DNA of 64,000 nt, from IMG/VR virus record IMGVR_UViG_3300024270_000002. One strand, given 5' to 3'. The stretch is from a virus. Its lineage: Duplodnaviria; Caudoviricetes. Under the pieces are notes generated by a model. That model had not been told where the DNA came from, did not search any database, and saw only the letters and a list, made by a program, of their open reading frames with translations. This document shows, in pieces, positions 1 to 64,000 of the stretch (positions are counted from its first letter, which is position 1; the number at the start of each line of letters is the position of its first letter). The translations under genes and the position numbers were made by a program.

Positions 1-107
1 AGGCAGAGATCTATGTAATCTGGTTTAACAATAGCCACAAGAACAAGAAGGAATTTGAAATCAAGCCTGCAGTGAGAGTTATTGAGCTCTCGGCACTCGA
101 AGACTAA
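1..107 (+). CDS. 3' end of hypothetical protein (partial)
   Basis: Open frame 3 ending TAA 105-107, followed by the AAGGAGG SD of the next gene. Confidence 0.6.
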   Translation, partial: AEIYVIWFNNSHKNKKEFEIKPAVRVIELSALED

Positions 108-120
108 GGAGGATAAAAAT

Positions 121-402
121 ATGCGTTGTGCAAACTGTGAAAAAACCGGAGGAGAATTCCTTAAGACTGCTTACGGGGACTTTCTCTGTGAAGACTGCTG
201 GGACGACTACATCTGTTCAGACGCCGGCAGACTTGAATACTTGATCGGCATCTGTTATGGTGAGCTTCCGCTGGAAGAGTTCGATGCAGACTTTCTTTAT
301 GAAGTAGCGAAGAGCTACAGACTCAATTACGAGAAGCTTGACCTTACTGCTGAGCAGCTTACTGAGATCGAACAGAAGGCTATGGCCCTTGGAATTCTTT
401 GA
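121..402 (+). CDS. hypothetical protein with CxxC...CxxC zinc motif
   Basis: SD AAGGAGG, ATG 121; CANC/CEDC. Confidence 0.8.
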   Translation: MRCANCEKTGGEFLKTAYGDFLCEDCWDDYICSDAGRLEYLIGICYGELPLEEFDADFLYEVAKSYRLNYEKLDLTAEQLTEIEQKAMALGIL

Positions 403-412
403 GGAGGAGCTT

Positions 413-805
413 ATGTCTACTAATAGCGGAATTGCTCTCAGAGCCGGTGAAACTTTTACTACTATCTATTGTCATTGGAATGGACATCCTAAGGATATGC
501 TTCCCATTCTGATGGAGCACTATAATTCCTTTGAGCTCGCAAACAAACTCATCAGTATGGGAGATGCTTCTATCATTGAAGCAAAGATTGATCCTGATCC
601 TGCGAAGCCCCACGACTTCGACAACTATCAAGAAGATGTATGTGTCTTCTATCATAGAGACAGAGGAGACGACTGGCTTAGTTGCCAACCTGCCTGCTAC
701 ACAAAATCAGAATTGTTTAAGGTTCCGGCTTTTGATTACGTCTATATCTTCGAAGATGGAACTTGGAATGCATATAATATGAACGGAGGAAAAATTAAGG
801 TATGA
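413..805 (+). CDS. conserved phage hypothetical protein (IYCHWxG motif)
   Basis: SD GAGGAGG, ATG 413. Confidence 0.8.
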   Translation: MSTNSGIALRAGETFTTIYCHWNGHPKDMLPILMEHYNSFELANKLISMGDASIIEAKIDPDPAKPHDFDNYQEDVCVFYHRDRGDDWLSCQPACYTKSELFKVPAFDYVYIFEDGTWNAYNMNGGKIKV

Positions 806-2109
806 GAACGCTTCAGCACTTTAACGAATTCGTAAAGGAGATTACCTCCAGCGGCTCTAAGAAGTTTAAGCAGTCGGTGCTGCAGAAATATAAGGATGAT
901 GAGGTAATTCAGAAGTACCTCAAGATCGCTTTTGACCCTTATACTGTCTATGGAATTAGCTATAAGAAGCTGTCTACTCAGATTAGGTCGGCGTCTAATT
1001 ATATCCCTAGAACAAAGTCTGTCTTCGAGTTGTTTGATTACCTTGCAGTACATAACACCGGCACTTTTGATGATATTCTGGAGTGCTGTAATGCTTTGGA
1101 GGCAGTTGCTACAGTAGACCAGGAGTCGTCATTTCTTCTTACTAAGCTTATCTGTAAAGATTTGAGTATCGGCGTCGAGGCAAAGACTATCAATAGCGTA
1201 ATTCCTTGTTTGATTCCTACTTTCGATGTACAGCTGGCGAATAAGTACTTCGATAAGCCGGAGTATGTAGAAGGAAAGGATTTCGCTATCACAACTAAGA
1301 TTGACGGCGGTCGTATTATTGCTCTTAAGGAAAACGGGCAAGTTTCGTTTTATACTCGTGCTGGTCAGAGATATGAAGGTCTTGTTGATCTTGAGCATGA
1401 GATGCTTGAGAAACTTCCTAACGGACTTTGTCTTGACGGCGAGATTACTATCTTTGATAACAAGGGCATCCCTTCTAAGGAAGCATATAAGAGAGCAATG
1501 AAGATTACGAGATCAGATGGTGAAAAGCATGGACTTAAGATGATCTGTTTTGACTGCATGCTCGCTGAGGAGTTTAGAGCACAAAGATGCGAAAGAACTT
1601 GGGAGGAGCGTAGACAGATGCTGAGTAATGTTATGGCTAGTGCATCTGGTGGTCTTATGTACTTCGAGCCTCTTCCTGTTCTCTATATGGGGCAGGATAC
1701 TTCTAAGATTACCGAACTTCTTGATGAAGCAATCGCTAACAAGGAAGAAGGCATTATGATCAATATTGCTCTCGCACCCTATGAGTTTAAGAGAACTAAC
1801 TTCCTCCTTAAGGTTAAGAAGATGTCCACTCTTGATCTCGAGATCGTTGGATACGAGGAAGGTAGTGGCAGACTTGCCGGTACTCTCGGTGCAATCCACG
1901 TAAGATACAAAGATGGCAATATCGTTAAGGTCGGTTCCGGTTTCTCTGATGAGCTCAGAGCACTCATCTGGCTCGAGCCTTCTGACTTCGTCGGAAAGGT
2001 AGCGGAAATTTCCTATTTTGAAGAAACCACAAATGCAAATGGTGGAATTTCGCTTCGCTTCCCGATCTTCAAAGATTTCAGACCCGATAAGCTTGAGGCT
2101 GATTTCTAA
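802..2109 (+). CDS. lig: ATP-dependent DNA ligase
   Basis: Motif I KIDGGR, LDGEI, FDC, EGIMI, LLKVK; C-terminal OB fold (VGSGFSD, SLRFPIF). Confidence 0.95.
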   Translation: MRTLQHFNEFVKEITSSGSKKFKQSVLQKYKDDEVIQKYLKIAFDPYTVYGISYKKLSTQIRSASNYIPRTKSVFELFDYLAVHNTGTFDDILECCNALEAVATVDQESSFLLTKLICKDLSIGVEAKTINSVIPCLIPTFDVQLANKYFDKPEYVEGKDFAITTKIDGGRIIALKENGQVSFYTRAGQRYEGLVDLEHEMLEKLPNGLCLDGEITIFDNKGIPSKEAYKRAMKITRSDGEKHGLKMICFDCMLAEEFRAQRCERTWEERRQMLSNVMASASGGLMYFEPLPVLYMGQDTSKITELLDEAIANKEEGIMINIALAPYEFKRTNFLLKVKKMSTLDLEIVGYEEGSGRLAGTLGAIHVRYKDGNIVKVGSGFSDELRALIWLEPSDFVGKVAEISYFEETTNANGGISLRFPIFKDFRPDKLEADF

Positions 2110-2177
2110 TAAATTATCAATTTAATAAATTATTAAATAACTGTACATTTATATATTTTACGAAAGAGGAACTTGCT

Positions 2178-3038
2178 ATGACTACTTATGAGACCCTTGG
2201 CTATGAAACTTCTGAAGCACTTCGCAATGCTATCAACTCCGATCTCGCTGCACTTGCTTACCCTTATGCTGTTAAGCATAGAACTTACGGAGAAGGTCAG
2301 CTTACCTTTGTTAAGGCACCTTTGACTGGTGGAAGCTTGTATGCTACTATCGATTTCGCTGCCGGCACGAAGACCATTTCTCTTGATATGGCATTTGCGA
2401 ACAATCTTCTCGAGATGCCTGAAATTCTTTTTGACACTCTTCTCGAACTCCAGACTACGTTTAAGTCAGACTTTATCGAACGTGAGCAGGCTCAGCGGCT
2501 TGCAGACCGCCAAGCACGTGAGCAGGCGCACGAAGCTGAGAAGAAAGCAGCTGAAGAAAAGAAAGTTGAGAAGAAGTATGAAGCTACAAAAGCAAAGGCG
2601 ATCAAAGACTTCGAAGACCTCTCTAAGACTGTGATGCCTACGAGCACTACCAACGAGTTCTATTACTCTCTCGGTTACATTGTAAAGCATGCAGGTACTG
2701 TGAGTGCTGCTCTGCCTGACTATCTCGAAGGTGCCTTTAAGAAGTACTTTGGTTCGGAAGCACCTTGTCGCGTGGTTGACTCTAAGAAGAAAGGACCTGC
2801 CGGTTACACTTCTCAGTGGACTTGGTCGTTTGGTATTTCGCTTAAGAAGCCTGAGCTTATTCCTGCCTTTCTTCAGGACAAGCTTAATCCTACCGGAAAG
2901 TCTATCACGGATACTTCTTTCGTCTGGGACCTCGTAGATAACTACGGTTTTCAGTTCGGTAAGAAGCAGGACGTAAAAAAGATCAGAAGCCACGTACCTG
3001 CTGACTGCCTTGCATCTTTCGAAGCTGGTCTCGCATAA
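2178..3038 (+). CDS. hypothetical protein with central coiled coil
   Basis: 286-aa ORF with SD; A/E/K-rich middle. Confidence 0.8.
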   Translation: MTTYETLGYETSEALRNAINSDLAALAYPYAVKHRTYGEGQLTFVKAPLTGGSLYATIDFAAGTKTISLDMAFANNLLEMPEILFDTLLELQTTFKSDFIEREQAQRLADRQAREQAHEAEKKAAEEKKVEKKYEATKAKAIKDFEDLSKTVMPTSTTNEFYYSLGYIVKHAGTVSAALPDYLEGAFKKYFGSEAPCRVVDSKKKGPAGYTSQWTWSFGISLKKPELIPAFLQDKLNPTGKSITDTSFVWDLVDNYGFQFGKKQDVKKIRSHVPADCLASFEAGLA

Positions 3039-3051
3039 TTAGAAAACTAAC

Positions 3052-3092
3052 GGGTAAATTTAATGCTAAATTATTTAGTATTAAATTTACCC
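3052..3092. repeat. 19-bp inverted repeat (likely terminator) overlapping the late-promoter motif
   Basis: GGGTAAATTTAATGCTAAA-tta-TTTAGTATTAAATTTACCC, one G-U pair. Confidence 0.8.
3064..3073 (+). promoter_or_regulatory. putative late promoter TGCTAAATTA
   Basis: Identical 10-mer upstream of 8 genes/operons in the window. Confidence 0.7.
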
Positions 3093-3125
3093 AAATTTTA
3101 ATAATAACGTAAGGAGATTATACTT

Positions 3126-3704
3126 ATGTCAGTAATAGAGAATTTTAATGTTTTATCAGAAACAGAGCTTGAGCAGTTTGCTGTAAAACTTTTGGAAAAG
3201 ATTAACTCTGAAAGTATCTTTATTTCAGATACAAAGTTTGAGTTATCTTTCGTGGAAACAAGTGACCTTACTGGTAACTTGTATATTGGTGTTGAATACG
3301 CTAAGTTTATTGATGTTCCGCGTGATGCATCTTGGCAAGTCGGAGATGAGGATGAAGCATATTCACCCGACCTTTCATACGTAGACTACTATGACACTAT
3401 CTCTGAGGACGCAAAGAAAGTATTTAAGACTCTTTCTACTGTTATCGATGGATACAAGGTTTCGGTAGAAATCGATGATGTATATGCAGAGGATGTCGTT
3501 GACATTGACGTTGATACAACTAGTCACGAAGATGGCGGTATTGGACATTATGAGTACTGGGGGGAATTTGGCTACGATTCACGTCCGTACGTAGAAGTCG
3601 AAGGTACTATAACTGCTGCGTGCAATATTATGTTTTCTTTTGTAGTTGAGCCTGAAACTACTGCACCTGAATCAGTAATTGACGACGAAACCGAAGAAAA
3701 CTAA
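3126..3704 (+). CDS. highly acidic hypothetical protein (late cassette)
   Basis: SD AAGGAG; D/E-rich; own promoter motif and terminator. Confidence 0.8.
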   Translation: MSVIENFNVLSETELEQFAVKLLEKINSESIFISDTKFELSFVETSDLTGNLYIGVEYAKFIDVPRDASWQVGDEDEAYSPDLSYVDYYDTISEDAKKVFKTLSTVIDGYKVSVEIDDVYAEDVVDIDVDTTSHEDGGIGHYEYWGEFGYDSRPYVEVEGTITAACNIMFSFVVEPETTAPESVIDDETEEN

Positions 3705-3714
3705 ATAATAATAG

Positions 3715-3753
3715 AAGAGCTTTGAAACATCAAAAATTTCATAGCTCTTTTTT
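3715..3753 (+). terminator. intrinsic terminator
   Basis: AAGAGCT...AGCTCTT plus T tract. Confidence 0.75.
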
Positions 3754-3809
3754 ATTTGCAGTTTGTTTACAAAATATAACAAATTTCGTAACACATTATT
3801 TTTTAAGTG

Positions 3810-3818
3810 TGATATAAT
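3810..3818 (+). promoter_or_regulatory. extended -10 promoter TGaTATAAT
   Basis: Consensus extended -10 upstream of 3880. Confidence 0.6.
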
Positions 3819-3879
3819 ATATAATGTAAGAACGAATGAGTCTTACGTAATATTTATTTTACGAAAGAAGAAAAGGACA

Positions 3880-4152
3880 ATGAAAGATACTATTAACCTT
3901 ACCAAAGTAAACGGCTGCTACACTAAGATGCTCATCGAAAACATTGAGACTATCTACAAGTACGCTAACGACGACTACACTACCAAAGACGAACTTGAGT
4001 CTTGGATCCTTGAGCTCATTAAGCCTGCGTTCTTTAATAAAGATGCAAAGCCCCGGTTCATCCACCATCTTCGTAACTGCAGAACTAAGAAAGCGATTCT
4101 TCAACTTTGTTTGAACGCAATCGCAAACGCAGTAGAATACGAAGTGGCCTAA
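3880..4152 (+). CDS. hypothetical protein
   Basis: SD AAAGGA, ATG 3880. Confidence 0.75.
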   Translation: MKDTINLTKVNGCYTKMLIENIETIYKYANDDYTTKDELESWILELIKPAFFNKDAKPRFIHHLRNCRTKKAILQLCLNAIANAVEYEVA

Positions 4153-4185
4153 GTGCCACTTCTCAAATTAAGGAGGACAGCTAAT

Positions 4186-4587
4186 ATGGACGTAAGAAAG
4201 GCAACTAATAAAATTCTCGAGATGATCGATGAGTGCGTTCTCGATCCTAAAGACGTTGTGATGATGTGTCTTAAGCGGATGTCTGAAGATGAAGTTGAAG
4301 AAATGCTTGATGCCAATGGAATTGAGTTTGACTATGAAGAAGAGGAGTATGAAAAACCCGAAGAGCTTGATCCTTGGCATGTTCTTGTACGTTATTCTAA
4401 TGAGGAAGCTTGGAGACTTTATGCCAGCTGCCCCACAGAAGAATATGCTCAACAAATGGAGGCTACTCTTGTGAAGTGCTCCAAAGTAGTTATCTATACT
4501 CAGATCTTCTATAGCCCAGAAACGCCAAACTACAAAAGTATTAGCGTTGAAGAAATTATAGAAATTGAAAGGAGAATGAGAAGATGA
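4186..4587 (+). CDS. hypothetical protein
   Basis: SD AAGGAGG, ATG 4186. Confidence 0.75.
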   Translation: MDVRKATNKILEMIDECVLDPKDVVMMCLKRMSEDEVEEMLDANGIEFDYEEEEYEKPEELDPWHVLVRYSNEEAWRLYASCPTEEYAQQMEATLVKCSKVVIYTQIFYSPETPNYKSISVEEIIEIERRMRR

Positions 4588-4799
4588 CTGAGAAGTTTGA
4601 TTACCTTTTGTTCGCCGGCAAAACTAAAGATGACCTCCAGCCTGCTTGTGCGTACAAGAACAAAGAAGATGCTATCGAAGCCGCGAAAAGACTTGAGGCA
4701 GAGAAGATTTCTGGTATGAAGTGCATTGAAGTAACCTTTATGCCTGAAGACGACGATGATATCAACGAAGTAGTTTGGTCTAACTGCGGACGTAAATAA
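4584..4799 (+). CDS. hypothetical protein
   Basis: ATGA overlap with upstream gene. Confidence 0.75.
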   Translation: MTEKFDYLLFAGKTKDDLQPACAYKNKEDAIEAAKRLEAEKISGMKCIEVTFMPEDDDDINEVVWSNCGRK

Positions 4800-4815
4800 T
4801 TTTACATATTCACAA

Positions 4816-4877
4816 TTCGTTTACATTTATATAATACCCACGTAATAATTGTGTTGTATAATATAAATGTAAACGAA
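4816..4877. repeat. perfect 17-bp inverted repeat straddling a -10 box
   Basis: TTCGTTTACATTTATAT (4816-4832) / ATATAAATGTAAACGAA (4861-4877); TATAAT at 4857-4862. Confidence 0.85.
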
Positions 4878-4896
4878 ACTTGGAGGATTACAAAAG

Positions 4897-5175
4897 ATGC
4901 TTAATTATAAGTATAAGGTAGGAAACTACGTAAAATTCAAATCTAAGTTCACTAATCCTTCCTGCGGACTCGTGGAGAAAGCAGGAACAGTTGCGAGAAT
5001 TACAGGCTTCGCTCCGCCCTATAACGACAAGCCTCATTATTATATTAACGGAGTCAAGGATGAAGTCTTCCCTGAAACTGTATTCGAGAGGCTCGCCACG
5101 ATGGCTGACCTTCGTGCAGAGGCAGGTGGAGACCCTGAGGTAGCTACTATACTTTATATGGCCTTGAATTCATAA
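4897..5175 (+). CDS. hypothetical protein (YKYxVGxxV SH3-like start)
   Basis: SD GGAGG; N-terminus paralogous to 5201. Confidence 0.75.
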   Translation: MLNYKYKVGNYVKFKSKFTNPSCGLVEKAGTVARITGFAPPYNDKPHYYINGVKDEVFPETVFERLATMADLRAEAGGDPEVATILYMALNS

Positions 5176-5200
5176 TTAACATCAGAGAGGAATTAAAGAG

Positions 5201-5668
5201 ATGAGAAACATCACATATAAGTATAACGTAGGCGATACTGTAGAACTTAAGCCTAAGCATTATCATTGGGCTGATGTTATGGGTACTAAGGTACTTATAA
5301 CTGCTGCAGAGATTGTTGAGAGAAGGGATTACAACGGTCCTGCCTATGCTCTTGGCGGTTGTGCAGGCTTCTATAAAGAGAACTGTTTTGTAGGTCTCGC
5401 TTCTGAGGCTTCCAAAAACTCGCTGTGCCGCGACGAAGTAGTAGGGGTTGATACTTTGCAGGGCCCTGAGACAAAATGCGATACAGGAGATTCTGGTGAG
5501 TCTGAGCTTGAGGTTCTTCCTCTTGAGGAAGCCAAGTGGTACAGAATTTCTTTCTCTGCTAAGCTTACCCCTGATGACCTGAGAGCAATGAAGAAATGTT
5601 TCTTCGATGCTATGAACACGAGTATGGAAATTTATGATCTTGAAAATCTTGTAATCGAGGAGGCTTAA
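5201..5668 (+). CDS. hypothetical protein (YKYxVGDxV SH3-like start)
   Basis: ORF with SD. Confidence 0.75.
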   Translation: MRNITYKYNVGDTVELKPKHYHWADVMGTKVLITAAEIVERRDYNGPAYALGGCAGFYKENCFVGLASEASKNSLCRDEVVGVDTLQGPETKCDTGDSGESELEVLPLEEAKWYRISFSAKLTPDDLRAMKKCFFDAMNTSMEIYDLENLVIEEA

Positions 5669-5669
5669 G

Positions 5670-6044
5670 ATGAAGACTAAAGGAAATTGGGTAATCAAAA
5701 CTTCTGGTGGGCTTTACTGGTGTGGTGCTAACCTCTTCGATGAGCAGATCAGAAAAGCGCAGATTTACCACTGGAAAGAAAAGGCAGAAGAACAGGCTAC
5801 TTGGATCTGGAAGAGAAATAAGATTTCAGAAGACGTAACTTGGGAAGTTATCGCAGTAGTCGAACCTAAGGAACTCAAGGATACTGAAGCTGAGTGGATC
5901 TTCCACGAAGATAACTTCTTTTATACTTGTTCTAACTGCGAGTATGCCGCCTTGAACGATTACTCTGGAACGAGTACGGATTCTAAGTTCTGCCCACATT
6001 GTGGAAAAAGAATGATTAACTCTACTATGCCGGAGGACGAATAA
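5670..6044 (+). CDS. hypothetical protein with C-terminal zinc ribbon
   Basis: CSNC...FCPHCGKRM. Confidence 0.8.
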   Translation: MKTKGNWVIKTSGGLYWCGANLFDEQIRKAQIYHWKEKAEEQATWIWKRNKISEDVTWEVIAVVEPKELKDTEAEWIFHEDNFFYTCSNCEYAALNDYSGTSTDSKFCPHCGKRMINSTMPEDE

Positions 6045-6268
6045 TGAAAGACAAAGATCTTCGTAAATTAGAGTTGGCTGCGGTTAATAAGTTTGCAGAT
6101 AAGATTCGTAATTATTTATTTGAGCGGATAGATGAGTGCGACAACATGACTGCTGAAGATCCAATTTGGGTGAACAGACTTAAGTGGTCAAGGGAAGCCA
6201 CTGTTATATTTATAAATGAATGTTTATCTGAATTAGCAGATGAGATGACTGAGGAGGACGACGAATGA
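6044..6268 (+). CDS. hypothetical protein
   Basis: TAATG coupling. Confidence 0.7.
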   Translation: MKDKDLRKLELAAVNKFADKIRNYLFERIDECDNMTAEDPIWVNRLKWSREATVIFINECLSELADEMTEEDDE

Positions 6269-6540
6269 TGACAGCAAAAGAAGCGAGAGCCGCAACTAAC
6301 GACAGACTCGTAGTTATGGCTAAAGAGTTTATTATCAACAATACCGGAATCCCAATTCAAGATGCAATCAACAACGGACACTTCAATACTACAGTAAGTT
6401 TCGAGGGAGTTCCTAATCCTGAGAAAGCCGGAGCTGAAGTAGTAAGACAGCTTGAGGAGCAGGGCTTCGAAGCAGAGCACGTTTACTATGACGGACCTAA
6501 CGGTTACGACAACTACATTCTGATTAAGTGGGAGGACTAA
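6265..6540 (+). CDS. hypothetical protein (paralog of 20526)
   Basis: MxxAxEAR...IxWED. Confidence 0.75.
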   Translation: MMTAKEARAATNDRLVVMAKEFIINNTGIPIQDAINNGHFNTTVSFEGVPNPEKAGAEVVRQLEEQGFEAEHVYYDGPNGYDNYILIKWED

Positions 6541-6542
6541 TA

Positions 6543-6722
6543 ATGAAAGTTAAAGTTTATAAAGTAAGTTTAAAGAAAGACCACAGCATCTGGTACCTCG
6601 TAGATGCTCCCAGCAAGAGAATAGCAAAATGGTGCGGAGCCGCGTTGTATAATAATGAGTACATGGGCTTTCGTACTAATAAAGATATGGAAGTAGAAAG
6701 ATTTACATACGAGGAGAACTAA
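6543..6722 (+). CDS. hypothetical protein
   Basis: SD GGAGG, ATG 6543. Confidence 0.7.
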   Translation: MKVKVYKVSLKKDHSIWYLVDAPSKRIAKWCGAALYNNEYMGFRTNKDMEVERFTYEEN

Positions 6723-6723
6723 T

Positions 6724-6951
6724 ATGAAAAAGAAAGTAACGATGACTTGTATCCTCAAGTCCGGGGTTGTAGTAAAGGATACAGTAAAGATAGATAAGAA
6801 GAATAACAGAGCATTCGCCGCAATCAATGAAATGCGCCGAGGTATCGAAAACAGTCTTGGTTACAAAGAGCCTAGATTGCAGAACATCACTTTCGGTAAG
6901 ATGACTGTCTCAGTTGCTGAGATTGCTGCAGTTACGTTTAAGGAGTATTGA
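6724..6951 (+). CDS. hypothetical protein
   Basis: SD GAGGAG. Confidence 0.7.
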   Translation: MKKKVTMTCILKSGVVVKDTVKIDKKNNRAFAAINEMRRGIENSLGYKEPRLQNITFGKMTVSVAEIAAVTFKEY

Positions 6952-6952
6952 T

Positions 6953-7276
6953 ATGGTAAGTTATTGGAAAACACAGTGGTTTAATCTGGCTATGGCTCTC
7001 GGAGCTATAATTATCGTGATAGTTAATATGGTTCAGGGCGACGAGCTTATGGTAGTAGCTTGGACAGTTTCTTTTGTCTATTGGATGATCCTGTCTTATG
7101 TAGATTACAACGCAGAAAAAATCAAGTTGCTCGAAAAGAAACAGGAGAGAGATGATCAGATGTATGAACTCGTGCAGGAACTCGTAGCAGCAAACAAGAT
7201 CGACCGCGAGATCATGAAGAAGTATGAAGAAAGACTTAAGAAGTTGGAGGGAAAGAAAGATGTATTATACAGATAA
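6953..7276 (+). CDS. membrane protein (2 TM plus coiled coil)
   Basis: Two hydrophobic stretches; SD AAGGAG. Confidence 0.75.
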   Translation: MVSYWKTQWFNLAMALGAIIIVIVNMVQGDELMVVAWTVSFVYWMILSYVDYNAEKIKLLEKKQERDDQMYELVQELVAANKIDREIMKKYEERLKKLEGKKDVLYR

Positions 7277-7412
7277 GTATGTATTTCCGAATAAGTGGAC
7301 GGAAGAAGATTTCGAAAAGCTTCAAGCTTTGTGCGAGGAGTGTAAGAAAGAAAGGGCCAAGAAAAAGACTGTAGAACCTTGTCCGCAGTTTGAACCTAAG
7401 AAAGGAAACTAA
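7260..7412 (+). CDS. hypothetical protein
   Basis: SD GGAGG, ATG 7260. Confidence 0.6.
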   Translation: MYYTDKYVFPNKWTEEDFEKLQALCEECKKERAKKKTVEPCPQFEPKKGN

Positions 7413-7414
7413 AG

Positions 7415-7681
7415 ATGAAACAGTTTCTTAAGAACTTGGGAACCGGCTTTCTGTTTTTCCTGCTCTCGTGCTGCAGCTCTTGTTTTGGCATAGCCGCGTA
7501 CTACGGGTTCGTCGCTATCTCAGAAACTTCAGGTTGGACAGCTATAGGTCTTTGCCTTGTAGCAGTAGTTATGACACTCACAATGGGATTCCTTATCTAC
7601 TGCATGGGACTCATTCCTAATGATACTGTAGAAAGACTCAAGTGTAAGATTACAGAGCTGGAGGAAAAAGAAAATGATTAA
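7415..7681 (+). CDS. membrane protein (2 TM)
   Basis: Hydrophobic segments. Confidence 0.75.
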   Translation: MKQFLKNLGTGFLFFLLSCCSSCFGIAAYYGFVAISETSGWTAIGLCLVAVVMTLTMGFLIYCMGLIPNDTVERLKCKITELEEKEND

Positions 7682-7928
7682 GTATGAATTCCCCTGTTAT
7701 CCCGGAGATGACGTATGGTACATAGAGCTCTACAATGGAAAGGCCCTCACCTTGGGAAAAGATAAGGTACAGATGGTTGGCTTCTCCACTCGAAGTGTGC
7801 AGATTAAGCTTCGAGGTCACCAGAGCTTTAACAAGACTCATACTTGGGGCAAGACTGTCTTCGCTACTGAGGAAGAGTGTCGAGCCGCTTATGAAAAGCT
7901 TAAAGCAGAAAAAGGAGAACTGCGATGA
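7674..7928 (+). CDS. hypothetical protein (PxxxGDxV...VFxTxE family)
   Basis: FPCYPGDDVWY...GKTVFATEEE. Confidence 0.75.
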   Translation: MIKYEFPCYPGDDVWYIELYNGKALTLGKDKVQMVGFSTRSVQIKLRGHQSFNKTHTWGKTVFATEEECRAAYEKLKAEKGELR

Positions 7929-8107
7929 TTAAACCCACTGCTCAGCTTCTTGAGGAAGCTAAAGAAGATCTACAAGAGATTATAGACTACGTAGCAGCAG
8001 AGACTGCTGATGTAAGTCTTTTGCTCTGGCTGCAAGATCTGGAACTTAAGTTCGGTACTATCTATCGCAGACTCTCTAATCCTATTACACAACAGAAAGG
8101 AAATTAA
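7925..8107 (+). CDS. hypothetical protein
   Basis: ATGA overlap. Confidence 0.65.
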   Translation: MIKPTAQLLEEAKEDLQEIIDYVAAETADVSLLLWLQDLELKFGTIYRRLSNPITQQKGN

Positions 8108-8108
8108 G

Positions 8109-8267
8109 ATGGAATTTATTGGAGCAGCAAGAAATGTTAGAGAACTTAAGGCACTTCTCATGAAGGTAGAGCCGACTGCTACTATTACTTTCAGTGGGAC
8201 TGATGAAAACTCTTCTAATGTAGAACTCTGGTATGATGAAGAAACAAATGATTTAACTTTGCTGTAA
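8109..8267 (+). CDS. small hypothetical protein (52 aa, not in ORF track)
   Basis: TAAGATG junction; MEFIGAARNV... Confidence 0.65.
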   Translation: MEFIGAARNVRELKALLMKVEPTATITFSGTDENSSNVELWYDEETNDLTLL

Positions 8268-8278
8268 GGAGACAAACT

Positions 8279-8575
8279 ATGAAATACTTTAAGGTAACTA
8301 ATGTTGATGACACTGAAGACGAGTTCTACGTTAGCTCGACTCTACCTAACGAAACTCCGTGCCATCTCGCTATGACTCTTAATCTCGGAGAGGGAGACGG
8401 AAGATACGATATTGTCGAGGTAGACAAAGAAGAGTTTGATCGTGAAACAGAAGAAGATGAGTCAGATTTATATGATCACTTTCGTGAAGTACAAGAAGCG
8501 ATTCCTTTCTTTTCTCGCTATGATGAGGAAGGCGACTGGTATGACTATGATGGTGATGACAGTGATTGTTACTAA
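8279..8575 (+). CDS. acidic hypothetical protein
   Basis: SD AAGGAG; D/E/Y-rich tail. Confidence 0.75.
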   Translation: MKYFKVTNVDDTEDEFYVSSTLPNETPCHLAMTLNLGEGDGRYDIVEVDKEEFDRETEEDESDLYDHFREVQEAIPFFSRYDEEGDWYDYDGDDSDCY

Positions 8576-8681
8576 TAAAAGTATTTAACATAGAACAATC
8601 TAGAATCTTCTCTATCATACATAGTTATTAGGCTTATAAAACATATTAGAAGTTTATTTAAATATGATACAGATAAACCTT

Positions 8682-8709
8682 GGCTGGCTACGGTCAGCCT
8701 TATTTTATT
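8682..8709 (+). terminator. intrinsic terminator
   Basis: GGCTGGC-tacg-GTCAGCC plus T-rich tail. Confidence 0.75.
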
Positions 8710-8755
8710 AGTAGATTTGTTTAGATAATTAAGTAATCTTTGTGCAGTATTACTG

Positions 8756-8784
8756 TTTACAAAATAAAATAAACTTTGTATAAT
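8756..8784 (+). promoter_or_regulatory. sigma-A-type early promoter
   Basis: TTTACA-N17-TATAAT. Confidence 0.8.
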
Positions 8785-8818
8785 GTATTCATAATATAAA
8801 TAAGGAGGACTACATATT

Positions 8819-9103
8819 ATGAATGTAAAGCTTCGTCAGGTTATTACATCACCAATGAGAACTATCCTTGCAGTTCGCGCGGCATTTGATTACTGTGAGA
8901 ATGTAGATGATATTAAAGAAGTTATTAAAAAGATTCCACCTAAGTTTGGTGCGTTCAAACTTCTGACAGTATATGAAGATGAGCATTACTTCATTATACA
9001 GAATCTTTTTGAAAAGAACGGTGAGATGCATTCTCAAGTAGTATCTCATGATTTCTATGATGTAAAGGAGGATTACTATTATGACTTCGGAAGAAAAGCT
9101 TAA
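8819..9103 (+). CDS. hypothetical protein
   Basis: SD AAGGAGG. Confidence 0.75.
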   Translation: MNVKLRQVITSPMRTILAVRAAFDYCENVDDIKEVIKKIPPKFGAFKLLTVYEDEHYFIIQNLFEKNGEMHSQVVSHDFYDVKEDYYYDFGRKA

Positions 9104-9410
9104 CATGTATCGAGAGAAGAAACAGTTTATTGAAAACCTAGGCTACGCATTTCAAGTAAGACCCGGCTGTGCTTCCGTAGAAGGTGTCGAATATGAAGTC
9201 TATCAAAAACTTTATATTGATGTTATGGACTTTCGTGAATGGATTATTGTACACTATACTGGTGGCGGTAGAGCTATGAAGATCGTAAGCGGTAATAGTA
9301 ATGCTGCTAACTTTGTAGTAATCGGTTCTATGCTGCATGGCGGCTGCTACGAACAAGTGCGTATATATGAAGAGCAGTCTGAGCATGGTTATGAAAAGGT
9401 GAAGCTATGA
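9081..9410 (+). CDS. hypothetical protein
   Basis: SD AAGGAGG. Confidence 0.75.
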   Translation: MTSEEKLNMYREKKQFIENLGYAFQVRPGCASVEGVEYEVYQKLYIDVMDFREWIIVHYTGGGRAMKIVSGNSNAANFVVIGSMLHGGCYEQVRIYEEQSEHGYEKVKL

Positions 9411-9727
9411 TACTAGAAGAAGATAGACTTATATTACATGATCTAAAAGGAGTCAACTTACGGGTTGGCTTCTTCTTAGGTACGCGGCAGGAACTGCTAA
9501 AGGATACTAAGTGCATACACTACTCTATCTGCTGGGATACTGTAGATGTTAGGGTGGATCAGATCACCCTCTCTGAAGAACTACTGGAGCTAGACTTCTT
9601 CCACGTTACGCAGCAACTAGTAATAGACGATCATGTGATTGCCGGAGAGGTAATTGATTTCAGATGTGAGAAGGTTAATGGGCTTCTTACAGCTTCTTGT
9701 ACAATACTACTAGGACGAGACTATTAA
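9407..9727 (+). CDS. hypothetical protein
   Basis: ATGA overlap. Confidence 0.7.
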   Translation: MILEEDRLILHDLKGVNLRVGFFLGTRQELLKDTKCIHYSICWDTVDVRVDQITLSEELLELDFFHVTQQLVIDDHVIAGEVIDFRCEKVNGLLTASCTILLGRDY

Positions 9728-9755
9728 ATTTCTGAAACTTTGTGTAATTTGTCAG

Positions 9756-9784
9756 TTTACAAAATGAATAAAATGTGTTATAAT
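9756..9784 (+). promoter_or_regulatory. sigma-A-type early promoter
   Basis: TTTACA-N17-TATAAT with TG extension. Confidence 0.8.
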
Positions 9785-9818
9785 ATATATGTAATAAAGA
9801 TTAAGGAGGACAGAAAGA

Positions 9819-10037
9819 ATGTCTGAAAATGAGAAGTATCCTATTAAAGAAGAGTGGGAAGAATACTACAAAGTGCTCGAAGGTATCAGAAGAACCGGAG
9901 TCTGTAATATGTTCGGCGCTTCGCCTTACCTGAAGGAGTTCTGCCCTGAACTTTCTGAGAAAGAGTCTCAGGAGATTCTTTGCAACTGGATTCATAACTA
10001 TGATGCCTTGAACGAAAAGTACGGCTGGAGGAATTAA
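9819..10037 (+). CDS. hypothetical protein (DUF5049-like)
   Basis: LEGIRRTGVCNMFG motif. Confidence 0.7.
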   Translation: MSENEKYPIKEEWEEYYKVLEGIRRTGVCNMFGASPYLKEFCPELSEKESQEILCNWIHNYDALNEKYGWRN

Positions 10038-10040
10038 GCT

Positions 10041-10256
10041 ATGAAGGTTATCTCTACTACTGATCTTTCTCGACCTGGAAATGATTGTTATATCTACGAA
10101 TCAGTTTCTTTGGTAGAGCAATTCGAGCTCTTCTCTGTGATTCGTTACTGGAGAGTTACAGGCTGGTCAGACCGAGAAGAAGTTTCTGTGCTATATACTT
10201 CGCTTTCACGAAGCTCAGCAGCAGAAAGATATAAAAGCTACGGCGGAAAAATTTAA
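10041..10256 (+). CDS. hypothetical protein
   Basis: SD GGAGG. Confidence 0.7.
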   Translation: MKVISTTDLSRPGNDCYIYESVSLVEQFELFSVIRYWRVTGWSDREEVSVLYTSLSRSSAAERYKSYGGKI

Positions 10257-10281
10257 ATAAAAGAAAGGATTACATATACAA

Positions 10282-10689
10282 ATGAATACTACTAATAATA
10301 CTATCAAGAACCTCGCTGAATGGATCGAAAGCTTGAAGCAGTTTGCAGAAGGTGATCACGAACTTCTTATCTCTTGGTTTAAGGATACTAAAGACAAACC
10401 TTTCTCTATCGTCGGTGGTTGGCAGAAGATGTTTAAGGAAGACTACTCAGATCTCTTCTGCTGTAGTAAGTCTCAGCCTGAGTATGTGATGTGTGTTAAG
10501 ATCGTAAAGAACGAAGGACCTTACGCTTACACAGACTTTGATACTATGAACATGCCGACAGATTCTTTCGGCAATGTAGACGACACCTGCATCCCTCTCG
10601 AGTGGGACGACTCTGCAGATGCTGCCGCTGCCTTCTTTCTTTGTGAGTGGGAAAGAATCATGGCGGAGTACGAGGAGGACAGAGAATGA
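10282..10689 (+). CDS. hypothetical protein
   Basis: ORF with SD. Confidence 0.75.
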   Translation: MNTTNNTIKNLAEWIESLKQFAEGDHELLISWFKDTKDKPFSIVGGWQKMFKEDYSDLFCCSKSQPEYVMCVKIVKNEGPYAYTDFDTMNMPTDSFGNVDDTCIPLEWDDSADAAAAFFLCEWERIMAEYEEDRE

Positions 10690-10952
10690 GCAATTGGCTT
10701 ACTGAAGCAGTTGCACGCGAAGCCGCTTATGATGAAGGCTACGAAGCCGGTAAGCTTTGCGCTGCACAACAGATCTTAGATGACCTCGAAGAAGTTATTA
10801 AGGAGAAACGAGAAGGGTATAGACAGACTCGGGAAAAGCATAAGTCAATAGATTACCACGAGAGCTATAGCTATTGGCTTGGTCGTGGACTAACCTGTGG
10901 CGAGATCCTTATGCTGCTGACTGAGCTTAAAAAGAAATATGGAATAGACTAA
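10686..10952 (+). CDS. hypothetical protein
   Basis: SD GAGGAGG, ATGA overlap at 10686. Confidence 0.7.
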   Translation: MSNWLTEAVAREAAYDEGYEAGKLCAAQQILDDLEEVIKEKREGYRQTREKHKSIDYHESYSYWLGRGLTCGEILMLLTELKKKYGID

Positions 10953-11010
10953 GAGTCTAAGTAATTGATATCGTATAATAAAATATAAAAACAAAAGGAG
11001 AATAAAAATT

Positions 11011-11187
11011 ATGTTTGGAAAATATGAAACTTGGAAGATTGTTTACGTTCCTACTATTATGAATAATGGAGCAAGAGGTGTTGCTCTTGTAGAAGCCGTA
11101 GATAGACAACATGCAATGAATCAGTTTCAGCAGCAATACACCGGGCAGTTCCATACAGTAGAGTCCTGCACTAAGCTGCTCGGCTAA
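11011..11187 (+). CDS. small hypothetical protein (58 aa, not in ORF track)
   Basis: CGTATAAT box at 10972, SD AAAGGAG, MFGKYETW... Confidence 0.7.
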   Translation: MFGKYETWKIVYVPTIMNNGARGVALVEAVDRQHAMNQFQQQYTGQFHTVESCTKLLG

Positions 11188-11242
11188 AAAGAATTTAGGG
11201 AGTAGTATCAAAATTTAGAAAATAATGCCGTATAATATTATA

Positions 11243-11478
11243 GAACAGAACGTTGCGAGGGTTACGGTGCGTTTGATACTTAGGTATATTTCTTTTCTTT
11301 CTTCTCTTTTCACCTCCCTCCTTTTTCGAAAAATAAGTGTGTTCATATAAGACCACTCGCAGCGTTCGTTCGCCTCCTTCGTTTGTCATAATAAAAGTAA
11401 ATAAGTTCGGATGCCTCCTTTCTAAAGTTAATTTTATCTTATTTCTTTTAAGACCGTTGCTGCGGTCTTTTTCTTTTT
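11243..11478 (+). ncRNA. putative structured sRNA displaying anti-Shine-Dalgarno (CCUCCU) motifs
   Basis: TATAAT 11231-11236; ~20-bp closing stem 11243-11263/11351-11371; second stem 11392-11405/11438-11450; terminator; no + strand ORF of 60 aa or more and none with an SD. Confidence 0.7.
11450..11478 (+). terminator. intrinsic terminator
   Basis: AAGACCG...CGGTCTT plus TTTCTTTTT. Confidence 0.8.
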
Positions 11479-11509
11479 ATATCGTATAATATAATAAAGG
11501 AGAATACTA

Positions 11510-11698
11510 ATGAGTAGATACGTTATTTATTACAGTACCAGGAAGTGTATGTTCAGAGACCTCGCGAGTACCTGGAAAGCTTGGGCAGAAGAAGCTCACT
11601 TAGATGAAAGCCAGCTAAGAGGAATGTCGCTCTTCTTCCGGCATATAGGAAGAAGATTCGGGTTAATAAATGAATTCAAAGATATTGGTGTTATCTAA
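11510..11698 (+). CDS. hypothetical protein
   Basis: CGTATAAT box at 11483, SD AAAGGAG. Confidence 0.7.
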   Translation: MSRYVIYYSTRKCMFRDLASTWKAWAEEAHLDESQLRGMSLFFRHIGRRFGLINEFKDIGVI

Positions 11699-11738
11699 AT
11701 GTTTACAATTTGGTAATAACTTTTTTTTGAAAAAGGGT

Positions 11739-11767
11739 TTTACAAATTATGGAAAACATGTTATAAT
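11739..11767 (+). promoter_or_regulatory. sigma-A-type early promoter
   Basis: TTTACA-N17-TATAAT with TG extension. Confidence 0.8.
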
Positions 11768-11821
11768 AAATACATAAGAAATAAGAACGACAAACTAAAA
11801 AAATTAGAAGGAGATTGAATT

Positions 11822-12124
11822 ATGTTTAACACAAAACTTATCGACAAGTTCTACGAAGCTTTATTCTGTACTGACTTTAAAGATTATACGAGCGCAACAC
11901 AAAATGAAAAAACGGACTGTCTCTCCGAATGTAAAGATTTTGATGAGTGGCTTGATAGACTTATTAATGTCTTTGCAGATGAAGAAGAAGTTAATGCTGT
12001 AGAGGTTAGAACCGCAGCACTCGCAGACAAGAAGTTTATTGAGACAATGAAAGCTGAGTATGAAGAGCTTCTTGAACTCTGTGACGATGAAGATGATGAA
12101 GAAGATTTCAACGATGAAGATTAA
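11822..12124 (+). CDS. acidic hypothetical protein
   Basis: SD AAGGAG; poly-D/E tail. Confidence 0.75.
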   Translation: MFNTKLIDKFYEALFCTDFKDYTSATQNEKTDCLSECKDFDEWLDRLINVFADEEEVNAVEVRTAALADKKFIETMKAEYEELLELCDDEDDEEDFNDED

Positions 12125-12136
12125 GGAGAACAACAT

Positions 12137-12358
12137 ATGTTTTATTACACAGTAGAATCCAGTCACTGGCCGATGAACCTCGAGTTCAAATCCACTATTG
12201 AGATGAAGGAAGGACAATGCTTCAGAATCCTTTCTCACAGTAATCTCATTAAGAACTATCCTACTAGATTTAAGGTATTGAGTGTTTCGGATACTCCTAC
12301 CTTCTCTGGTCCGATAGTAGAGATTACCGATGTAGACTTTAATGTCGAAACCTTTTAA
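12137..12358 (+). CDS. hypothetical protein
   Basis: SD AAGGAG. Confidence 0.7.
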   Translation: MFYYTVESSHWPMNLEFKSTIEMKEGQCFRILSHSNLIKNYPTRFKVLSVSDTPTFSGPIVEITDVDFNVETF

Positions 12359-12364
12359 TTAAAT

Positions 12365-12404
12365 AAGAGTGCACGGGAAACTATTAAAATCCAGTGCACT
12401 TTTT
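12365..12404 (+). terminator. intrinsic terminator
   Basis: AGTGCAC...GTGCACT plus T tract. Confidence 0.7.
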
Positions 12405-12407
12405 CTA

Positions 12408-12436
12408 TTTACAAATATCGGTAAATGGAGTATAAT
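12408..12436 (+). promoter_or_regulatory. sigma-A-type early promoter
   Basis: TTTACA-N17-TATAAT. Confidence 0.8.
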
Positions 12437-12471
12437 ATAAATATAAAATAAAAGAATGTGAGGCATTTAAT

Positions 12472-12777
12472 ATGGAAAGAAATGGAAAGACTTTTATTAT
12501 TGTAACAGATGATTTCTTAACTAAAGATGTTTTCTTAACCTTTAAGGATTCTGACCTAGGCTGCACGACAGTAGATTGGTTAGAAGAAATGATAGAGTAT
12601 GATTTCTCGGATACCATCGAAGAGGCTCTACATAAAGCAGAGCAGGCGAATAGCATGACTCTCGGCGGCTGGCCAAGTCCTATGAAGATCACTGAAGTAC
12701 TTAACTTTAACTCTGCTTTCACCGGCGACGAAGAACCTGAACTTAAAACAGTTAGAACCCTTACTTTCCATAGATAA
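12472..12777 (+). CDS. hypothetical protein
   Basis: ORF after promoter, SD GAGG. Confidence 0.75.
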   Translation: MERNGKTFIIVTDDFLTKDVFLTFKDSDLGCTTVDWLEEMIEYDFSDTIEEALHKAEQANSMTLGGWPSPMKITEVLNFNSAFTGDEEPELKTVRTLTFHR

Positions 12778-12828
12778 TTTGCTTAGATACAAAAGATAAA
12801 GTATAAAATAAAAAGTGAGGTATATAAT

Positions 12829-13014
12829 ATGAAGACGGGAAGACTTAAAGAATTATGTTTATTGGTTTGGGCTCTATTAACTGATGAGGAAAAGGAAGCC
12901 TACTTCTACGGAACCGGAACTATCGAGTTTATAGAAGATGTCGCTAAACTATTTAGTATAGAAGCTGGTGAGCTTTCAGAAGAATTTATTGACGAAGTAG
13001 CAGAACAGCTTTAA
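12829..13014 (+). CDS. hypothetical protein
   Basis: SD GAGGT. Confidence 0.7.
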   Translation: MKTGRLKELCLLVWALLTDEEKEAYFYGTGTIEFIEDVAKLFSIEAGELSEEFIDEVAEQL

Positions 13015-13023
13015 TAGCTACAT

Positions 13024-13055
13024 AAGAGTCGTATAATATTATGCGGCTCTTTTTT
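13024..13055 (+). terminator. intrinsic terminator containing a CGTATAAT box
   Basis: AAGAGTCGTATAA/TTATGCGGCTCTT plus T tract. Confidence 0.75.
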
Positions 13056-13091
13056 ATTTGTAAACAATTTATTAACAACTCATCAAAGGGG

Positions 13092-13120
13092 TTTACAAAA
13101 TAAGAAATGTATGGTATAAT
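13092..13120 (+). promoter_or_regulatory. sigma-A-type early promoter
   Basis: TTTACA-N17-TATAAT with TG extension. Confidence 0.8.
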
Positions 13121-13151
13121 ATAAATAGAATAAATCAGGGAGGATTACATA

Positions 13152-13550
13152 ATGCTTAAGATAATCAGAGAAAGAAGACCCCTTAAGTTCAGAGACTATA
13201 CAATCGAATATAGATACAAGGATGATCCTGAAGCTGGCTTCACCTTTCCTGCTACTTGCCACGGTGACCCAGATTTCTCCTGTATGGGCCGAGAGATGTT
13301 GGCTAACTACGAAGCTTGCCTCACTGATAAACGGCTGACAGAGGGAGAATTTACTAAGCACGAATGGACCTATATGGAACCGGCTCTTGGTATCTGCTCT
13401 TGTGGTAAGGAACTTACCCTCGACTGTGACCATGCCGGAGCTGTACAGTGCGAGTGCGGAAAGTGGTACAACCTGTTCGGTCAGTCACTTATTGATCCTA
13501 AGTACTGGTACAGAGATGAAGATGACTACTACTCTGATATGGAGGATTAA
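13152..13550 (+). CDS. hypothetical protein with zinc ribbon
   Basis: CSCG...CECG. Confidence 0.75.
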   Translation: MLKIIRERRPLKFRDYTIEYRYKDDPEAGFTFPATCHGDPDFSCMGREMLANYEACLTDKRLTEGEFTKHEWTYMEPALGICSCGKELTLDCDHAGAVQCECGKWYNLFGQSLIDPKYWYRDEDDYYSDMED

Positions 13551-13553
13551 CTA

Positions 13554-13823
13554 ATGACTTACTATCACGGAACATCGATAGCGGGACTTACTGAAATTCT
13601 TCCTCCAGTGGATACAGCTGTACTGAGAGAAGATTTTAGAAAGAAGTTTTTAGATTGTGTATTTGTTACACCTCTCAAAAAGTCTGCAGAAGCTTATGCT
13701 AGAAAGTGTGCTTCTAAATTCGGTGGCAAGCCTGTAGTATATGAAGTAAAACCAATTAATCCAATTGAGATAAATGTGTCTCAGTACATTTGTGATAAAG
13801 CTTTGGTAATACGGGAGGTTTAA
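13554..13823 (+). CDS. ADP-ribosyltransferase-fold protein (Arr-like)
   Basis: YYHGT, VFVT, AxxYA, VYEVKP motifs typical of Arr/PARP-like ARTs. Confidence 0.65.
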   Translation: MTYYHGTSIAGLTEILPPVDTAVLREDFRKKFLDCVFVTPLKKSAEAYARKCASKFGGKPVVYEVKPINPIEINVSQYICDKALVIREV

Positions 13824-14006
13824 ATGTATAAGCTAGAACTTACAGAAGAAGAACTACAGTTTCTGCATGATAGATGTGTCAGCAAGATTGCAAGACTAGA
13901 AGAAGCACACCTTGAGGATGTCCCTTGCTATCGTTTATCTTGGCAGGTGTTGCATAAGATTTATGAAGCTCGTGGTTTAAAGAATACTACAGAGGAGAAG
14001 TTTTAA
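13824..14006 (+). CDS. hypothetical protein
   Basis: SD GGAGG. Confidence 0.7.
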   Translation: MYKLELTEEELQFLHDRCVSKIARLEEAHLEDVPCYRLSWQVLHKIYEARGLKNTTEEKF

Positions 14007-14007
14007 G

Positions 14008-14202
14008 ATGAAGATTAAGTTTATAACCTTTAGACCTTGCTATGGCGGAGTATATGGTGTTGTAGTTAAGGATACTGCTACAGTGTTAAATGAGTGGTTA
14101 GAAGAAAATCCTGATGTAGAAATCGTCAGCTGGCAAACTACTCCGGTAGGAGCAGAAAACGAACTTTATATTACTATTCAGTACAAGGAGCAGGAGGACT
14201 GA
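14008..14202 (+). CDS. hypothetical protein
   Basis: TAAGATG junction. Confidence 0.7.
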   Translation: MKIKFITFRPCYGGVYGVVVKDTATVLNEWLEENPDVEIVSWQTTPVGAENELYITIQYKEQED

Positions 14203-14204
14203 CT

Positions 14205-14384
14205 ATGGATACTAAGCAGATGTTAAAAGACGGCTTTAAAAAGAAGCAGGTAGCTTTACTTATCTATAAGGATAGCTACAACGGAAAAGAACATATCGTA
14301 GTAGTTGATACTCCGGAGCATGCGAAAGAATATAAGACCTCAGAAACTATGAGGCTTGCTACTATGTATATTAAGGAGAATTGA
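14205..14384 (+). CDS. small hypothetical protein (59 aa, not in ORF track)
   Basis: SD AGGAGG, MDTKQML... Confidence 0.7.
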   Translation: MDTKQMLKDGFKKKQVALLIYKDSYNGKEHIVVVDTPEHAKEYKTSETMRLATMYIKEN

Positions 14385-14385
14385 T

Positions 14386-14604
14386 ATGAGAGCAAATGAA
14401 AAGAAGATGATTCTACACTATCTACATGTCGCTCATAATGATTGGTTAGCCGCAAAGCTACTGGGTAAACAGCAACCCAGATCTTCTCAGTTTCCTACCA
14501 TTAGTCAGGAAGAGGTGGCAGCCTATCGTGAGTTTAATACTCTGCGTCACCTAGCTGATGACCTTGGGATTTCCCATCCCTATGACTTTTGTGAAGGAGA
14601 TTAA
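14386..14604 (+). CDS. hypothetical protein
   Basis: SD AAGGAG, ATG 14386. Confidence 0.7.
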   Translation: MRANEKKMILHYLHVAHNDWLAAKLLGKQQPRSSQFPTISQEEVAAYREFNTLRHLADDLGISHPYDFCEGD

Positions 14605-14607
14605 CTT

Positions 14608-14895
14608 ATGGCTTATGTCTTGAAACTTACTGACCAGCAGTATTCCGGTTTTACTTATATAAGTAAAGGAAGTATCTTGAGTCATGGAAGACACGGCTTC
14701 TTTCTCGAGGACTCTGTATTTGAAACTGCCGGAGAGGCAGTAGACCATATTCAGACTTGTCTGGAGAGCGGTTGGTACCGGACTGATATCACCCCCGCGA
14801 ACTTTGAAGTAGTTGAGGTTAATCTGTATCCTGAGATTGACCCTTACTTCTATTACACAAAAGATGAGGCTGAAAGATTTAAGAATCTTAATTAA
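14608..14895 (+). CDS. hypothetical protein
   Basis: SD AAGGAG. Confidence 0.75.
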   Translation: MAYVLKLTDQQYSGFTYISKGSILSHGRHGFFLEDSVFETAGEAVDHIQTCLESGWYRTDITPANFEVVEVNLYPEIDPYFYYTKDEAERFKNLN

Positions 14896-14907
14896 GGAGT
14901 TTTACAA

Positions 14908-15171
14908 ATGACATTTGAATTTATGTATGGAGATACCTGGTATAAGTATGAAGATGGAAAGATCATTCAGCAGTGCTCAGATGGAACCTATAGCGAGTGG
15001 GCTGAACCTGTATGTCCGGTAGTTATAGAACTTCAGAATCAGATGGGAGCTATTCCAGAAGATGTAAGACCTGTAGTTATGCAGGGGCTTCTGCACGCTT
15101 ATGGCTACGGTATCATAGACGGAAAGAATAAAAAGATTGCTGAGTTTAAAAGAGTATTTAAGTTAGACTAA
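14908..15171 (+). CDS. hypothetical protein
   Basis: SD AAGGAG. Confidence 0.75.
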   Translation: MTFEFMYGDTWYKYEDGKIIQQCSDGTYSEWAEPVCPVVIELQNQMGAIPEDVRPVVMQGLLHAYGYGIIDGKNKKIAEFKRVFKLD

Positions 15172-15181
15172 GGAGGAAGCG

Positions 15182-15457
15182 ATGTATCCAAGAAGAGTAA
15201 CTTTTAGCTTTGAGCTAGATAAGAAAGCAATGACCCATCTGAAAGAAAGATCGAGTTATAATCATAATTACTATGAGCTTGACCTAAATGCTTACGGGGA
15301 TTATATCCTTGCAGAGAAGTGTAATATCCTGTACGAGGAATGTAATGACAGCGACTTCTATGCTTACTATTCCCTGGGATACTTCGAAGGAGATAAGTTC
15401 CAGCCTATGTTTACTTGGCTCGATGAATGTAAGAACTTAGATTTTATTATGGAGTAA
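15182..15457 (+). CDS. hypothetical protein
   Basis: SD AAGGAGG. Confidence 0.75.
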   Translation: MYPRRVTFSFELDKKAMTHLKERSSYNHNYYELDLNAYGDYILAEKCNILYEECNDSDFYAYYSLGYFEGDKFQPMFTWLDECKNLDFIME

Positions 15458-15463
15458 CCTATT

Positions 15464-15868
15464 ATGAATATGAATTATGCACAACTTAAGTTCCCGCCAT
15501 ATGAGTGGCTTAAGAAGCTTTCTCTTACTGAGAAGTATACTTATGTAGACAGAGCTACAGGAGAGGGGCATGAAGAAGAAACATATAAAGAATATGAGTT
15601 TACTCTCTTCACAACCCCGACAGATGTATATGGCAGATTTACTTATAATGAAGATGACTCTCATATGATCTACTTCGATGTTATGGAAGATGGATACTGT
15701 GATCATAATAACCTAGGTAAGCGATTTAAGTTTAATAAGAAGGATTATAAAGCAGCTTGCGAGTATGCTCAGAAGATCTATAATGAATTCCAGAGATACT
15801 TGTTTGCAGATCAGTCCTGGCAGTGGGCTGTTACGCCGGAAGAATACTACAGGGAGCATACTAACTAA
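15464..15868 (+). CDS. hypothetical protein
   Basis: SD GGAG. Confidence 0.75.
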   Translation: MNMNYAQLKFPPYEWLKKLSLTEKYTYVDRATGEGHEEETYKEYEFTLFTTPTDVYGRFTYNEDDSHMIYFDVMEDGYCDHNNLGKRFKFNKKDYKAACEYAQKIYNEFQRYLFADQSWQWAVTPEEYYREHTN

Positions 15869-15869
15869 T

Positions 15870-16052
15870 ATGAATATCTCAGAAGAGCTTAAGCAGGAAC
15901 TCGGTAATGCTATCGCAGCTTACGGTAAGATTCTACACTCTGCTTTCTTAGGTGCTCAAGTGTCACCTGAGTTTGAGAAGCTACATAATTGTTCTGAGGA
16001 AGAGCTGAAACATAAGATGCAAATTCTTAAGGACTTTTATAATCAGTTATAA
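15870..16052 (+). CDS. hypothetical protein
   Basis: ATG 15870 immediately after upstream stop. Confidence 0.65.
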   Translation: MNISEELKQELGNAIAAYGKILHSAFLGAQVSPEFEKLHNCSEEELKHKMQILKDFYNQL

Positions 16053-16068
16053 TTAGGAGGATACGTCT

Positions 16069-16482
16069 ATGGATAAGATGGAACAAAAGGAACTCGCAGT
16101 AAGGTGTCTGGAGATGCTTGATATCTACAAACCCTATATCAGAAAGTTTAAGTCTAAGGTAGGAACCCCTTGCTTCTTTGAACAGTTCGCCGGCTTCTGG
16201 GTAGATCAGGAACCTGAGATTTATAATAAGATGAAGGAAGTAGAAGAGGAGTATGGCTGTCTTGTTTATGCGCTAACTCATGAGATTACTGACTTAGGCG
16301 AAACCTGGTCTATGCTCTGTGTACCTGAGAGTGCAGAGAGTATTGAAGATGTTATCGGATCATTTAATCAGCGTGAGTTCTATGCTTTCTCTTATACCTG
16401 GAATAAGACTAATCCTATGTTCTCTGAGTTCGGTGATATAGTAGTCATGGCTCGGTTCGGTGGCATTAAGAGAGTACACTAA
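16069..16482 (+). CDS. hypothetical protein
   Basis: SD AGGAGG. Confidence 0.8.
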   Translation: MDKMEQKELAVRCLEMLDIYKPYIRKFKSKVGTPCFFEQFAGFWVDQEPEIYNKMKEVEEEYGCLVYALTHEITDLGETWSMLCVPESAESIEDVIGSFNQREFYAFSYTWNKTNPMFSEFGDIVVMARFGGIKRVH

Positions 16483-16490
16483 AAAATATA

Positions 16491-16519
16491 TTTACAAACC
16501 TTTCTTACTGTGATATAAT
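16491..16519 (+). promoter_or_regulatory. sigma-A-type early promoter
   Basis: TTTACA-N17-TATAAT with TG extension. Confidence 0.8.
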
Positions 16520-16525
16520 AACTCT

Positions 16526-16649
16526 GGACTAATGCTTATCCAGATCATATTAATGTCGCATTGAGAAGGGAGGTAGGTACTTTTATATTAATAATTGAAT
16601 AGCTGTCTTTTGTTTATTACCGGTCAACTAAAAGTGGCCGGTAATTTTT
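16526..16649 (+). ncRNA. putative ~125-nt sRNA or attenuated leader
   Basis: Consensus promoter followed by terminator with no substantial ORF between; contains AAGGGAGGU without a correctly spaced start codon. Confidence 0.45.
16616..16649 (+). terminator. intrinsic terminator
   Basis: ATTACCGGTCA...TGGCCGGTAAT plus TTTT. Confidence 0.8.
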
Positions 16650-16651
16650 AT

Positions 16652-16661
16652 TGCTAAATTA
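16652..16661 (+). promoter_or_regulatory. putative late promoter TGCTAAATTA
   Basis: Recurrent motif, 32 nt before ATG. Confidence 0.7.
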
Positions 16662-16693
16662 GGTAGCATATATATTATTGCGAGGTATAATAA

Positions 16694-17308
16694 ATGGTTG
16701 AAACTAGCTTTATGAAATTATATGAAAGACTCGGTAGCATTAACGAGAATAGCAGTCTTAATGAAAAATGGTATAAGTCTGAAGACTACGACGGACGCGT
16801 TTGGTTCTCGGACTCGGCAGTACAATTTAAAAACTTTATGAAGAATCTAAGTTCTTCTGGTATGAAAGGCGTACGTTTAGTTGTTGCTCCGAATTTCTAC
16901 TTAGTAGCTAACGCAGCAGATTTTAATCACGATATGATGATAGAAATTGCAGAGGACGAACTTTACATAGAGTCTCCCGCTGAGTACGAATTAACTACCT
17001 GCGGAATTCCGAAGTGTACAGACTTCGAGTTAGAAAACTATGAACTTGAAGATCTCAAGCAAGAAGCCGAAGATGACCCTGAAGATGAAACCTTTGCAAT
17101 GTACAGAAACTACGACCCAGAAAAAGACTATCGGGGACTATTGATTGCAGACTACGGAACATTCGAATTATCACTTTATAACTTCCTTTCCAAAGCGCAC
17201 CCTAATCATGTTCCAAAATATAAAGGTAGAACTCACTACTTTGAAGACTCAGAAACGTATAGAGTACTAAAGCCCTTGCTTAAGCGTATTTATGTATATG
17301 GCGAATAA
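16694..17308 (+). CDS. acidic hypothetical protein, candidate capsid-internal protein
   Basis: Late cassette; leader FMKLYERLGSINE...LNE. Confidence 0.75.
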   Translation: MVETSFMKLYERLGSINENSSLNEKWYKSEDYDGRVWFSDSAVQFKNFMKNLSSSGMKGVRLVVAPNFYLVANAADFNHDMMIEIAEDELYIESPAEYELTTCGIPKCTDFELENYELEDLKQEAEDDPEDETFAMYRNYDPEKDYRGLLIADYGTFELSLYNFLSKAHPNHVPKYKGRTHYFEDSETYRVLKPLLKRIYVYGE

Positions 17309-17328
17309 GATACTTTGATAATATATTT

Positions 17329-17364
17329 AGAAAGCTCATTAAAAAGATGGGCTTTCTTTTTTTT
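17329..17364 (+). terminator. intrinsic terminator
   Basis: AGAAAGCTCAT...ATGGGCTTTCT plus T tract. Confidence 0.8.
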
Positions 17365-17388
17365 ACTTCTAAATTTTATTCGCTGAGA

Positions 17389-17400
17389 TTGTATTATATA
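17389..17400 (+). promoter_or_regulatory. YGTATWATA-class (putative middle) promoter
   Basis: TTGTATTATATA; similar boxes at 19759, 27542, 31114, 35378, 36847, 39397, 40304, 43712. Confidence 0.55.
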
Positions 17401-17424
17401 ATATAAGATTTTTACTAAGGAGAA

Positions 17425-17814
17425 ATGATTATGGATAAGCAGTGTAAAAACATTAGATTAAATGATGATGGTTCTATTACTTTTAAAACCGGTCGCAGGG
17501 AAGTGCCTAAGAATAAAGTAGTAAAGCTTACTCGCAAGGAGGTTCACTTTGAGATTCAGGAGTATGCAATGCCTAAGCCTTTGGTAGTTAGAATGAACTG
17601 CGAGGATTACTTTGATGAATCCGTGTGGGCTACAAGACAGACTCTTGATCATCCGTATCCAAGAGGAGTTGTCGCCTATGATACTGGTAGTAAGCATAAG
17701 TCTCTTCCTGCAAAGATTATGAGAACTGTCCGTGGACAGCGAGTTACTTATAAAGATGGAGACCACCTCAATTTGTGTCGCAGCAACCTTAGAGTAGTAG
17801 GTGCTTCTATATAA
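17425..17814 (+). CDS. degenerate HNH endonuclease-like protein
   Basis: C-terminal VTYKDGDHLNLCRSNLR resembles VDHINGDxLDNRRSNLR but lacks the first His. Confidence 0.55.
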   Translation: MIMDKQCKNIRLNDDGSITFKTGRREVPKNKVVKLTRKEVHFEIQEYAMPKPLVVRMNCEDYFDESVWATRQTLDHPYPRGVVAYDTGSKHKSLPAKIMRTVRGQRVTYKDGDHLNLCRSNLRVVGASI

Positions 17815-17833
17815 TATCTAAGAGAGAACCTAT

Positions 17834-18031
17834 ATGACAAGAGAGAAAGCGCTTCAGGTATCTAGCTTACTTTATAAGATAGAAACCTATGAAGCTTTAA
17901 TAGATGATATCACAGGTCTACAGACATTAGAAGAAATAGCTCAGGCCTATGGAGAACCTATTGAAGAAGAACTAATTGCTGTTGTTCAGCTTAGGCTTGA
18001 TAAACTACTTAAAGAGTTAGAGGAGATATAA
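17834..18031 (+). CDS. hypothetical protein
   Basis: Tandem paralog of next gene. Confidence 0.7.
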   Translation: MTREKALQVSSLLYKIETYEALIDDITGLQTLEEIAQAYGEPIEEELIAVVQLRLDKLLKELEEI

Positions 18032-18276
18032 TGAAGAAAGAAACTTTAGATAGAGCAAGAGAGCTTGAACATCAGATAGGTACTTATAGGACGATAGCTT
18101 TTGCAATGTCCTTTCCTTGGCAGAAGTTTAAGCTATTCAGAAGACATGCTTATATTGGATCTGGTGGAAACTATGGTACAGAAATCAGTCTTTCTGATCC
18201 GGAGCTTGCGAAGCTTATAGAGGATTATTGCAGAGATAAGATTAAGAAACTTAATAAAGAATTAGAGGAGCTTTAA
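18031..18276 (+). CDS. hypothetical protein
   Basis: TAATG coupling. Confidence 0.7.
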   Translation: MKKETLDRARELEHQIGTYRTIAFAMSFPWQKFKLFRRHAYIGSGGNYGTEISLSDPELAKLIEDYCRDKIKKLNKELEEL

Positions 18277-18734
18277 TGAAAGAGTTTATTAGATACACGC
18301 ATAATCCGGATAACCTTGAATTCGCAAGCCCATGTTATCTCTGTAAGCATCCAGAAGAAAGACCTGTACGAAACAAGCATAAGTGTTCTGCAACGGATTG
18401 TGATTACCTGAGGTGCTATGAGTTATTTGCTGAGCTGGAAGATACTATAGAAAACGCAGCTAAAGTAGAAGTTCATTACAAGCCACCATATGAAACAAAG
18501 TATGCCATAGTAGAATACTTCGCTCGTAAAAAGAAACCTCTTATGCTAGCTAGCTATTATATCTATGGCGAAGAACTTAAAACAGGAAAGCAGCTTATCT
18601 GTTGGCATTGGCTTCCTTCCACTAACTTTGTAATTTTAGAAGACGGCTTTGAAACCGAGGCCGAAGCAGACGCTAGAATGAAAGAACTGAGGAGCTTTAG
18701 AAAGGGTAAAGAGGTTATTATAACTAATTATTAA
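18276..18734 (+). CDS. hypothetical protein
   Basis: TAATG coupling. Confidence 0.75.
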   Translation: MKEFIRYTHNPDNLEFASPCYLCKHPEERPVRNKHKCSATDCDYLRCYELFAELEDTIENAAKVEVHYKPPYETKYAIVEYFARKKKPLMLASYYIYGEELKTGKQLICWHWLPSTNFVILEDGFETEAEADARMKELRSFRKGKEVIITNY

Positions 18735-18744
18735 GGAGTAGACT

Positions 18745-19146
18745 ATGAGGGTTACTATGAAATATGCATATCCGGAAAAAGGTACCAGGAACGGTAGAAT
18801 CTACTCGCCGGAAGTTATTGAGAAAGCCTTTAATGAACCTGCCTTTAAAGAACGTTGCTTGGCTAATGCAGTGCCTATAAAAGATGAAGCTGGTGAGTTT
18901 ATTGGTATGGGGACCGCTCACCTTGAAGATGGTAGAGTGGTTACTATAGATGCTGAAGTATTCTCGCCGGCTCATATTAACGCTCTAAAGATTGCAGACC
19001 GTACCGTTGGACTTACTCTAGTCGGCTATGGAAATGTTATACATAGAAATGGAGTTAATATTGTTACTGACTTTACCAGTGATTCTGCTCTGCTTTGTGA
19101 ACACCCGGCAGTAGATTGTTCTATGGAAATACAGCAGGAAGACTGA
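18745..19146 (+). CDS. prohead-protease (T4 gp21-like) homolog, apparently inactive
   Basis: RNGRIYSPEVIEKA and VGLTLVGYGNV...GVNIVTDF...HPA; no GELxHP or SSRG. Confidence 0.55.
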   Translation: MRVTMKYAYPEKGTRNGRIYSPEVIEKAFNEPAFKERCLANAVPIKDEAGEFIGMGTAHLEDGRVVTIDAEVFSPAHINALKIADRTVGLTLVGYGNVIHRNGVNIVTDFTSDSALLCEHPAVDCSMEIQQED

Positions 19147-19187
19147 TTAAATTAACAAATTATTATTAATAAAGGAGATATTTAAAT

Positions 19188-19538
19188 ATGGGTTGGTTTG
19201 ATGCATCAGCTACATATAGTAGTGGTAAAACACCAAAGTATAAGGTAGGAGATAAGGTATATAGACTACTTGTTATTCCGCCGAAGTTTAATAAAAGAAA
19301 GCTACAGAAGTTTTGTGTTCCTTGTGAGGTTACAGGAGTATCCACAAAGAAGAGTGGCTTTATCTTTAGAGAGTTTACTTATACAGTTAAGTCCGCGACT
19401 GGTGAAACTGTAGAAAACGTTTATGAGTCTGAACTCTATGCTGAATATCAGAACGTGCCGGAAACTAAGAATCCGGATATTACTTTTAAAGAAGCAGTAG
19501 AAGAAGCTCTAGAACAAATGACAGAGGATTCATTATAA
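19188..19538 (+). CDS. hypothetical protein (KYKVGDKV SH3-like)
   Basis: SD AAAGGAG. Confidence 0.75.
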   Translation: MGWFDASATYSSGKTPKYKVGDKVYRLLVIPPKFNKRKLQKFCVPCEVTGVSTKKSGFIFREFTYTVKSATGETVENVYESELYAEYQNVPETKNPDITFKEAVEEALEQMTEDSL

Positions 19539-19549
19539 GGAGATATAAT

Positions 19550-19714
19550 ATGACCAGAGGCGAAGAAGCTATTATTAAAGGATTTTTGATGGGTGCTTAT
19601 AAAGCAGTCCAAGATGCACAAGATGCTGAGAAACTTGCCCGTGCAGAGAGTGCCTATGATATTATTAGTAGACTTGCTAAACAGCTTAAAGTAGAAAATC
19701 CTTGTGAAAAGTAA
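19550..19714 (+). CDS. small hypothetical protein (54 aa, not in ORF track)
   Basis: SD AAGGAG, MTRGEEAII... Confidence 0.7.
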   Translation: MTRGEEAIIKGFLMGAYKAVQDAQDAEKLARAESAYDIISRLAKQLKVENPCEK

Positions 19715-19729
19715 ATTATAAAATCTTAC

Positions 19730-19755
19730 GGGATAGCTTAATTTTAGGCTATCCC
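19730..19755 (+). terminator. hairpin (possible terminator, weak U tract)
   Basis: GGGATAGCTTA/TAGGCTATCCC. Confidence 0.55.
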
Positions 19756-19802
19756 CTATTGTATTATATTATAAAGAAACTATTTTTTGGAGGAAGAAGC
19801 TT

Positions 19803-20039
19803 GTGGCTAAGTGTTATGTATTAAAAGAAGATGTTTCTATTACCTTTACCCCGGATGAAATCTGGGAGCTGATAGTTATTTGTGAAGGTGATAAAGTATT
19901 TAATAAGAATGCCATGCGGCAGTATCGTGAAGGCAGCAGAGCTTATAATGAGTATAAGGAACTTTATGACTTGGCAGAAAAGATGCAGCAGAAGATTATT
20001 GATATTCGCAATACTCATGGTGTTTTGGAGGAGATTTAA
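19803..20039 (+). CDS. hypothetical protein
   Basis: SD GGAGG, GTG start. Confidence 0.7.
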   Translation: MAKCYVLKEDVSITFTPDEIWELIVICEGDKVFNKNAMRQYREGSRAYNEYKELYDLAEKMQQKIIDIRNTHGVLEEI

Positions 20040-20040
20040 T

Positions 20041-20529
20041 ATGAAAGTATATGTTGTTACAGATGGGTCTTATTCTGATTATGCTATTGAAAAGGTTTTC
20101 TCTAATAGACCCGCGGCAGAAGAATTTAAGAAGTGGCGTAGAATTCAAAATGACATAGAGGAATGGGAAGTGTACGATAAGCCTTTTGAAACTGATGATG
20201 GTGAGAAGGTTATGTTTATCAGAGTGTCTGGTTATGTATATCCGGAAGCTGTAGTAGATATTAAGTTTGAAATTAGACCTGACTTGCTTAGACAGGAGTC
20301 TCTGTCAAGAGGAGCAGGTATTCATTCTGTTCCAAAGCCTGGTGTATTTAATCTTTATTGTTATAGATACGTTCCTGCTGATAAGTGGGACGAAGAGAAA
20401 TATAAAGACTTGCTAACTAAGGTTCTTTATGACTATGCAGGTATCGTTAAGGCTATGCTTGCTGAAGGCGCCTCTATTAGAGATATTGAAATGGCTCTTA
20501 GAGGTAGAGAAGTGGAGGCTGCCATATGA
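20041..20529 (+). CDS. hypothetical protein (MKVYxV...VFS...A family)
   Basis: SD GGAGGAG, ATG 20041. Confidence 0.75.
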   Translation: MKVYVVTDGSYSDYAIEKVFSNRPAAEEFKKWRRIQNDIEEWEVYDKPFETDDGEKVMFIRVSGYVYPEAVVDIKFEIRPDLLRQESLSRGAGIHSVPKPGVFNLYCYRYVPADKWDEEKYKDLLTKVLYDYAGIVKAMLAEGASIRDIEMALRGREVEAAI

Positions 20530-20747
20530 TTAGTGCTGCAGAAGCAAGACAGTTTAAAGAGCATGCTTGGCAGTATCAATTAGAACAGATTGACAGAGCT
20601 GTTAAGGAGACTATTATTGCAGGAGGCCACGAATGTGGCTATAGAGCAGACCTTCTTGATGAACGGACGATTGAGCAGTTAAGACTTCTCGGATATAAGG
20701 TAGAAGTCGCAGATTATCACTTCACTAAGATTTATTGGGAGGATTAA
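20526..20747 (+). CDS. hypothetical protein (paralog of 6265)
   Basis: MISAAEAR...IYWED. Confidence 0.75.
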   Translation: MISAAEARQFKEHAWQYQLEQIDRAVKETIIAGGHECGYRADLLDERTIEQLRLLGYKVEVADYHFTKIYWED

Positions 20748-20750
20748 TTA

Positions 20751-21074
20751 ATGGAATTTTATGATGCTTGGGAATTTCTATTGGAGCATAAAATGTTTCA
20801 ACGTCACTTCAGAGATCTTTTGTATATTATGGTGGTTAAAGTAAACCCACTTACCAACGAAGTCGATGATGATCAGACAAAAAATACTAAGACACAAGTT
20901 TGGCTTGAAGTAGGTCCTTGGAGTGAACAATACCATACACACGATTGGGACCTTGACTGTGGTGGAGATACTTTTGAGGAAGCTATTATTAAGCTTGCAG
21001 ACTTGGTTAAGCAGTATTATGGCGACGATGGTATAAAGAAGTCTGAGAAGTATACTGCTGTTACGGAGGATTGA
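20751..21074 (+). CDS. hypothetical protein
   Basis: SD GGAGG. Confidence 0.75.
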   Translation: MEFYDAWEFLLEHKMFQRHFRDLLYIMVVKVNPLTNEVDDDQTKNTKTQVWLEVGPWSEQYHTHDWDLDCGGDTFEEAIIKLADLVKQYYGDDGIKKSEKYTAVTED

Positions 21075-21077
21075 TTT

Positions 21078-21368
21078 ATGGAGAAGTATTATAGAGTAAG
21101 TGATATTAATGAGATACTTAATAAGCTCGCTAAAGAGCCTACTTATTATCATGAAGGAGAGGACTTCTATAATGGCGTCTGTGCTGTTGAAGGTGCGCTT
21201 ATGTGCTTGGAGCCTGTAGAGCTCGAGGAACCTAAGGTAGGAGAATGGCTTTCATTTACACGTCCTCAGCAACGGTGGGTACTTGCCTGCTCTATATGTG
21301 ATGCTGCTAGCAATGTTAGGACAAAGTATTGTCCAAACTGCGGAGCAAAGATGAATAAGGAGAATTAA
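21078..21368 (+). CDS. hypothetical protein with C-terminal zinc ribbon
   Basis: CSIC...YCPNCGAKM. Confidence 0.8.
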   Translation: MEKYYRVSDINEILNKLAKEPTYYHEGEDFYNGVCAVEGALMCLEPVELEEPKVGEWLSFTRPQQRWVLACSICDAASNVRTKYCPNCGAKMNKEN

Positions 21369-21369
21369 G

Positions 21370-21924
21370 ATGAAGGTAGAACTTACTATCCAAGATATGT
21401 TTGATCGTTATCCAGGTCTATTCAAAGAACGCGCCGACTGCTTGGATCATTTATTTATTTGTATAGGTAATGGTTTTAAGTGGAAAAATGGTGAGCTTGT
21501 AGACGATGATTATAAGTACACAAGAGAATATCAAAAGGTTTTGAAATCTCATCTAGTAGATGGAAAGGCTTTTCAGCATAATAAACTCTCTCTGCGTGCG
21601 GAGTCCATCTATTATGACGAACTTAGAAAAGCTGATGGAAGGAGAAATCTCTTTGCAGACATTTATACTCCAGAAGAGATCGAAGAAATGCATCAAAAGC
21701 ATTTGGCTTCTCTCCCTGATGATGTATATTATAAGCATCCGAGAGTGGAACGATGGTACGATTCTCATGTAGACTCTGAAGGAAAACCCTACATAAGATT
21801 TTGTAGGGCCTATGCTAAGCTTTTTAATTATCCAGAAGATATAAAGCCAGATTGGCTTGCAGCTATAGAAGAAACTAAACAGCTTCTTATTGAAGATTTT
21901 GGACCTGATGTGTTTAAGGAGTAA
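21370..21924 (+). CDS. hypothetical protein
   Basis: SD AAGGAG. Confidence 0.8.
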   Translation: MKVELTIQDMFDRYPGLFKERADCLDHLFICIGNGFKWKNGELVDDDYKYTREYQKVLKSHLVDGKAFQHNKLSLRAESIYYDELRKADGRRNLFADIYTPEEIEEMHQKHLASLPDDVYYKHPRVERWYDSHVDSEGKPYIRFCRAYAKLFNYPEDIKPDWLAAIEETKQLLIEDFGPDVFKE

Positions 21925-21927
21925 GAT

Positions 21928-22386
21928 ATGACTAAAGAATATATTGAACGCGAGGCAGCGCTTAAAGCATTGGATAAGGCTATGGATGATCGGACCTGGT
22001 CTATGGATGATCATGATACCATATGCCAGATGATTGACTACTTGGAAAAGGTTCCGGTAGTAGAGGCAGACATTGACGAGCTTAAGAAAGAAGTTGCTGA
22101 TCTAAGAAATCGTTTACATCTTATCTGGGCACTTGGTTTTGATTATGACGGCTGTAATACAGTAGAGAGCTTAAAGGAGCTTATTGATGAGCTTGTTTCT
22201 TATACTCAGTTGCCTAGGGAGCATGTTCCTGATATTACTTCCAGAACTGGAACTTGGGTTAATGCAGAATGTTCTGAGAAAAATGGTGATGCTACATGTT
22301 CTCTTTGCGGACATTGGGATTGGTCTGACTGTAAGTATTGTTCTAATTGTGGAGCTAAGATGAGTAAGAGGCCGACCAATGATTAA
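21928..22386 (+). CDS. hypothetical protein with C-terminal zinc ribbon
   Basis: CSLC...YCSNCGAKM. Confidence 0.8.
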   Translation: MTKEYIEREAALKALDKAMDDRTWSMDDHDTICQMIDYLEKVPVVEADIDELKKEVADLRNRLHLIWALGFDYDGCNTVESLKELIDELVSYTQLPREHVPDITSRTGTWVNAECSEKNGDATCSLCGHWDWSDCKYCSNCGAKMSKRPTND

Positions 22387-22672
22387 CTCAGCAGAAGAAC
22401 TTAAAGAACAGCAGATTAACGAAATAGCTAAAGATCTTTGCAGTAGATATTCTATTTGTACTTGCGTAGATAGAGGCGGACATTGTTCGACACCGCAGCA
22501 ACATGCTAGAATTATCTACGGCTTAGGCTATAAGAAACAGGTAAAAGGAACTTGGAAGAATTATTCTTCTACTATGATGGAATGCAGTGAGTGCAAGAAA
22601 CATGTTCCGTATCATAGATATGAGTTCTGCCCGCATTGTGGAGCTAAGATGGAGAAGGAGATTTTACTATGA
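22379..22672 (+). CDS. hypothetical protein with C-terminal zinc ribbon
   Basis: CSEC...FCPHCGAKM. Confidence 0.8.
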   Translation: MINSAEELKEQQINEIAKDLCSRYSICTCVDRGGHCSTPQQHARIIYGLGYKKQVKGTWKNYSSTMMECSECKKHVPYHRYEFCPHCGAKMEKEILL

Positions 22673-22878
22673 AAGTATATATAGTTTGGGAATATGCAGT
22701 AATAGAGTATGAAGAGCGTGTACGAAATATGGGAGTATTTTCTTCTATAGAAAAAGCTGAGGCTGCTATTAAAGAATATGCGGAAATTGCAGAGTGCTAT
22801 AAGGAACACTTCGAATATAATTATGAAGAATTTGAATTAGACACTGTTTGGGAAAGCACAGAGGACGAAGATGAGTAA
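22669..22878 (+). CDS. hypothetical protein (MKVYxV family)
   Basis: Paralog of 20041 N-terminus. Confidence 0.7.
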   Translation: MKVYIVWEYAVIEYEERVRNMGVFSSIEKAEAAIKEYAEIAECYKEHFEYNYEEFELDTVWESTEDEDE

Positions 22879-23221
22879 GGATAATGAGACTTATAATGTT
22901 GGCTTAATTTGGCCTGGTGATGAGCATTCTGTTGAGATAATGCAGGATGCCGAAGGTAATTTTATTACTGATGAGAAGCATATTAAAGATTGGGTTTATT
23001 GTTTAAATAATCCTTGGTCGGGCACTTCTATGGAATATGAGATTTATCCTAACTATCAGAAGGCAGATGAATGGATAGCTCGCAAGAAAGTTATCGTATA
23101 TGATTCTCTTGATGCTTGTATTGCAGCAAGGGGTTCTACACCAAAGGAAGCGTTAGAGAACCTTGAGGATTTTATACTGGAAGTAACTGAGCAGTACTAT
23201 GAGGAGACAGAAGATGAGTAA
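22871..23221 (+). CDS. hypothetical protein
   Basis: SD GAGG, overlap. Confidence 0.75.
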   Translation: MSKDNETYNVGLIWPGDEHSVEIMQDAEGNFITDEKHIKDWVYCLNNPWSGTSMEYEIYPNYQKADEWIARKKVIVYDSLDACIAARGSTPKEALENLEDFILEVTEQYYEETEDE

Positions 23222-23597
23222 CGGAACAGTAACAATTATTAATACAACACCTTATAACCTACAGTCAGTTCCGGAAGTAGGAAAAGAATATCATATCTTT
23301 GATGATGGTAAGATAAGTATGAGCAGACATTATACTGCTAAGATAGTAGAGGTTATTCCTTTTGAGAAATGTGAAGACCTTGAGCTTATGTCTAAGTGGG
23401 CAGAGGAAGTTATTGAATGCTATTGGCTTTTTGCTACAGCTACAGATTACTTTGTTAAGGCAGTATCAGACTATGATAAGAACCCTTTATACTTTGTAAG
23501 AACAACTGACGGAGGCTGGTTCTCGATAGACTACCCTAGTGTCTGGATGGGAGCCAGACTTGATATCGATGGTCGGCTTTATAATAAGATGATTTAG
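23214..23597 (+). CDS. hypothetical protein
   Basis: SD GAGGAG, ATG 23214. Confidence 0.75.
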   Translation: MSNGTVTIINTTPYNLQSVPEVGKEYHIFDDGKISMSRHYTAKIVEVIPFEKCEDLELMSKWAEEVIECYWLFATATDYFVKAVSDYDKNPLYFVRTTDGGWFSIDYPSVWMGARLDIDGRLYNKMI

Positions 23598-23620
23598 AAC
23601 TATGGAGATGAAAATTAATT

Positions 23621-25000
23621 ATGTATGATGTCGTAATTATAGGCGGAGGCATTGGAGGTCTGATGTCTGCCTATAGACTTGTTACTAATAATAAGAATCT
23701 TAAGATTGCAGTTATAGAACAAGGCAGTGAATTAACTAAAAGAACGTGTCCGATGCATTCCTCTAAAGGTGCCTGCAGACACTGCAAGACCTGCGCTATC
23801 ACCCATGGTATTGCAGGAGCTGGTGCTTTCTCAGATGGTAAGTTTAACATGGGCACTGCTTATGGCGGTACTTTAGGAGAAGAGCTCGGTGAAGAACTTA
23901 CTATGAAGTATATTAATATGTTAGACAGTATCTTGAGTAGTTATGCTTCTGACTACCCTGATATGTATGAATCTGATGATGACCTAAAATTAGAGTGCCT
24001 TCAGAATAATCTTACATTATTAGATATGAATGTTCGACACCTTGGCACAGATAAGAACTACGATACTATGCTAGCTATCTACAATGATCTTCAAGAGAAC
24101 TACGGAGTAGCGTTTATGACGAATCTTGCTTGTACAAATATTTCTAAGAGTGACACTGCCTATGAAGTAGTAGTACAGCGCGGAAATGTTTCTTGGAGTT
24201 ATGGAGCTAAAAGAGTTATAGTAGCTACTGGCAGAAGTGGAGCAGACTTTGTTAAGAAGCTATGCAAGGATTTTAATGTAAGTGTAGAAGCCAGAGCTGT
24301 AGATATCGGTGTGAGAGTAGAGATGCCTGATCTTATTTGGAAGAAATTTTCAGATAAGATTTATGAACCTAAGATTCATTATAGAACTACTACCTACGGA
24401 GATTCTTGCAGAATGTTTTGCTTTAATCAGGGTGGCATTGTATCCGCAGAAAATAATAATGGAGTTATTACTGCAAACGGACATAGCTATGCAGATAAGG
24501 CTAAGAAGACAAAGAACTGCAATTTTGCCGTACTGTCAAGTACACACTTTACTGAGCCGTTTAATCAACCTACCGAGTATGCTGAGAATATCGCTAAGCT
24601 GGCCAACATGATCGGAAAAGATAACGTGATCGTACAGAGGCTTGGAGATCTAAAGCTCGGTAGACGTACTACTACACACCGGCTTTCTCAGTGTACCACT
24701 GTACCTACTCTGACGGCCACGCCTGGAGACCTAGCGCTTGTTCTTCCTCACAGAGTACTTACTAATATTATTGAAACTCTCGAGGCTTTGGATAAGGTAG
24801 CTCCTGGAACAGCGAATCCTGATACACTTCTATATGGAGTAGAGAGTAAATATTATTCCTTAAAGCCTGCTCATAGTGAATCTTTTGAATTGGTACCTGG
24901 TCTTTATCTTATTGGTGATGGTTCAGGTATCTGTAGAGGCTTAAGCCAGTCTGGCGCTATGGGTCTTTATGTAGCTGACTGTATAACAGATAATAAATAA
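23621..25000 (+). CDS. FAD-dependent oxidoreductase with Cys cluster (COG2509-like)
   Basis: GGGIGG Rossmann motif, CP..C..C..C, GAGAFSDGK, ATGRSG, LYLIGDGSG. Confidence 0.85.
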   Translation: MYDVVIIGGGIGGLMSAYRLVTNNKNLKIAVIEQGSELTKRTCPMHSSKGACRHCKTCAITHGIAGAGAFSDGKFNMGTAYGGTLGEELGEELTMKYINMLDSILSSYASDYPDMYESDDDLKLECLQNNLTLLDMNVRHLGTDKNYDTMLAIYNDLQENYGVAFMTNLACTNISKSDTAYEVVVQRGNVSWSYGAKRVIVATGRSGADFVKKLCKDFNVSVEARAVDIGVRVEMPDLIWKKFSDKIYEPKIHYRTTTYGDSCRMFCFNQGGIVSAENNNGVITANGHSYADKAKKTKNCNFAVLSSTHFTEPFNQPTEYAENIAKLANMIGKDNVIVQRLGDLKLGRRTTTHRLSQCTTVPTLTATPGDLALVLPHRVLTNIIETLEALDKVAPGTANPDTLLYGVESKYYSLKPAHSESFELVPGLYLIGDGSGICRGLSQSGAMGLYVADCITDNK

Positions 25001-25014
25001 GGAGGACTAATGGT

Positions 25015-26154
25015 ATGAATAAAGTATTAATTGTAGGTGGAACATTTGATAAAGAAGGTGGCAGACCTTCTAAGCTTATTAATAGTATCTATGAAGAGAC
25101 AGCTAAGCAGTATGCTGATATTGATTTTTATGAAGTTACTTGTATCAACGGTGGTACAGTAGATAGACTACATAACGAAGTGCTGCCTTCTGCAGTAGAC
25201 TATCAGATTGTTATGTGGTTTGCTAATGTAAGTAATGATGAAGATAAGCTCAGAGATGTTAAGGCTCTTAATCCTAAGTGTATGCTTGTTACGTCTAAGA
25301 GAAATGATGATAGCAAGTATACATTCGCAGAGTTGATTAGCCGAGCTCTGGCAATTAAAGCAAATCTTACTATTGAGTTTTCTAAGCAAGAAGATAAGTT
25401 TAATATGATGCTCTTTGACCCGCTCGGTAATGTATTCTACGATGGGCTTAGTGTGGCAGAGCTCTGTGATGCTCTTACTACCAGACTTTGGAAGCTGGTT
25501 CAGTTTACTAGAGTGCCTACTATTCAGGAGACTGAGCTTCCTGTGCCAGAGGTGCCGGAAGAAACTGAGTTCTTCGAGTTTGCTCATGACTGTGCTGATA
25601 TCTTCCATAACCTTATTAGACCAGCGAAAGGAACAGAAAGATTCCTTGGTAATATGAGTTTTAGATGCCAGAACGGTTTTCCTTCTTTCAGAGGCGAGAA
25701 CGGTATTATTTATGTAAGTAGAAGAAATGTGGATAAGTCCGATATCAATGCCAGCAGCTTTGTACCTACCTATATAGATAATAATAAAGTAAAGTATTTC
25801 GGAGATTATAAACCTTCGGTAGATACACCTGTACAGCTTAGACTTTATAGGCTTTTCCCTTGGGCTAACTACATGCTGCATGCTCATTGCTATGTAGATA
25901 CCTTTGGAATGCCCGAGACGGTTATGCTACATACTGAGAATCCTATCCCTTGTGGCGCTCTTGAAGAAGTAAACGAGATTTATAAGTTGGCTTCTGAGTA
26001 TACTTTTAAGTATAGTCTTACTCCAAGACTTCTTGCTATTAATCTTAAAGGTCACGGCTGTATCCTTATTGCTAAAGATGTAGAAATATTTAAGGAACTT
26101 CAGAAGCATAAGGATAACTGCTTCGTACAGCGACCTATCCCAGAAGTAGTTTAA
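25015..26154 (+). CDS. class II aldolase/adducin-domain protein with extra N-terminal domain
   Basis: GNMSFR, KPSVD, HAH, LKGHG. Confidence 0.75.
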   Translation: MNKVLIVGGTFDKEGGRPSKLINSIYEETAKQYADIDFYEVTCINGGTVDRLHNEVLPSAVDYQIVMWFANVSNDEDKLRDVKALNPKCMLVTSKRNDDSKYTFAELISRALAIKANLTIEFSKQEDKFNMMLFDPLGNVFYDGLSVAELCDALTTRLWKLVQFTRVPTIQETELPVPEVPEETEFFEFAHDCADIFHNLIRPAKGTERFLGNMSFRCQNGFPSFRGENGIIYVSRRNVDKSDINASSFVPTYIDNNKVKYFGDYKPSVDTPVQLRLYRLFPWANYMLHAHCYVDTFGMPETVMLHTENPIPCGALEEVNEIYKLASEYTFKYSLTPRLLAINLKGHGCILIAKDVEIFKELQKHKDNCFVQRPIPEVV

Positions 26155-26173
26155 TTATTGAAAGGAAGTACAG

Positions 26174-26722
26174 ATGAAGAAACCTATTGTTGTTAATTTA
26201 ACAGGCAGTCCTGGCGCCGGTAAGTCGACTGGTGCTGCAAAAATCTTTAGCGAGCTTAAGATGCTTGGTATTAACTGCGAGCTAGTAGGCGAGTTTGCTA
26301 AGGATAAGACTTGGGAGCATAATCGTACCGCACTCAACTGTCAAGAGTATGTCTTTGGTAAACAGTCTTATCGACTAGCGAGGTGCCGAGACGAGGTAGA
26401 TGTTATTGTTACCGATAGTCCGCTCCCGCTTACAATTATCTATACTAAAAATGAAAAGATTAAAGAGCCGCTTACTAAACTTGTTATGGCTATCTACGAT
26501 TCTTATGATAATATTAATTTCTTTATTAATAGAACCAAGCCTTATAATCCTAAGGGTCGCAATCAGACTGCCGAGGAAAGCGATGCCCTGAGTCTTGATA
26601 TTAAGGAACTATACCAGAGACTAAATATTCCGTATACTGAGATCACCGGAGATGATGAAGGATACCAGAAAGCTATCGCTAAGGTAGTAACTAAACTTAA
26701 TACTGCTAAGCTAAATGGCTAA
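26174..26722 (+). CDS. P-loop kinase/ATPase (AAA_28, NadR-kinase-like)
   Basis: GSPGAGKST, EFAK, IVTDSPL. Confidence 0.8.
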   Translation: MKKPIVVNLTGSPGAGKSTGAAKIFSELKMLGINCELVGEFAKDKTWEHNRTALNCQEYVFGKQSYRLARCRDEVDVIVTDSPLPLTIIYTKNEKIKEPLTKLVMAIYDSYDNINFFINRTKPYNPKGRNQTAEESDALSLDIKELYQRLNIPYTEITGDDEGYQKAIAKVVTKLNTAKLNG

Positions 26723-26730
26723 AATTTATT

Positions 26731-26769
26731 TAACAGTTACTCTTTTTCGAGGGTAGCTGTTATTTTTTA
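26731..26769 (+). terminator. intrinsic terminator (copy 1 of direct repeat)
   Basis: TAACAGTTACTC...GGGTAGCTGTTA plus T tract. Confidence 0.8.
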
Positions 26770-26770
26770 T

Positions 26771-26780
26771 TGCTAAATTA
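26771..26780 (+). promoter_or_regulatory. putative late promoter TGCTAAATTA
   Basis: Recurrent motif. Confidence 0.7.
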
Positions 26781-26817
26781 TACATAAAATAAATATATTA
26801 TTAAAGGAGATAGATAA

Positions 26818-27468
26818 ATGATTAACACTATACGTTTACGTTGTATCTTAGGCTGGCTCGGTATGGCCTTACCATTACTTGTGCTTGTACTGTGCTTAAT
26901 ATTTGGGTATGGTGTGCCAGATTCAATTTCTGCTACATATTATATTCCTACTTGTATAACGCCTTTTATGATTATTCTCGGCTCGGCAGGTATTCTACTA
27001 ATTAGTTATAAAGGATATGATCAGCAGGATGATATTATTTGCACTATTGCTGGCGCATTTGCATTAGGCATTTGCATATTCCCGTGTGCTACTAAAGACC
27101 TCATAACGAGATGGCCTGAGCTTGCTACATTAGGCCAAGTAGGCACTTTTCAAATTGTACCAGTTATTAGTGGTATCCTACATAACATTTGTGCACTAAG
27201 TTTCTTTGCTTTACTGTCTTATAACTCTATATTTTTGTTTACTAAAACAAACGGTAATATTACGAAAAATAAGAAGATACGAAATGTTATTTTCAGAGTA
27301 TGTGGTATCGGTATGGCAGTATCATTTATAGCAATTATCCCAGTTAGCATTTTTAATCTGTGGGGTGGCATTTGGCTAATCGAAACTATTGCTCTTGCAC
27401 TATTTGGTATATCATGGCTAACTAAAGCTAACTACTTCCGGTGGTTATTTGCGGATCCTAAACAATAA
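26818..27468 (+). CDS. multi-pass membrane protein (DUF998-like)
   Basis: About 6 TM helices; SISATYY, LHNICA, E..AL..FG..W. Confidence 0.75.
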   Translation: MINTIRLRCILGWLGMALPLLVLVLCLIFGYGVPDSISATYYIPTCITPFMIILGSAGILLISYKGYDQQDDIICTIAGAFALGICIFPCATKDLITRWPELATLGQVGTFQIVPVISGILHNICALSFFALLSYNSIFLFTKTNGNITKNKKIRNVIFRVCGIGMAVSFIAIIPVSIFNLWGGIWLIETIALALFGISWLTKANYFRWLFADPKQ

Positions 27469-27493
27469 AGTTAATATTTATTTTAAACAAAAA

Positions 27494-27531
27494 TAACAGC
27501 TACTCTTTTTATGAGTAGCTGTTAAATTTTT
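27494..27531 (+). terminator. intrinsic terminator (copy 2 of direct repeat)
   Basis: TAACAGCTACTC...GAGTAGCTGTTA. Confidence 0.75.
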
Positions 27532-27581
27532 ACACTCTAAGCTGTATTATATAATATAATAAAACTATGAGGTGACAAGAT

Positions 27582-27947
27582 ATGCCAGAAATCAAGATTA
27601 AAACTCATACTACTTATACATATGAAACGTCCGACGGCAGAGAGTTTGATCTTGCTGAGGAAGCGCAGGAGTGGCAGGACCATTTAGAAAACATTAAAGG
27701 TATTACTATGCTCGATAGTAAGTTTCAGAATACAAAAGATCATAGCGAAGCTTTTTATGTACATATTAAAACTTGGCAGCAACAGGAAGCATTTGAGGCC
27801 ATGCAGTATTATGAAGGTATGGGCGCACATATCCCAAAGCCTGGCTACTGGTACTATGATGACTGCACCGATTCATATGTAGACATTGTTAAGGAAAGAG
27901 ATAGACTTCAGAGCATTATTGAAACTCTTGATGTTTTAGGAAAGTGA
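27582..27947 (+). CDS. hypothetical protein
   Basis: SD GAGGTG; CTGTATTATA box at 27542. Confidence 0.75.
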   Translation: MPEIKIKTHTTYTYETSDGREFDLAEEAQEWQDHLENIKGITMLDSKFQNTKDHSEAFYVHIKTWQQQEAFEAMQYYEGMGAHIPKPGYWYYDDCTDSYVDIVKERDRLQSIIETLDVLGK

Positions 27948-27956
27948 GTATAACTT

Positions 27957-29129
27957 ATGTATAATACTAATATTGGTGCTTTCTGTGCGGAGCATGAAGA
28001 TTATCTTGAACTTCTTGCAGCAGAGCCTTATTATATTAAGATTAAAGAAGACGGACCTTATATTATCTTTAACTATGATCAAATCAGATCAGATTTTTCT
28101 AATACCATAGTACAGGAAGCGAGAGGAATTATCTTTAGCAAGGGTCATTGGGAGCACCCTGTATGTTGGGCATTTAATAAGTTCGGAAACTACGGCGAGT
28201 CTTATGTACCTGACCTTGATTGGGATACCGCTTTTGTATCTGAGAAGGTAGATGGCTCTTTGATTAAGGTCTGGTATTATAGAGGTAGTTGGCATATATC
28301 TACTAATGGAACTATTGATGCCTTTAAGGCAGAAATTGGCGATGCTAGAATGCCTGATTTCGGAACTTACTTTGAGTATGTTCTTAATCGTCTGTATCCA
28401 CCTCGAATCTATCGTAAGGCTTTTGATGATTTCACTATCGACCTCGATGAGAATCTTACTTATATGTTCGAGCTCGTCGGACCTTACAATAGAGTAGTTG
28501 TTCCGTATGAGGAGCCTGCTATCTATTTCCTTGGCGCACGTAATAAATATACTGGAGAAGAGTTTAATTGTTCGTCTGAGGTAGCAGGTGCTTTGGACAT
28601 GGGAAGATTTAAGCTGCCTAAGCAATATCCTCTTAACTCTCTTGAGCATTGTATTAAGATTACTGAGAACTTCCCTTGGGATGCAGAAGGAGTTGTAGCA
28701 TGCGATGCTCAGTTCAATAGAGTAAAGATTAAGTCGCCTGCTTACGTTCTCGCTCACTTCGCCCGCAATAATAATGTAATCAATAGAAAGCGTCTTATCA
28801 ACGTAATCCTTATTAATGAGGTAGAAGAGTTTCTTTGCTATGCTGCCGATTATAAGGAAGAGCTTGAGAAGGTACAGGGGCTTATGAAGGCTTACTGTAA
28901 GGTAGGCGATCAGATTGCTAAGTCATGTCAAAGACTCTATGATATACCTAAGAAGACTTTTGCTGCTTGGGTACAGACTCTTCCTAAGATTTATCAGGAC
29001 CTTGCTTTTAGAAATTATAATAATGTAATGTCCGCTAATGATTATACTGCTGGCTGGAATGAGAATAAGTGGGAGACTTATCTCGAAGAATTTGAAAAGC
29101 TTATGAAAGATTTATATATAAAGGAGTAA
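27957..29129 (+). CDS. RNA ligase 1 (T4 Rnl1/RnlA family)
   Basis: EARG, FNKFGN, EKVDGS, FEL, EGVV, RVKIK. Confidence 0.85.
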   Translation: MYNTNIGAFCAEHEDYLELLAAEPYYIKIKEDGPYIIFNYDQIRSDFSNTIVQEARGIIFSKGHWEHPVCWAFNKFGNYGESYVPDLDWDTAFVSEKVDGSLIKVWYYRGSWHISTNGTIDAFKAEIGDARMPDFGTYFEYVLNRLYPPRIYRKAFDDFTIDLDENLTYMFELVGPYNRVVVPYEEPAIYFLGARNKYTGEEFNCSSEVAGALDMGRFKLPKQYPLNSLEHCIKITENFPWDAEGVVACDAQFNRVKIKSPAYVLAHFARNNNVINRKRLINVILINEVEEFLCYAADYKEELEKVQGLMKAYCKVGDQIAKSCQRLYDIPKKTFAAWVQTLPKIYQDLAFRNYNNVMSANDYTAGWNENKWETYLEEFEKLMKDLYIKE

Positions 29130-29133
29130 AACT

Positions 29134-29475
29134 ATGAAGTGTGTAATTTGTGGTAAGGAAATTGAGAAGTCTAGCTACTCTAATAAAGTTCTTTGTTCTT
29201 CTGAATGTTTTAGTGTAGATTTCTGGAATGACTGTTTGGATGATACTGCCATAATCATTGACGGCGAATGTTATCATGATGGAGGCATGAAGCCTAAAAC
29301 TTACACAGGTTTCCTCGGTTTCGGCGGAGCGCTCCACAAAATTAAGCTGAATGATGGAAGAGTTATTGAAACTAATAACTTGTGGTATAATGGAGTAGTT
29401 CCTAAAGAAAGAGGCATTGAAGATAATGCATGTTTTATTAAGCCAGAACCTGTGCATACAGAGGACTTGTTTTAA
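29134..29475 (+). CDS. hypothetical protein with N-terminal zinc finger
   Basis: CVICG...CSSEC. Confidence 0.75.
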   Translation: MKCVICGKEIEKSSYSNKVLCSSECFSVDFWNDCLDDTAIIIDGECYHDGGMKPKTYTGFLGFGGALHKIKLNDGRVIETNNLWYNGVVPKERGIEDNACFIKPEPVHTEDLF

Positions 29476-29648
29476 TGACTAGACTTGATAGAGTATTAGA
29501 CCTGATAGATAATTATGATACTTTTGCAGAAGCTTGTATAAGAAGTTTCGGTATTCCTTCTATGATAGAATTTATTACCGAACTTCGAGAAGAAAAAGAA
29601 AAGCTTACTAAAGAACTTATTGAACATGGATGTAGGAGACGAGATTGA
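29475..29648 (+). CDS. small hypothetical protein (57 aa, not in ORF track)
   Basis: TAATG coupling, SD GAGG. Confidence 0.6.
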   Translation: MTRLDRVLDLIDNYDTFAEACIRSFGIPSMIEFITELREEKEKLTKELIEHGCRRRD

Positions 29649-29947
29649 TGACAAAAACTATTTGTATTAAAAGTAAACGTGAATTTTTGAGTAGAACACC
29701 GGAAGAAATTATTTTTGGTGCCTATAAATTTTCTCCTGCATCTAACGCTGCAACCGTATTTGCTAAGGCTGCTACTATGTATAACAGCAGTAGGGACCAA
29801 GACTTTGCCGTTAAAGTTATTATTAAGCGCACTGACGAAATGGACGCGAAGATTAAAGTGAGTGGTGATAAGCTTTCTGTTCAGGATTTCATTAATCGAG
29901 TAATTACGGAAACAGACTTATTTAAACATTTTGACATAAAAATTTAA
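29645..29947 (+). CDS. hypothetical protein
   Basis: SD AGGAG, overlap. Confidence 0.7.
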   Translation: MMTKTICIKSKREFLSRTPEEIIFGAYKFSPASNAATVFAKAATMYNSSRDQDFAVKVIIKRTDEMDAKIKVSGDKLSVQDFINRVITETDLFKHFDIKI

Positions 29948-29960
29948 GGATGCAGAACTG

Positions 29961-30179
29961 ATGAGAGGATCTACTGGAGTACATGCTGCGCACTGTTGTA
30001 AGTGGCATGGTTGTAAGTACGGCGACCCGGATTGTCCTGTGGTAAATGGAGAAGTTGAGCAGGAATATCCTTGTGAATACTGTAGCGAGCTTCTTAGAGA
30101 AGAGGAGTACTATATAAGGACAGCTCATGAGATAACTGAAATTAAAGAATGGTGGAAGGTTAAGAAGGAGACAAAATGA
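29961..30179 (+). CDS. Cys/His-rich hypothetical protein
   Basis: HCCKWHGCKYG..CP...CEYC. Confidence 0.75.
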   Translation: MRGSTGVHAAHCCKWHGCKYGDPDCPVVNGEVEQEYPCEYCSELLREEEYYIRTAHEITEIKEWWKVKKETK

Positions 30180-30835
30180 AAGTTTATTCAATGAAGTATG
30201 ACGACCTAGAGTGCTGGGTTAAGAATAAAGCTAAGCCTGGCGACATCGCCACCCATTATTCTAACAATGGTGAATTTGGTGAGTTCATGTATACTTACTA
30301 TTATACTAAACCTGATGATAACCCTAGATGGCGGATGTGGTCGGACATGAAAAAACTTCAGCAATGGCTTGATGCACTATCTTGCGCTGAGACAGCAATA
30401 AAAAATCTTACATCTATTGATGTTGATATTGACGTAGATAAGTATATAAAAGAAATAAATAAACTAAAAGTAGAGGAAACTAAGATGAACAATAGATGTG
30501 AGAATTGTAAGTACTTTAAGAACGTATCTGGAAGCTTTTCTTGGTGTTCTCATAAAGAGCACGCTGGAGTGTTAGTTCCTGTCTTTACTTCTTGTGCAGA
30601 CCACGAGCCTAAGCAGAAGAGCGAGGCACCTTTCGATAATCTTAAGTTTTTTATTAAGGACAAAAATACTGGAGAGCTTGAGATTAAATACCTTTGTGAA
30701 GATTGTGGCAAGGTAATGGAAGCGCCTTTTCATTGGCAATTTAGAGTGCCTTTTGGACCTAATAAGGATCCTGATAAGAGACCTGGCTATTTGTATTGGT
30801 GCGAGTACTGCTGGGAAAAGGAAAATAAAAAGTAA
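30176..30835 (+). CDS. hypothetical protein (probable two-gene fusion; Cys-rich C-half)
   Basis: Internal SD plus ATG at 30485. Confidence 0.7.
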   Translation: MKVYSMKYDDLECWVKNKAKPGDIATHYSNNGEFGEFMYTYYYTKPDDNPRWRMWSDMKKLQQWLDALSCAETAIKNLTSIDVDIDVDKYIKEINKLKVEETKMNNRCENCKYFKNVSGSFSWCSHKEHAGVLVPVFTSCADHEPKQKSEAPFDNLKFFIKDKNTGELEIKYLCEDCGKVMEAPFHWQFRVPFGPNKDPDKRPGYLYWCEYCWEKENKK

Positions 30836-31044
30836 TGAGTAAAGCATTTCAATGTGATAATTGTGGAGACCTTTTTCCAGGCGATGCGCATAAAGTACTT
30901 GAGAATGGCGCCGAGGTTTGCTCAGGTTGTTTTAGAGCAGGTGAAGCATTAGGCTATTTTGCTATGGTAAAGCTTCGTAAAGATAGGCCTGGAGATTGGG
31001 AGCCAAAAGAGTTTCCTCTACATACTGGTTGGCATAGTCAGTGA
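30835..31044 (+). CDS. small zinc-finger protein
   Basis: CDNC...CSGC. Confidence 0.7.
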   Translation: MSKAFQCDNCGDLFPGDAHKVLENGAEVCSGCFRAGEALGYFAMVKLRKDRPGDWEPKEFPLHTGWHSQ

Positions 31045-31049
31045 TAAAT

Positions 31050-31094
31050 AAATGTGAATGATCTTTATTAACAGATTGTTCACATTTTATTTTT
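31050..31094 (+). terminator. intrinsic terminator
   Basis: AAATGTGAATGATCT...AGATTGTTCACATTT plus T tract. Confidence 0.75.
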
Positions 31095-31152
31095 ATATCG
31101 TCCGGCAATAATATTGTATTATATAATAATGAAATTTATTTTGGAGGATATA

Positions 31153-31326
31153 ATGAGCGAGCGAGAGAAGTACGAGAGAGCCTGCCCTTTCTGTGGGGCA
31201 AAGTGTTGGAACTTTGTACCGTGTAATTTGTTCTGTAACTGTAATGCTAAATACTACTACTTTGATAAGGTCTGGCTTGATAGAAACACTGGTAAAGAGG
31301 TCTGGGATAAGGAGACCGAGAAATGA
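31153..31326 (+). CDS. small zinc-finger protein
   Basis: SD GGAGG, CPFCG. Confidence 0.7.
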   Translation: MSEREKYERACPFCGAKCWNFVPCNLFCNCNAKYYYFDKVWLDRNTGKEVWDKETEK

Positions 31327-31490
31327 GTGAATGGTGTAAATTTTGTAAGCATGGATATCATCATTTTGAAAAAGGAAAGTGTGTAGTTTATTGTAATTTA
31401 TCAGTTCTTAATTATCCGGTTCCGAAAGACCCGTTTGATACCTGTAAAGACTTTGAAAGTGAGGACGAGGAAGACGATGAGACTGTTTAA
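31323..31490 (+). CDS. small Cys-rich protein (55 aa, not in ORF track)
   Basis: SD AAGGAG, CKFC...C...CKDF. Confidence 0.6.
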   Translation: MSEWCKFCKHGYHHFEKGKCVVYCNLSVLNYPVPKDPFDTCKDFESEDEEDDETV

Positions 31491-31743
31491 GAATCAGGTT
31501 AAGTTTTCTACCGCTCGAAGCTGTCCTTTTTGTGGCGGCATACCTAAGCTATCGAGATGTGGTGATCAGAGAGACCTTTGGTACGTTCGATGTACTGAGT
31601 GTTTTGAGACGCCTATTGACTGGGGCGAAGCAAAAGTAACCCCTGATAAAGCAGTAAAGATTTATAATAAAAGAGCTGATTTTGCTGAGCATCTTATTAG
31701 AATATATAACCGAGTTAAGGAGAAGGAAAATGAAGTACAGTAA
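31477..31743 (+). CDS. Lar-family-like (restriction alleviation) zinc-finger protein
   Basis: CPFCGG...VRCTEC...AVKIYNKR. Confidence 0.6.
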   Translation: MRLFKNQVKFSTARSCPFCGGIPKLSRCGDQRDLWYVRCTECFETPIDWGEAKVTPDKAVKIYNKRADFAEHLIRIYNRVKEKENEVQ

Positions 31744-32308
31744 AGATGATATTATTGAAGCTCTTAGGTGCTGCAGCCTTAACGGACGTAATTCTTGTGA
31801 AACCTGTCCGCTTAAAGAAGAGTGCGAAGAAAGCCCGCTTGAGAGCGTTCTTGCTAAATATACTTTTGAGGTAGTTGATAAGTTTATGCATGAGAATAGA
31901 GTACTTACCGAGCAGAGAAATACTTATAGAGAATATGCTCTTCAAATGCATGCTATGGTAGAGGATATTAAGGTTAAAGTAGATGAAGGCTATGAGTTTT
32001 CTGTCGCGAAGCACGCTGCTGAAATGGATATGTGGCGAGTTATTGCTGCTGAGAAACAGGCTTTGCAGGACCAAAATAAAAGACTAATTGCGGATACTGA
32101 GGAGCTCTATAAAGAAATGGTTGAACGAATAGCTGAGGAGCGCAAAATTGAGAGAAAGCTTACTCTAAGACGAGTACATGCAAATCTACAGAGATACACT
32201 GAAAGTGTTGGTGAGTGTACTACTGATTCCCCGCTCGCGGAAACTTACTCAGTAGTTAGAGAAGAAGATATTAACCAAGTAATAAATGAAATGCTGGAGG
32301 ACTGTTGA
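31730..32308 (+). CDS. hypothetical protein (Cys cluster plus coiled coil)
   Basis: SD AAGGAG, ATG 31730. Confidence 0.75.
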   Translation: MKYSKDDIIEALRCCSLNGRNSCETCPLKEECEESPLESVLAKYTFEVVDKFMHENRVLTEQRNTYREYALQMHAMVEDIKVKVDEGYEFSVAKHAAEMDMWRVIAAEKQALQDQNKRLIADTEELYKEMVERIAEERKIERKLTLRRVHANLQRYTESVGECTTDSPLAETYSVVREEDINQVINEMLEDC

Positions 32309-32643
32309 TGAGAAAGATACTTAAGCCTACGCCGAAAACAAAAGCTTATCTTGACTCACTTCCAAAGATTTATGGTATTTTCTTGTGGGCCAAGTGGGGA
32401 ATACTAGAGCTGCCATGGTCTGGTAAGTATACTAAAGGTGATATTGCTGTTCCTTTAGTTTATCATTACTATGATGCCAATGGAACTTGCGATGAATATC
32501 ATCTTGTACCAATTACTCGCTGCTCAAGCGGCGCCTTTTGGGATTGGTACGAAACTAAAGAAGGTGCAAAGTACGCGCAGGACAAACTTAATGAAGCATT
32601 AAAGAGAGGAGAATACGGATATGACGAACTTAGAGAAGATTAA
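32305..32643 (+). CDS. hypothetical protein
   Basis: SD GGAGG. Confidence 0.75.
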   Translation: MMRKILKPTPKTKAYLDSLPKIYGIFLWAKWGILELPWSGKYTKGDIAVPLVYHYYDANGTCDEYHLVPITRCSSGAFWDWYETKEGAKYAQDKLNEALKRGEYGYDELRED

Positions 32644-32947
32644 GAATATGGATCTCGACCAGCTTGCCGAGTGGCTTGATAAGCATGGGATGTTTGATCA
32701 CTCACCTTGGAATGACTGGTGGGATAAAAACTATTGTTCTAAGTGTGAGCCTATTGAATGCCACTATGCAGATGCCAAAGAAAAGCTTGGTATTGAGCCC
32801 TATTTCCATGATGATACTGTTGAGTGCGCTTATTGTGAACTTGCTGATGAGTCAGGAATAACGAGATGTAGATTTTTTCCTGATATGAATGATGTACCGA
32901 ATAATGTAGAAGTTATTAAAATGTGGCTTGAAAAGGAGGCAGAATAA
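32621..32947 (+). CDS. hypothetical protein (MTNxEKI...WL family)
   Basis: SD GAGGAG. Confidence 0.75.
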   Translation: MTNLEKIKNMDLDQLAEWLDKHGMFDHSPWNDWWDKNYCSKCEPIECHYADAKEKLGIEPYFHDDTVECAYCELADESGITRCRFFPDMNDVPNNVEVIKMWLEKEAE

Positions 32948-33208
32948 ATGAGTTACTATTGTGAAACTTTTGAGCGACCGGAGATTGGAGAAACTATTTA
33001 TTTTATCGGCTACGGTATTGTAGAAGCTCTTAAGGTTGTAAAGATTACTACGGAAGAAACCGAAGAGCAGTTTATTGGATACGTGGATGCTTGCAGACCT
33101 GACGGTACTACTGAGAGTATCGGCTTTAATGCTTTTGGTGAGCTTGCTTTTCGTTGGAAGTGCGATGCAGAAGCAGCTTTGAACCCGGAGGTGGAAGAAG
33201 ATGCTTGA
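32948..33208 (+). CDS. hypothetical protein (PxIGxxIY family)
   Basis: SD AAGGAGG. Confidence 0.75.
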   Translation: MSYYCETFERPEIGETIYFIGYGIVEALKVVKITTEETEEQFIGYVDACRPDGTTESIGFNAFGELAFRWKCDAEAALNPEVEEDA

Positions 33209-33497
33209 AGAACTTGCCAAAGAATTTGAGTTTACTCTTTGGAGTACTGCTAATACTGAGAAAGGAAAATCTTATCAGTATATGGATCCTATCGGTATTA
33301 ATATAATTTTTAATGAGTGGGACCAAAGTTTTGAGCTTAAGTGGCTTATTCCTAAATCTATTTTTACTATCGAGTGCCCAAGCTGTTCGCCTTATACAAA
33401 CAAAGAACACTTTCAAAAAATTTACTTAAAGTTCTGGCGCACTATTCGAGCTTGGAATGTAAATATGCCTGAAAGATACGTGAGGGAAGAACTATGA
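33201..33497 (+). CDS. hypothetical protein
   Basis: SD GGAGG. Confidence 0.75.
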   Translation: MLEELAKEFEFTLWSTANTEKGKSYQYMDPIGINIIFNEWDQSFELKWLIPKSIFTIECPSCSPYTNKEHFQKIYLKFWRTIRAWNVNMPERYVREEL

Positions 33498-33703
33498 AAA
33501 AGAAACAATATTTGTATGCAATTTCTTATTGGTGCACCGATAAGGAAGGACGTAGTGGACAGAGCTGTAGCTTAATTACTCGTCCCAGTAAGATTAATAC
33601 TGTTCTTGATTTTAATAATATGTCTGACTATCTTAGAGAACATAATCAGTTTAGGACTATTGCAATTTGTAATATCATGCTGCTTGGAAAGGTGAAGGCA
33701 TAG
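33494..33703 (+). CDS. hypothetical protein
   Basis: ATGA overlap. Confidence 0.7.
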   Translation: MKKKQYLYAISYWCTDKEGRSGQSCSLITRPSKINTVLDFNNMSDYLREHNQFRTIAICNIMLLGKVKA

Positions 33704-33858
33704 TGAAAATGTGTAAAAATTGTGATAACTACATATGCAAAGCTTATCACGGTACTTGCAGTAAATATAGATTTGTAAGATTTATTAAAGCTATTCCAGA
33801 CAGTATTATACGAACTTGGGATTATTTCAAGACAATTCCTTTTTGGAGGTGGTTTTAA
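33703..33858 (+). CDS. small Cys-rich protein (not in ORF track)
   Basis: Fills gap exactly; CKNC...C...C. Confidence 0.5.
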   Translation: MKMCKNCDNYICKAYHGTCSKYRFVRFIKAIPDSIIRTWDYFKTIPFWRWF

Positions 33859-34284
33859 ATGATTAAAACAATTAAGAAAATTGATTTAAACGGTAATGAA
33901 GTTTGGCAGGAAGTTTGTGTCTGCAATCGTTGTAAAAAGACTTTAGAACCAACTGATTTTGTAAATGAAACTAAGTGGACTGCTTGGCATCCAGTAAAAA
34001 TGGAGCCTGGTGTAGCTTACGGCTTTGGTCAAGGGTCTAATCCTGTAAAGCATATTTGTGAGCGCTGCAAACAACAGGTAGAGGCTTTTCTTAACGGTGA
34101 AGACATACAAAAAGAAAGACAGGCATTGAGTAAGCTTTCTACTGATAACCTTAAGAAAATTAGAAATAGTTTTATGTGTGGTACTTACCTCGCTGATGAG
34201 ATTGATGAAATCCTTAAGAGCAGAGACCGATTAGGCGCTCATGATGTTTTTCAACCCATTCCTCTAAGAAAGCAGTGGCCATAA
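33859..34284 (+). CDS. hypothetical zinc-finger protein
   Basis: CNRC...CERC; SD GGAGG. Confidence 0.75.
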   Translation: MIKTIKKIDLNGNEVWQEVCVCNRCKKTLEPTDFVNETKWTAWHPVKMEPGVAYGFGQGSNPVKHICERCKQQVEAFLNGEDIQKERQALSKLSTDNLKKIRNSFMCGTYLADEIDEILKSRDRLGAHDVFQPIPLRKQWP

Positions 34285-34457
34285 TGACTATTAAGACGTG
34301 TAAAGATTGTAAATATTTTATGGGTATGGGAGACTGGGATCTTTGTTGTGCAAAGCCGCCTGCGAGAGCTAAAGAAAGCTGGTGTGGTTTTCTATGTTAT
34401 GAGGATACAGAGGCTTGCGAAAACTTTAAAGAAAAGGAAGAAGCTAAAAATGAATAA
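34284..34457 (+). CDS. small Cys-rich protein
   Basis: CKDC...CENF. Confidence 0.65.
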   Translation: MTIKTCKDCKYFMGMGDWDLCCAKPPARAKESWCGFLCYEDTEACENFKEKEEAKNE

Positions 34458-34590
34458 ATGTGATTTTTGTTTGCACTCAGTAAATAAAAAGGGTACATGT
34501 ATTTGTCCATACAGTTTTTGTGTTTTGTCTCAGGCAACTATAAAAGAAATATTGGATAAGATTGTGAGGATATCAAATGGCAATAAATGA
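34450..34590 (+). CDS. small Cys-rich protein
   Basis: ATG 34450, CDFC. Confidence 0.55.
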   Translation: MNKCDFCLHSVNKKGTCICPYSFCVLSQATIKEILDKIVRISNGNK

Positions 34591-34789
34591 CAGCTTTGCT
34601 TTACATAAAAAGCTTCCTGAGATTTGTAATGGCACTGACTATGAACTTAGTGAGCTTAATGAGATTGCTTGGGAAAAGGTCAGCGAAGAGTCTGCTCTCG
34701 GCGTAAGCGCTATTACTTATATTGACCCTAATGATACTATTGTCAAGAAAGTTTGGCACGATGGTATGACTGAATATTATTATACTTAA
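34577..34789 (+). CDS. hypothetical protein
   Basis: SD GAGG. Confidence 0.7.
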   Translation: MAINDSFALHKKLPEICNGTDYELSELNEIAWEKVSEESALGVSAITYIDPNDTIVKKVWHDGMTEYYYT

Positions 34790-34799
34790 GGAGTTTATT

Positions 34800-34997
34800 A
34801 TGGGATGTAAGTATTGTACTGAATATGAAGACCTGCCGGAACGTATTATAAATGGCGAGCCGGTTGGTAAAGTATTTGATACATGTATTCAGGAAGATGA
34901 AAATGGTTGGCATATTGAGGTGCCGTCTGGTTATGATATAGGAATTAAGTTTTGCCCTTATTGCGGTAGAGAGTTGAAGGAGGCGTCGAATGACTAA
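34800..34997 (+). CDS. small zinc-ribbon protein
   Basis: CKYC...FCPYCGREL. Confidence 0.75.
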   Translation: MGCKYCTEYEDLPERIINGEPVGKVFDTCIQEDENGWHIEVPSGYDIGIKFCPYCGRELKEASND

Positions 34998-35385
34998 TAA
35001 AAAGAGACTTACTCAGCTAATTTGTGAAAGCTATCAGACAGATGAGTGTATAGCTCACTGTAATTATGGACCTTGCTGTACTTGTGAGCGTATTGCTAAT
35101 TACTTAGTAACTAGCGGAGAAGTAATTCCGCCTGTAGATGTAGGAGATAAAGTTTGGTACATTAACGGTGGTTATTATAATTCTGCCCGTCAGGAACCGC
35201 GTGAGATAGAAGTTACCGAGATAAGTAAAAAGAAGAGTGGTAAAACTATTGACTGGGCTTTTATTGCCAACAGAACAAGATATAAATTTTCTAGTATTGG
35301 TAAAACAGTATTTCTCACAAAAGAAGCTTGTTTGGCAGCAATTAATAATAAAAAGAGCAAAAATTTTAAACAGCATATTGTATAA
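34990..35385 (+). CDS. hypothetical protein (PxxVGDKV...VFLTxE family)
   Basis: SD AAGGAGG. Confidence 0.75.
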   Translation: MTNKKRLTQLICESYQTDECIAHCNYGPCCTCERIANYLVTSGEVIPPVDVGDKVWYINGGYYNSARQEPREIEVTEISKKKSGKTIDWAFIANRTRYKFSSIGKTVFLTKEACLAAINNKKSKNFKQHIV

Positions 35386-35420
35386 TAAAATATAAACAAA
35401 TTTTACTAAGGAGAAAATAA

Positions 35421-35750
35421 ATGAAAATTTTTGGTGTTGACTTTGTAACTAAGAAGGAACTTAAGGCACGTAACGCAGAACTTACGAGTGAAATTGAAGC
35501 TCTTACTGATGAGCTTAATGATGTAAACGGGTCGTTTCCTTTTGACCTTGGACAGATCGTGTATGATGTTGCCCTGAAGAATGCTCAGGGTAGATATACT
35601 AAGACTAAGCCTTCAAGAGAGCATTGCACTATTACTGAAGTAGAGGTCAATGAGAAGAACTATTTTAGTCTTGTAAGACGTCTGAATAATAAGGATGTAT
35701 TTTTCAGTCTTAAAGACGCCGAGAGCTATCTTGACCACGTTTGTAAGTAA
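35421..35750 (+). CDS. hypothetical protein (FPFxLGxxVY family)
   Basis: SD AAGGAG; TGTATAAT box at 35379. Confidence 0.75.
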   Translation: MKIFGVDFVTKKELKARNAELTSEIEALTDELNDVNGSFPFDLGQIVYDVALKNAQGRYTKTKPSREHCTITEVEVNEKNYFSLVRRLNNKDVFFSLKDAESYLDHVCK

Positions 35751-35752
35751 TT

Positions 35753-36817
35753 ATGTATAAGCTGTTAGACAATATTATGCTAGTCTGCAGAGATGAAGAG
35801 CACCATAAAAGTACTGAAGCTTTGCAGGCGTATCTTGTAGATCCTTCTAATAAGAGTCAGCTTAAGTCTGCTCAGCGATGGGCTACTTATACTGAATATG
35901 GTGATCACGTTAAAACAGAGTCCGGCAAGTGGGAGTATACCTGGATTAAAGAGCACAAGCCTATTGAGCATACTTTCGGTAATCAGCACTTCAGACTTGA
36001 GCTCCTTGACTGTGCCGGTGGAAGTTCTCAGGGTGGAAAGCTCAGCTTTTGGAATTGTATCGTATCAAAAGATGACCAGAAATTTAAGATTGGTATTAAT
36101 TCTGAGATGCTTCTTGAGCTTTTGAAGAATGCAACTTTTGTTAAGGGAGTTTGTCAGGACGACTTGCTTTTTGTGACTGATAACGGCAAGGTAGGCATGT
36201 GTGCAGAAGGTTCTGAAGTACATAGATCTGCTATCAAAGATATGGAACTTAAGGCAGAGGCTAAGAAGAACGCTGTTTCTAAGTTTTCTTTCGGTGACAT
36301 TATAACAACACCTACTCTAAGAGAAGTGTATCTTGGTACAGTTACTCAGTATTATACTTTTGACCCAGGCAGCAATAGTCGATATAACTATTCGCATATG
36401 TATTATCGAGATTACACTATTACTAAGCTAGCCAAGCCCATTACGTACCATGTTTTTGACTCGGTCTACGGAAATAAAACTAAGGTATCTGAATTTCTTA
36501 ATGATTACGGTACTTCTCGCTGGTATTCTTATCCAGATTTTAAGAAAACTTGTCCAAAGAGAACTATTGAAGGAAAGCTTGAAGTAGATTGCTCAGAAGA
36601 GTATTTTAAAGAAGAGCTAATAAAGAAGATCTATGATTACGCGGCATTTGAAAAGTATGCTAATGAATCCTATATTAGGCCTGACAATCGAGTGTTATAT
36701 TATTTCTTGAGTAAAGAAGAATTTGGTCTTGGTTTTGAGCCTTTCGAAATCCCAGAAGATATTATATACAAGATTAAGGCAGCCGGCATTAAGTATGTAG
36801 ATGAAACAAAAAATTAA
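35753..36817 (+). CDS. hypothetical protein
   Basis: 354-aa ORF. Confidence 0.85.
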   Translation: MYKLLDNIMLVCRDEEHHKSTEALQAYLVDPSNKSQLKSAQRWATYTEYGDHVKTESGKWEYTWIKEHKPIEHTFGNQHFRLELLDCAGGSSQGGKLSFWNCIVSKDDQKFKIGINSEMLLELLKNATFVKGVCQDDLLFVTDNGKVGMCAEGSEVHRSAIKDMELKAEAKKNAVSKFSFGDIITTPTLREVYLGTVTQYYTFDPGSNSRYNYSHMYYRDYTITKLAKPITYHVFDSVYGNKTKVSEFLNDYGTSRWYSYPDFKKTCPKRTIEGKLEVDCSEEYFKEELIKKIYDYAAFEKYANESYIRPDNRVLYYFLSKEEFGLGFEPFEIPEDIIYKIKAAGIKYVDETKN

Positions 36818-36833
36818 ATAAAACATTAAAAAT

Positions 36834-36871
36834 AACATCACTGGTATTGTATAATATATCAGTGATGTTTT
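36834..36871 (+). terminator. terminator hairpin whose loop is TGTATAAT
   Basis: AACATCACTGGTAT-TGTATAAT-ATATCAGTGATGTT plus TT. Confidence 0.7.
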
Positions 36872-36893
36872 AATTATGCGGAGGAGAAAAGTT

Positions 36894-37271
36894 ATGGCAC
36901 TTGATATTGATGAGATTATAGTTAATTATAATAAGGGAGTATATACTTATAAAGCAGATATTCCTAAAAAAGTAAAGCCGGATCATGTATTTGATGAGGA
37001 GCTTTCTGTTAAGCGTAACCGTGAGCTTGCGCAGGAGCATAATGACAACGTAGATAGACTGTGGCGAGATAAAAACAGAATTCAGCACGAGCTTGATGAG
37101 CGACTAACTTATGACGTAGTGGTTTATATGATGGAAAATTATGACCTTACCGAACGTCAGGCGAAAATTGTTGAGAATTTTGTTTATCAGCACTATCACT
37201 CTTATATGAGTGATTACTTTGGCTATATCGATACTTTTGCTGATCTTGCTAATGACCTTGTTAAGAGCTAA
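36894..37271 (+). CDS. hypothetical protein
   Basis: SD GGAGGAG, ATG 36894. Confidence 0.75.
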   Translation: MALDIDEIIVNYNKGVYTYKADIPKKVKPDHVFDEELSVKRNRELAQEHNDNVDRLWRDKNRIQHELDERLTYDVVVYMMENYDLTERQAKIVENFVYQHYHSYMSDYFGYIDTFADLANDLVKS

Positions 37272-37282
37272 GGAGGAAACAA

Positions 37283-38308
37283 ATGACTGATTTTAAAGAG
37301 ATTCTTAAAACACCTGAGTACGAATTTTTGAAAACGAATCCGCACTTGGGCCATAATATTATTTTATTGGGCCTCGGTGGAAGTCATGCATACGGAACTA
37401 ATGTAGCAGGCTCAGACATTGATATCAGAGGAATTGCGCTTAACTCTAAAGAAGAGATTCTTGGCGCGGCTAATTTTGAACAGGTAGTTAATAATGAGAC
37501 TGACACTACAGTTTATTCATTGAGAAAGATTGTTTCTTTGCTTACTTCCTGTAATCCTAATACTATTGAGTTGTTGGGGCTGAAACAAGAACACTATTTG
37601 TATCTTTCATCTATCGGCCAGGAACTTCTCGATAATAAGAAGCTTTTCCTTTCAAAGAGGGCTAAGTATTCTTTCGGCGGATATGCCTTTAGCCAGCTGC
37701 GTAGACTTAATAATAAGGCAGCAAGAACAATTGCGCAGGCAGACAGAGAGCAGCATATCCTTAATAGTATTACGGCAGCTACTTATGTTTGGCCTGATAA
37801 ATATGGCTGTTTTAAGACCGGTGAGGGAGTAAAACTTTATCTTGATGACTCTGAGCAAAACGACATGGATAAAGAAATTTATATGGATATTTTCCTTACA
37901 CACTACCCGCTCAGAGATTATAAAGCAATGTGGGCAGACATGAAAAATATTATCTCTGACTATGATAAAATCGGGCATAGAAATCAGAACGCGATCGAGC
38001 GAGGAAAGCTTGGAAAGCATATGATGCATCTTGTAAGACTTTACTTGATGTGCCTTGATATTCTTGAAAAGGAAGAAATTAATACATATAGAGAAAATGA
38101 TATTCCTTTCTTGCTTGATATTCGTAATGGTAAATTTCTAGATAAGGATTCTCAGCCGCTTCCTGAATTTTATGATATGGTAAATGAGTATGAGAAACGC
38201 CTTGAGTATGCTGCTGAAAATACTTCTCTTCCAGAGAAGCCTGACTACGATGCAATTAATGAATTTCTTATGAGTGTTAATGAAAGGGTTGTTAAAGGTT
38301 TAGTATGA
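37283..38308 (+). CDS. Pol-beta-superfamily nucleotidyltransferase (YcgL/RlaP-like)
   Basis: GGSHAYGTN..SDIDIRG; NPN..E; KHMMHLVRL. Confidence 0.85.
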   Translation: MTDFKEILKTPEYEFLKTNPHLGHNIILLGLGGSHAYGTNVAGSDIDIRGIALNSKEEILGAANFEQVVNNETDTTVYSLRKIVSLLTSCNPNTIELLGLKQEHYLYLSSIGQELLDNKKLFLSKRAKYSFGGYAFSQLRRLNNKAARTIAQADREQHILNSITAATYVWPDKYGCFKTGEGVKLYLDDSEQNDMDKEIYMDIFLTHYPLRDYKAMWADMKNIISDYDKIGHRNQNAIERGKLGKHMMHLVRLYLMCLDILEKEEINTYRENDIPFLLDIRNGKFLDKDSQPLPEFYDMVNEYEKRLEYAAENTSLPEKPDYDAINEFLMSVNERVVKGLV

Positions 38309-38703
38309 AAAAGTTATTTGTGAGTGTGCCAATGAAAGGCCGCACTGAAGAAGAAATTAAGTATAGTATTGCAAAAATGCACCGTATTGCAGAAGCTTAC
38401 GAAGGTGAAGAGCTGGAGCTAATTGACTCTTGGGTGGATGAAGCTCCGCCTGCAGACTGTAATAGAAGTGCTTGGTATCTTGGAAAGTCTATTGAGAAAC
38501 TAGCTACGGCAGATGTGTTTATCGGAGTTAGTGATCTCAGCGGTTGGCCTGGCTGTAAAATTGAGTCTGACGTTGCCAGAGCTTATGATGTTAAAAGTTA
38601 TAGCGTGGATACTAAAATTGTTGTTGACTATGGTCCAATAGTACAAAGAGCTTTTCTGAATGCTACTTATAATACTATTAATAATGAAAGGAATAACGTA
38701 TAA
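38305..38703 (+). CDS. nucleoside-deoxyribosyltransferase-like protein (DUF4406-like)
   Basis: LFVSVPMKG...ADVFI...W.GCKIE..VA. Confidence 0.65.
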   Translation: MKKLFVSVPMKGRTEEEIKYSIAKMHRIAEAYEGEELELIDSWVDEAPPADCNRSAWYLGKSIEKLATADVFIGVSDLSGWPGCKIESDVARAYDVKSYSVDTKIVVDYGPIVQRAFLNATYNTINNERNNV

Positions 38704-39332
38704 TGATTGAGTATAATAAGATTGATACTCTCTATAAGAGAGATATGGAGGGCTCCAAGAAGCTTCTTGAGGGCGAGTTTAGAAACCCTACAGTAGAGTT
38801 TTTGAAGGATAATATTTGGACATTTACCGAGAAGGTAGATGGAACAAATATCCGCGTATATTGGGATGGACATAAGGTACAGTTTGGCGGGCGTACCGAA
38901 AGAGCTCAGATTCCGTCTGACCTTGTGAATTATCTTAATTCTGTTTTCGGCACAAATGAGGCTGAGCAGATTTTTGAAGAGAAGTTCGGTGAGACTGAGG
39001 TAATTCTTTTTGGTGAGGGTTATGGTCCTAAGATTCAGAATGGCGGCCTTTATAGAAATGATGTAAGCTTTATCATGTTTGATGTGCTTATTGCCGGCAA
39101 CTACCAGCCCAGAGAGTCTGTTGAGGATATTGCAAAGGCCTTTGGTATTGATATCGTTCCTATTATCTTTGAGGGCACTATTCAGGAAGGTGTTGACTTT
39201 GTAAAGGGTCATCCTGACTCTACTATTGGAACTGCAAAAATGGAAGGTCTCGTAGGTCGCCCAAAGATAGAAATGAGAGATCGCTGCGGTAAGCGAGTTA
39301 TTGTAAAGATTAAGTGGGAAGATTTTAAGTAA
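38703..39332 (+). CDS. RNA ligase (minimal Rnl2-like family)
   Basis: EKVDGTN, LFGE, FDV, EGLV, IVKIK. Confidence 0.85.
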   Translation: MIEYNKIDTLYKRDMEGSKKLLEGEFRNPTVEFLKDNIWTFTEKVDGTNIRVYWDGHKVQFGGRTERAQIPSDLVNYLNSVFGTNEAEQIFEEKFGETEVILFGEGYGPKIQNGGLYRNDVSFIMFDVLIAGNYQPRESVEDIAKAFGIDIVPIIFEGTIQEGVDFVKGHPDSTIGTAKMEGLVGRPKIEMRDRCGKRVIVKIKWEDFK

Positions 39333-39345
39333 ATTGTGCATAATT

Positions 39346-39375
39346 GAGCGTGGTAGAAATTACTGCGCTCTTTTT
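39346..39375 (+). terminator. intrinsic terminator
   Basis: GAGCGTGGTA-gaaat-TACTGCGCTC plus T5. Confidence 0.8.
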
Positions 39376-39433
39376 GTAAAATTAGCAGCTTACCTACTGT
39401 ATAATATTTAAGAAAAAGAAGGTGAGGTAAGAA

Positions 39434-40258
39434 ATGATGCTAAAAAGAAATACTAATTTAATTGTTAAGTTACTGCTAATTGTTATTTTTGTCGGTCTAC
39501 TTGTAGTTATTTTTGTTATAGCTGGCAATATGGAAACAGCTAATAGTGCTTCTATTAAAGTACCTGCCAGAGAGACGCAGAGAAAAGTACTTATTGATTC
39601 GCCTAAGCTTTACACAGAATTGGATTATGTCTGTTACTTTGACCCAGAACCTACGGAAGAATACCTAAGTAAAGTTCGGGCTAGTATTTGTAAACTTGAG
39701 AGTATAAATAAAGATGCTTATACAACTAAAGCGCGTAATGCAATGGCAAAAGAACTAGTTAGACTAAAAGGCATAGAAACGAGAATGGCTTCCGACTTGA
39801 CTAAATATTTAAAGTGGGAAGAAGAACATTACTACGCAGCTAAAACTTGGGAGTTTTTAAGACAAAGAGATTTTAGCCAAGAAGTGACCTGCGGTATTAT
39901 TGGCAATATGATGATAGAAACTTCAGGAGGCAGTTTAAATCTTAAACCTGAAATATATAGCCCGAGCGGCAACTACTATGGTTTATGCCAATGGTCTCGT
40001 AAATACTATCCTGAAGCTCATGGTCTTGCTTTTGAGCATCAGTTGGATTACTTACTCGGTAGCATGCAATGGGAATTTAATACTTTTGGTAAAAATTATG
40101 AGAACGGTTTTAAATATGACGACTTTCTAAAAATGACAGATTCTGCTGAAGCTGCACTTGCTTTTGCCAAGTCTTATGAAAGATGTGGGCCTGCTAGTTA
40201 TGAAATGCGTCAGAAGGCGGCAGTCAAAGCCTATGAATATTTTGACCTAAACTCTTAA
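39434..40258 (+). CDS. membrane-anchored phage-tail-lysozyme-domain protein
   Basis: N-terminal TM; GIIGNMMIETS...YGLCQW...QLDY...FAKSYER. Confidence 0.8.
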   Translation: MMLKRNTNLIVKLLLIVIFVGLLVVIFVIAGNMETANSASIKVPARETQRKVLIDSPKLYTELDYVCYFDPEPTEEYLSKVRASICKLESINKDAYTTKARNAMAKELVRLKGIETRMASDLTKYLKWEEEHYYAAKTWEFLRQRDFSQEVTCGIIGNMMIETSGGSLNLKPEIYSPSGNYYGLCQWSRKYYPEAHGLAFEHQLDYLLGSMQWEFNTFGKNYENGFKYDDFLKMTDSAEAALAFAKSYERCGPASYEMRQKAAVKAYEYFDLNS

Positions 40259-40262
40259 AAAT

Positions 40263-40299
40263 AAAGTACTCTATTTTTATAGGGTACTTTTATTATTTT
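40263..40299 (+). terminator. intrinsic terminator
   Basis: AAAGTACTCTA/TAGGGTACTTT plus T-rich tail. Confidence 0.75.
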
Positions 40300-40334
40300 A
40301 TTATTGTATTATATATTGTATATAACTATAATTT

Positions 40335-40703
40335 ATGGAGGATTTAACCTTGATTTATACGTCTTATTTTTCATCGCGTAAGTACAAGACCGAAGATGGC
40401 GTGGCTATAGCAAGATGGTGTAGCTTTTGGTCTGGATCTAAGTTTTCTGCTCTTGCACCCAGTGAGGAGCTTCTCGAGTGGTGGAAAAGTCTTCCATTTA
40501 AAGATCGAGAAAAGGCAGAACCTAAGTGGCATTATGAAAAGCTATATAGAAAACAGACTTTGAGTAAACTTGATCCGAAAGAAGTCGCAAGGCTTCTTGA
40601 GGGTAAGACTCTTCTTTGTTTTGAAAAGTCTGAGGATTTCTGTCATCGACACATTGTTGCTAAGTGGCTACAAGAGGCCGGCTTTGAGTGTGAGGAACTA
40701 TAA
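40335..40703 (+). CDS. DUF488-like protein (start may be TTG 40350)
   Basis: IYTSYF, LAPS, LLCFEK..FCHR. Confidence 0.75.
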   Translation: MEDLTLIYTSYFSSRKYKTEDGVAIARWCSFWSGSKFSALAPSEELLEWWKSLPFKDREKAEPKWHYEKLYRKQTLSKLDPKEVARLLEGKTLLCFEKSEDFCHRHIVAKWLQEAGFECEEL

Positions 40704-40750
40704 TGTAGCCTACCTGTCGTTTATGTAATCATTAACTTACTAAATTTATT

Positions 40751-40760
40751 TGCTAAATTA
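40751..40760 (+). promoter_or_regulatory. putative late promoter TGCTAAATTA within an RBS-masking hairpin
   Basis: Recurrent motif; 40744-40754 can pair with 40783-40793. Confidence 0.7.
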
Positions 40761-40791
40761 AATAGAAATATGTTTAAATTGGAGTAAATAA

Positions 40792-41688
40792 ATGATTGGT
40801 TATATATACTTGACTACAAATAAATTAGATGGTATGCGTTATATAGGTAAACATCATGCAACAGCCTTTGAGCCAGAAAAGTACTTAGGTTCAAATAAGC
40901 ATTTACAGGCATCAATTAAAAAGCATGGTCGTCATAATTTTGACTGTAAATTATTACAAGAATGTTTTACAGATGGCGAATTAAATTGCGCTGAAAAAGC
41001 TTGGATTGATAAATACGATGCAGTAAATTCTCCACTATTCTACAATATCGCAGAAGGCGGTGAGGGTGGACGTGTGATGCTCAATCGAATAGCGATAAAT
41101 AATGGCTTAGTTGAAAAACGTATACTTAAAGACGAGCATATCCCAGATGGCTTTGCTTTAGGTGGTTTAAAACGTAAGGGTGGAGAAAAAGTAAGCGCCG
41201 CCAAAAAAGGCAAACCTAGCAAGAGTCGTGGAAAGCAGTGGTTTAATAACGGCATCGAGCAGACTATGGCTGATTGTTGCCCGGTAGGCTGGGTAGCAGG
41301 AAGATTGGATAATTTTTGTTCAAACAAAGAAAAAGAATTATATAATAATGGCATGGAACAAAAATTTTTTTCTGTCTCCGATGAAATACCTGAGGGTTGG
41401 ATAAAGGGAGCCCTTCAAGGGTTAGTTGTTTCTAATACAAAAGGCAGAGTTGCATACAATAATGGGTCTAAACATATCTATTTAAAAGTTGGTGAAGTTC
41501 CGCCCGAGGGCTTTGTACGTGGCTATTCCGCTGAACGCAAAAAAATAAATAGCAGCTCTGCTAGTCGATACAGTATAGGTAAGCATTGGTATAATAATGG
41601 AGTAGAACAACGCTATTTCACTGAGGGCGATACCATACCGGAGGGTTGGAAACCTGGCTGCTGCAAGACTAAAGTTAATAAAATCTAA
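40792..41688 (+). CDS. free-standing GIY-YIG (Seg-like) homing endonuclease
   Basis: GYIYLTTN...YIGKH...YLGS...E...FYN; five NNG...PxG(W/F) repeats. Confidence 0.85.
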   Translation: MIGYIYLTTNKLDGMRYIGKHHATAFEPEKYLGSNKHLQASIKKHGRHNFDCKLLQECFTDGELNCAEKAWIDKYDAVNSPLFYNIAEGGEGGRVMLNRIAINNGLVEKRILKDEHIPDGFALGGLKRKGGEKVSAAKKGKPSKSRGKQWFNNGIEQTMADCCPVGWVAGRLDNFCSNKEKELYNNGMEQKFFSVSDEIPEGWIKGALQGLVVSNTKGRVAYNNGSKHIYLKVGEVPPEGFVRGYSAERKKINSSSASRYSIGKHWYNNGVEQRYFTEGDTIPEGWKPGCCKTKVNKI

Positions 41689-41714
41689 TTAAACTTATAT
41701 TTATGGAGTTATTT

Positions 41715-42113
41715 ATGCCAAAAAGAAAATCATTGTCACCGAAAGTACGCGAGGCAGTTTATCAGAAATATGACGGGCACTGCGCTTATTGCGGAAAGAA
41801 ATTAACTTATAAAGAGTTTCAGGTAGATCATCTTATTCCAGTACAGAGAGAAAGGTTTGGAAAATATATCGAAGAGCAACTTGAGAGATTCGAAAATTAT
41901 ATGCCGACAGATAGAGTTTGTAATCATTACAAACGTGCGCACTCCCTAGAAACTTTTAGAAGATATATAGAAGAGATTCCTATGAAGCTTGAGAGGGATA
42001 ATTATATTTATAGGATAGGTAAAAAGTATAACCTTATTGAAGAGCACCCGCGAAAAATTGAGTTTTATTTTGAGCAAGTTGAACGCGAAAAGAATAACCA
42101 CATAATAGAATAA
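41715..42113 (+). CDS. HNH endonuclease
   Basis: CAYCG...VDHLIP...N..P..R.CNHYK. Confidence 0.85.
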   Translation: MPKRKSLSPKVREAVYQKYDGHCAYCGKKLTYKEFQVDHLIPVQRERFGKYIEEQLERFENYMPTDRVCNHYKRAHSLETFRRYIEEIPMKLERDNYIYRIGKKYNLIEEHPRKIEFYFEQVEREKNNHIIE

Positions 42114-42132
42114 AAATTGTACTAAAATTAAC

Positions 42133-42142
42133 TGCTAAATTA
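42133..42142 (+). promoter_or_regulatory. putative late promoter TGCTAAATTA
   Basis: Recurrent motif. Confidence 0.7.
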
Positions 42143-42178
42143 TTTGATAAAAACTCTTATGAAAGGAGTTACTTTTAG

Positions 42179-42973
42179 ATGAATATGTTTCGTACTTTTA
42201 TGGAATTGGATGAAGCTTATAATGATAGGCAGTTTCATATAGACGAACTTAAAAAGGCCGGTAAAAATTATAATTTTAATAAATATACTGATGCACAACT
42301 CTATCGTATGTGGCAAAGACTTCAAAAACCTACTTGTGCTGTTAAAGAGCCTGAGCATGAGCTAGATCTTGACTTTGATACAAAAGAGCCAGAATACTGC
42401 GAGTGCGGCGTAAGATTAACCGATTTCGGTCAATGCCCAGTATGTGATCTTGGCGAAGAAGACTTAAAGGAAGATCTTCAATATTGCTGGTTCGGCTATT
42501 ACTTAGATAAAGACGGTAAAAAGAAAATTATTTATGCTCCACAGGATGCTACTTCTCACGACCCTGACGAAGGTGCTGAAAAGTTAGAATATATGATTCC
42601 TGAGCCCTATACCAAGTTTGTATTTAGAGGAAATATTGATAATCGCACAGCAGAAAGACAAGGTTGGACTTTAGTTGAGTGGGTATCTACTTCTGGAAAA
42701 CAAGTAAGTTTAAATAATACTTCTACAGGTCATCCAGCCCAGGCTCAAACACAACAGACACCTAAGCCACACTTACCTAGTGGAAGATATGCTGTAAGAA
42801 TTGTGTCATACCATGGTAGACTAAGAGCACTCGGTACTGATGGTGTGCACCCTGCGGCTTGGGTAGCTTTTCCGAATGACCTAAGACAGTTTGATGGTCA
42901 GCAGTATGAGGTTGATCAGCTTATTTGGAATGGAAAAAATTATCGAGTTGCTGGTAATATTGTAGAAATCTAA
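42179..42973 (+). CDS. multi-segment hypothetical protein, candidate capsid-internal protein
   Basis: Leader FRTFMELDEAY; zinc ribbon; LKE/LVE at segment borders. Confidence 0.75.
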   Translation: MNMFRTFMELDEAYNDRQFHIDELKKAGKNYNFNKYTDAQLYRMWQRLQKPTCAVKEPEHELDLDFDTKEPEYCECGVRLTDFGQCPVCDLGEEDLKEDLQYCWFGYYLDKDGKKKIIYAPQDATSHDPDEGAEKLEYMIPEPYTKFVFRGNIDNRTAERQGWTLVEWVSTSGKQVSLNNTSTGHPAQAQTQQTPKPHLPSGRYAVRIVSYHGRLRALGTDGVHPAAWVAFPNDLRQFDGQQYEVDQLIWNGKNYRVAGNIVEI

Positions 42974-43028
42974 AGTGTAGAATAATACACAAAAATATAA
43001 ATTAAAAATTAATAAGGAGATTTACAAA

Positions 43029-43640
43029 ATGAATAATTTTAATAGTGTTTTTGAGGAGCTCAGTAAGCTTTACGAGGAAGAAGTCCGCGAAGAAGCCGCA
43101 GCAGAAGAAAAGGTTGATGAAGCTTGTAAAGAAGAGCTTACCGAAGCTGCTGATGATGTTGTAGTAGAGGATGATGCTCCCGTAGACGAAGTTCCTGCAG
43201 AAGAACCCGCTGTAGAAGAAGAGCCTAGACAGATTATTTGTGAGTGTGATAAATGTGGTGCTCTTATAATCAAGGACGAGGCTGATATTGTTGTAGATGA
43301 AGAGACTGACCTCGTAAATGTAGAGGACGAGTGTGCTTTCTGCGAGGAAGCTAACGGCTATAAGATTGTTGGCGTAGTTGCTCCATATGAAGCAGTAGAA
43401 GCCGAAACGCCTATCGAAGAGCCTGTAGCAGATGATGCAGATATTGTTGAGGAAGGCTTAGGTGACGTTTATCGTAAGACTTTTGATAGACCTGCATCTA
43501 TTAAAACTCAGCAGTATTGGGAAGCCGAACTTAACGGTGAATTTGGTGAAATCAGTGACGAGCGTAGAGCTGAGCTTGAAAAGAAATTTGCACAGCAAAG
43601 AGACTGGGAAGAAAGACATCCTGGCAAAGAAGTTAGATAA
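43029..43640 (+). CDS. highly acidic protein with zinc ribbon, candidate capsid-internal protein
   Basis: Leader FNSVFEELSKLYEE; CDKC...CAFC. Confidence 0.75.
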   Translation: MNNFNSVFEELSKLYEEEVREEAAAEEKVDEACKEELTEAADDVVVEDDAPVDEVPAEEPAVEEEPRQIICECDKCGALIIKDEADIVVDEETDLVNVEDECAFCEEANGYKIVGVVAPYEAVEAETPIEEPVADDADIVEEGLGDVYRKTFDRPASIKTQQYWEAELNGEFGEISDERRAELEKKFAQQRDWEERHPGKEVR

Positions 43641-43650
43641 TCTTTATAAG

Positions 43651-43685
43651 TAAAGACTAGTGTAAAAGCTAGTCTTTATTCTTTA
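43651..43685 (+). terminator. intrinsic terminator
   Basis: TAAAGACTAG/CTAGTCTTTA plus TTCTTT. Confidence 0.75.
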
Positions 43686-43748
43686 TGTGGTCAAAAATAT
43701 CACTTGTTATATTGTATATTATAATATATAAAAACAAAGGAGATTGTT

Positions 43749-44156
43749 ATGGCTAATTATATGTTTGTTTTGCATCCGATCGAAAGTAAGATTAAGACAG
43801 TTTGTTTGGCATGCGCGAAGCGTGGTGAGGTAGTAGATTCTTGTCAGTTTTGTCATGGTAATGGTATTATTACGAAAGCTATGACTCAATACGGAGTAAA
43901 AGAAAGACCTATCCGCATTGATAAGATTGATAGAGATCCTGAAACCGGCATTTTGCGTTATTGGGAAAATTCTTGTGAGTTTTTTTATGAAACCGCTTAC
44001 CCAGAGCTAAACAAGTATGTTCCTAATGTACCGCACGGTATTCATTTTTGTCATGATGATATGAAATCCGCTATGACTGAGCGAGATAGAATTAACAAGT
44101 ATCTTAAGACAGAGGCGAAAGAATCTTTTGAAACTGTTCGATTTGAGCCTGTTTAA
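43749..44156 (+). CDS. hypothetical protein with DnaJ-type CxxCxGxG zinc motif
   Basis: CLAC..RG, CQFCHGNG. Confidence 0.75.
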   Translation: MANYMFVLHPIESKIKTVCLACAKRGEVVDSCQFCHGNGIITKAMTQYGVKERPIRIDKIDRDPETGILRYWENSCEFFYETAYPELNKYVPNVPHGIHFCHDDMKSAMTERDRINKYLKTEAKESFETVRFEPV

Positions 44157-44168
44157 TACGAGGTACTT

Positions 44169-44339
44169 ATGGATATTAAGTATTGTGATAATCAATGTAA
44201 CGTTGGCATAAAAGCTCGCGATAAATTCTTAGCAGAAAACAATTCAGCATATGATGCTGCTTTTGATTTTTTATATTTTGTAGAGAATTGTTTTAAAACA
44301 TGCCCATATAAAGACGAACATAAGAAGGAGAATTTATAA
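44169..44339 (+). CDS. small hypothetical protein (56 aa, not in ORF track)
   Basis: SD GAGGT; TAATG coupling to next gene. Confidence 0.65.
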   Translation: MDIKYCDNQCNVGIKARDKFLAENNSAYDAAFDFLYFVENCFKTCPYKDEHKKENL

Positions 44340-44869
44340 TGAAAGTTTGTTGTATTAGTGCAAAAGCACAACATGGAAAAGATACCGCAGCAGAGCTGCT
44401 TAAGGAGTACCTTGAGTACAGAGGTCAGAGAGTTATTGTAACCCATTTTGCGGATTTGCTCAAGTTTATTTGCACGAAATATTTTGGTTGGGATGGAAAT
44501 AAAGACTCTACCGGTAGAACACTTTTACAATATATTGGTACCGACGTTGTTGGCGCGAAGAATCCTGCTTACTGGGCAGAATTTGTTGTAAGTATTCTTA
44601 AGATGTTTGAAAATAATTGGGATTACGTACTTATTCCCGACTGCCGTTACCCTATTGAAGTATCAACCATGAAGGATAGTTTTAAGACTACTGTGCTTAG
44701 AGTGGAAAGACCTAATTTTGATAACGGTTTAACTGAAGCACAAAAGAGCCATCCTTCTGAAGTTGACATGGATAATTATGACTTTGATGTAGTACTGCTT
44801 AATAACGGAGGCCTTGAACATTTTAAAGACAAAATGCAGTGGTTTGCAGATAGTTTCTTGCTTAATTAA
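44339..44869 (+). CDS. deoxynucleoside monophosphate kinase
   Basis: SAKAQHGKDT, FADLLK, RTLLQYIGT, IPDCRYPIE, HPSE. Confidence 0.85.
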   Translation: MKVCCISAKAQHGKDTAAELLKEYLEYRGQRVIVTHFADLLKFICTKYFGWDGNKDSTGRTLLQYIGTDVVGAKNPAYWAEFVVSILKMFENNWDYVLIPDCRYPIEVSTMKDSFKTTVLRVERPNFDNGLTEAQKSHPSEVDMDNYDFDVVLLNNGGLEHFKDKMQWFADSFLLN

Positions 44870-44888
44870 TACACTTATAAAATTATTT

Positions 44889-44925
44889 TAGGATATGCCG
44901 TAAAGGTATATCCTATTTTTGTTTT
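44889..44925 (+). terminator. intrinsic terminator ending the early/middle region
   Basis: TAGGATATGCC/GGTATATCCTA plus T tract. Confidence 0.8.
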
Positions 44926-44940
44926 ATTTATAAATAAAAT

Positions 44941-44950
44941 TGCTAAATTA
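44941..44950 (+). promoter_or_regulatory. putative late promoter TGCTAAATTA
   Basis: Heads the structural operon. Confidence 0.75.
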
Positions 44951-44987
44951 TTTGATATAAAATTTTTAGTTTGGAGGAACGACGAGA

Positions 44988-45500
44988 GTGTTTAGCTATT
45001 GTACAAATTATACCGCAACAATGCCAGATATAACAGTATATATGAACTGTGATACCAGGCTTGCCATAAACTTAGCAAGATTTAATTTGGGCGACAACGA
45101 TGAATTTATTTTTGCAATAAAAAATTATAGCTATATAGATTCGCCGTATGTATTTTTATTTAGGGCCAGAAAATCAGATATGAATAAAGATGGTGAAGTT
45201 CTTTTTAAAATTACACCAGAGGCCTCAAAGTTTGTAAAGCCCGGTGCTTTCTATAATTTTTCAGTACTGCTAAATGCTTTTGATGTTCATGAGGATACAG
45301 AGTATAAAAAACTTACTGACAACGGAAATGTTATTATTGAGTACGGCGCACAAGATTTAGTAATACCAAGGGATAAAGCAGATGCTGAAAGCGAAATTAT
45401 TAGTGTGCGCTTAGAGCCTATCGTGAGTACTACAGACCTTAAAGCTAATAGCTTTATGGGTGAAATCGTAAAGATGCGGCTTGAGTTGTTAAAAGAGTAA
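44988..45500 (+). CDS. putative structural protein (BppU-N/Ig-like)
   Basis: GTG start with GGAGG; FKITPEAS..VKPG..YNF pattern. Confidence 0.55.
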   Translation: MFSYCTNYTATMPDITVYMNCDTRLAINLARFNLGDNDEFIFAIKNYSYIDSPYVFLFRARKSDMNKDGEVLFKITPEASKFVKPGAFYNFSVLLNAFDVHEDTEYKKLTDNGNVIIEYGAQDLVIPRDKADAESEIISVRLEPIVSTTDLKANSFMGEIVKMRLELLKE

Positions 45501-45512
45501 AGGAGTTTTATT

Positions 45513-45815
45513 ATGATTGAAGTACAAAAACAACAGCAGACCAATAACTCTATTACAGTCATAAGACCGGCTTCTAGTAAGGAATTGACTGAGTTTGAAA
45601 AAAATAAACTAGCAGAAATAGAAGAACGCGCACAGCGAAATAAAATAGAAGCTATTCGAGTTAATGGCGAAAGAGTTAAAGTAGATGAAGAGACAAAAAC
45701 AGCAGATATTAAGTTAGGTTTAGGCGATTTAGCTTTCAAAAATGTTATCTCTTCTAATGACCTTGATGGGTATTTTTTCATTAAGTGTGAGCTTGATGAA
45801 TCCACTTATTCCTAA
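45513..45815 (+). CDS. putative tail-fibre accessory protein
   Basis: KLAEIEERAQRNKIEAIRVNG...LGDLAFKN fibre-like motif. Confidence 0.6.
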   Translation: MIEVQKQQQTNNSITVIRPASSKELTEFEKNKLAEIEERAQRNKIEAIRVNGERVKVDEETKTADIKLGLGDLAFKNVISSNDLDGYFFIKCELDESTYS

Positions 45816-45849
45816 AATAATTTATAAGCAGAGGAGATAGATATTAATT

Positions 45850-46077
45850 ATGGCACTTTATAAAGTTTGGCTTACAGTAAAAGATAAATACGGTAACACA
45901 CGAGAACTCGACGGTGGAGATATTAGAATTGATTTTAATAGTCTTACTGATACAGATGTTGATCAAATGGCTAAAAAACTTGACCCATATTTTACGACTG
46001 ACGCAGAAGTAGAACACACAGTTGAAAATAATGATTCTATTAAATACTCTGATTTTAATTTAAGGCCAGAAGCATAA
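45850..46077 (+). CDS. hypothetical structural protein
   Basis: SD GAGGAG; late operon. Confidence 0.65.
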   Translation: MALYKVWLTVKDKYGNTRELDGGDIRIDFNSLTDTDVDQMAKKLDPYFTTDAEVEHTVENNDSIKYSDFNLRPEA

Positions 46078-46096
46078 GAGAGGAGTATTTTGAAAA

Positions 46097-47194
46097 ATGA
46101 TTGATTTTAAAATACAACGTGGCTCATCAGACCTGATTTTTCTAGAGCCCGGTGTAATTAATCCTAGACTAATTATAGAAGATGGCTGTTGGTATCTCTG
46201 CACGGATACAGCTGAGCTCTTCCTTGGTGTGCAGAGTGAAGATGGTTTAACTTTAAAGCGTATTAATGCTGGTAGCCAGACAGACATTACTATTGACCCA
46301 GAAGTCCTGTCAGCACTAAGGGCTGAGCTCAACGCTATAAAAGAAAGTCTCGGTAATTATGCTACAGAGCAGTACGTAATTGATGCTATTGAAAACCATG
46401 AGACCCTGGCTGCTATTGAAGAAGTTAAAACAAAACTTGAAACAGAAGTACTTCCTATCATTCCAACCGTCAAAAAAGTTGAAACTGAGATTATTCCAAC
46501 AGTTCAAGAACTTACTGAAAAGGCTGCAACTCAAGGGTGGGTAGCAGATCAAAAATATTTACAAACTGAAACTTTTAACACGGCTATTGCAACAAAAGCA
46601 GAGGAAGTTCCCTTTACAGCAGACAAATTTGTCACAAAACCTATTGGTGATTTTAATGTCGGTGACAGTGTAAAAGGCCTTACGATAGCTCAAATATTTG
46701 CTAAATTATTAGGACTGTCTGATGAGCCAAGTACAGAGCCTGATATACCAGAACAACCAGGTGATGATGCAACACCTGAAGAAATTGTAGATTATCTAAT
46801 CGCTACTGGCGCTACGATGTATAGTCAGGATGAGCAAGGTAATTTAGTCGAAACTCCTTTTGCTTCTATTGCTTGGACTGAGGCTGAAGCAGCTGCTCAG
46901 ATGAACGGCATAAGTACTATTTATACCATAACCGATGAGTCTGGCGACATTGTAGAGTCTGGCTATCAAGAAGCAACGGATTATAATGAAGAAGCTTGGC
47001 TGACTGTTGCTCTGCCTTCTGAAATTAAAAATGTAAAAGTTAAGATGTATGACCCAGACGTAAATGATTGGGTAGACATGCTTTGGAAAGTCGTTCCGGC
47101 AGAAGAGCAGACAATGGACGGCTATACCATTTGGACAGTACCTGAACAGTACGAGGTTACGTCCGGTGATACATACAGATTCGTAATTATTTAA
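46097..47194 (+). CDS. putative tail-fibre protein
   Basis: FKIQRG...G.WY...DT..LF N-terminus; YATEQYV. Confidence 0.65.
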   Translation: MIDFKIQRGSSDLIFLEPGVINPRLIIEDGCWYLCTDTAELFLGVQSEDGLTLKRINAGSQTDITIDPEVLSALRAELNAIKESLGNYATEQYVIDAIENHETLAAIEEVKTKLETEVLPIIPTVKKVETEIIPTVQELTEKAATQGWVADQKYLQTETFNTAIATKAEEVPFTADKFVTKPIGDFNVGDSVKGLTIAQIFAKLLGLSDEPSTEPDIPEQPGDDATPEEIVDYLIATGATMYSQDEQGNLVETPFASIAWTEAEAAAQMNGISTIYTITDESGDIVESGYQEATDYNEEAWLTVALPSEIKNVKVKMYDPDVNDWVDMLWKVVPAEEQTMDGYTIWTVPEQYEVTSGDTYRFVII

Positions 47195-47213
47195 TGATAG
47201 GAGACAAAGATAA

Positions 47214-49397
47214 ATGGCACGTGTTATAGGCGCAGTAGCAAGAAACACTAACTATGAAATATCAATTAAAAAACCACTTGACGCTAGATCGCTAGTTAAG
47301 ACTTATGAAGACCTTTTACTAGAGTCTAACTGGCTAAATGACGCTGGCAAATCAATTGCATATAATGGCATGCTAGTTGCGGTGGCGAATATTGAAGATG
47401 TTTCAAAAAATGGTTTATATTTCTTATTTGATATAAATTGTACAAGTTCATTAAAAAGTCCAGATGTTACTTCTGAAGTAAACTGGCTTAAGATTGGCGA
47501 GACTTCTGAAATTGGCGACCTTGCTGGCCGTGTTACAGACACTGAGACTGATATAGCTGATATTACAAAGGCAACTGACGGTATTATCGATACCAGAATT
47601 GCTGCTGCTGAAGGCCGCGCAGCTACTGACGCGCAGAATAAGGCGAATGCTGCTGAGAGCGCTGCTAAGACTTACGCAGATGGTCTTAACACTGCAATGG
47701 ATACCCGAGTTGATGCACTCGAAACTGCAAGCGGTGAGCACGCCGAGGCTATCTCAGATCATGCAGACGCGATTGATGGTATTAATGATGCTATTGACGC
47801 TATAAATAACGAGACTAGTGGTATTCTTGCTACTGCTAAGGGCTATACTGATGGTCTTGTAGGTAATGTTCCGGAAGGAAGCACTGTAATGAGTATCATT
47901 ACAAACATTCAGGAGAATGCTTATGATGATACTGAACTAAGAGGACTTGTTTCTACTAATACTACAAATATTGGTCTAAATGCTCAGGCTATTGCTCAGG
48001 AGAAGTCCGATAGAGAAACAGCTGTTGCAGGTGAAGTTTCTGCGAGAGAGACTGCTATCAATGGCATCAACACTAAGATTGGTAATGTTACCGATGGTAA
48101 AAATGTTGTTACTATGATTTCTGAGGCTGAGGCTGCTGCAAAGTCTCATGCAGAATCTAAGGTATCCGAGCTTGCTGCCGGTGCGGTTGCAACTAATACT
48201 GGTGACATTGCTAAAAATAAGCAGGATATCGCAACTCTTCGCTCAGACCTTACTACTGAGACCGGTGCTCGTGAAGCTCTTGACGCACGTGTTGTAACTA
48301 TTGAGACCTTCTTTGAAGGTGCTTATGCTGAAGACGGTAAGCCTTTAACTGATGCTCTTGATACTTTAGAAGAAATTCAAGATTATATTGATAGCCACGG
48401 TGAAGCTGCTGCTAAGATGGTTGAGGACATCCAGGCAAATGCAACCGCTATTGATACTAAGATAGGTGAAAACGGTACTATTACTAAGGCAGTTGCCGCT
48501 AATACTCAGGCTATTTCTGATATGGACACTGCTTATAAGGCTGCTGATACTAAGGTTCGTGAGGACTTTGCAGCTGCTGATAAAGTAATTACTGATGCTA
48601 TCGGTACCGCTGCTGACGGTGCGGATGTTGCAACTGTTTACGGTGCTATTGCTAAGGCAAAGGCTGAGGCTATTTCTGAAGCTAACGGCGAAGTTACCGA
48701 GCTTGGTAAGACTGTTGCCGCTAATACTGAAGCCATCGGCAAAAACGCACAGGATATCTCTGATGTAGACGGACGTGTAGATACTCTTGAGAGCATTACG
48801 AAGAGCTATTTAACTGGTGGCGAAGATGCTATTAAGAAGGCTATTGATGCTGTAAGTGAGCGTGCTGAAAAAGGCATCACTGATGCTAAGAATGCTCAGG
48901 ATGCTGCAGATGCTGCTCAGGGTGATGTAGATGATCTTGCGGCTGTTGTAGGTGATGCTAATAGCGGTCTCGTTCAGCTTGTTAATAGCGTAAAAGTTAC
49001 TGCGGACACTGCTGCTCAGAACCTTGCTGAGCTTACCGGTGACACTGGTAGAATTAAGGCTGTTGAAGGCGAAGTTGATGACATCCAGGCTATCGTTTAT
49101 AAGACTGTTGATGGCACTACCACAAACATTAGAGAAGATGTTACTTCTCTTCAGGCTCTTACCGGCGACGCTTCTAAGGGTAACGTAGCTCTTTACAACG
49201 AGATTACTAGAGTTGCAGGTCTTGTAGAAAATGCCGATACTGGTCTTGCTAAGGTTAAGGAAATTGCTGACGGTGCAGCTTCTCTTGCAAATACAAATGC
49301 AGGTGATATTGCTGACATCAAGGCAGATTATCTCAAGGCTGCTGATGAATACATCTTTAGATGCGGCACAGCTTCTACTGTAGTTCATAACGTATAA
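47214..49397 (+). CDS. long coiled-coil tail-fibre protein
   Basis: PLDARSLV N-terminus; A/D/T-rich heptads; LDTLEEIQDYI. Confidence 0.75.
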   Translation: MARVIGAVARNTNYEISIKKPLDARSLVKTYEDLLLESNWLNDAGKSIAYNGMLVAVANIEDVSKNGLYFLFDINCTSSLKSPDVTSEVNWLKIGETSEIGDLAGRVTDTETDIADITKATDGIIDTRIAAAEGRAATDAQNKANAAESAAKTYADGLNTAMDTRVDALETASGEHAEAISDHADAIDGINDAIDAINNETSGILATAKGYTDGLVGNVPEGSTVMSIITNIQENAYDDTELRGLVSTNTTNIGLNAQAIAQEKSDRETAVAGEVSARETAINGINTKIGNVTDGKNVVTMISEAEAAAKSHAESKVSELAAGAVATNTGDIAKNKQDIATLRSDLTTETGAREALDARVVTIETFFEGAYAEDGKPLTDALDTLEEIQDYIDSHGEAAAKMVEDIQANATAIDTKIGENGTITKAVAANTQAISDMDTAYKAADTKVREDFAAADKVITDAIGTAADGADVATVYGAIAKAKAEAISEANGEVTELGKTVAANTEAIGKNAQDISDVDGRVDTLESITKSYLTGGEDAIKKAIDAVSERAEKGITDAKNAQDAADAAQGDVDDLAAVVGDANSGLVQLVNSVKVTADTAAQNLAELTGDTGRIKAVEGEVDDIQAIVYKTVDGTTTNIREDVTSLQALTGDASKGNVALYNEITRVAGLVENADTGLAKVKEIADGAASLANTNAGDIADIKADYLKAADEYIFRCGTASTVVHNV

Positions 49398-49406
49398 TAA
49401 ATTATT

Positions 49407-49440
49407 CACTGTGATAGTGGTTTAGGCTGCTATCACAGTG
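49407..49440 (+). other. stable intergenic hairpin without U tract
   Basis: CACTGTGATAGTGG...CTGCTATCACAGTG. Confidence 0.7.
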
Positions 49441-49470
49441 CCAAGATATAAAGAAAAGGAATTATTGATT

Positions 49471-50664
49471 ATGGCAACAAAAACACTTAATACAAGAATT
49501 AAAAATAGATTTGACAGTCTTACTAACTGGTCCAAAACTGGAGTAGAGCTGCTTCCTGGTGAAATTGCTCTTGTTAGCGTTACAACTCAGCAGATTGACG
49601 AGACTACTGGCAATGTTGTAAATGTGCCTGCTGTTTTAATGAAGGTCGGTGAGTCTGATGGAAATGGTGGTACAAAAGCTTTTAGTGCTCTTCCTTGGCT
49701 AAGTGCAAAAGCTTCTGATGTTTATGGCTGGGCAAAAAATCAATTTGCAAAAGATGTTCCCGTAACTGTTGCAGACGGAACTACTTATACTACCGGAACA
49801 CTTGGTAAGTATCTTTACGATCACGGTAAAAGTATTGCAGCAAATGCTCAAGATATTTCTGACTTAAAAGTAAGCGTTGACGTTACTAAAGTAAGCACAG
49901 CAATTTCTGACGCAATTTCTGCTGCTGTTAATGCTCTTGATCATACTGGTAATCCTACCGCAGATAAGCATGAGATCGTAAAAGCAGTTACTCAGACAGA
50001 CGGTAAAGTAACGGTTACTTATGGTGAAATTACTAAAGAAGAGCTTCCTAAGCTATATGCTTCTGATATAATTGTGTCCGACGCTGTTGGTACTCCAGAG
50101 ACTGAAGGCTACCAGCCTGCGGTAACAGTAGCCGATAAGTTTGGTCTTGTTGATCAGGAAATTGACTCTTTAAAGAGCTCTGTTTCTGGTGGCGTACACT
50201 TTATTGGTGTAACAACTTCAGAGATCTCTGATGATGCTACTGTTAATCCTGTGATTGTTGATGGTAAGGGTCATAACGCCTCTGCTGGTGATGTTGTTCT
50301 TAAGGACGAGAAAGAATATATTTGGGATGGTTCTAAGTGGAACGAGCTAGGCGATCTTACTCGTGTAGGTACACTTGAATCTTGGCGTGATGGACTTGAC
50401 GCTGAATTTACTAAAGTAGATCATCAATTCGCAGTAGGAATTAAGCAGGTTGATGGCATAATTACTGAATTCGTTACTGCGAGACCTACTGCTGTAGATG
50501 TTCAACGCGGAACAAGCAATGTTGATACTGACCTCGGCGCTGCCGAACAGGCAATTAGCAATATTGAAGCTGACTATATGAGAATTGGTACTGATAATAA
50601 AATGTACGCAGGTAAGTCCGGCGCTGATATGATTATCTTTGATTGCGGCGGTGCAGAAATTTAA
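49471..50664 (+). CDS. tail-fibre protein with Mtd_N-like N-terminus
   Basis: ATG 49471; W....LLPGEIAL...MKVG....FSALPW. Confidence 0.75.
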   Translation: MATKTLNTRIKNRFDSLTNWSKTGVELLPGEIALVSVTTQQIDETTGNVVNVPAVLMKVGESDGNGGTKAFSALPWLSAKASDVYGWAKNQFAKDVPVTVADGTTYTTGTLGKYLYDHGKSIAANAQDISDLKVSVDVTKVSTAISDAISAAVNALDHTGNPTADKHEIVKAVTQTDGKVTVTYGEITKEELPKLYASDIIVSDAVGTPETEGYQPAVTVADKFGLVDQEIDSLKSSVSGGVHFIGVTTSEISDDATVNPVIVDGKGHNASAGDVVLKDEKEYIWDGSKWNELGDLTRVGTLESWRDGLDAEFTKVDHQFAVGIKQVDGIITEFVTARPTAVDVQRGTSNVDTDLGAAEQAISNIEADYMRIGTDNKMYAGKSGADMIIFDCGGAEI

Positions 50665-50682
50665 GCTAATAAAATTTGATAT

Positions 50683-50718
50683 AAAGGGTGACCTATAATG
50701 GTTACCCTTTTTATTTTA
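50683..50718 (+). terminator. intrinsic terminator (loop TATAAT)
   Basis: AAAGGGTGACC-tataat-GGTTACCCTTT plus T tract. Confidence 0.8.
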
Positions 50719-50729
50719 TTAAATCTATT

Positions 50730-50739
50730 TGCTAAATTA
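50730..50739 (+). promoter_or_regulatory. putative late promoter TGCTAAATTA
   Basis: Recurrent motif. Confidence 0.75.
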
Positions 50740-50773
50740 TATGATTATAAAAACTGTAGATTGGAGATAACCT

Positions 50774-53700
50774 ATGGCATACAAAATCACACAACACCGT
50801 AGAGGTACAACTCAAGAGTGGCTTGAGCTTGACTTAGTGCCTTATGAAGGTGAGCTTGTTATAGAAGAATGCGAAGGTAATGTTCGTAAATGTAAGATTG
50901 GCGATGGCAAAAATCCTTTCTCTAAGCTTCCTTATATTACAGACGCGTTAGCAGAAGAGCTTGAATCCGAAATAGGCAATTTACGAGAGCAGACTAACAG
51001 TACCTTAAATACTGCTGTTGATATGCTTGAACAAAAAATAGCTAATTCTAGTACAGCTTTGTCTAATACTATTACAACCTTAGATTCAGATATTAATAAG
51101 AAAGTACAAGTATTAAGTTCTGATATTGAAGAACTTTCTGACAAACTTACTGATATTGACTCAATTGTCCATGACGGCATTAAATCAGATGTAGAAAGCT
51201 TAGATGCGAGATATAGCCAGACATTAACAGAAATAACTGAACAGCATGCAGCTGATGTTGCGACTTTAAGTGCTGACATCGAAACCAGAGCTAATGAATT
51301 AACAGAAGCTTTTGAAACGTCACTTGAGCAGACTGAGGCAAAGATCGAGGCTAATATCGCAGCAACCAAGACGAGCTTAGCAGAAGACTATGCTACCAAA
51401 ATAGAGGTAGCTGAGGAGCGTTTACAGGATGCTATTAATTCTTCTGAGCAGACGGTGCAACAGCATACAAAAGACCTGGGCGATATTCAAGAGTCTATTG
51501 TTGAGCTACAAACTGCTGTGGATAGTAAAAGCACTGAGATAGATGAGAAGGTATCTGCTAGTGAAGAACGTGTTACTATAAGCATTGAAGAAGTACAGGA
51601 AGCTATTAATAAAATTAATTTCACCCTAGAACAGATGCAGGCGAGCAAAGAAGAGATTCTTCCTGATTTTAATATTAATAGTCCAAGTGCCGAAGAAATA
51701 CTTCCTGTTGTAGTAGAGCAGCTCGAGAACCTACATTATAAAGTAAATATGCTGGAGCGTGGGGTATCTACTTCTACCACTGATATTCAAAATATTAATA
51801 TTGAATTAGGACGCTTGGCTACCTCTTTATCGAACGTGCTTGAACAGCACAAAACCAGCTCCGATAGTTTTTCAAAAGCTTTAAGCTCTTTAGACTCAAA
51901 ATTAAGTAAAGCAGACTCTGATATAACGGCGGCAATTGCAGCAAATAAGAAAGAGATACATGAAAACCTAGAAGCTTTAACTGCCAGTGATACTCTTTTA
52001 TATCAAGTTATTTACAAAATCAGAGATGATTTACTTAAGAAGATTGATGCGACGGATTCTTATTTACAAGCAGAGCTCAAGGAAGATATTGCTTTAATTA
52101 CTGAAAGCGTTAATGATTCTAAGCTTAAGCTTGACTCTAAACTGACAGCTGTTCAGTCTGGCTTAGCTGACGGTGTAAATGCTGTAAAAGTAGAGCTAAT
52201 TAAGAAACTTGATAATTTAGAAAAGCTTCACGATACTAGACTCAGCACTAATGAGACATCAATAAATGCCTTAAGTACTATTGTTACATCTAACCAGGCA
52301 GCGTTGTCTAGCGCTATTGAAACTGTCGCAGCTGACGTTGCAAATAATAAAGTTAATATAACAAATAATAGTGCAGAAATTGATCGAGTATATTCTGTGC
52401 TTGATGATAAAATTAATCTGGCTAATTCCAATGTAGATGCTTTAAACACAAAGGTTAACACACAAATTTCCGGTGTTGAAAGTCGTATGCAGACTTTACT
52501 TGCTGCAACAGACCAAATTGTACAGCAGCAGGCAGAGGCTATACATAATATTCAAGACAACATTACTGATCTAGACCAAGAAATAGATGATAGGATAGTT
52601 AATAAAATTTCGGATAGTGTAGCTGAAACTAATACAAACATCTTAGAAATAAGAGCTGCAATTAGTCAGATCAATCTTACACTAGAACTCTTAAAGAATG
52701 AAGTCAATAATAATTCTGGTGGGAATAATAACAACAGCTTATTGCTTCTTGCTGAACAACTTTCAGAATTACAGCATAAAATAACTTTGGTAGAAAGCGA
52801 TGCCTTGGCTACAAATGCCGAAATTCAATTGGTTAAGAATGAGCTTTCTCACCTAATCACTACTTTGACCAGTGACCTGGATGACCTTACTAAGACGACA
52901 GCTATTACAATTAGTTCATTAGATACAAAGCTTAGTAAAGCTGATGCTGATATTCTAGCTGCTTTGGCTACCCACACTGCTAACATAGCAGATGATTTAG
53001 CCGATCTGGCTGCCGACGATACACTTCTCTATCAAATTATCTATAGAATACGCGATGAGTTACTAAGTAAAGTAAGTGCTACTCAAGCTGTTCTACAGAC
53101 TAATATAGACGCCAGTGTAAATAATCTTAACCAAAACATTGTTGATACTAAAGCTGCTTTAGAAGAACAGCTTAGTCAAGCACAAGAAGACTTGACAGGG
53201 GTCCTTACGACGACTGAAAGCAGGCTGGACACAGAGCTTAGTCGAATTAACACTCTTTATAATGCAAAAACTTCCGCAAATAAAAAAGAGATAGATGATT
53301 TACATACCACAGTTGAGACTAACCAGGCAGAACTTTTAGCTGGCTTAGAGACTGTTACTTCCTATATTGCTGATAACAAAACCAGTATAGCTAATAGCAT
53401 GGCCGCGATCAACCAAGTAAATTCAACTCTCGAAGGCAAAGTTGCTCTTATAAATTCAAATATAGATATACTTGATTCTCAGCTTGAGGCACAAGCAAAC
53501 CGCATTGATAGTCTAATTGCTTTTGACTTAAATGATTTTACACTCAAAGAGGGTGAAATAACTAAAGAAGATTTCACAAGGCTGGCTCAAGAAGTTTCAG
53601 ATATTCGTAATGGCTATGACGGTACTACACATGAAAGTGCTCAAGCTGCAGTAAGAGCTATTGGTGATAATTTAGCAGAGCTAGAAAGCAAACTATCACA

Positions 53701-56700
53701 ATATGTTGAAACTCAAGCAGTTGGTGGCTTACGTTATGATGTTGCCGGTGAATACGGCTTAATGCAGCCTTATATGCTCTATTTAGAAACACCTGACGGA
53801 GAAGTTATTCAGGATTCTGGTGTACAGATAATTGGGGGAGCTGGCGGAGGACCCGGTGGTGGCGGAGCAAGTACGCTTAAAATTAACTATGATGAAAGAT
53901 CACCCCAGGAAATTAAAGTTACTCCTTCTAATGAAGTTAAAATATACTTTACGTTTTCTGGTACAGATGCCTCCGGCGACATGATTCGTACAGCTTCAGC
54001 AACTTGGAGAATTGATGGTGTTGTTGTAGAGCGTGGAACAATAAAAAGCGGTGAAAACTACTTTGATGCAACAAAGTATGTTAAAGATGGCACTATAAAG
54101 GTACATTTAACAGTTAATGATGATAACGGTAGCACTGCTACAAAATCTTGGGAAATACAACAGATTAACCTTAAAATAGAGTCAGAGTTTTCTGATAAGA
54201 AGACGTATCCTGTCGGCGAAAGCTTTACTTTCTACTTTAAACCAACTGGAGCTATTAATAAAGTAGCTAGATTTATCTTAGACGGTGACGAACTAGGTGT
54301 AGATATTTCTGTTCCAGATTTTCCAATAGTATTAGATGCGACTAAGTCTGGTGATATTGTATATTGCGATTTGCCCGCAATGAGCCACGGCTCACACCTA
54401 CTTGAAGTTTATTTAGAGGCTGATATTAACGGTACTACTGTTGAGTCTGACCACCTACTTAAAGATATAATCTGCTTTGATACTTCTGATAAAACAAAAC
54501 CGCCGGTAATAGGCACAGTTACTCAGAGCATCATGGGAGCAAAACAGTATTCTACAACTAATATTATCTATACTGTTTATAGTAACGCTACAGATACTCC
54601 TATGGTTGATATTATGGTTGACGGTAGTATTGTTTCTAACGATTATACTGTTATGCCTAATAAAGATTATGGTAATACTCCTACTGCGATATACCCGTAT
54701 GTTGCAACTGACCCAGGTCTGCATGAAGTTAAAATAGTTTGCGAAGGTATTGAGAAAGTAATTGATATCTTTGTTGAAGACCTTGGGCTTAACATTGTTC
54801 CTGTAAAGACTGGCCTGGCTTTTGACTTTAACCCTGCTGGTAAAAATAACGGTGATATATGGAGTGATAAGGGTGTTAGTCTGTCTGTTTCTGATAACTT
54901 TGACTGGACAAATGGCGGTTACTTACCAAATGATCCTAATGGACCTTGCTTCTGTGTTAAAGCCGGTTCAACTGCTACAATTAGCCATAAATTATTTGAA
55001 AAAGAAGCGAAAGAAACTGGAAAAGAATTTAAGCTGGTATTCAAAACTAAAAACGTAGCAAATCCCGATGCAGTATTTTTATCTTGCGTAGATAGTGAGA
55101 CCAGCTCGTCTCGTGTTGGCTTACAAATGGGAGTACATAATGCTACTATTTATGGTAAGAGCGGCAATCTTGAGTTAGCATACTCAGAAGAAGACGTTAT
55201 TGAATTTGAGTTTAATATTTCACAGTATAGTACCGCAGCAGATGCTCTTAACATGGTTATGGGTTATGAAGATGGCGTACCTAGCCGTCCCATGGTATAT
55301 GATGATTCTTATAGCTTTAAACAGGATTCCGCAAACGTTAAACCGATAACTATAGGTTCTCCAGACTGTGATGTATATATTTATAGACTTAAAGTTTATA
55401 ACATTTCACTGTCTACCGCTGATATTTTAAATAACTTTATTGCCGATGCAAGAACCGCTGAGGAAATGGTTGATAGATACACTAGAAACCAGATATATGA
55501 CGAAAATAGAAAGCTAACCCCAGAAGCTCTTGCTGCAAAGTGTCCTTGGCTGCGAGTTATTAAGGTATCTGCACCTAAGTTTACTTCTAGTAAAAAAGAT
55601 GATATTGCTAAAACAACTATTCAGCAGATTTATGGTCAGGGTAGACCTTCTGATAACTGGGTGGCTTACGATGCAGTTCATAGCGGTCAAGGAACAAGCT
55701 CAGATAACTACGGTGCCGCTGGAAGAAACTTAGATTTAAAGGTGCGTATAGTTAAGGACAAAAATGGAAATCCAATAAATACTAATCCCTATTTCCTATA
55801 CACAGATGAACAGGGTGAAGATAAAATTGTTCAAAAAGTTTCTTTAACAGACACATCGATCCCAGTAGATTACTTTAACATAAAAGTTAATATTGCATCT
55901 TCTAATAACTTAACCAATGCTATTATTGCTAAACGTTATAACGAATTTAACCCTTATAAGAGGCCATATGTTCGTGACGATGAATCTATAATTCCTTATT
56001 TAAAGGATACAATGGAATTCTATAACTGTGTGGTATTTATTCAAGAGACTGACCCTGATGTTACTACCCATAGAGAGTTTGCTGATAATGACTGGCACTT
56101 CTATGCAATAGGTAACATCGGTGACTCCAAGAAGACGGATAAAACCAGATTAACTGACCCCAGCGATAAGTACGAATGTTGTGTTGAAATTATGGACGTA
56201 GGGTTACCCCTATCTGGTTTCCCATGTGATACTATGATAGATGCCATGGGCTATACTATAGATGAAGAGACTAATGAACAAATTTATACTTGGGCGAAAG
56301 ATGAGCATTTAGGTATCTTATTTGAGCGAGAGTATTCATTAACAGCTGACCCAGAAGTTAACTTAAATAAGACATACTACATAGAAGTTGACGGTAAAAT
56401 GGTTAATGCGATGGAGTATGTTATTACGGAAGTAAGGGATTACATTTGGGCTAAAAATGAAAATCTTGCTTTATTATATGAGCTTATCGATGGTGAATAT
56501 ATAAAAACTGAAGACACCGAAGTTGATTTAGAAAAAGTTTACTATATAGAGGTCGAGGAAAAAGATGCTGACGGTAATGTAACTGGTACGGTATTTTCTG
56601 ATGCTATGGGTTATACTACTAAAGAAGTAAAAACCTATACATATGCGAAGAATGAAAATCTTGACCGACTCTATGAAGTAACTTACTTTAAAACTAATGA

Positions 56701-59700
56701 TACTGAAGTAAATTACCAGAAAACTTACTATGTAGATATTTTAGAGCATGATGACTTTAGTGAAGACTACACTTATGGCTGGCGTTATATCTCTGATGAT
56801 GAGGACTCTGAGGTAGTAAACACTTGTAAACAGGCTTGGATCGATTTTTATCGATTTGTAACCACTTCAACAGACGAAGAGTTTAAAGCACACTTTGGTG
56901 ATTACTTTGTAAAAGACTCCGCGTTATACTACTATTTATTCACGACTAGATATTGTATGGTAGATAACCGTGCAAAGAATACTTTCTGGCACTATGGTAA
57001 AACTGCAGACGGTACTCGTAAGTGGGACCTTTGCTGGGACTATGATAACGATACATCGCTTGGTTTAAATAACTACGGTAAACAGGTATATCGTTATGGT
57101 CTCGAAGACATTGACCATGATGCTACTGGAGAAGAAGTATTTAGACAGAGCGATAGTACATTCTTCTGTAGAGTAAGAGACATGTTCGGCCCCGAGCTAA
57201 GAAATATGTACCAGAGCTTAGAGTCCAGTAATGCTTGGAATGCTAATGCTTTTATAAATGAAAGCGACGCATGGCAAGAGCAGTTCCCAGAGGAATTATG
57301 GCGAATAGATATTGAGCGTAAATATATTAGAACTTATACAAGTTCTTTCGTTAACGGAGGATCCTGGAAACAAGGCTTGACAACTATGGCTAACGGTAGA
57401 ATGAAATACCATAGAAGACAGTGGGAACGAAATCAAGAGCAGTATATGGCTTCCAAATATCAAACAACTACTGCTTTGGGCGATGCGGCTCATGCTAACT
57501 TCCGAGTTGGCAGACCTTCTGTTGAAAATCTTGCTATCGCACCTAATTATCAGTTCACATTAACACCATATTCTCATATTTATTTAAATGTCCAGTATGG
57601 TGGAACCTCTCCGATTTCGGTTAGGGCTGTGCCTAATGTTCCAACAGTTGTTCCATATGCCGGCGCTTCTGCCGATATTATTAATGTAGGTAGCGCTGCA
57701 GCAATTAGTAACTTTGGTGATTTATCTGCATTTTATCCAAAAACTGCTAGTGTTCAAAATGCAACAAGAATTAAGAAATTAAAACTTGGAAATAACACCT
57801 CTGGTTACTCAAACACCTTATTCCAGAGCCTTGACACTGGAAATAATAACTTACTGGAAGAACTTGACTTAACAAATATAACAAGTTACGCAGGCTCGTT
57901 AGACCTTAAACAGCTAATAAACCTTAAAAAACTATACGCCTTTGGAACTGGTTTAACTAGTGTAAGTTTTGCTGATGGTGGTAAATTAAGTTACGTAGAG
58001 CTTCCTGCGGTAAACAACATAACACTTAAAAACTTAGCTTATTTAGAATACAGTAGCCTTAAATTAGCAAGCTATAGTAATGTTGAGGATCTTGTTGTTG
58101 ACGGTTGTTCTAAGATTAATAAAGTTGATTTGTTCAATAAATGCCCTAATCTTAAGAGAGTACGCTTAATTGATATTGACTTTGGTGAAATCTCTTATGA
58201 AGAGTTTACTACTAAGGTATTTAATCTCAGAGGAATATCTCCTACCGGAAGTGAACTGGTTAATGCAGTACTTACTGGCAAAGTACGTTTCAATGACCCT
58301 AAAATAACTGGTGAACAATATAACCAGATTAAGGAACGCTATCCCGATTTAGAAGTTTCTTATAATGAGCTTGAATCTACTCTAAAATTCATGGGAGTAG
58401 ATAATGAAACTGAGCTATGTCACCAGATAATTATAAATGGCCAAGATGGTGAGGCGCCAGCTAAAGAGCTTACAGATACCTTAATAAAAGCTCCTTCTGA
58501 AAACGGTGAATTTACTTATAGCTGGATTGGTTGGTCAACTGAGCCTAATAGCACTAAAGTTGATACAGATGCTCTTAAGAATATAGAAGGTGATCGCGTG
58601 CTCTATCCTGTGTTTAAAGCTATTACTAGAGCCTATACAGTTACCTTTATTAACCTGACTGAGCCAGAGGACAGCGAGCATTACTCTTGTGTAGTTAATA
58701 ATGTGCTTTACGGTACGACTGCAATATGTCCTTGGAGTAATGATGAGATTCGTAAACAGGACGCTGTTGACCCAACTGCTTATGTGTTTAACGGCTGGCG
58801 AAATGACAATAAGCCTATAGACGCAAACGTATTTATTACGGGTAACACTGAGTGCTATGCGGTGTTTGCATATGCTAGTGAGGCAGTGCTTTCGCTCGCC
58901 GATATTACCGGTGAAGGCCTTCTTAATAGATTCGGTAATCCTTTAAGTACAGGAGATAAAGGCTATACTACAAATGAAGCAGCTAACACTATGGAAATTA
59001 TTGCGTGTAAGCCATGTCTAAACGCATCAATAATTGTGCCTGATAAGCTGGAGGGTATACCGTACAAGGTAGTAGCGCTAGGAGGCTTTTATGCCGTTTC
59101 AAATCCAGCTACGTATAATCACAAAAAGTTAGCGCACATAAAAATAGCAGATACGATAACATCTCTATTAGATTATGCGTTTATGGGCTGTACTAACCTT
59201 AGCGATGTAGAGCTGTCTAACTCATTGAGAACTATCGGTACTCATTGTTTTGAAAATTGCTCTTCATTAATCGAATTAAGTCTACCTGATACTCTTATAA
59301 ACATAGCCAACGGCGCTTTTATTGGCTGTACCAAATTAACTGACATAAATACAAATGATAATGACTACGTTAAGATTATTGATAACTGCTTAGTAAATAA
59401 CGGAACTATTGTCTTTGGAAAATTTGTACCAGATGTTTGTATACCAGACGATAGCACAGTAACTAAAATTGCTGAAGAAAGCTTTGTTTCGAATAATTAC
59501 CTTAGCCCAGAATTGATTATTCCTGAAAATATTGTTGATGTAGGTAAAAATGCTTTTAAGTACTGTTCTAGTGTTACAAGTGTAGAAATTAAAAACAAAA
59601 ACGCTACACTTAATGGTATGTGCTTTGATCAGTGCTGTAATTTAAAGTCAGTCATACTACCCGAAGAATTATTAAAGATTCCAGTATATGCCTTTAGTAA

Positions 59701-59980
59701 AACAGCACTACAAAAAATAGACCTACCTAGTACTATTAATGATATAGGTGATAGTGCTTTTAGTGACATACATGGAACGATAGCTAATCCCTTTATAGTT
59801 ACTTTTGCGGGAGGCACAAATATTGATAATCTTACTATTCATGCTAAGGCTTTTAATAACTGTACAAACATCCAATTTAAGTTGCCTTGGACAGAAAAAG
59901 AATATAATGAGTCTAAATTTAATGGTAGTGATTGGGGTGCCGTCAATCCTACATTTATATTTAACGGAGGTAATAATTAA
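50774..59980 (+). CDS. giant tail/receptor-binding protein: Mtd_N-like, coiled coil, beta domains, CotH-kinase-like, LRR/BspA repeats
   Basis: QHRRGT..W...GE...KIGDG..FSKLPY; VDNRAKN...WDYDND; AFxGCxxL LRR_5 repeats. Confidence 0.8.
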   Translation: MAYKITQHRRGTTQEWLELDLVPYEGELVIEECEGNVRKCKIGDGKNPFSKLPYITDALAEELESEIGNLREQTNSTLNTAVDMLEQKIANSSTALSNTITTLDSDINKKVQVLSSDIEELSDKLTDIDSIVHDGIKSDVESLDARYSQTLTEITEQHAADVATLSADIETRANELTEAFETSLEQTEAKIEANIAATKTSLAEDYATKIEVAEERLQDAINSSEQTVQQHTKDLGDIQESIVELQTAVDSKSTEIDEKVSASEERVTISIEEVQEAINKINFTLEQMQASKEEILPDFNINSPSAEEILPVVVEQLENLHYKVNMLERGVSTSTTDIQNINIELGRLATSLSNVLEQHKTSSDSFSKALSSLDSKLSKADSDITAAIAANKKEIHENLEALTASDTLLYQVIYKIRDDLLKKIDATDSYLQAELKEDIALITESVNDSKLKLDSKLTAVQSGLADGVNAVKVELIKKLDNLEKLHDTRLSTNETSINALSTIVTSNQAALSSAIETVAADVANNKVNITNNSAEIDRVYSVLDDKINLANSNVDALNTKVNTQISGVESRMQTLLAATDQIVQQQAEAIHNIQDNITDLDQEIDDRIVNKISDSVAETNTNILEIRAAISQINLTLELLKNEVNNNSGGNNNNSLLLLAEQLSELQHKITLVESDALATNAEIQLVKNELSHLITTLTSDLDDLTKTTAITISSLDTKLSKADADILAALATHTANIADDLADLAADDTLLYQIIYRIRDELLSKVSATQAVLQTNIDASVNNLNQNIVDTKAALEEQLSQAQEDLTGVLTTTESRLDTELSRINTLYNAKTSANKKEIDDLHTTVETNQAELLAGLETVTSYIADNKTSIANSMAAINQVNSTLEGKVALINSNIDILDSQLEAQANRIDSLIAFDLNDFTLKEGEITKEDFTRLAQEVSDIRNGYDGTTHESAQAAVRAIGDNLAELESKLSQYVETQAVGGLRYDVAGEYGLMQPYMLYLETPDGEVIQDSGVQIIGGAGGGPGGGGASTLKINYDERSPQEIKVTPSNEVKIYFTFSGTDASGDMIRTASATWRIDGVVVERGTIKSGENYFDATKYVKDGTIKVHLTVNDDNGSTATKSWEIQQINLKIESEFSDKKTYPVGESFTFYFKPTGAINKVARFILDGDELGVDISVPDFPIVLDATKSGDIVYCDLPAMSHGSHLLEVYLEADINGTTVESDHLLKDIICFDTSDKTKPPVIGTVTQSIMGAKQYSTTNIIYTVYSNATDTPMVDIMVDGSIVSNDYTVMPNKDYGNTPTAIYPYVATDPGLHEVKIVCEGIEKVIDIFVEDLGLNIVPVKTGLAFDFNPAGKNNGDIWSDKGVSLSVSDNFDWTNGGYLPNDPNGPCFCVKAGSTATISHKLFEKEAKETGKEFKLVFKTKNVANPDAVFLSCVDSETSSSRVGLQMGVHNATIYGKSGNLELAYSEEDVIEFEFNISQYSTAADALNMVMGYEDGVPSRPMVYDDSYSFKQDSANVKPITIGSPDCDVYIYRLKVYNISLSTADILNNFIADARTAEEMVDRYTRNQIYDENRKLTPEALAAKCPWLRVIKVSAPKFTSSKKDDIAKTTIQQIYGQGRPSDNWVAYDAVHSGQGTSSDNYGAAGRNLDLKVRIVKDKNGNPINTNPYFLYTDEQGEDKIVQKVSLTDTSIPVDYFNIKVNIASSNNLTNAIIAKRYNEFNPYKRPYVRDDESIIPYLKDTMEFYNCVVFIQETDPDVTTHREFADNDWHFYAIGNIGDSKKTDKTRLTDPSDKYECCVEIMDVGLPLSGFPCDTMIDAMGYTIDEETNEQIYTWAKDEHLGILFEREYSLTADPEVNLNKTYYIEVDGKMVNAMEYVITEVRDYIWAKNENLALLYELIDGEYIKTEDTEVDLEKVYYIEVEEKDADGNVTGTVFSDAMGYTTKEVKTYTYAKNENLDRLYEVTYFKTNDTEVNYQKTYYVDILEHDDFSEDYTYGWRYISDDEDSEVVNTCKQAWIDFYRFVTTSTDEEFKAHFGDYFVKDSALYYYLFTTRYCMVDNRAKNTFWHYGKTADGTRKWDLCWDYDNDTSLGLNNYGKQVYRYGLEDIDHDATGEEVFRQSDSTFFCRVRDMFGPELRNMYQSLESSNAWNANAFINESDAWQEQFPEELWRIDIERKYIRTYTSSFVNGGSWKQGLTTMANGRMKYHRRQWERNQEQYMASKYQTTTALGDAAHANFRVGRPSVENLAIAPNYQFTLTPYSHIYLNVQYGGTSPISVRAVPNVPTVVPYAGASADIINVGSAAAISNFGDLSAFYPKTASVQNATRIKKLKLGNNTSGYSNTLFQSLDTGNNNLLEELDLTNITSYAGSLDLKQLINLKKLYAFGTGLTSVSFADGGKLSYVELPAVNNITLKNLAYLEYSSLKLASYSNVEDLVVDGCSKINKVDLFNKCPNLKRVRLIDIDFGEISYEEFTTKVFNLRGISPTGSELVNAVLTGKVRFNDPKITGEQYNQIKERYPDLEVSYNELESTLKFMGVDNETELCHQIIINGQDGEAPAKELTDTLIKAPSENGEFTYSWIGWSTEPNSTKVDTDALKNIEGDRVLYPVFKAITRAYTVTFINLTEPEDSEHYSCVVNNVLYGTTAICPWSNDEIRKQDAVDPTAYVFNGWRNDNKPIDANVFITGNTECYAVFAYASEAVLSLADITGEGLLNRFGNPLSTGDKGYTTNEAANTMEIIACKPCLNASIIVPDKLEGIPYKVVALGGFYAVSNPATYNHKKLAHIKIADTITSLLDYAFMGCTNLSDVELSNSLRTIGTHCFENCSSLIELSLPDTLINIANGAFIGCTKLTDINTNDNDYVKIIDNCLVNNGTIVFGKFVPDVCIPDDSTVTKIAEESFVSNNYLSPELIIPENIVDVGKNAFKYCSSVTSVEIKNKNATLNGMCFDQCCNLKSVILPEELLKIPVYAFSKTALQKIDLPSTINDIGDSAFSDIHGTIANPFIVTFAGGTNIDNLTIHAKAFNNCTNIQFKLPWTEKEYNESKFNGSDWGAVNPTFIFNGGNN

Positions 59981-60669
59981 TGTATAAAATTATAAAAGAA
60001 GACAAAGTAATTGATGTAGTTCAATATGCTGATTTTATACGCTTTTTACCTGCGGGACAGGTGATTCGTACAAATGAGGAACTTGCAGAAGGTCTTATTG
60101 GTTCAGACTACCAGACTTTATATAGCTTCAAACCAGTTAAAAATCCCGAGGCAATTATTGTAACAATAGAAGAAATTTCTGCAAAGGAATTCAATAGGCT
60201 TCAAAACCTATTGAATTCCGCTAAGAGCATTAGTGCTAATGAAAAAGCTTTAGCGCAAGCAAAAGAAGCTAAAATTGAAAGTCTATCTACTATTTGTAAA
60301 AATATGATTACAGAGGGCTTTTCAATAACATTGGCCGATGGTAAGGATTATAATTTTAGGCTAACTACTGAAGATCAGCTTAATTTATTAAACTTTGAAA
60401 ATCAGCTAAATTCAGGTGCTAAGCAGTTTATTTATCACGCCACAGCACTGCCTTGTAGAGTCTTTAAACGAGATGACATGGCAAAGATTATAAAAGCCTA
60501 TAGACAGTGTTTGTTATATCACACTACTTATTTTAATGTTGCTAAACAGTACATAGCTTCACTTACTGACTTAGATTTAGTTAACTCATTTTCTTATGGC
60601 GCTGATATAACTAGCACGGCGACAGACCCTATTTTACGTCAGATACTGGTAGAGGGGGGGCAAAAATAG
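59980..60669 (+). CDS. tail-fibre assembly-type protein (DUF4376-like)
   Basis: AKEAKIESLS..C...I..GF...F.LT.EDQ.N. Confidence 0.7.
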   Translation: MYKIIKEDKVIDVVQYADFIRFLPAGQVIRTNEELAEGLIGSDYQTLYSFKPVKNPEAIIVTIEEISAKEFNRLQNLLNSAKSISANEKALAQAKEAKIESLSTICKNMITEGFSITLADGKDYNFRLTTEDQLNLLNFENQLNSGAKQFIYHATALPCRVFKRDDMAKIIKAYRQCLLYHTTYFNVAKQYIASLTDLDLVNSFSYGADITSTATDPILRQILVEGGQK

Positions 60670-60930
60670 ATGAAAGCACGAATAAGCCAATTGCATAAAA
60701 CAGAAGTTGAATGGCAAAAATTTTCTAGTTGGATTCCAGAACCTGGAGAGCTCGTTGTGTATGACCCGGACGGAAATTACGCACATGCTCGTGTAAAAGT
60801 TGGTGACGGCAAACGTACGCTCAGCGAGTTAGACTTCTTTATTACTTCTGCAATCGAAGACGTATTAAAACAAATCCGCTTTGAAGAATCTGTCGACGGT
60901 GGACGTATTACAGAATATTCTAAAAAGTAA
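60670..60930 (+). CDS. small Mtd_N-like tail protein
   Basis: W.....P.PGELVVY...VKVGDGK..LSEL. Confidence 0.7.
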   Translation: MKARISQLHKTEVEWQKFSSWIPEPGELVVYDPDGNYAHARVKVGDGKRTLSELDFFITSAIEDVLKQIRFEESVDGGRITEYSKK

Positions 60931-60934
60931 ATAA

Positions 60935-60988
60935 AAAATAAACCCAAAATAGATTTATTAAAACTATCGCTATTCTGGGTTTATTTTT
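60935..60988 (+). terminator. intrinsic terminator
   Basis: AAATAAACCCA.AATAG...CTATT.TGGGTTTATTT plus T. Confidence 0.65.
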
Positions 60989-60998
60989 TGCTAAATTA
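60989..60998 (+). promoter_or_regulatory. putative late promoter TGCTAAATTA
   Basis: Recurrent motif. Confidence 0.75.
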
Positions 60999-61036
60999 TA
61001 TAGAAAATGTTAAAATGAAAGGTGAGTTTGTAGCTA

Positions 61037-61696
61037 ATGATCCAATTTAGACGCGGAACAACTAAAAACTGGCGAAATACAAAAACAAAACTGGCTTCTG
61101 GTCAGCCTGGCTATGATAAAGATAAACATAAGATTAAAGTAGGCGATGGTGAAAAAATTTGGTCTGACCTGCCCTATGTCGGTGGCCTATCTGCAGAAGA
61201 AATTTTAAACTCTGAAAAAGCTGCAAAGAGTAGATATAATAAAGATAAAGAGGATATAACTCTTATTACCTACGGTACAGAAGCACCTGATAAAAATACT
61301 GTTGGACAGGTCTATCTACAACAATATGAAGCTGAACCAGAGACAGACTATATAGTAAGTTCTGGTATTAGCGATATTTGGACATATCAAAAGTGGAAAT
61401 CCGGTGTAGCAAAATGCTGGGGCACCTTGTCTCTAACTACTAATATTCAAAATGCTTTTGAGGGTATGGAGCTTTTTCATGATAGTAAAATGAAGAGTGT
61501 GAAATACCCTTTTACTTTTAAAGATATACCTAGTGAGACGGCTACTCTACAAAGTCCTGGTGCTATTGCTTGGTTGGCAAATAAATCTAAAAATACCAAT
61601 AGCACTTCAGGAGTATATACTATTATTAGTCCGGATAAGCAATCAACAAACGCTGTCTACAATATTTCTTTGCAGGTCGAAGGCTCCTGGAGATAA
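61037..61696 (+). CDS. short tail-fibre protein (Mtd_N-like plus gp53-like C-terminal domain)
   Basis: IQFRRGT..W...KVGDG..WSDLPY; WTYQKWKSGVAKCWG. Confidence 0.75.
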   Translation: MIQFRRGTTKNWRNTKTKLASGQPGYDKDKHKIKVGDGEKIWSDLPYVGGLSAEEILNSEKAAKSRYNKDKEDITLITYGTEAPDKNTVGQVYLQQYEAEPETDYIVSSGISDIWTYQKWKSGVAKCWGTLSLTTNIQNAFEGMELFHDSKMKSVKYPFTFKDIPSETATLQSPGAIAWLANKSKNTNSTSGVYTIISPDKQSTNAVYNISLQVEGSWR

Positions 61697-61711
61697 TCGG
61701 AGGTCTTTGAT

Positions 61712-62737
61712 ATGGCAACAAAAATAAAAATAGGCCACGCGTCAATTAGTGAAAATAATTCTATTAATGGTGTAGCCGGCGACTCTACTGGTCAAGAGGT
61801 TTATATAAATAATGAGTTTGATATAGCTAGTTTAAAACCTAATGTGCTTTTACGCCCCAATACTGCCACTCTTGCGAATGCTTCTGCAAAAGCATGTGAG
61901 GTAGGCTGTGAGAATAATAATATAGGTTATTCACAGAGTGGGAGAAATACTCTTTATAACCTTGCTAGCGCCAATGGATATGATTTGTCGAAAGTTGGAT
62001 TATGTAATACAGACTGCTCTGCTTTTCTAACTGTTTGCGCTATAGCTGGAGGTGCAAAAATCACTTATGGTAGCAATGCACCTACGACTACTAATATGCG
62101 TACTAGGTTCAAACAATCTGGCGATTACTTAGTTTTAACGGACTCTAAACATCTTACAAATACTGACTACCTTAAGCGTGGCGATATTCTCGTTTGTGAA
62201 GGTAGCCATACTGTTATGGTGCTTGAAAATGGTAGTAATGTAATTGATGATATTGAAGATAGTGGAGCTACCGGAGTTACTCCTATAACCATTATAAAAG
62301 TACATGTTATAGAAGTAGCTATGAGTAAAATTAATAAAAATTCGGCCGTGGCTTCTGTTAAAATACTGGAACAAAAAACTGGGGCAGCTACCAAACTGTT
62401 AAGTACGAAGGCTGTAAGAAACTATACCCTATCTTATACCTTAGAGCATCTGGGTGGCAATACTACTACAAAACAAATTAAGGTTGTTTCAAACCGGCTA
62501 AGTTTAACACTGAATAACCTACAACCAGATGCTTCTTATATGTTGAATGTTATTGCTAAAAAAGACGGTGAAGTAGCATTTTGCTCACAAAAAGTGTTAT
62601 TTACAACACTACCAGAAAAAGAGACTATTAATAACACAAAGAGAGAATTTGCTGCAAAAACTTTGAATGTGGTTGATCATTTTTATATAAAAACAGGCGA
62701 TAAATTTAGCCCTGTAATAATTTATAAAGAGGTATAA
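61712..62737 (+). CDS. NlpC/P60-CHAP-like cell-wall peptidase with FN3-like C-terminus
   Basis: GYSQ..R, DCSAF, LKRGDIL...SHTVMV; [10 protein letters not shown]. Confidence 0.75.
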
Positions 62738-62739
62738 TA

Positions 62740-64000
62740 ATGGTTACTCTGTGGATAGGAGATTTTAGAACAAAACAACTTCAAAAAGCATATAAAGCCG
62801 CAGAGCAGACAGCAGAATATCATTATATTGTTGACGACCTCGCGGAGTATTCTTGGTTTAAAGATAATGCTGCCGCGCAGCTTCCTTTGCTGTCTTTAGA
62901 AAATGCTAACGTGGTTATTATGCTCGGCTTTAATGATTGCGTATATAGCTGTGTGTGGGATTCTTTTAAGGTGGATAAACTCGCAGAGCAATATGCAAGT
63001 ACTATAAATGAACTTGTAGAAGATTTTGCTAATTTTAATTTTTATGTTTGTTCAGTAAATCCTATTAATGCTGACTATCCATTTGCAGAAAGTAAAAATG
63101 ATGTGATTACAAAAAGTCAACTTAGTGACAAAATAGCAATATTTAACAACACACTTAAAGACAAATGTAAGGCAGAGTACATAGATAGCTATGACTACAT
63201 AGTAAACACAAGTTTTGAAACACGCGATGGCGTACGTTATACATATGATACCTGTATTACTTTACATAATTATATTAGTGCTCACTTTAAAAGTAGTATA
63301 TCTGCAGTTTTCTTACCTAGACTGACTGCACCAAATCCTAATGTAGATACTTATTTGTACTGGACGCCTACTACTGCCGATGGCGCTAACAAGTTTCCTG
63401 AGACTACTGCTGGGTTTGCCTTACCAAGCTGTGAGGCTTATGCTTGGGGCAGATTTTATGAAATTTTAGGTGAAGAGCCTAAGTTAAGTACAGATAATGC
63501 TAAAACTTGGTATTCTTTTGATGATGAATATAATCGTGGTGAAGAGCCTCGCATCGGAGCTGTTGCTTGCTGGACAGGCGCTACTTCAGGTTTTGTAGCC
63601 GTAGTTGAGCAGGTAAAAGAGGACGGAACTATAATAACTTCTGAAAGCGATATTACTGCTAATGAAGTATGGCGACTTACGGAGCGAACAAAAGGTACTG
63701 GAAATTGGGGAATGCCTTCCTCATACGCCTTCCAAGGATTTATTTATTGTCCAATTATTACACCTACGGCTTCTGTCGGCAGCTTAGATAAATCTACTGT
63801 TGTCTCTAAAGCGGAGGCGTTGACCAGAACTGAAATGGAAGCCAATGCAAAATATATTTGGAATTACTTAGGTAGTAAGGGCTGGACACTTAATGCTGTT
63901 GCTGGTATGCTAGGTAATATGCAATATGAGTCCACCATAAACCCTGGACGACATCAAGTAGGTAGCGGTGAAGATGGTGGCTATGGTCTAGTACAGTGGA
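62740..64000 (+). CDS. multidomain cell-wall hydrolase (degenerate SGNH, degenerate CHAP, phage tail lysozyme); runs off window, not in ORF track
   Basis: ATG 62740; IGDFRT, GFND, DGVRY; [15 protein letters not shown]; [11 protein letters not shown]...GYGLVQW. Confidence 0.8.

Follow-up and report, generated by a model that had tools for sequence, protein, structure and literature searches.

The ORF-free gap that follows a 58-aa gene in the window (the whole 64-kb stretch of phage DNA analyzed in this study) harbors what is, as judged from its sequence signals, a real and conserved RNA gene and a new RNA family; the gene would encode a ~235-nt RNA (positions 11243-11478, plus strand). These signals mark it as a separate transcription unit (with its own promoter motif, a covarying terminator and no conserved ORF), and a motif complementary to the Shine-Dalgarno (SD) sequence is conserved and mostly unpaired in the predicted ensembles of all 13 full-length relatives. 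The RNA most likely functions, as its CCUCC tracts suggest, in blocking SD sites. The best explanation of the element as a whole, to which we assign an even chance, is a stable non-coding RNA that would occlude ribosome-binding sites (RBSs) and offer several binding sites to them. It is carried by a clade of uncultivated jumbo phages of ~220-245 kb with Bacillota-type RBSs.

The preliminary description of this locus had proposed a discrete, structured non-coding unit on the plus strand with several exposed anti-SD tracts, and the combined evidence of sequence signals, folding and covariation bears this out. The CGTATAAT -10 box (11229-11236), the long stem P1, the C/U tract, the linker CCUCCUU, the hairpin P2 and the terminator were all found where they had been placed, the helices with RNAfold (Table 1). 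The predicted fold of 11243-11478 (plus strand) has an energy of -51.7 kcal/mol with z = -2.84. The linker CCUCCUU recurs at the equivalent place in three relatives (L003, L005 and L078). Within the P1 domain, the C/U tract is bordered by two GU-rich motifs, RGUGYGUUUGAU upstream (window positions 11266-11279) and UGUGUGUGAU downstream (11333-11343); both are also present in L193, L195, L200, L201, L203 and L207, and absent from L003, L005 and L078, and they could form G-U wobble pairs or a protein site.

Table 1. Features of the RNA gene and its immediate surroundings (window coordinates).
Feature	Position	Strand	Remarks
58-aa gene, syntenic anchor of the RNA	11011..11187	+	no terminator between gene and RNA
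Promoter-like motif CGTATAATATTATA, -35-less class YYGTATWATATAATA	11229..11242	+	predicted RNA start ~11243
P1 5' arm, GAAC-A-GAACGUUGCGAG-GGUU	11243..11263	+	extreme 5' end of the RNA; RNAfold, covariation
G-poor C/U tract at the apex of the P1 domain, with CACCUCCCUCCUUUU	11290..11326	+	CCUCC at 11313 and 11317; mean unpaired probability 0.74-0.90
P1 3' arm, GACC-A-CUCGCAGCGUUC-GUUC	11351..11371	+	RNAfold, covariation
Linker CCUCCUU after P1, single-stranded	11373..11379	+	CCUCC at 11373; unpaired probability 0.98
P2 hairpin, arms AAAAG-U-AAAUAAG (11393-11405) / CUUAUUUCUUUU (11438-11449)	11393..11449	+	RNAfold
P2 loop, 32 nt, with CCUCCUUUCUAAA	11414-11426	+	CCUCC at 11414
Intrinsic terminator, AAGACCG-UUGCU-GCGGUCUU, then UUUCUUUUU	11450..11478	+	covarying stem; hairpin 11450-11469, then UUUUUCUUUUU
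Next promoter motif, same class	11483..11496	+	drives downstream 62-aa gene (11510-11698)

The promoter-like motif at the 5' end of the unit belongs to one of three strand-specific classes in the window (TTTACA-17-TATAAT, the -35-less YYGTATWATATAATA, and TTGCTAAATTA), which together suggest a three-tier transcription program. The pattern YGTATWATAWW occurs 16 times on the plus strand and never on the minus strand, against an expectation of 1.6; examples are found at 4855, 10972, 11483, 17390, 19760, 27543, 31115, 35379, 36848, 39398 and 40305, typically 25-40 nt ahead of an SD. The TTGCTAAATTA class comprises 9 sites, located ahead of structural and late genes. At 13024-13051 the promoter motif CGTATAAT is embedded in the stem and loop of a 12-bp terminator-like hairpin (AAGAGUCGUAUAAUAUUAUGCGGCUCUU) with a U-tract. 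The distance from the promoter motif to P1 is constant in the 13 relatives. Since the downstream 62-aa gene has a promoter motif of its own, the RNA is a closed unit rather than a leader, and in the relatives, too, the gene after the terminator has its own promoter motif. The RNAfold energies of the two strands of the RNA do not favor the plus strand and are thus not discriminating, so that the strand call rests on the promoter motif, the terminator U-tract (present on the plus strand only) and the gene orientation (every long ORF of the window is on the plus strand).

The absence of a credible ORF, also claimed in the preliminary description, agrees with our results. Two plus-strand ORFs in the gap lack an SD (duplex energies of -1.5 and -2.0 vs. 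~-8 to -12 for real genes). The 64-aa minus-strand ORF was considered as a gene and rejected, its SD being ~22 nt away from the ATG and the ORF itself being absent from all relatives. No ORF within the element is conserved among the relatives on either strand, the longest minus-strand ORFs (9-64 aa) being unrelated to one another. In the Infernal-type comparison with Rfam that had been proposed as a check, no family matched: a search of the whole window with Rfam 15 (4227 models) at gathering thresholds returned no matches, and relaxing it to E ≤ 10 for 11150-11550 yielded only chance matches of 10-18 bits vs. cut-offs of 42-80. This release presumably includes models of csRNA, LhrC, RsaE, RNAIII, cuckoo/alpha-r14, phi29 pRNA, 6S, tmRNA and SSU rRNA. 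A captured fragment of the host 16S rRNA or ITS was rejected as a source of the element, the identity extending over only 8-14 nt and no SSU model matching at E ≤ 10. A search of the full-text literature on phage-encoded anti-SD sRNAs or mimics of the 16S tail found no precedent.

The phage itself stands apart from the deposited ones. Its own contig comprises 243,521 bp (according to the protein index), and a relative is represented by a 220,023-bp record rated 96% complete. The window encodes a DNA ligase, an RNA ligase and a nucleotidyltransferase, and its genes have Bacillota-style GGAG/GGAGG RBSs. Neither the DNA of the window nor its proteins matched any entry of the INPHARED phage collection; the phage has no deposited relative there. 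Family searches with the eight proteins neighboring the RNA gave no matches, and the 58-aa anchor protein belongs to no Pfam or PHROG family. A scan of representative prokaryote genomes found no member of the RNA family, and it therefore offers neither a prophage copy nor a clue to the host.

The relatives' loci were gathered via the 58-aa gene, which has 64 homologue clusters; genomic contexts came from IMG/VR, from one metagenome pattern match (L078) and from 12 look-ups by protein identity. The element was found in the gap after the 58-aa homologue on 13 distinct contigs, and no gene caller places a gene in this gap. The layout is the same in each of the 13: a promoter motif, the 5'-terminal P1, a G-poor C/U tract with CCUCC, a 3' (CA) anti-SD region and a terminator. 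The 3' region, (CA)CCUCCUUUCU, is presented in the loop of a AAAAGUAAAUAAG/CUUAUUUCUUUU hairpin or is single-stranded (in L200, L201, L205 and L207), and in L193, L200, L201, L205 and L207 the terminator loop reads UUCCUCC or UUCACCUCCUU. According to nhmmer, there is one copy of the element per contig. The preliminary description had pointed to related phages as the place to check the stems and CCUCC tracts, and in these 13 both are conserved, with covariation. A short form is seen in two further loci (L208 2700-2800 and L209 1185-1285), where a P2-like hairpin with the loop GGACUCCUUUCAUUUCCCCCCUCCUUCAAAU and a terminator directly follow a 57-aa gene, with neither promoter motif nor P1. The element is absent next to the 58-aa homologues of L204 (a short contig) and L202 (2501-2689), the latter a Clostridia MAG contig on which the homologue lies beside bacterial-looking FBPase_2 and HTH_3 genes. 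The downstream 62-aa gene, used as an anchor in IMG/VR, retrieved no relatives. Looser DNA patterns (in IMG/VR and in a metagenome scan) were discarded, as they mostly hit chance matches or ordinary RBSs on the reverse strand (e.g. L180 and L111); the only new member from the metagenome pattern scan was L078.

Covariation supports the proposed helices to different extents. With the RNAs aligned from their 5' ends, 96% of cells pair over the 12 positions of P1, and double compensatory changes are seen at 11 of these; the arm variants GAACGUUGCGAG, GAACACCGCAGA, GAGCGCUGCGGAG and GAGUACUGAGGACC each occur with a matching complement. RNAalifold, applied to a MAFFT alignment, recovered P1 and the terminator, with compensatory changes in 10 of 15 pairs. 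For the complete P1+P2+terminator structure, 90.9% of cells pair vs. 40-53% with slid partners, and double changes are found in 11 pairs vs. 1-6. On four of the five measures of this structure none of 500 shuffles reached the observed value, and on further standard pair types 14 of 500 did. Both the RNAalifold and the whole-structure counts understate the covariation, because MAFFT misplaces the P1 3' arm of L003, L005 and L078, an error corrected in the 5'-anchored P1 table. The terminator stem shows double changes in 5 of its 7 pairs. The arms of P2 are nearly invariant in sequence in seven relatives and show few double changes; P2 is kept by sequence, not by covariation.

The anti-SD core is strongly concentrated in the element. 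The plus strand of the whole 64-kb window contains only 9 CCTCC, and four of them (Table 1) fall within 106 nt of the RNA; dinucleotide shuffles of the window RNA are expected to contain 0.17 CCUCC, and none of 500 reached four. Taken together, these two figures exclude chance as the origin of the cluster. Across the family, 14 RNAs contain 42 CCUCC vs. 3.4 expected (the largest total in 500 shuffles being 10). The other C4U1 pentamers number 2-6 each, so that CCUCC is ~tenfold enriched over C/U pentamers of equal composition. Its tracts are mostly predicted to be unpaired, with probabilities of ~0.7-1.0 vs. a mean of 0.5, and in all 13 full-length relatives the P1 arms enclose at least one of them. 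The anti-SD claim is based on these family-wide statistics.

The Bacillota 16S rRNA 3' tail reads 5'-GAUCACCUCCUUUCU(A) (PMC5427494). The P2-loop motif CCUCCUUUC, which is present in 10 of 13 relatives and as a variant in two, amounts to an 11-nt identity with it. Of the 13 full-length relatives, nine have 11-14 nt as their longest identity with the tail sequence GAUCACCUCCUUUCUA and four have 8-10 nt; UCACCUCCUUUCUA is the shared stretch in L200, L201 and L205. Of the 16S-end mimicry suggested in the preliminary description, the extension of one tract into the Bacillota tail held up, whereas the 'GGAU' upstream of CCUCC proved peculiar to the window phage, its relatives keeping (A/CA)CCUCCUUUCUA instead. 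In the P2-loop variants of L193 (CCCCCUUUCUU) and L203 (ACUCCUUUCUU), CCUUUC is kept better than CCUCC. SD sites of the phage that extend toward AGAAAGGAGG are rare (only two AAAGGAGG on the plus strand), and for this reason the conserved UUUCUA is not explained by targets within the phage. In L200 (~2850-2870), and at the same place in L201, L205 and L207, a UUCAU is followed after 7-10 nt by CACCUCCUUUCU(A). As is the case for csRNAs, this arrangement is exactly complementary to a consensus site of translation initiation (AGAAAGGAGGUG, 7 nt, AUGAA); read on the minus strand, the same stretch is a perfect RBS ahead of ORFs of only 3-11 codons.

The RNA might alternatively be a decoy of the 16S rRNA 3' tail. 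Instead of pairing with mRNA, it would titrate a tail-recognizing protein, such as a nuclease (from a host defence system or a toxin), an enzyme that processes or modifies rRNA, or a factor of the phage. Such a decoy would account for the conservation of UUUCUA beyond the core CCUCC and for the tail identity of up to 11-14 nt, an extension rarely matched by the phage's own SDs, as well as for the several displays of the motif per molecule. On the other hand, no candidate partner is encoded nearby (the neighbor genes are without family matches), the helix 45 context is absent (no SSU rRNA match at E ≤ 10), and most tracts are limited to CCUCC, with flanks that vary, a pattern equally compatible with SD pairing; we consider the decoy decidedly unlikely. 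Less probable still is a cis-acting 3' UTR of the 58-aa gene, with no role in trans, which would stabilize or terminate its mRNA or fold onto its RBS (AAAAGGAGAA). Each of the 13 full-length forms has a promoter motif of its own at a constant spacing to P1, a single RBS would have no need of three or four anti-SD tracts, and a closing stem at the very 5' end is to be expected for an independent, stable RNA; these features outweigh, in our judgment, the strict synteny with the 58-aa gene, the lack of a terminator between the two, and the short form of L208/L209 that directly follows the gene without a promoter motif.

The long, YC-rich, G-poor and unstructured tract could alternatively make the RNA a protein scaffold, in which this tract and the GUGYGUUUGAU and UGUGUGUGAU motifs bind a pyrimidine-tract protein (Rho, S1 or Hfq-like) or a phage protein. 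The retention of both GU-rich motifs in many relatives and the conservation of the P2 arms in sequence, not just in pairing, are in line with it. However, CCUCC is about tenfold more frequent than C/U pentamers of the same composition and is also found outside the tract, in the loops of otherwise unrelated hairpins including terminator loops, and we rank the scaffold below the 3' UTR in probability. Finally, the complement of each anti-SD tract reads as a perfect SD, in L200, L201, L205 and L207 the minus strand has an SD at an ideal distance from an ATG, and the fold energies do not discriminate between the strands; a functional minus strand might thus act as a multi-SD sponge for 30S subunits or CsrA, or encode tiny peptides (e.g. 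GGAGGUGAAAACAUGAAC in L200). We regard this as highly improbable: none of the 16 promoter motifs lies on the minus strand, the terminator functions for the plus strand only, all window genes are on the plus strand, the minus-strand ORFs (3-64 codons) are unrelated in sequence, and the downstream flank that a minus-strand promoter would need differs among relatives.

The RBS-occlusion reading that we prefer can be put as follows. The RNA would be transcribed from the phage-specific -35-less promoter (probably a middle-class one), with read-through from the 58-aa gene as a possible second source. It would open directly with the long closing stem P1, end at the intrinsic terminator, and expose three or four single-stranded CCUCC tracts (in the P1 apex, the linker, the P2 loop and, in some relatives, the terminator loop), one of them prolonged to (CA)CCUCCUUUCUA, which is identical to the 16S rRNA 3' tail. 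These tracts may pair with GGAGG-type SDs and their A-rich flanks and exclude 30S subunits, which would damp the translation of messages with strong, extended SDs (host and phage early messages) and affect messages with shorter SDs, such as those of late genes, to a lesser degree.

The phage's own use of GGAGG, scarcer after late promoter motifs, favors RBS occlusion. The motif precedes 11 of 23 early (48%), 23 of 69 middle (33%) and 4 of 24 late genes (17%) in what is a crude division into classes; with the same crude classes, early genes taken together with four genes lacking an upstream promoter motif differ from late ones at p = 0.018. The early/late SD contrast noted in the preliminary description thus persists as a weak trend between crudely drawn classes (11/23 early vs. 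4/24 late). The proposed selectivity is left unexplained, because GGAGG also precedes roughly one in three middle genes of the phage itself, which a generic anti-SD RNA would affect as well. To compete stoichiometrically with thousands of ribosomes, moreover, the RNA would have to be very abundant.

Two other small transcription units of the clade were encountered along the way. Relative G001 has a second, smaller and unrelated RNA at 7500-7600 (L211 ~1480-1590, minus strand of the locus), composed of the motif TTATTGTATTATATAATATA, a small hairpin, a hairpin with the loop UUUCCUCC and a terminator with the loop GAUUCCUCC. This RNA is promoter-driven and contains two UUCCUCC loops, and exposed anti-SD loops therefore recur in the clade, which likewise speaks for RBS occlusion. 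In the window, at 16491-16649 (L210 ~1330-1500, minus strand of the locus), a ~110-nt unit devoid of ORFs is under the control of an early-type promoter (TTTACA-17-GATATAAT) and has a strong terminator at its end and an orphan SD-like purine tract (GAGAAGGGAGGUAGG; UAGGAAAGGAGUG in G001); its position is conserved in G001. This unit could be a sponge or target pairing with the anti-SD RNA, or a leader.

A more far-reaching reading would combine a 16S 3' tail mimic produced in bulk with at least one further anti-SD RNA to reprogram translation globally: host and early SD leaders would be soaked up and ribosomes released to weak-SD late messages, or a tail-recognizing factor or defence nuclease would be decoyed. 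We deem it unlikely, if less so than any of the alternatives above; if true, the global tail mimic would be an RNA-based device of host take-over with no described phage counterpart. Where phages are known to control the translation of their hosts, they mostly do so with proteins (nucleases and ribosome modifiers), and few phage-encoded regulatory RNAs are known. Against this background the element is a concrete and testable candidate for an RNA that takes over translation or switches it in time, with CCUCC, the mRNA-docking motif of the ribosome displayed several times over, as the only strongly selected sequence of the family. The family is uncatalogued in RNA databases, to which it would be an addition, and the clade appears unusually rich in small RNAs.

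Among described RNAs, the nearest analogues of the phage RNA are the streptococcal csRNAs (cia-dependent small RNAs), which have an unpaired region with an anti-SD, often also with an anti-AUG, and are thought to block translation initiation regions (PMC3091779). They share with the phage RNA the general build of a Bacillota-type sRNA, in which stem-loops are enclosed by a promoter and a terminator. A csRNA-like anti-AUG (UUCAU, 7-8 nt, then CCUCCUUUCU) is found here only in the subgroup of L200, L201 and L207. In contrast to the phage-encoded RNA, with its ~235 nt, 3-4 tracts, large closed P1 domain and no Rfam match, csRNAs are host-encoded, controlled by CiaR (from a CiaR-box promoter), shorter than 150 nt, and limited to a single anti-SD region flanked by two hairpins. 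Membership in the csRNA family was accordingly rejected, in view of the different promoter motif, the three helices with 3-4 tracts and the phage context.

LhrC of Listeria and RNAIII and RsaE/RoxS of Staphylococcus and Bacillus likewise pair with G-rich RBS regions, using several C/U-rich motifs that are located in loops or are single-stranded. In these, as in the phage RNA, one molecule offers several sites; they are, however, chromosomal regulators of stress or virulence with UCCC or CCCC seeds, whereas the phage RNA has the full CCUCCUUUCU tail sequence and no Rfam match. The cuckoo/alpha-r14 RNAs of Alphaproteobacteria (CcsR, NfeR1) present CCUCCUCCC-type anti-SD sequences in hairpin loops and are often multi-copy. 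They differ in belonging to another phylum, in their short tandem hairpins and in not being phage-borne, and the phage RNA matches no Rfam model of this kind either. Among phage devices, the endoribonuclease RegB of T4 attacks GGAG in the SDs of early messages, thereby inactivating them and helping the switch from early to middle expression; it is a functional analogue only, a protein nuclease that cuts the SDs which the phage RNA would mask.
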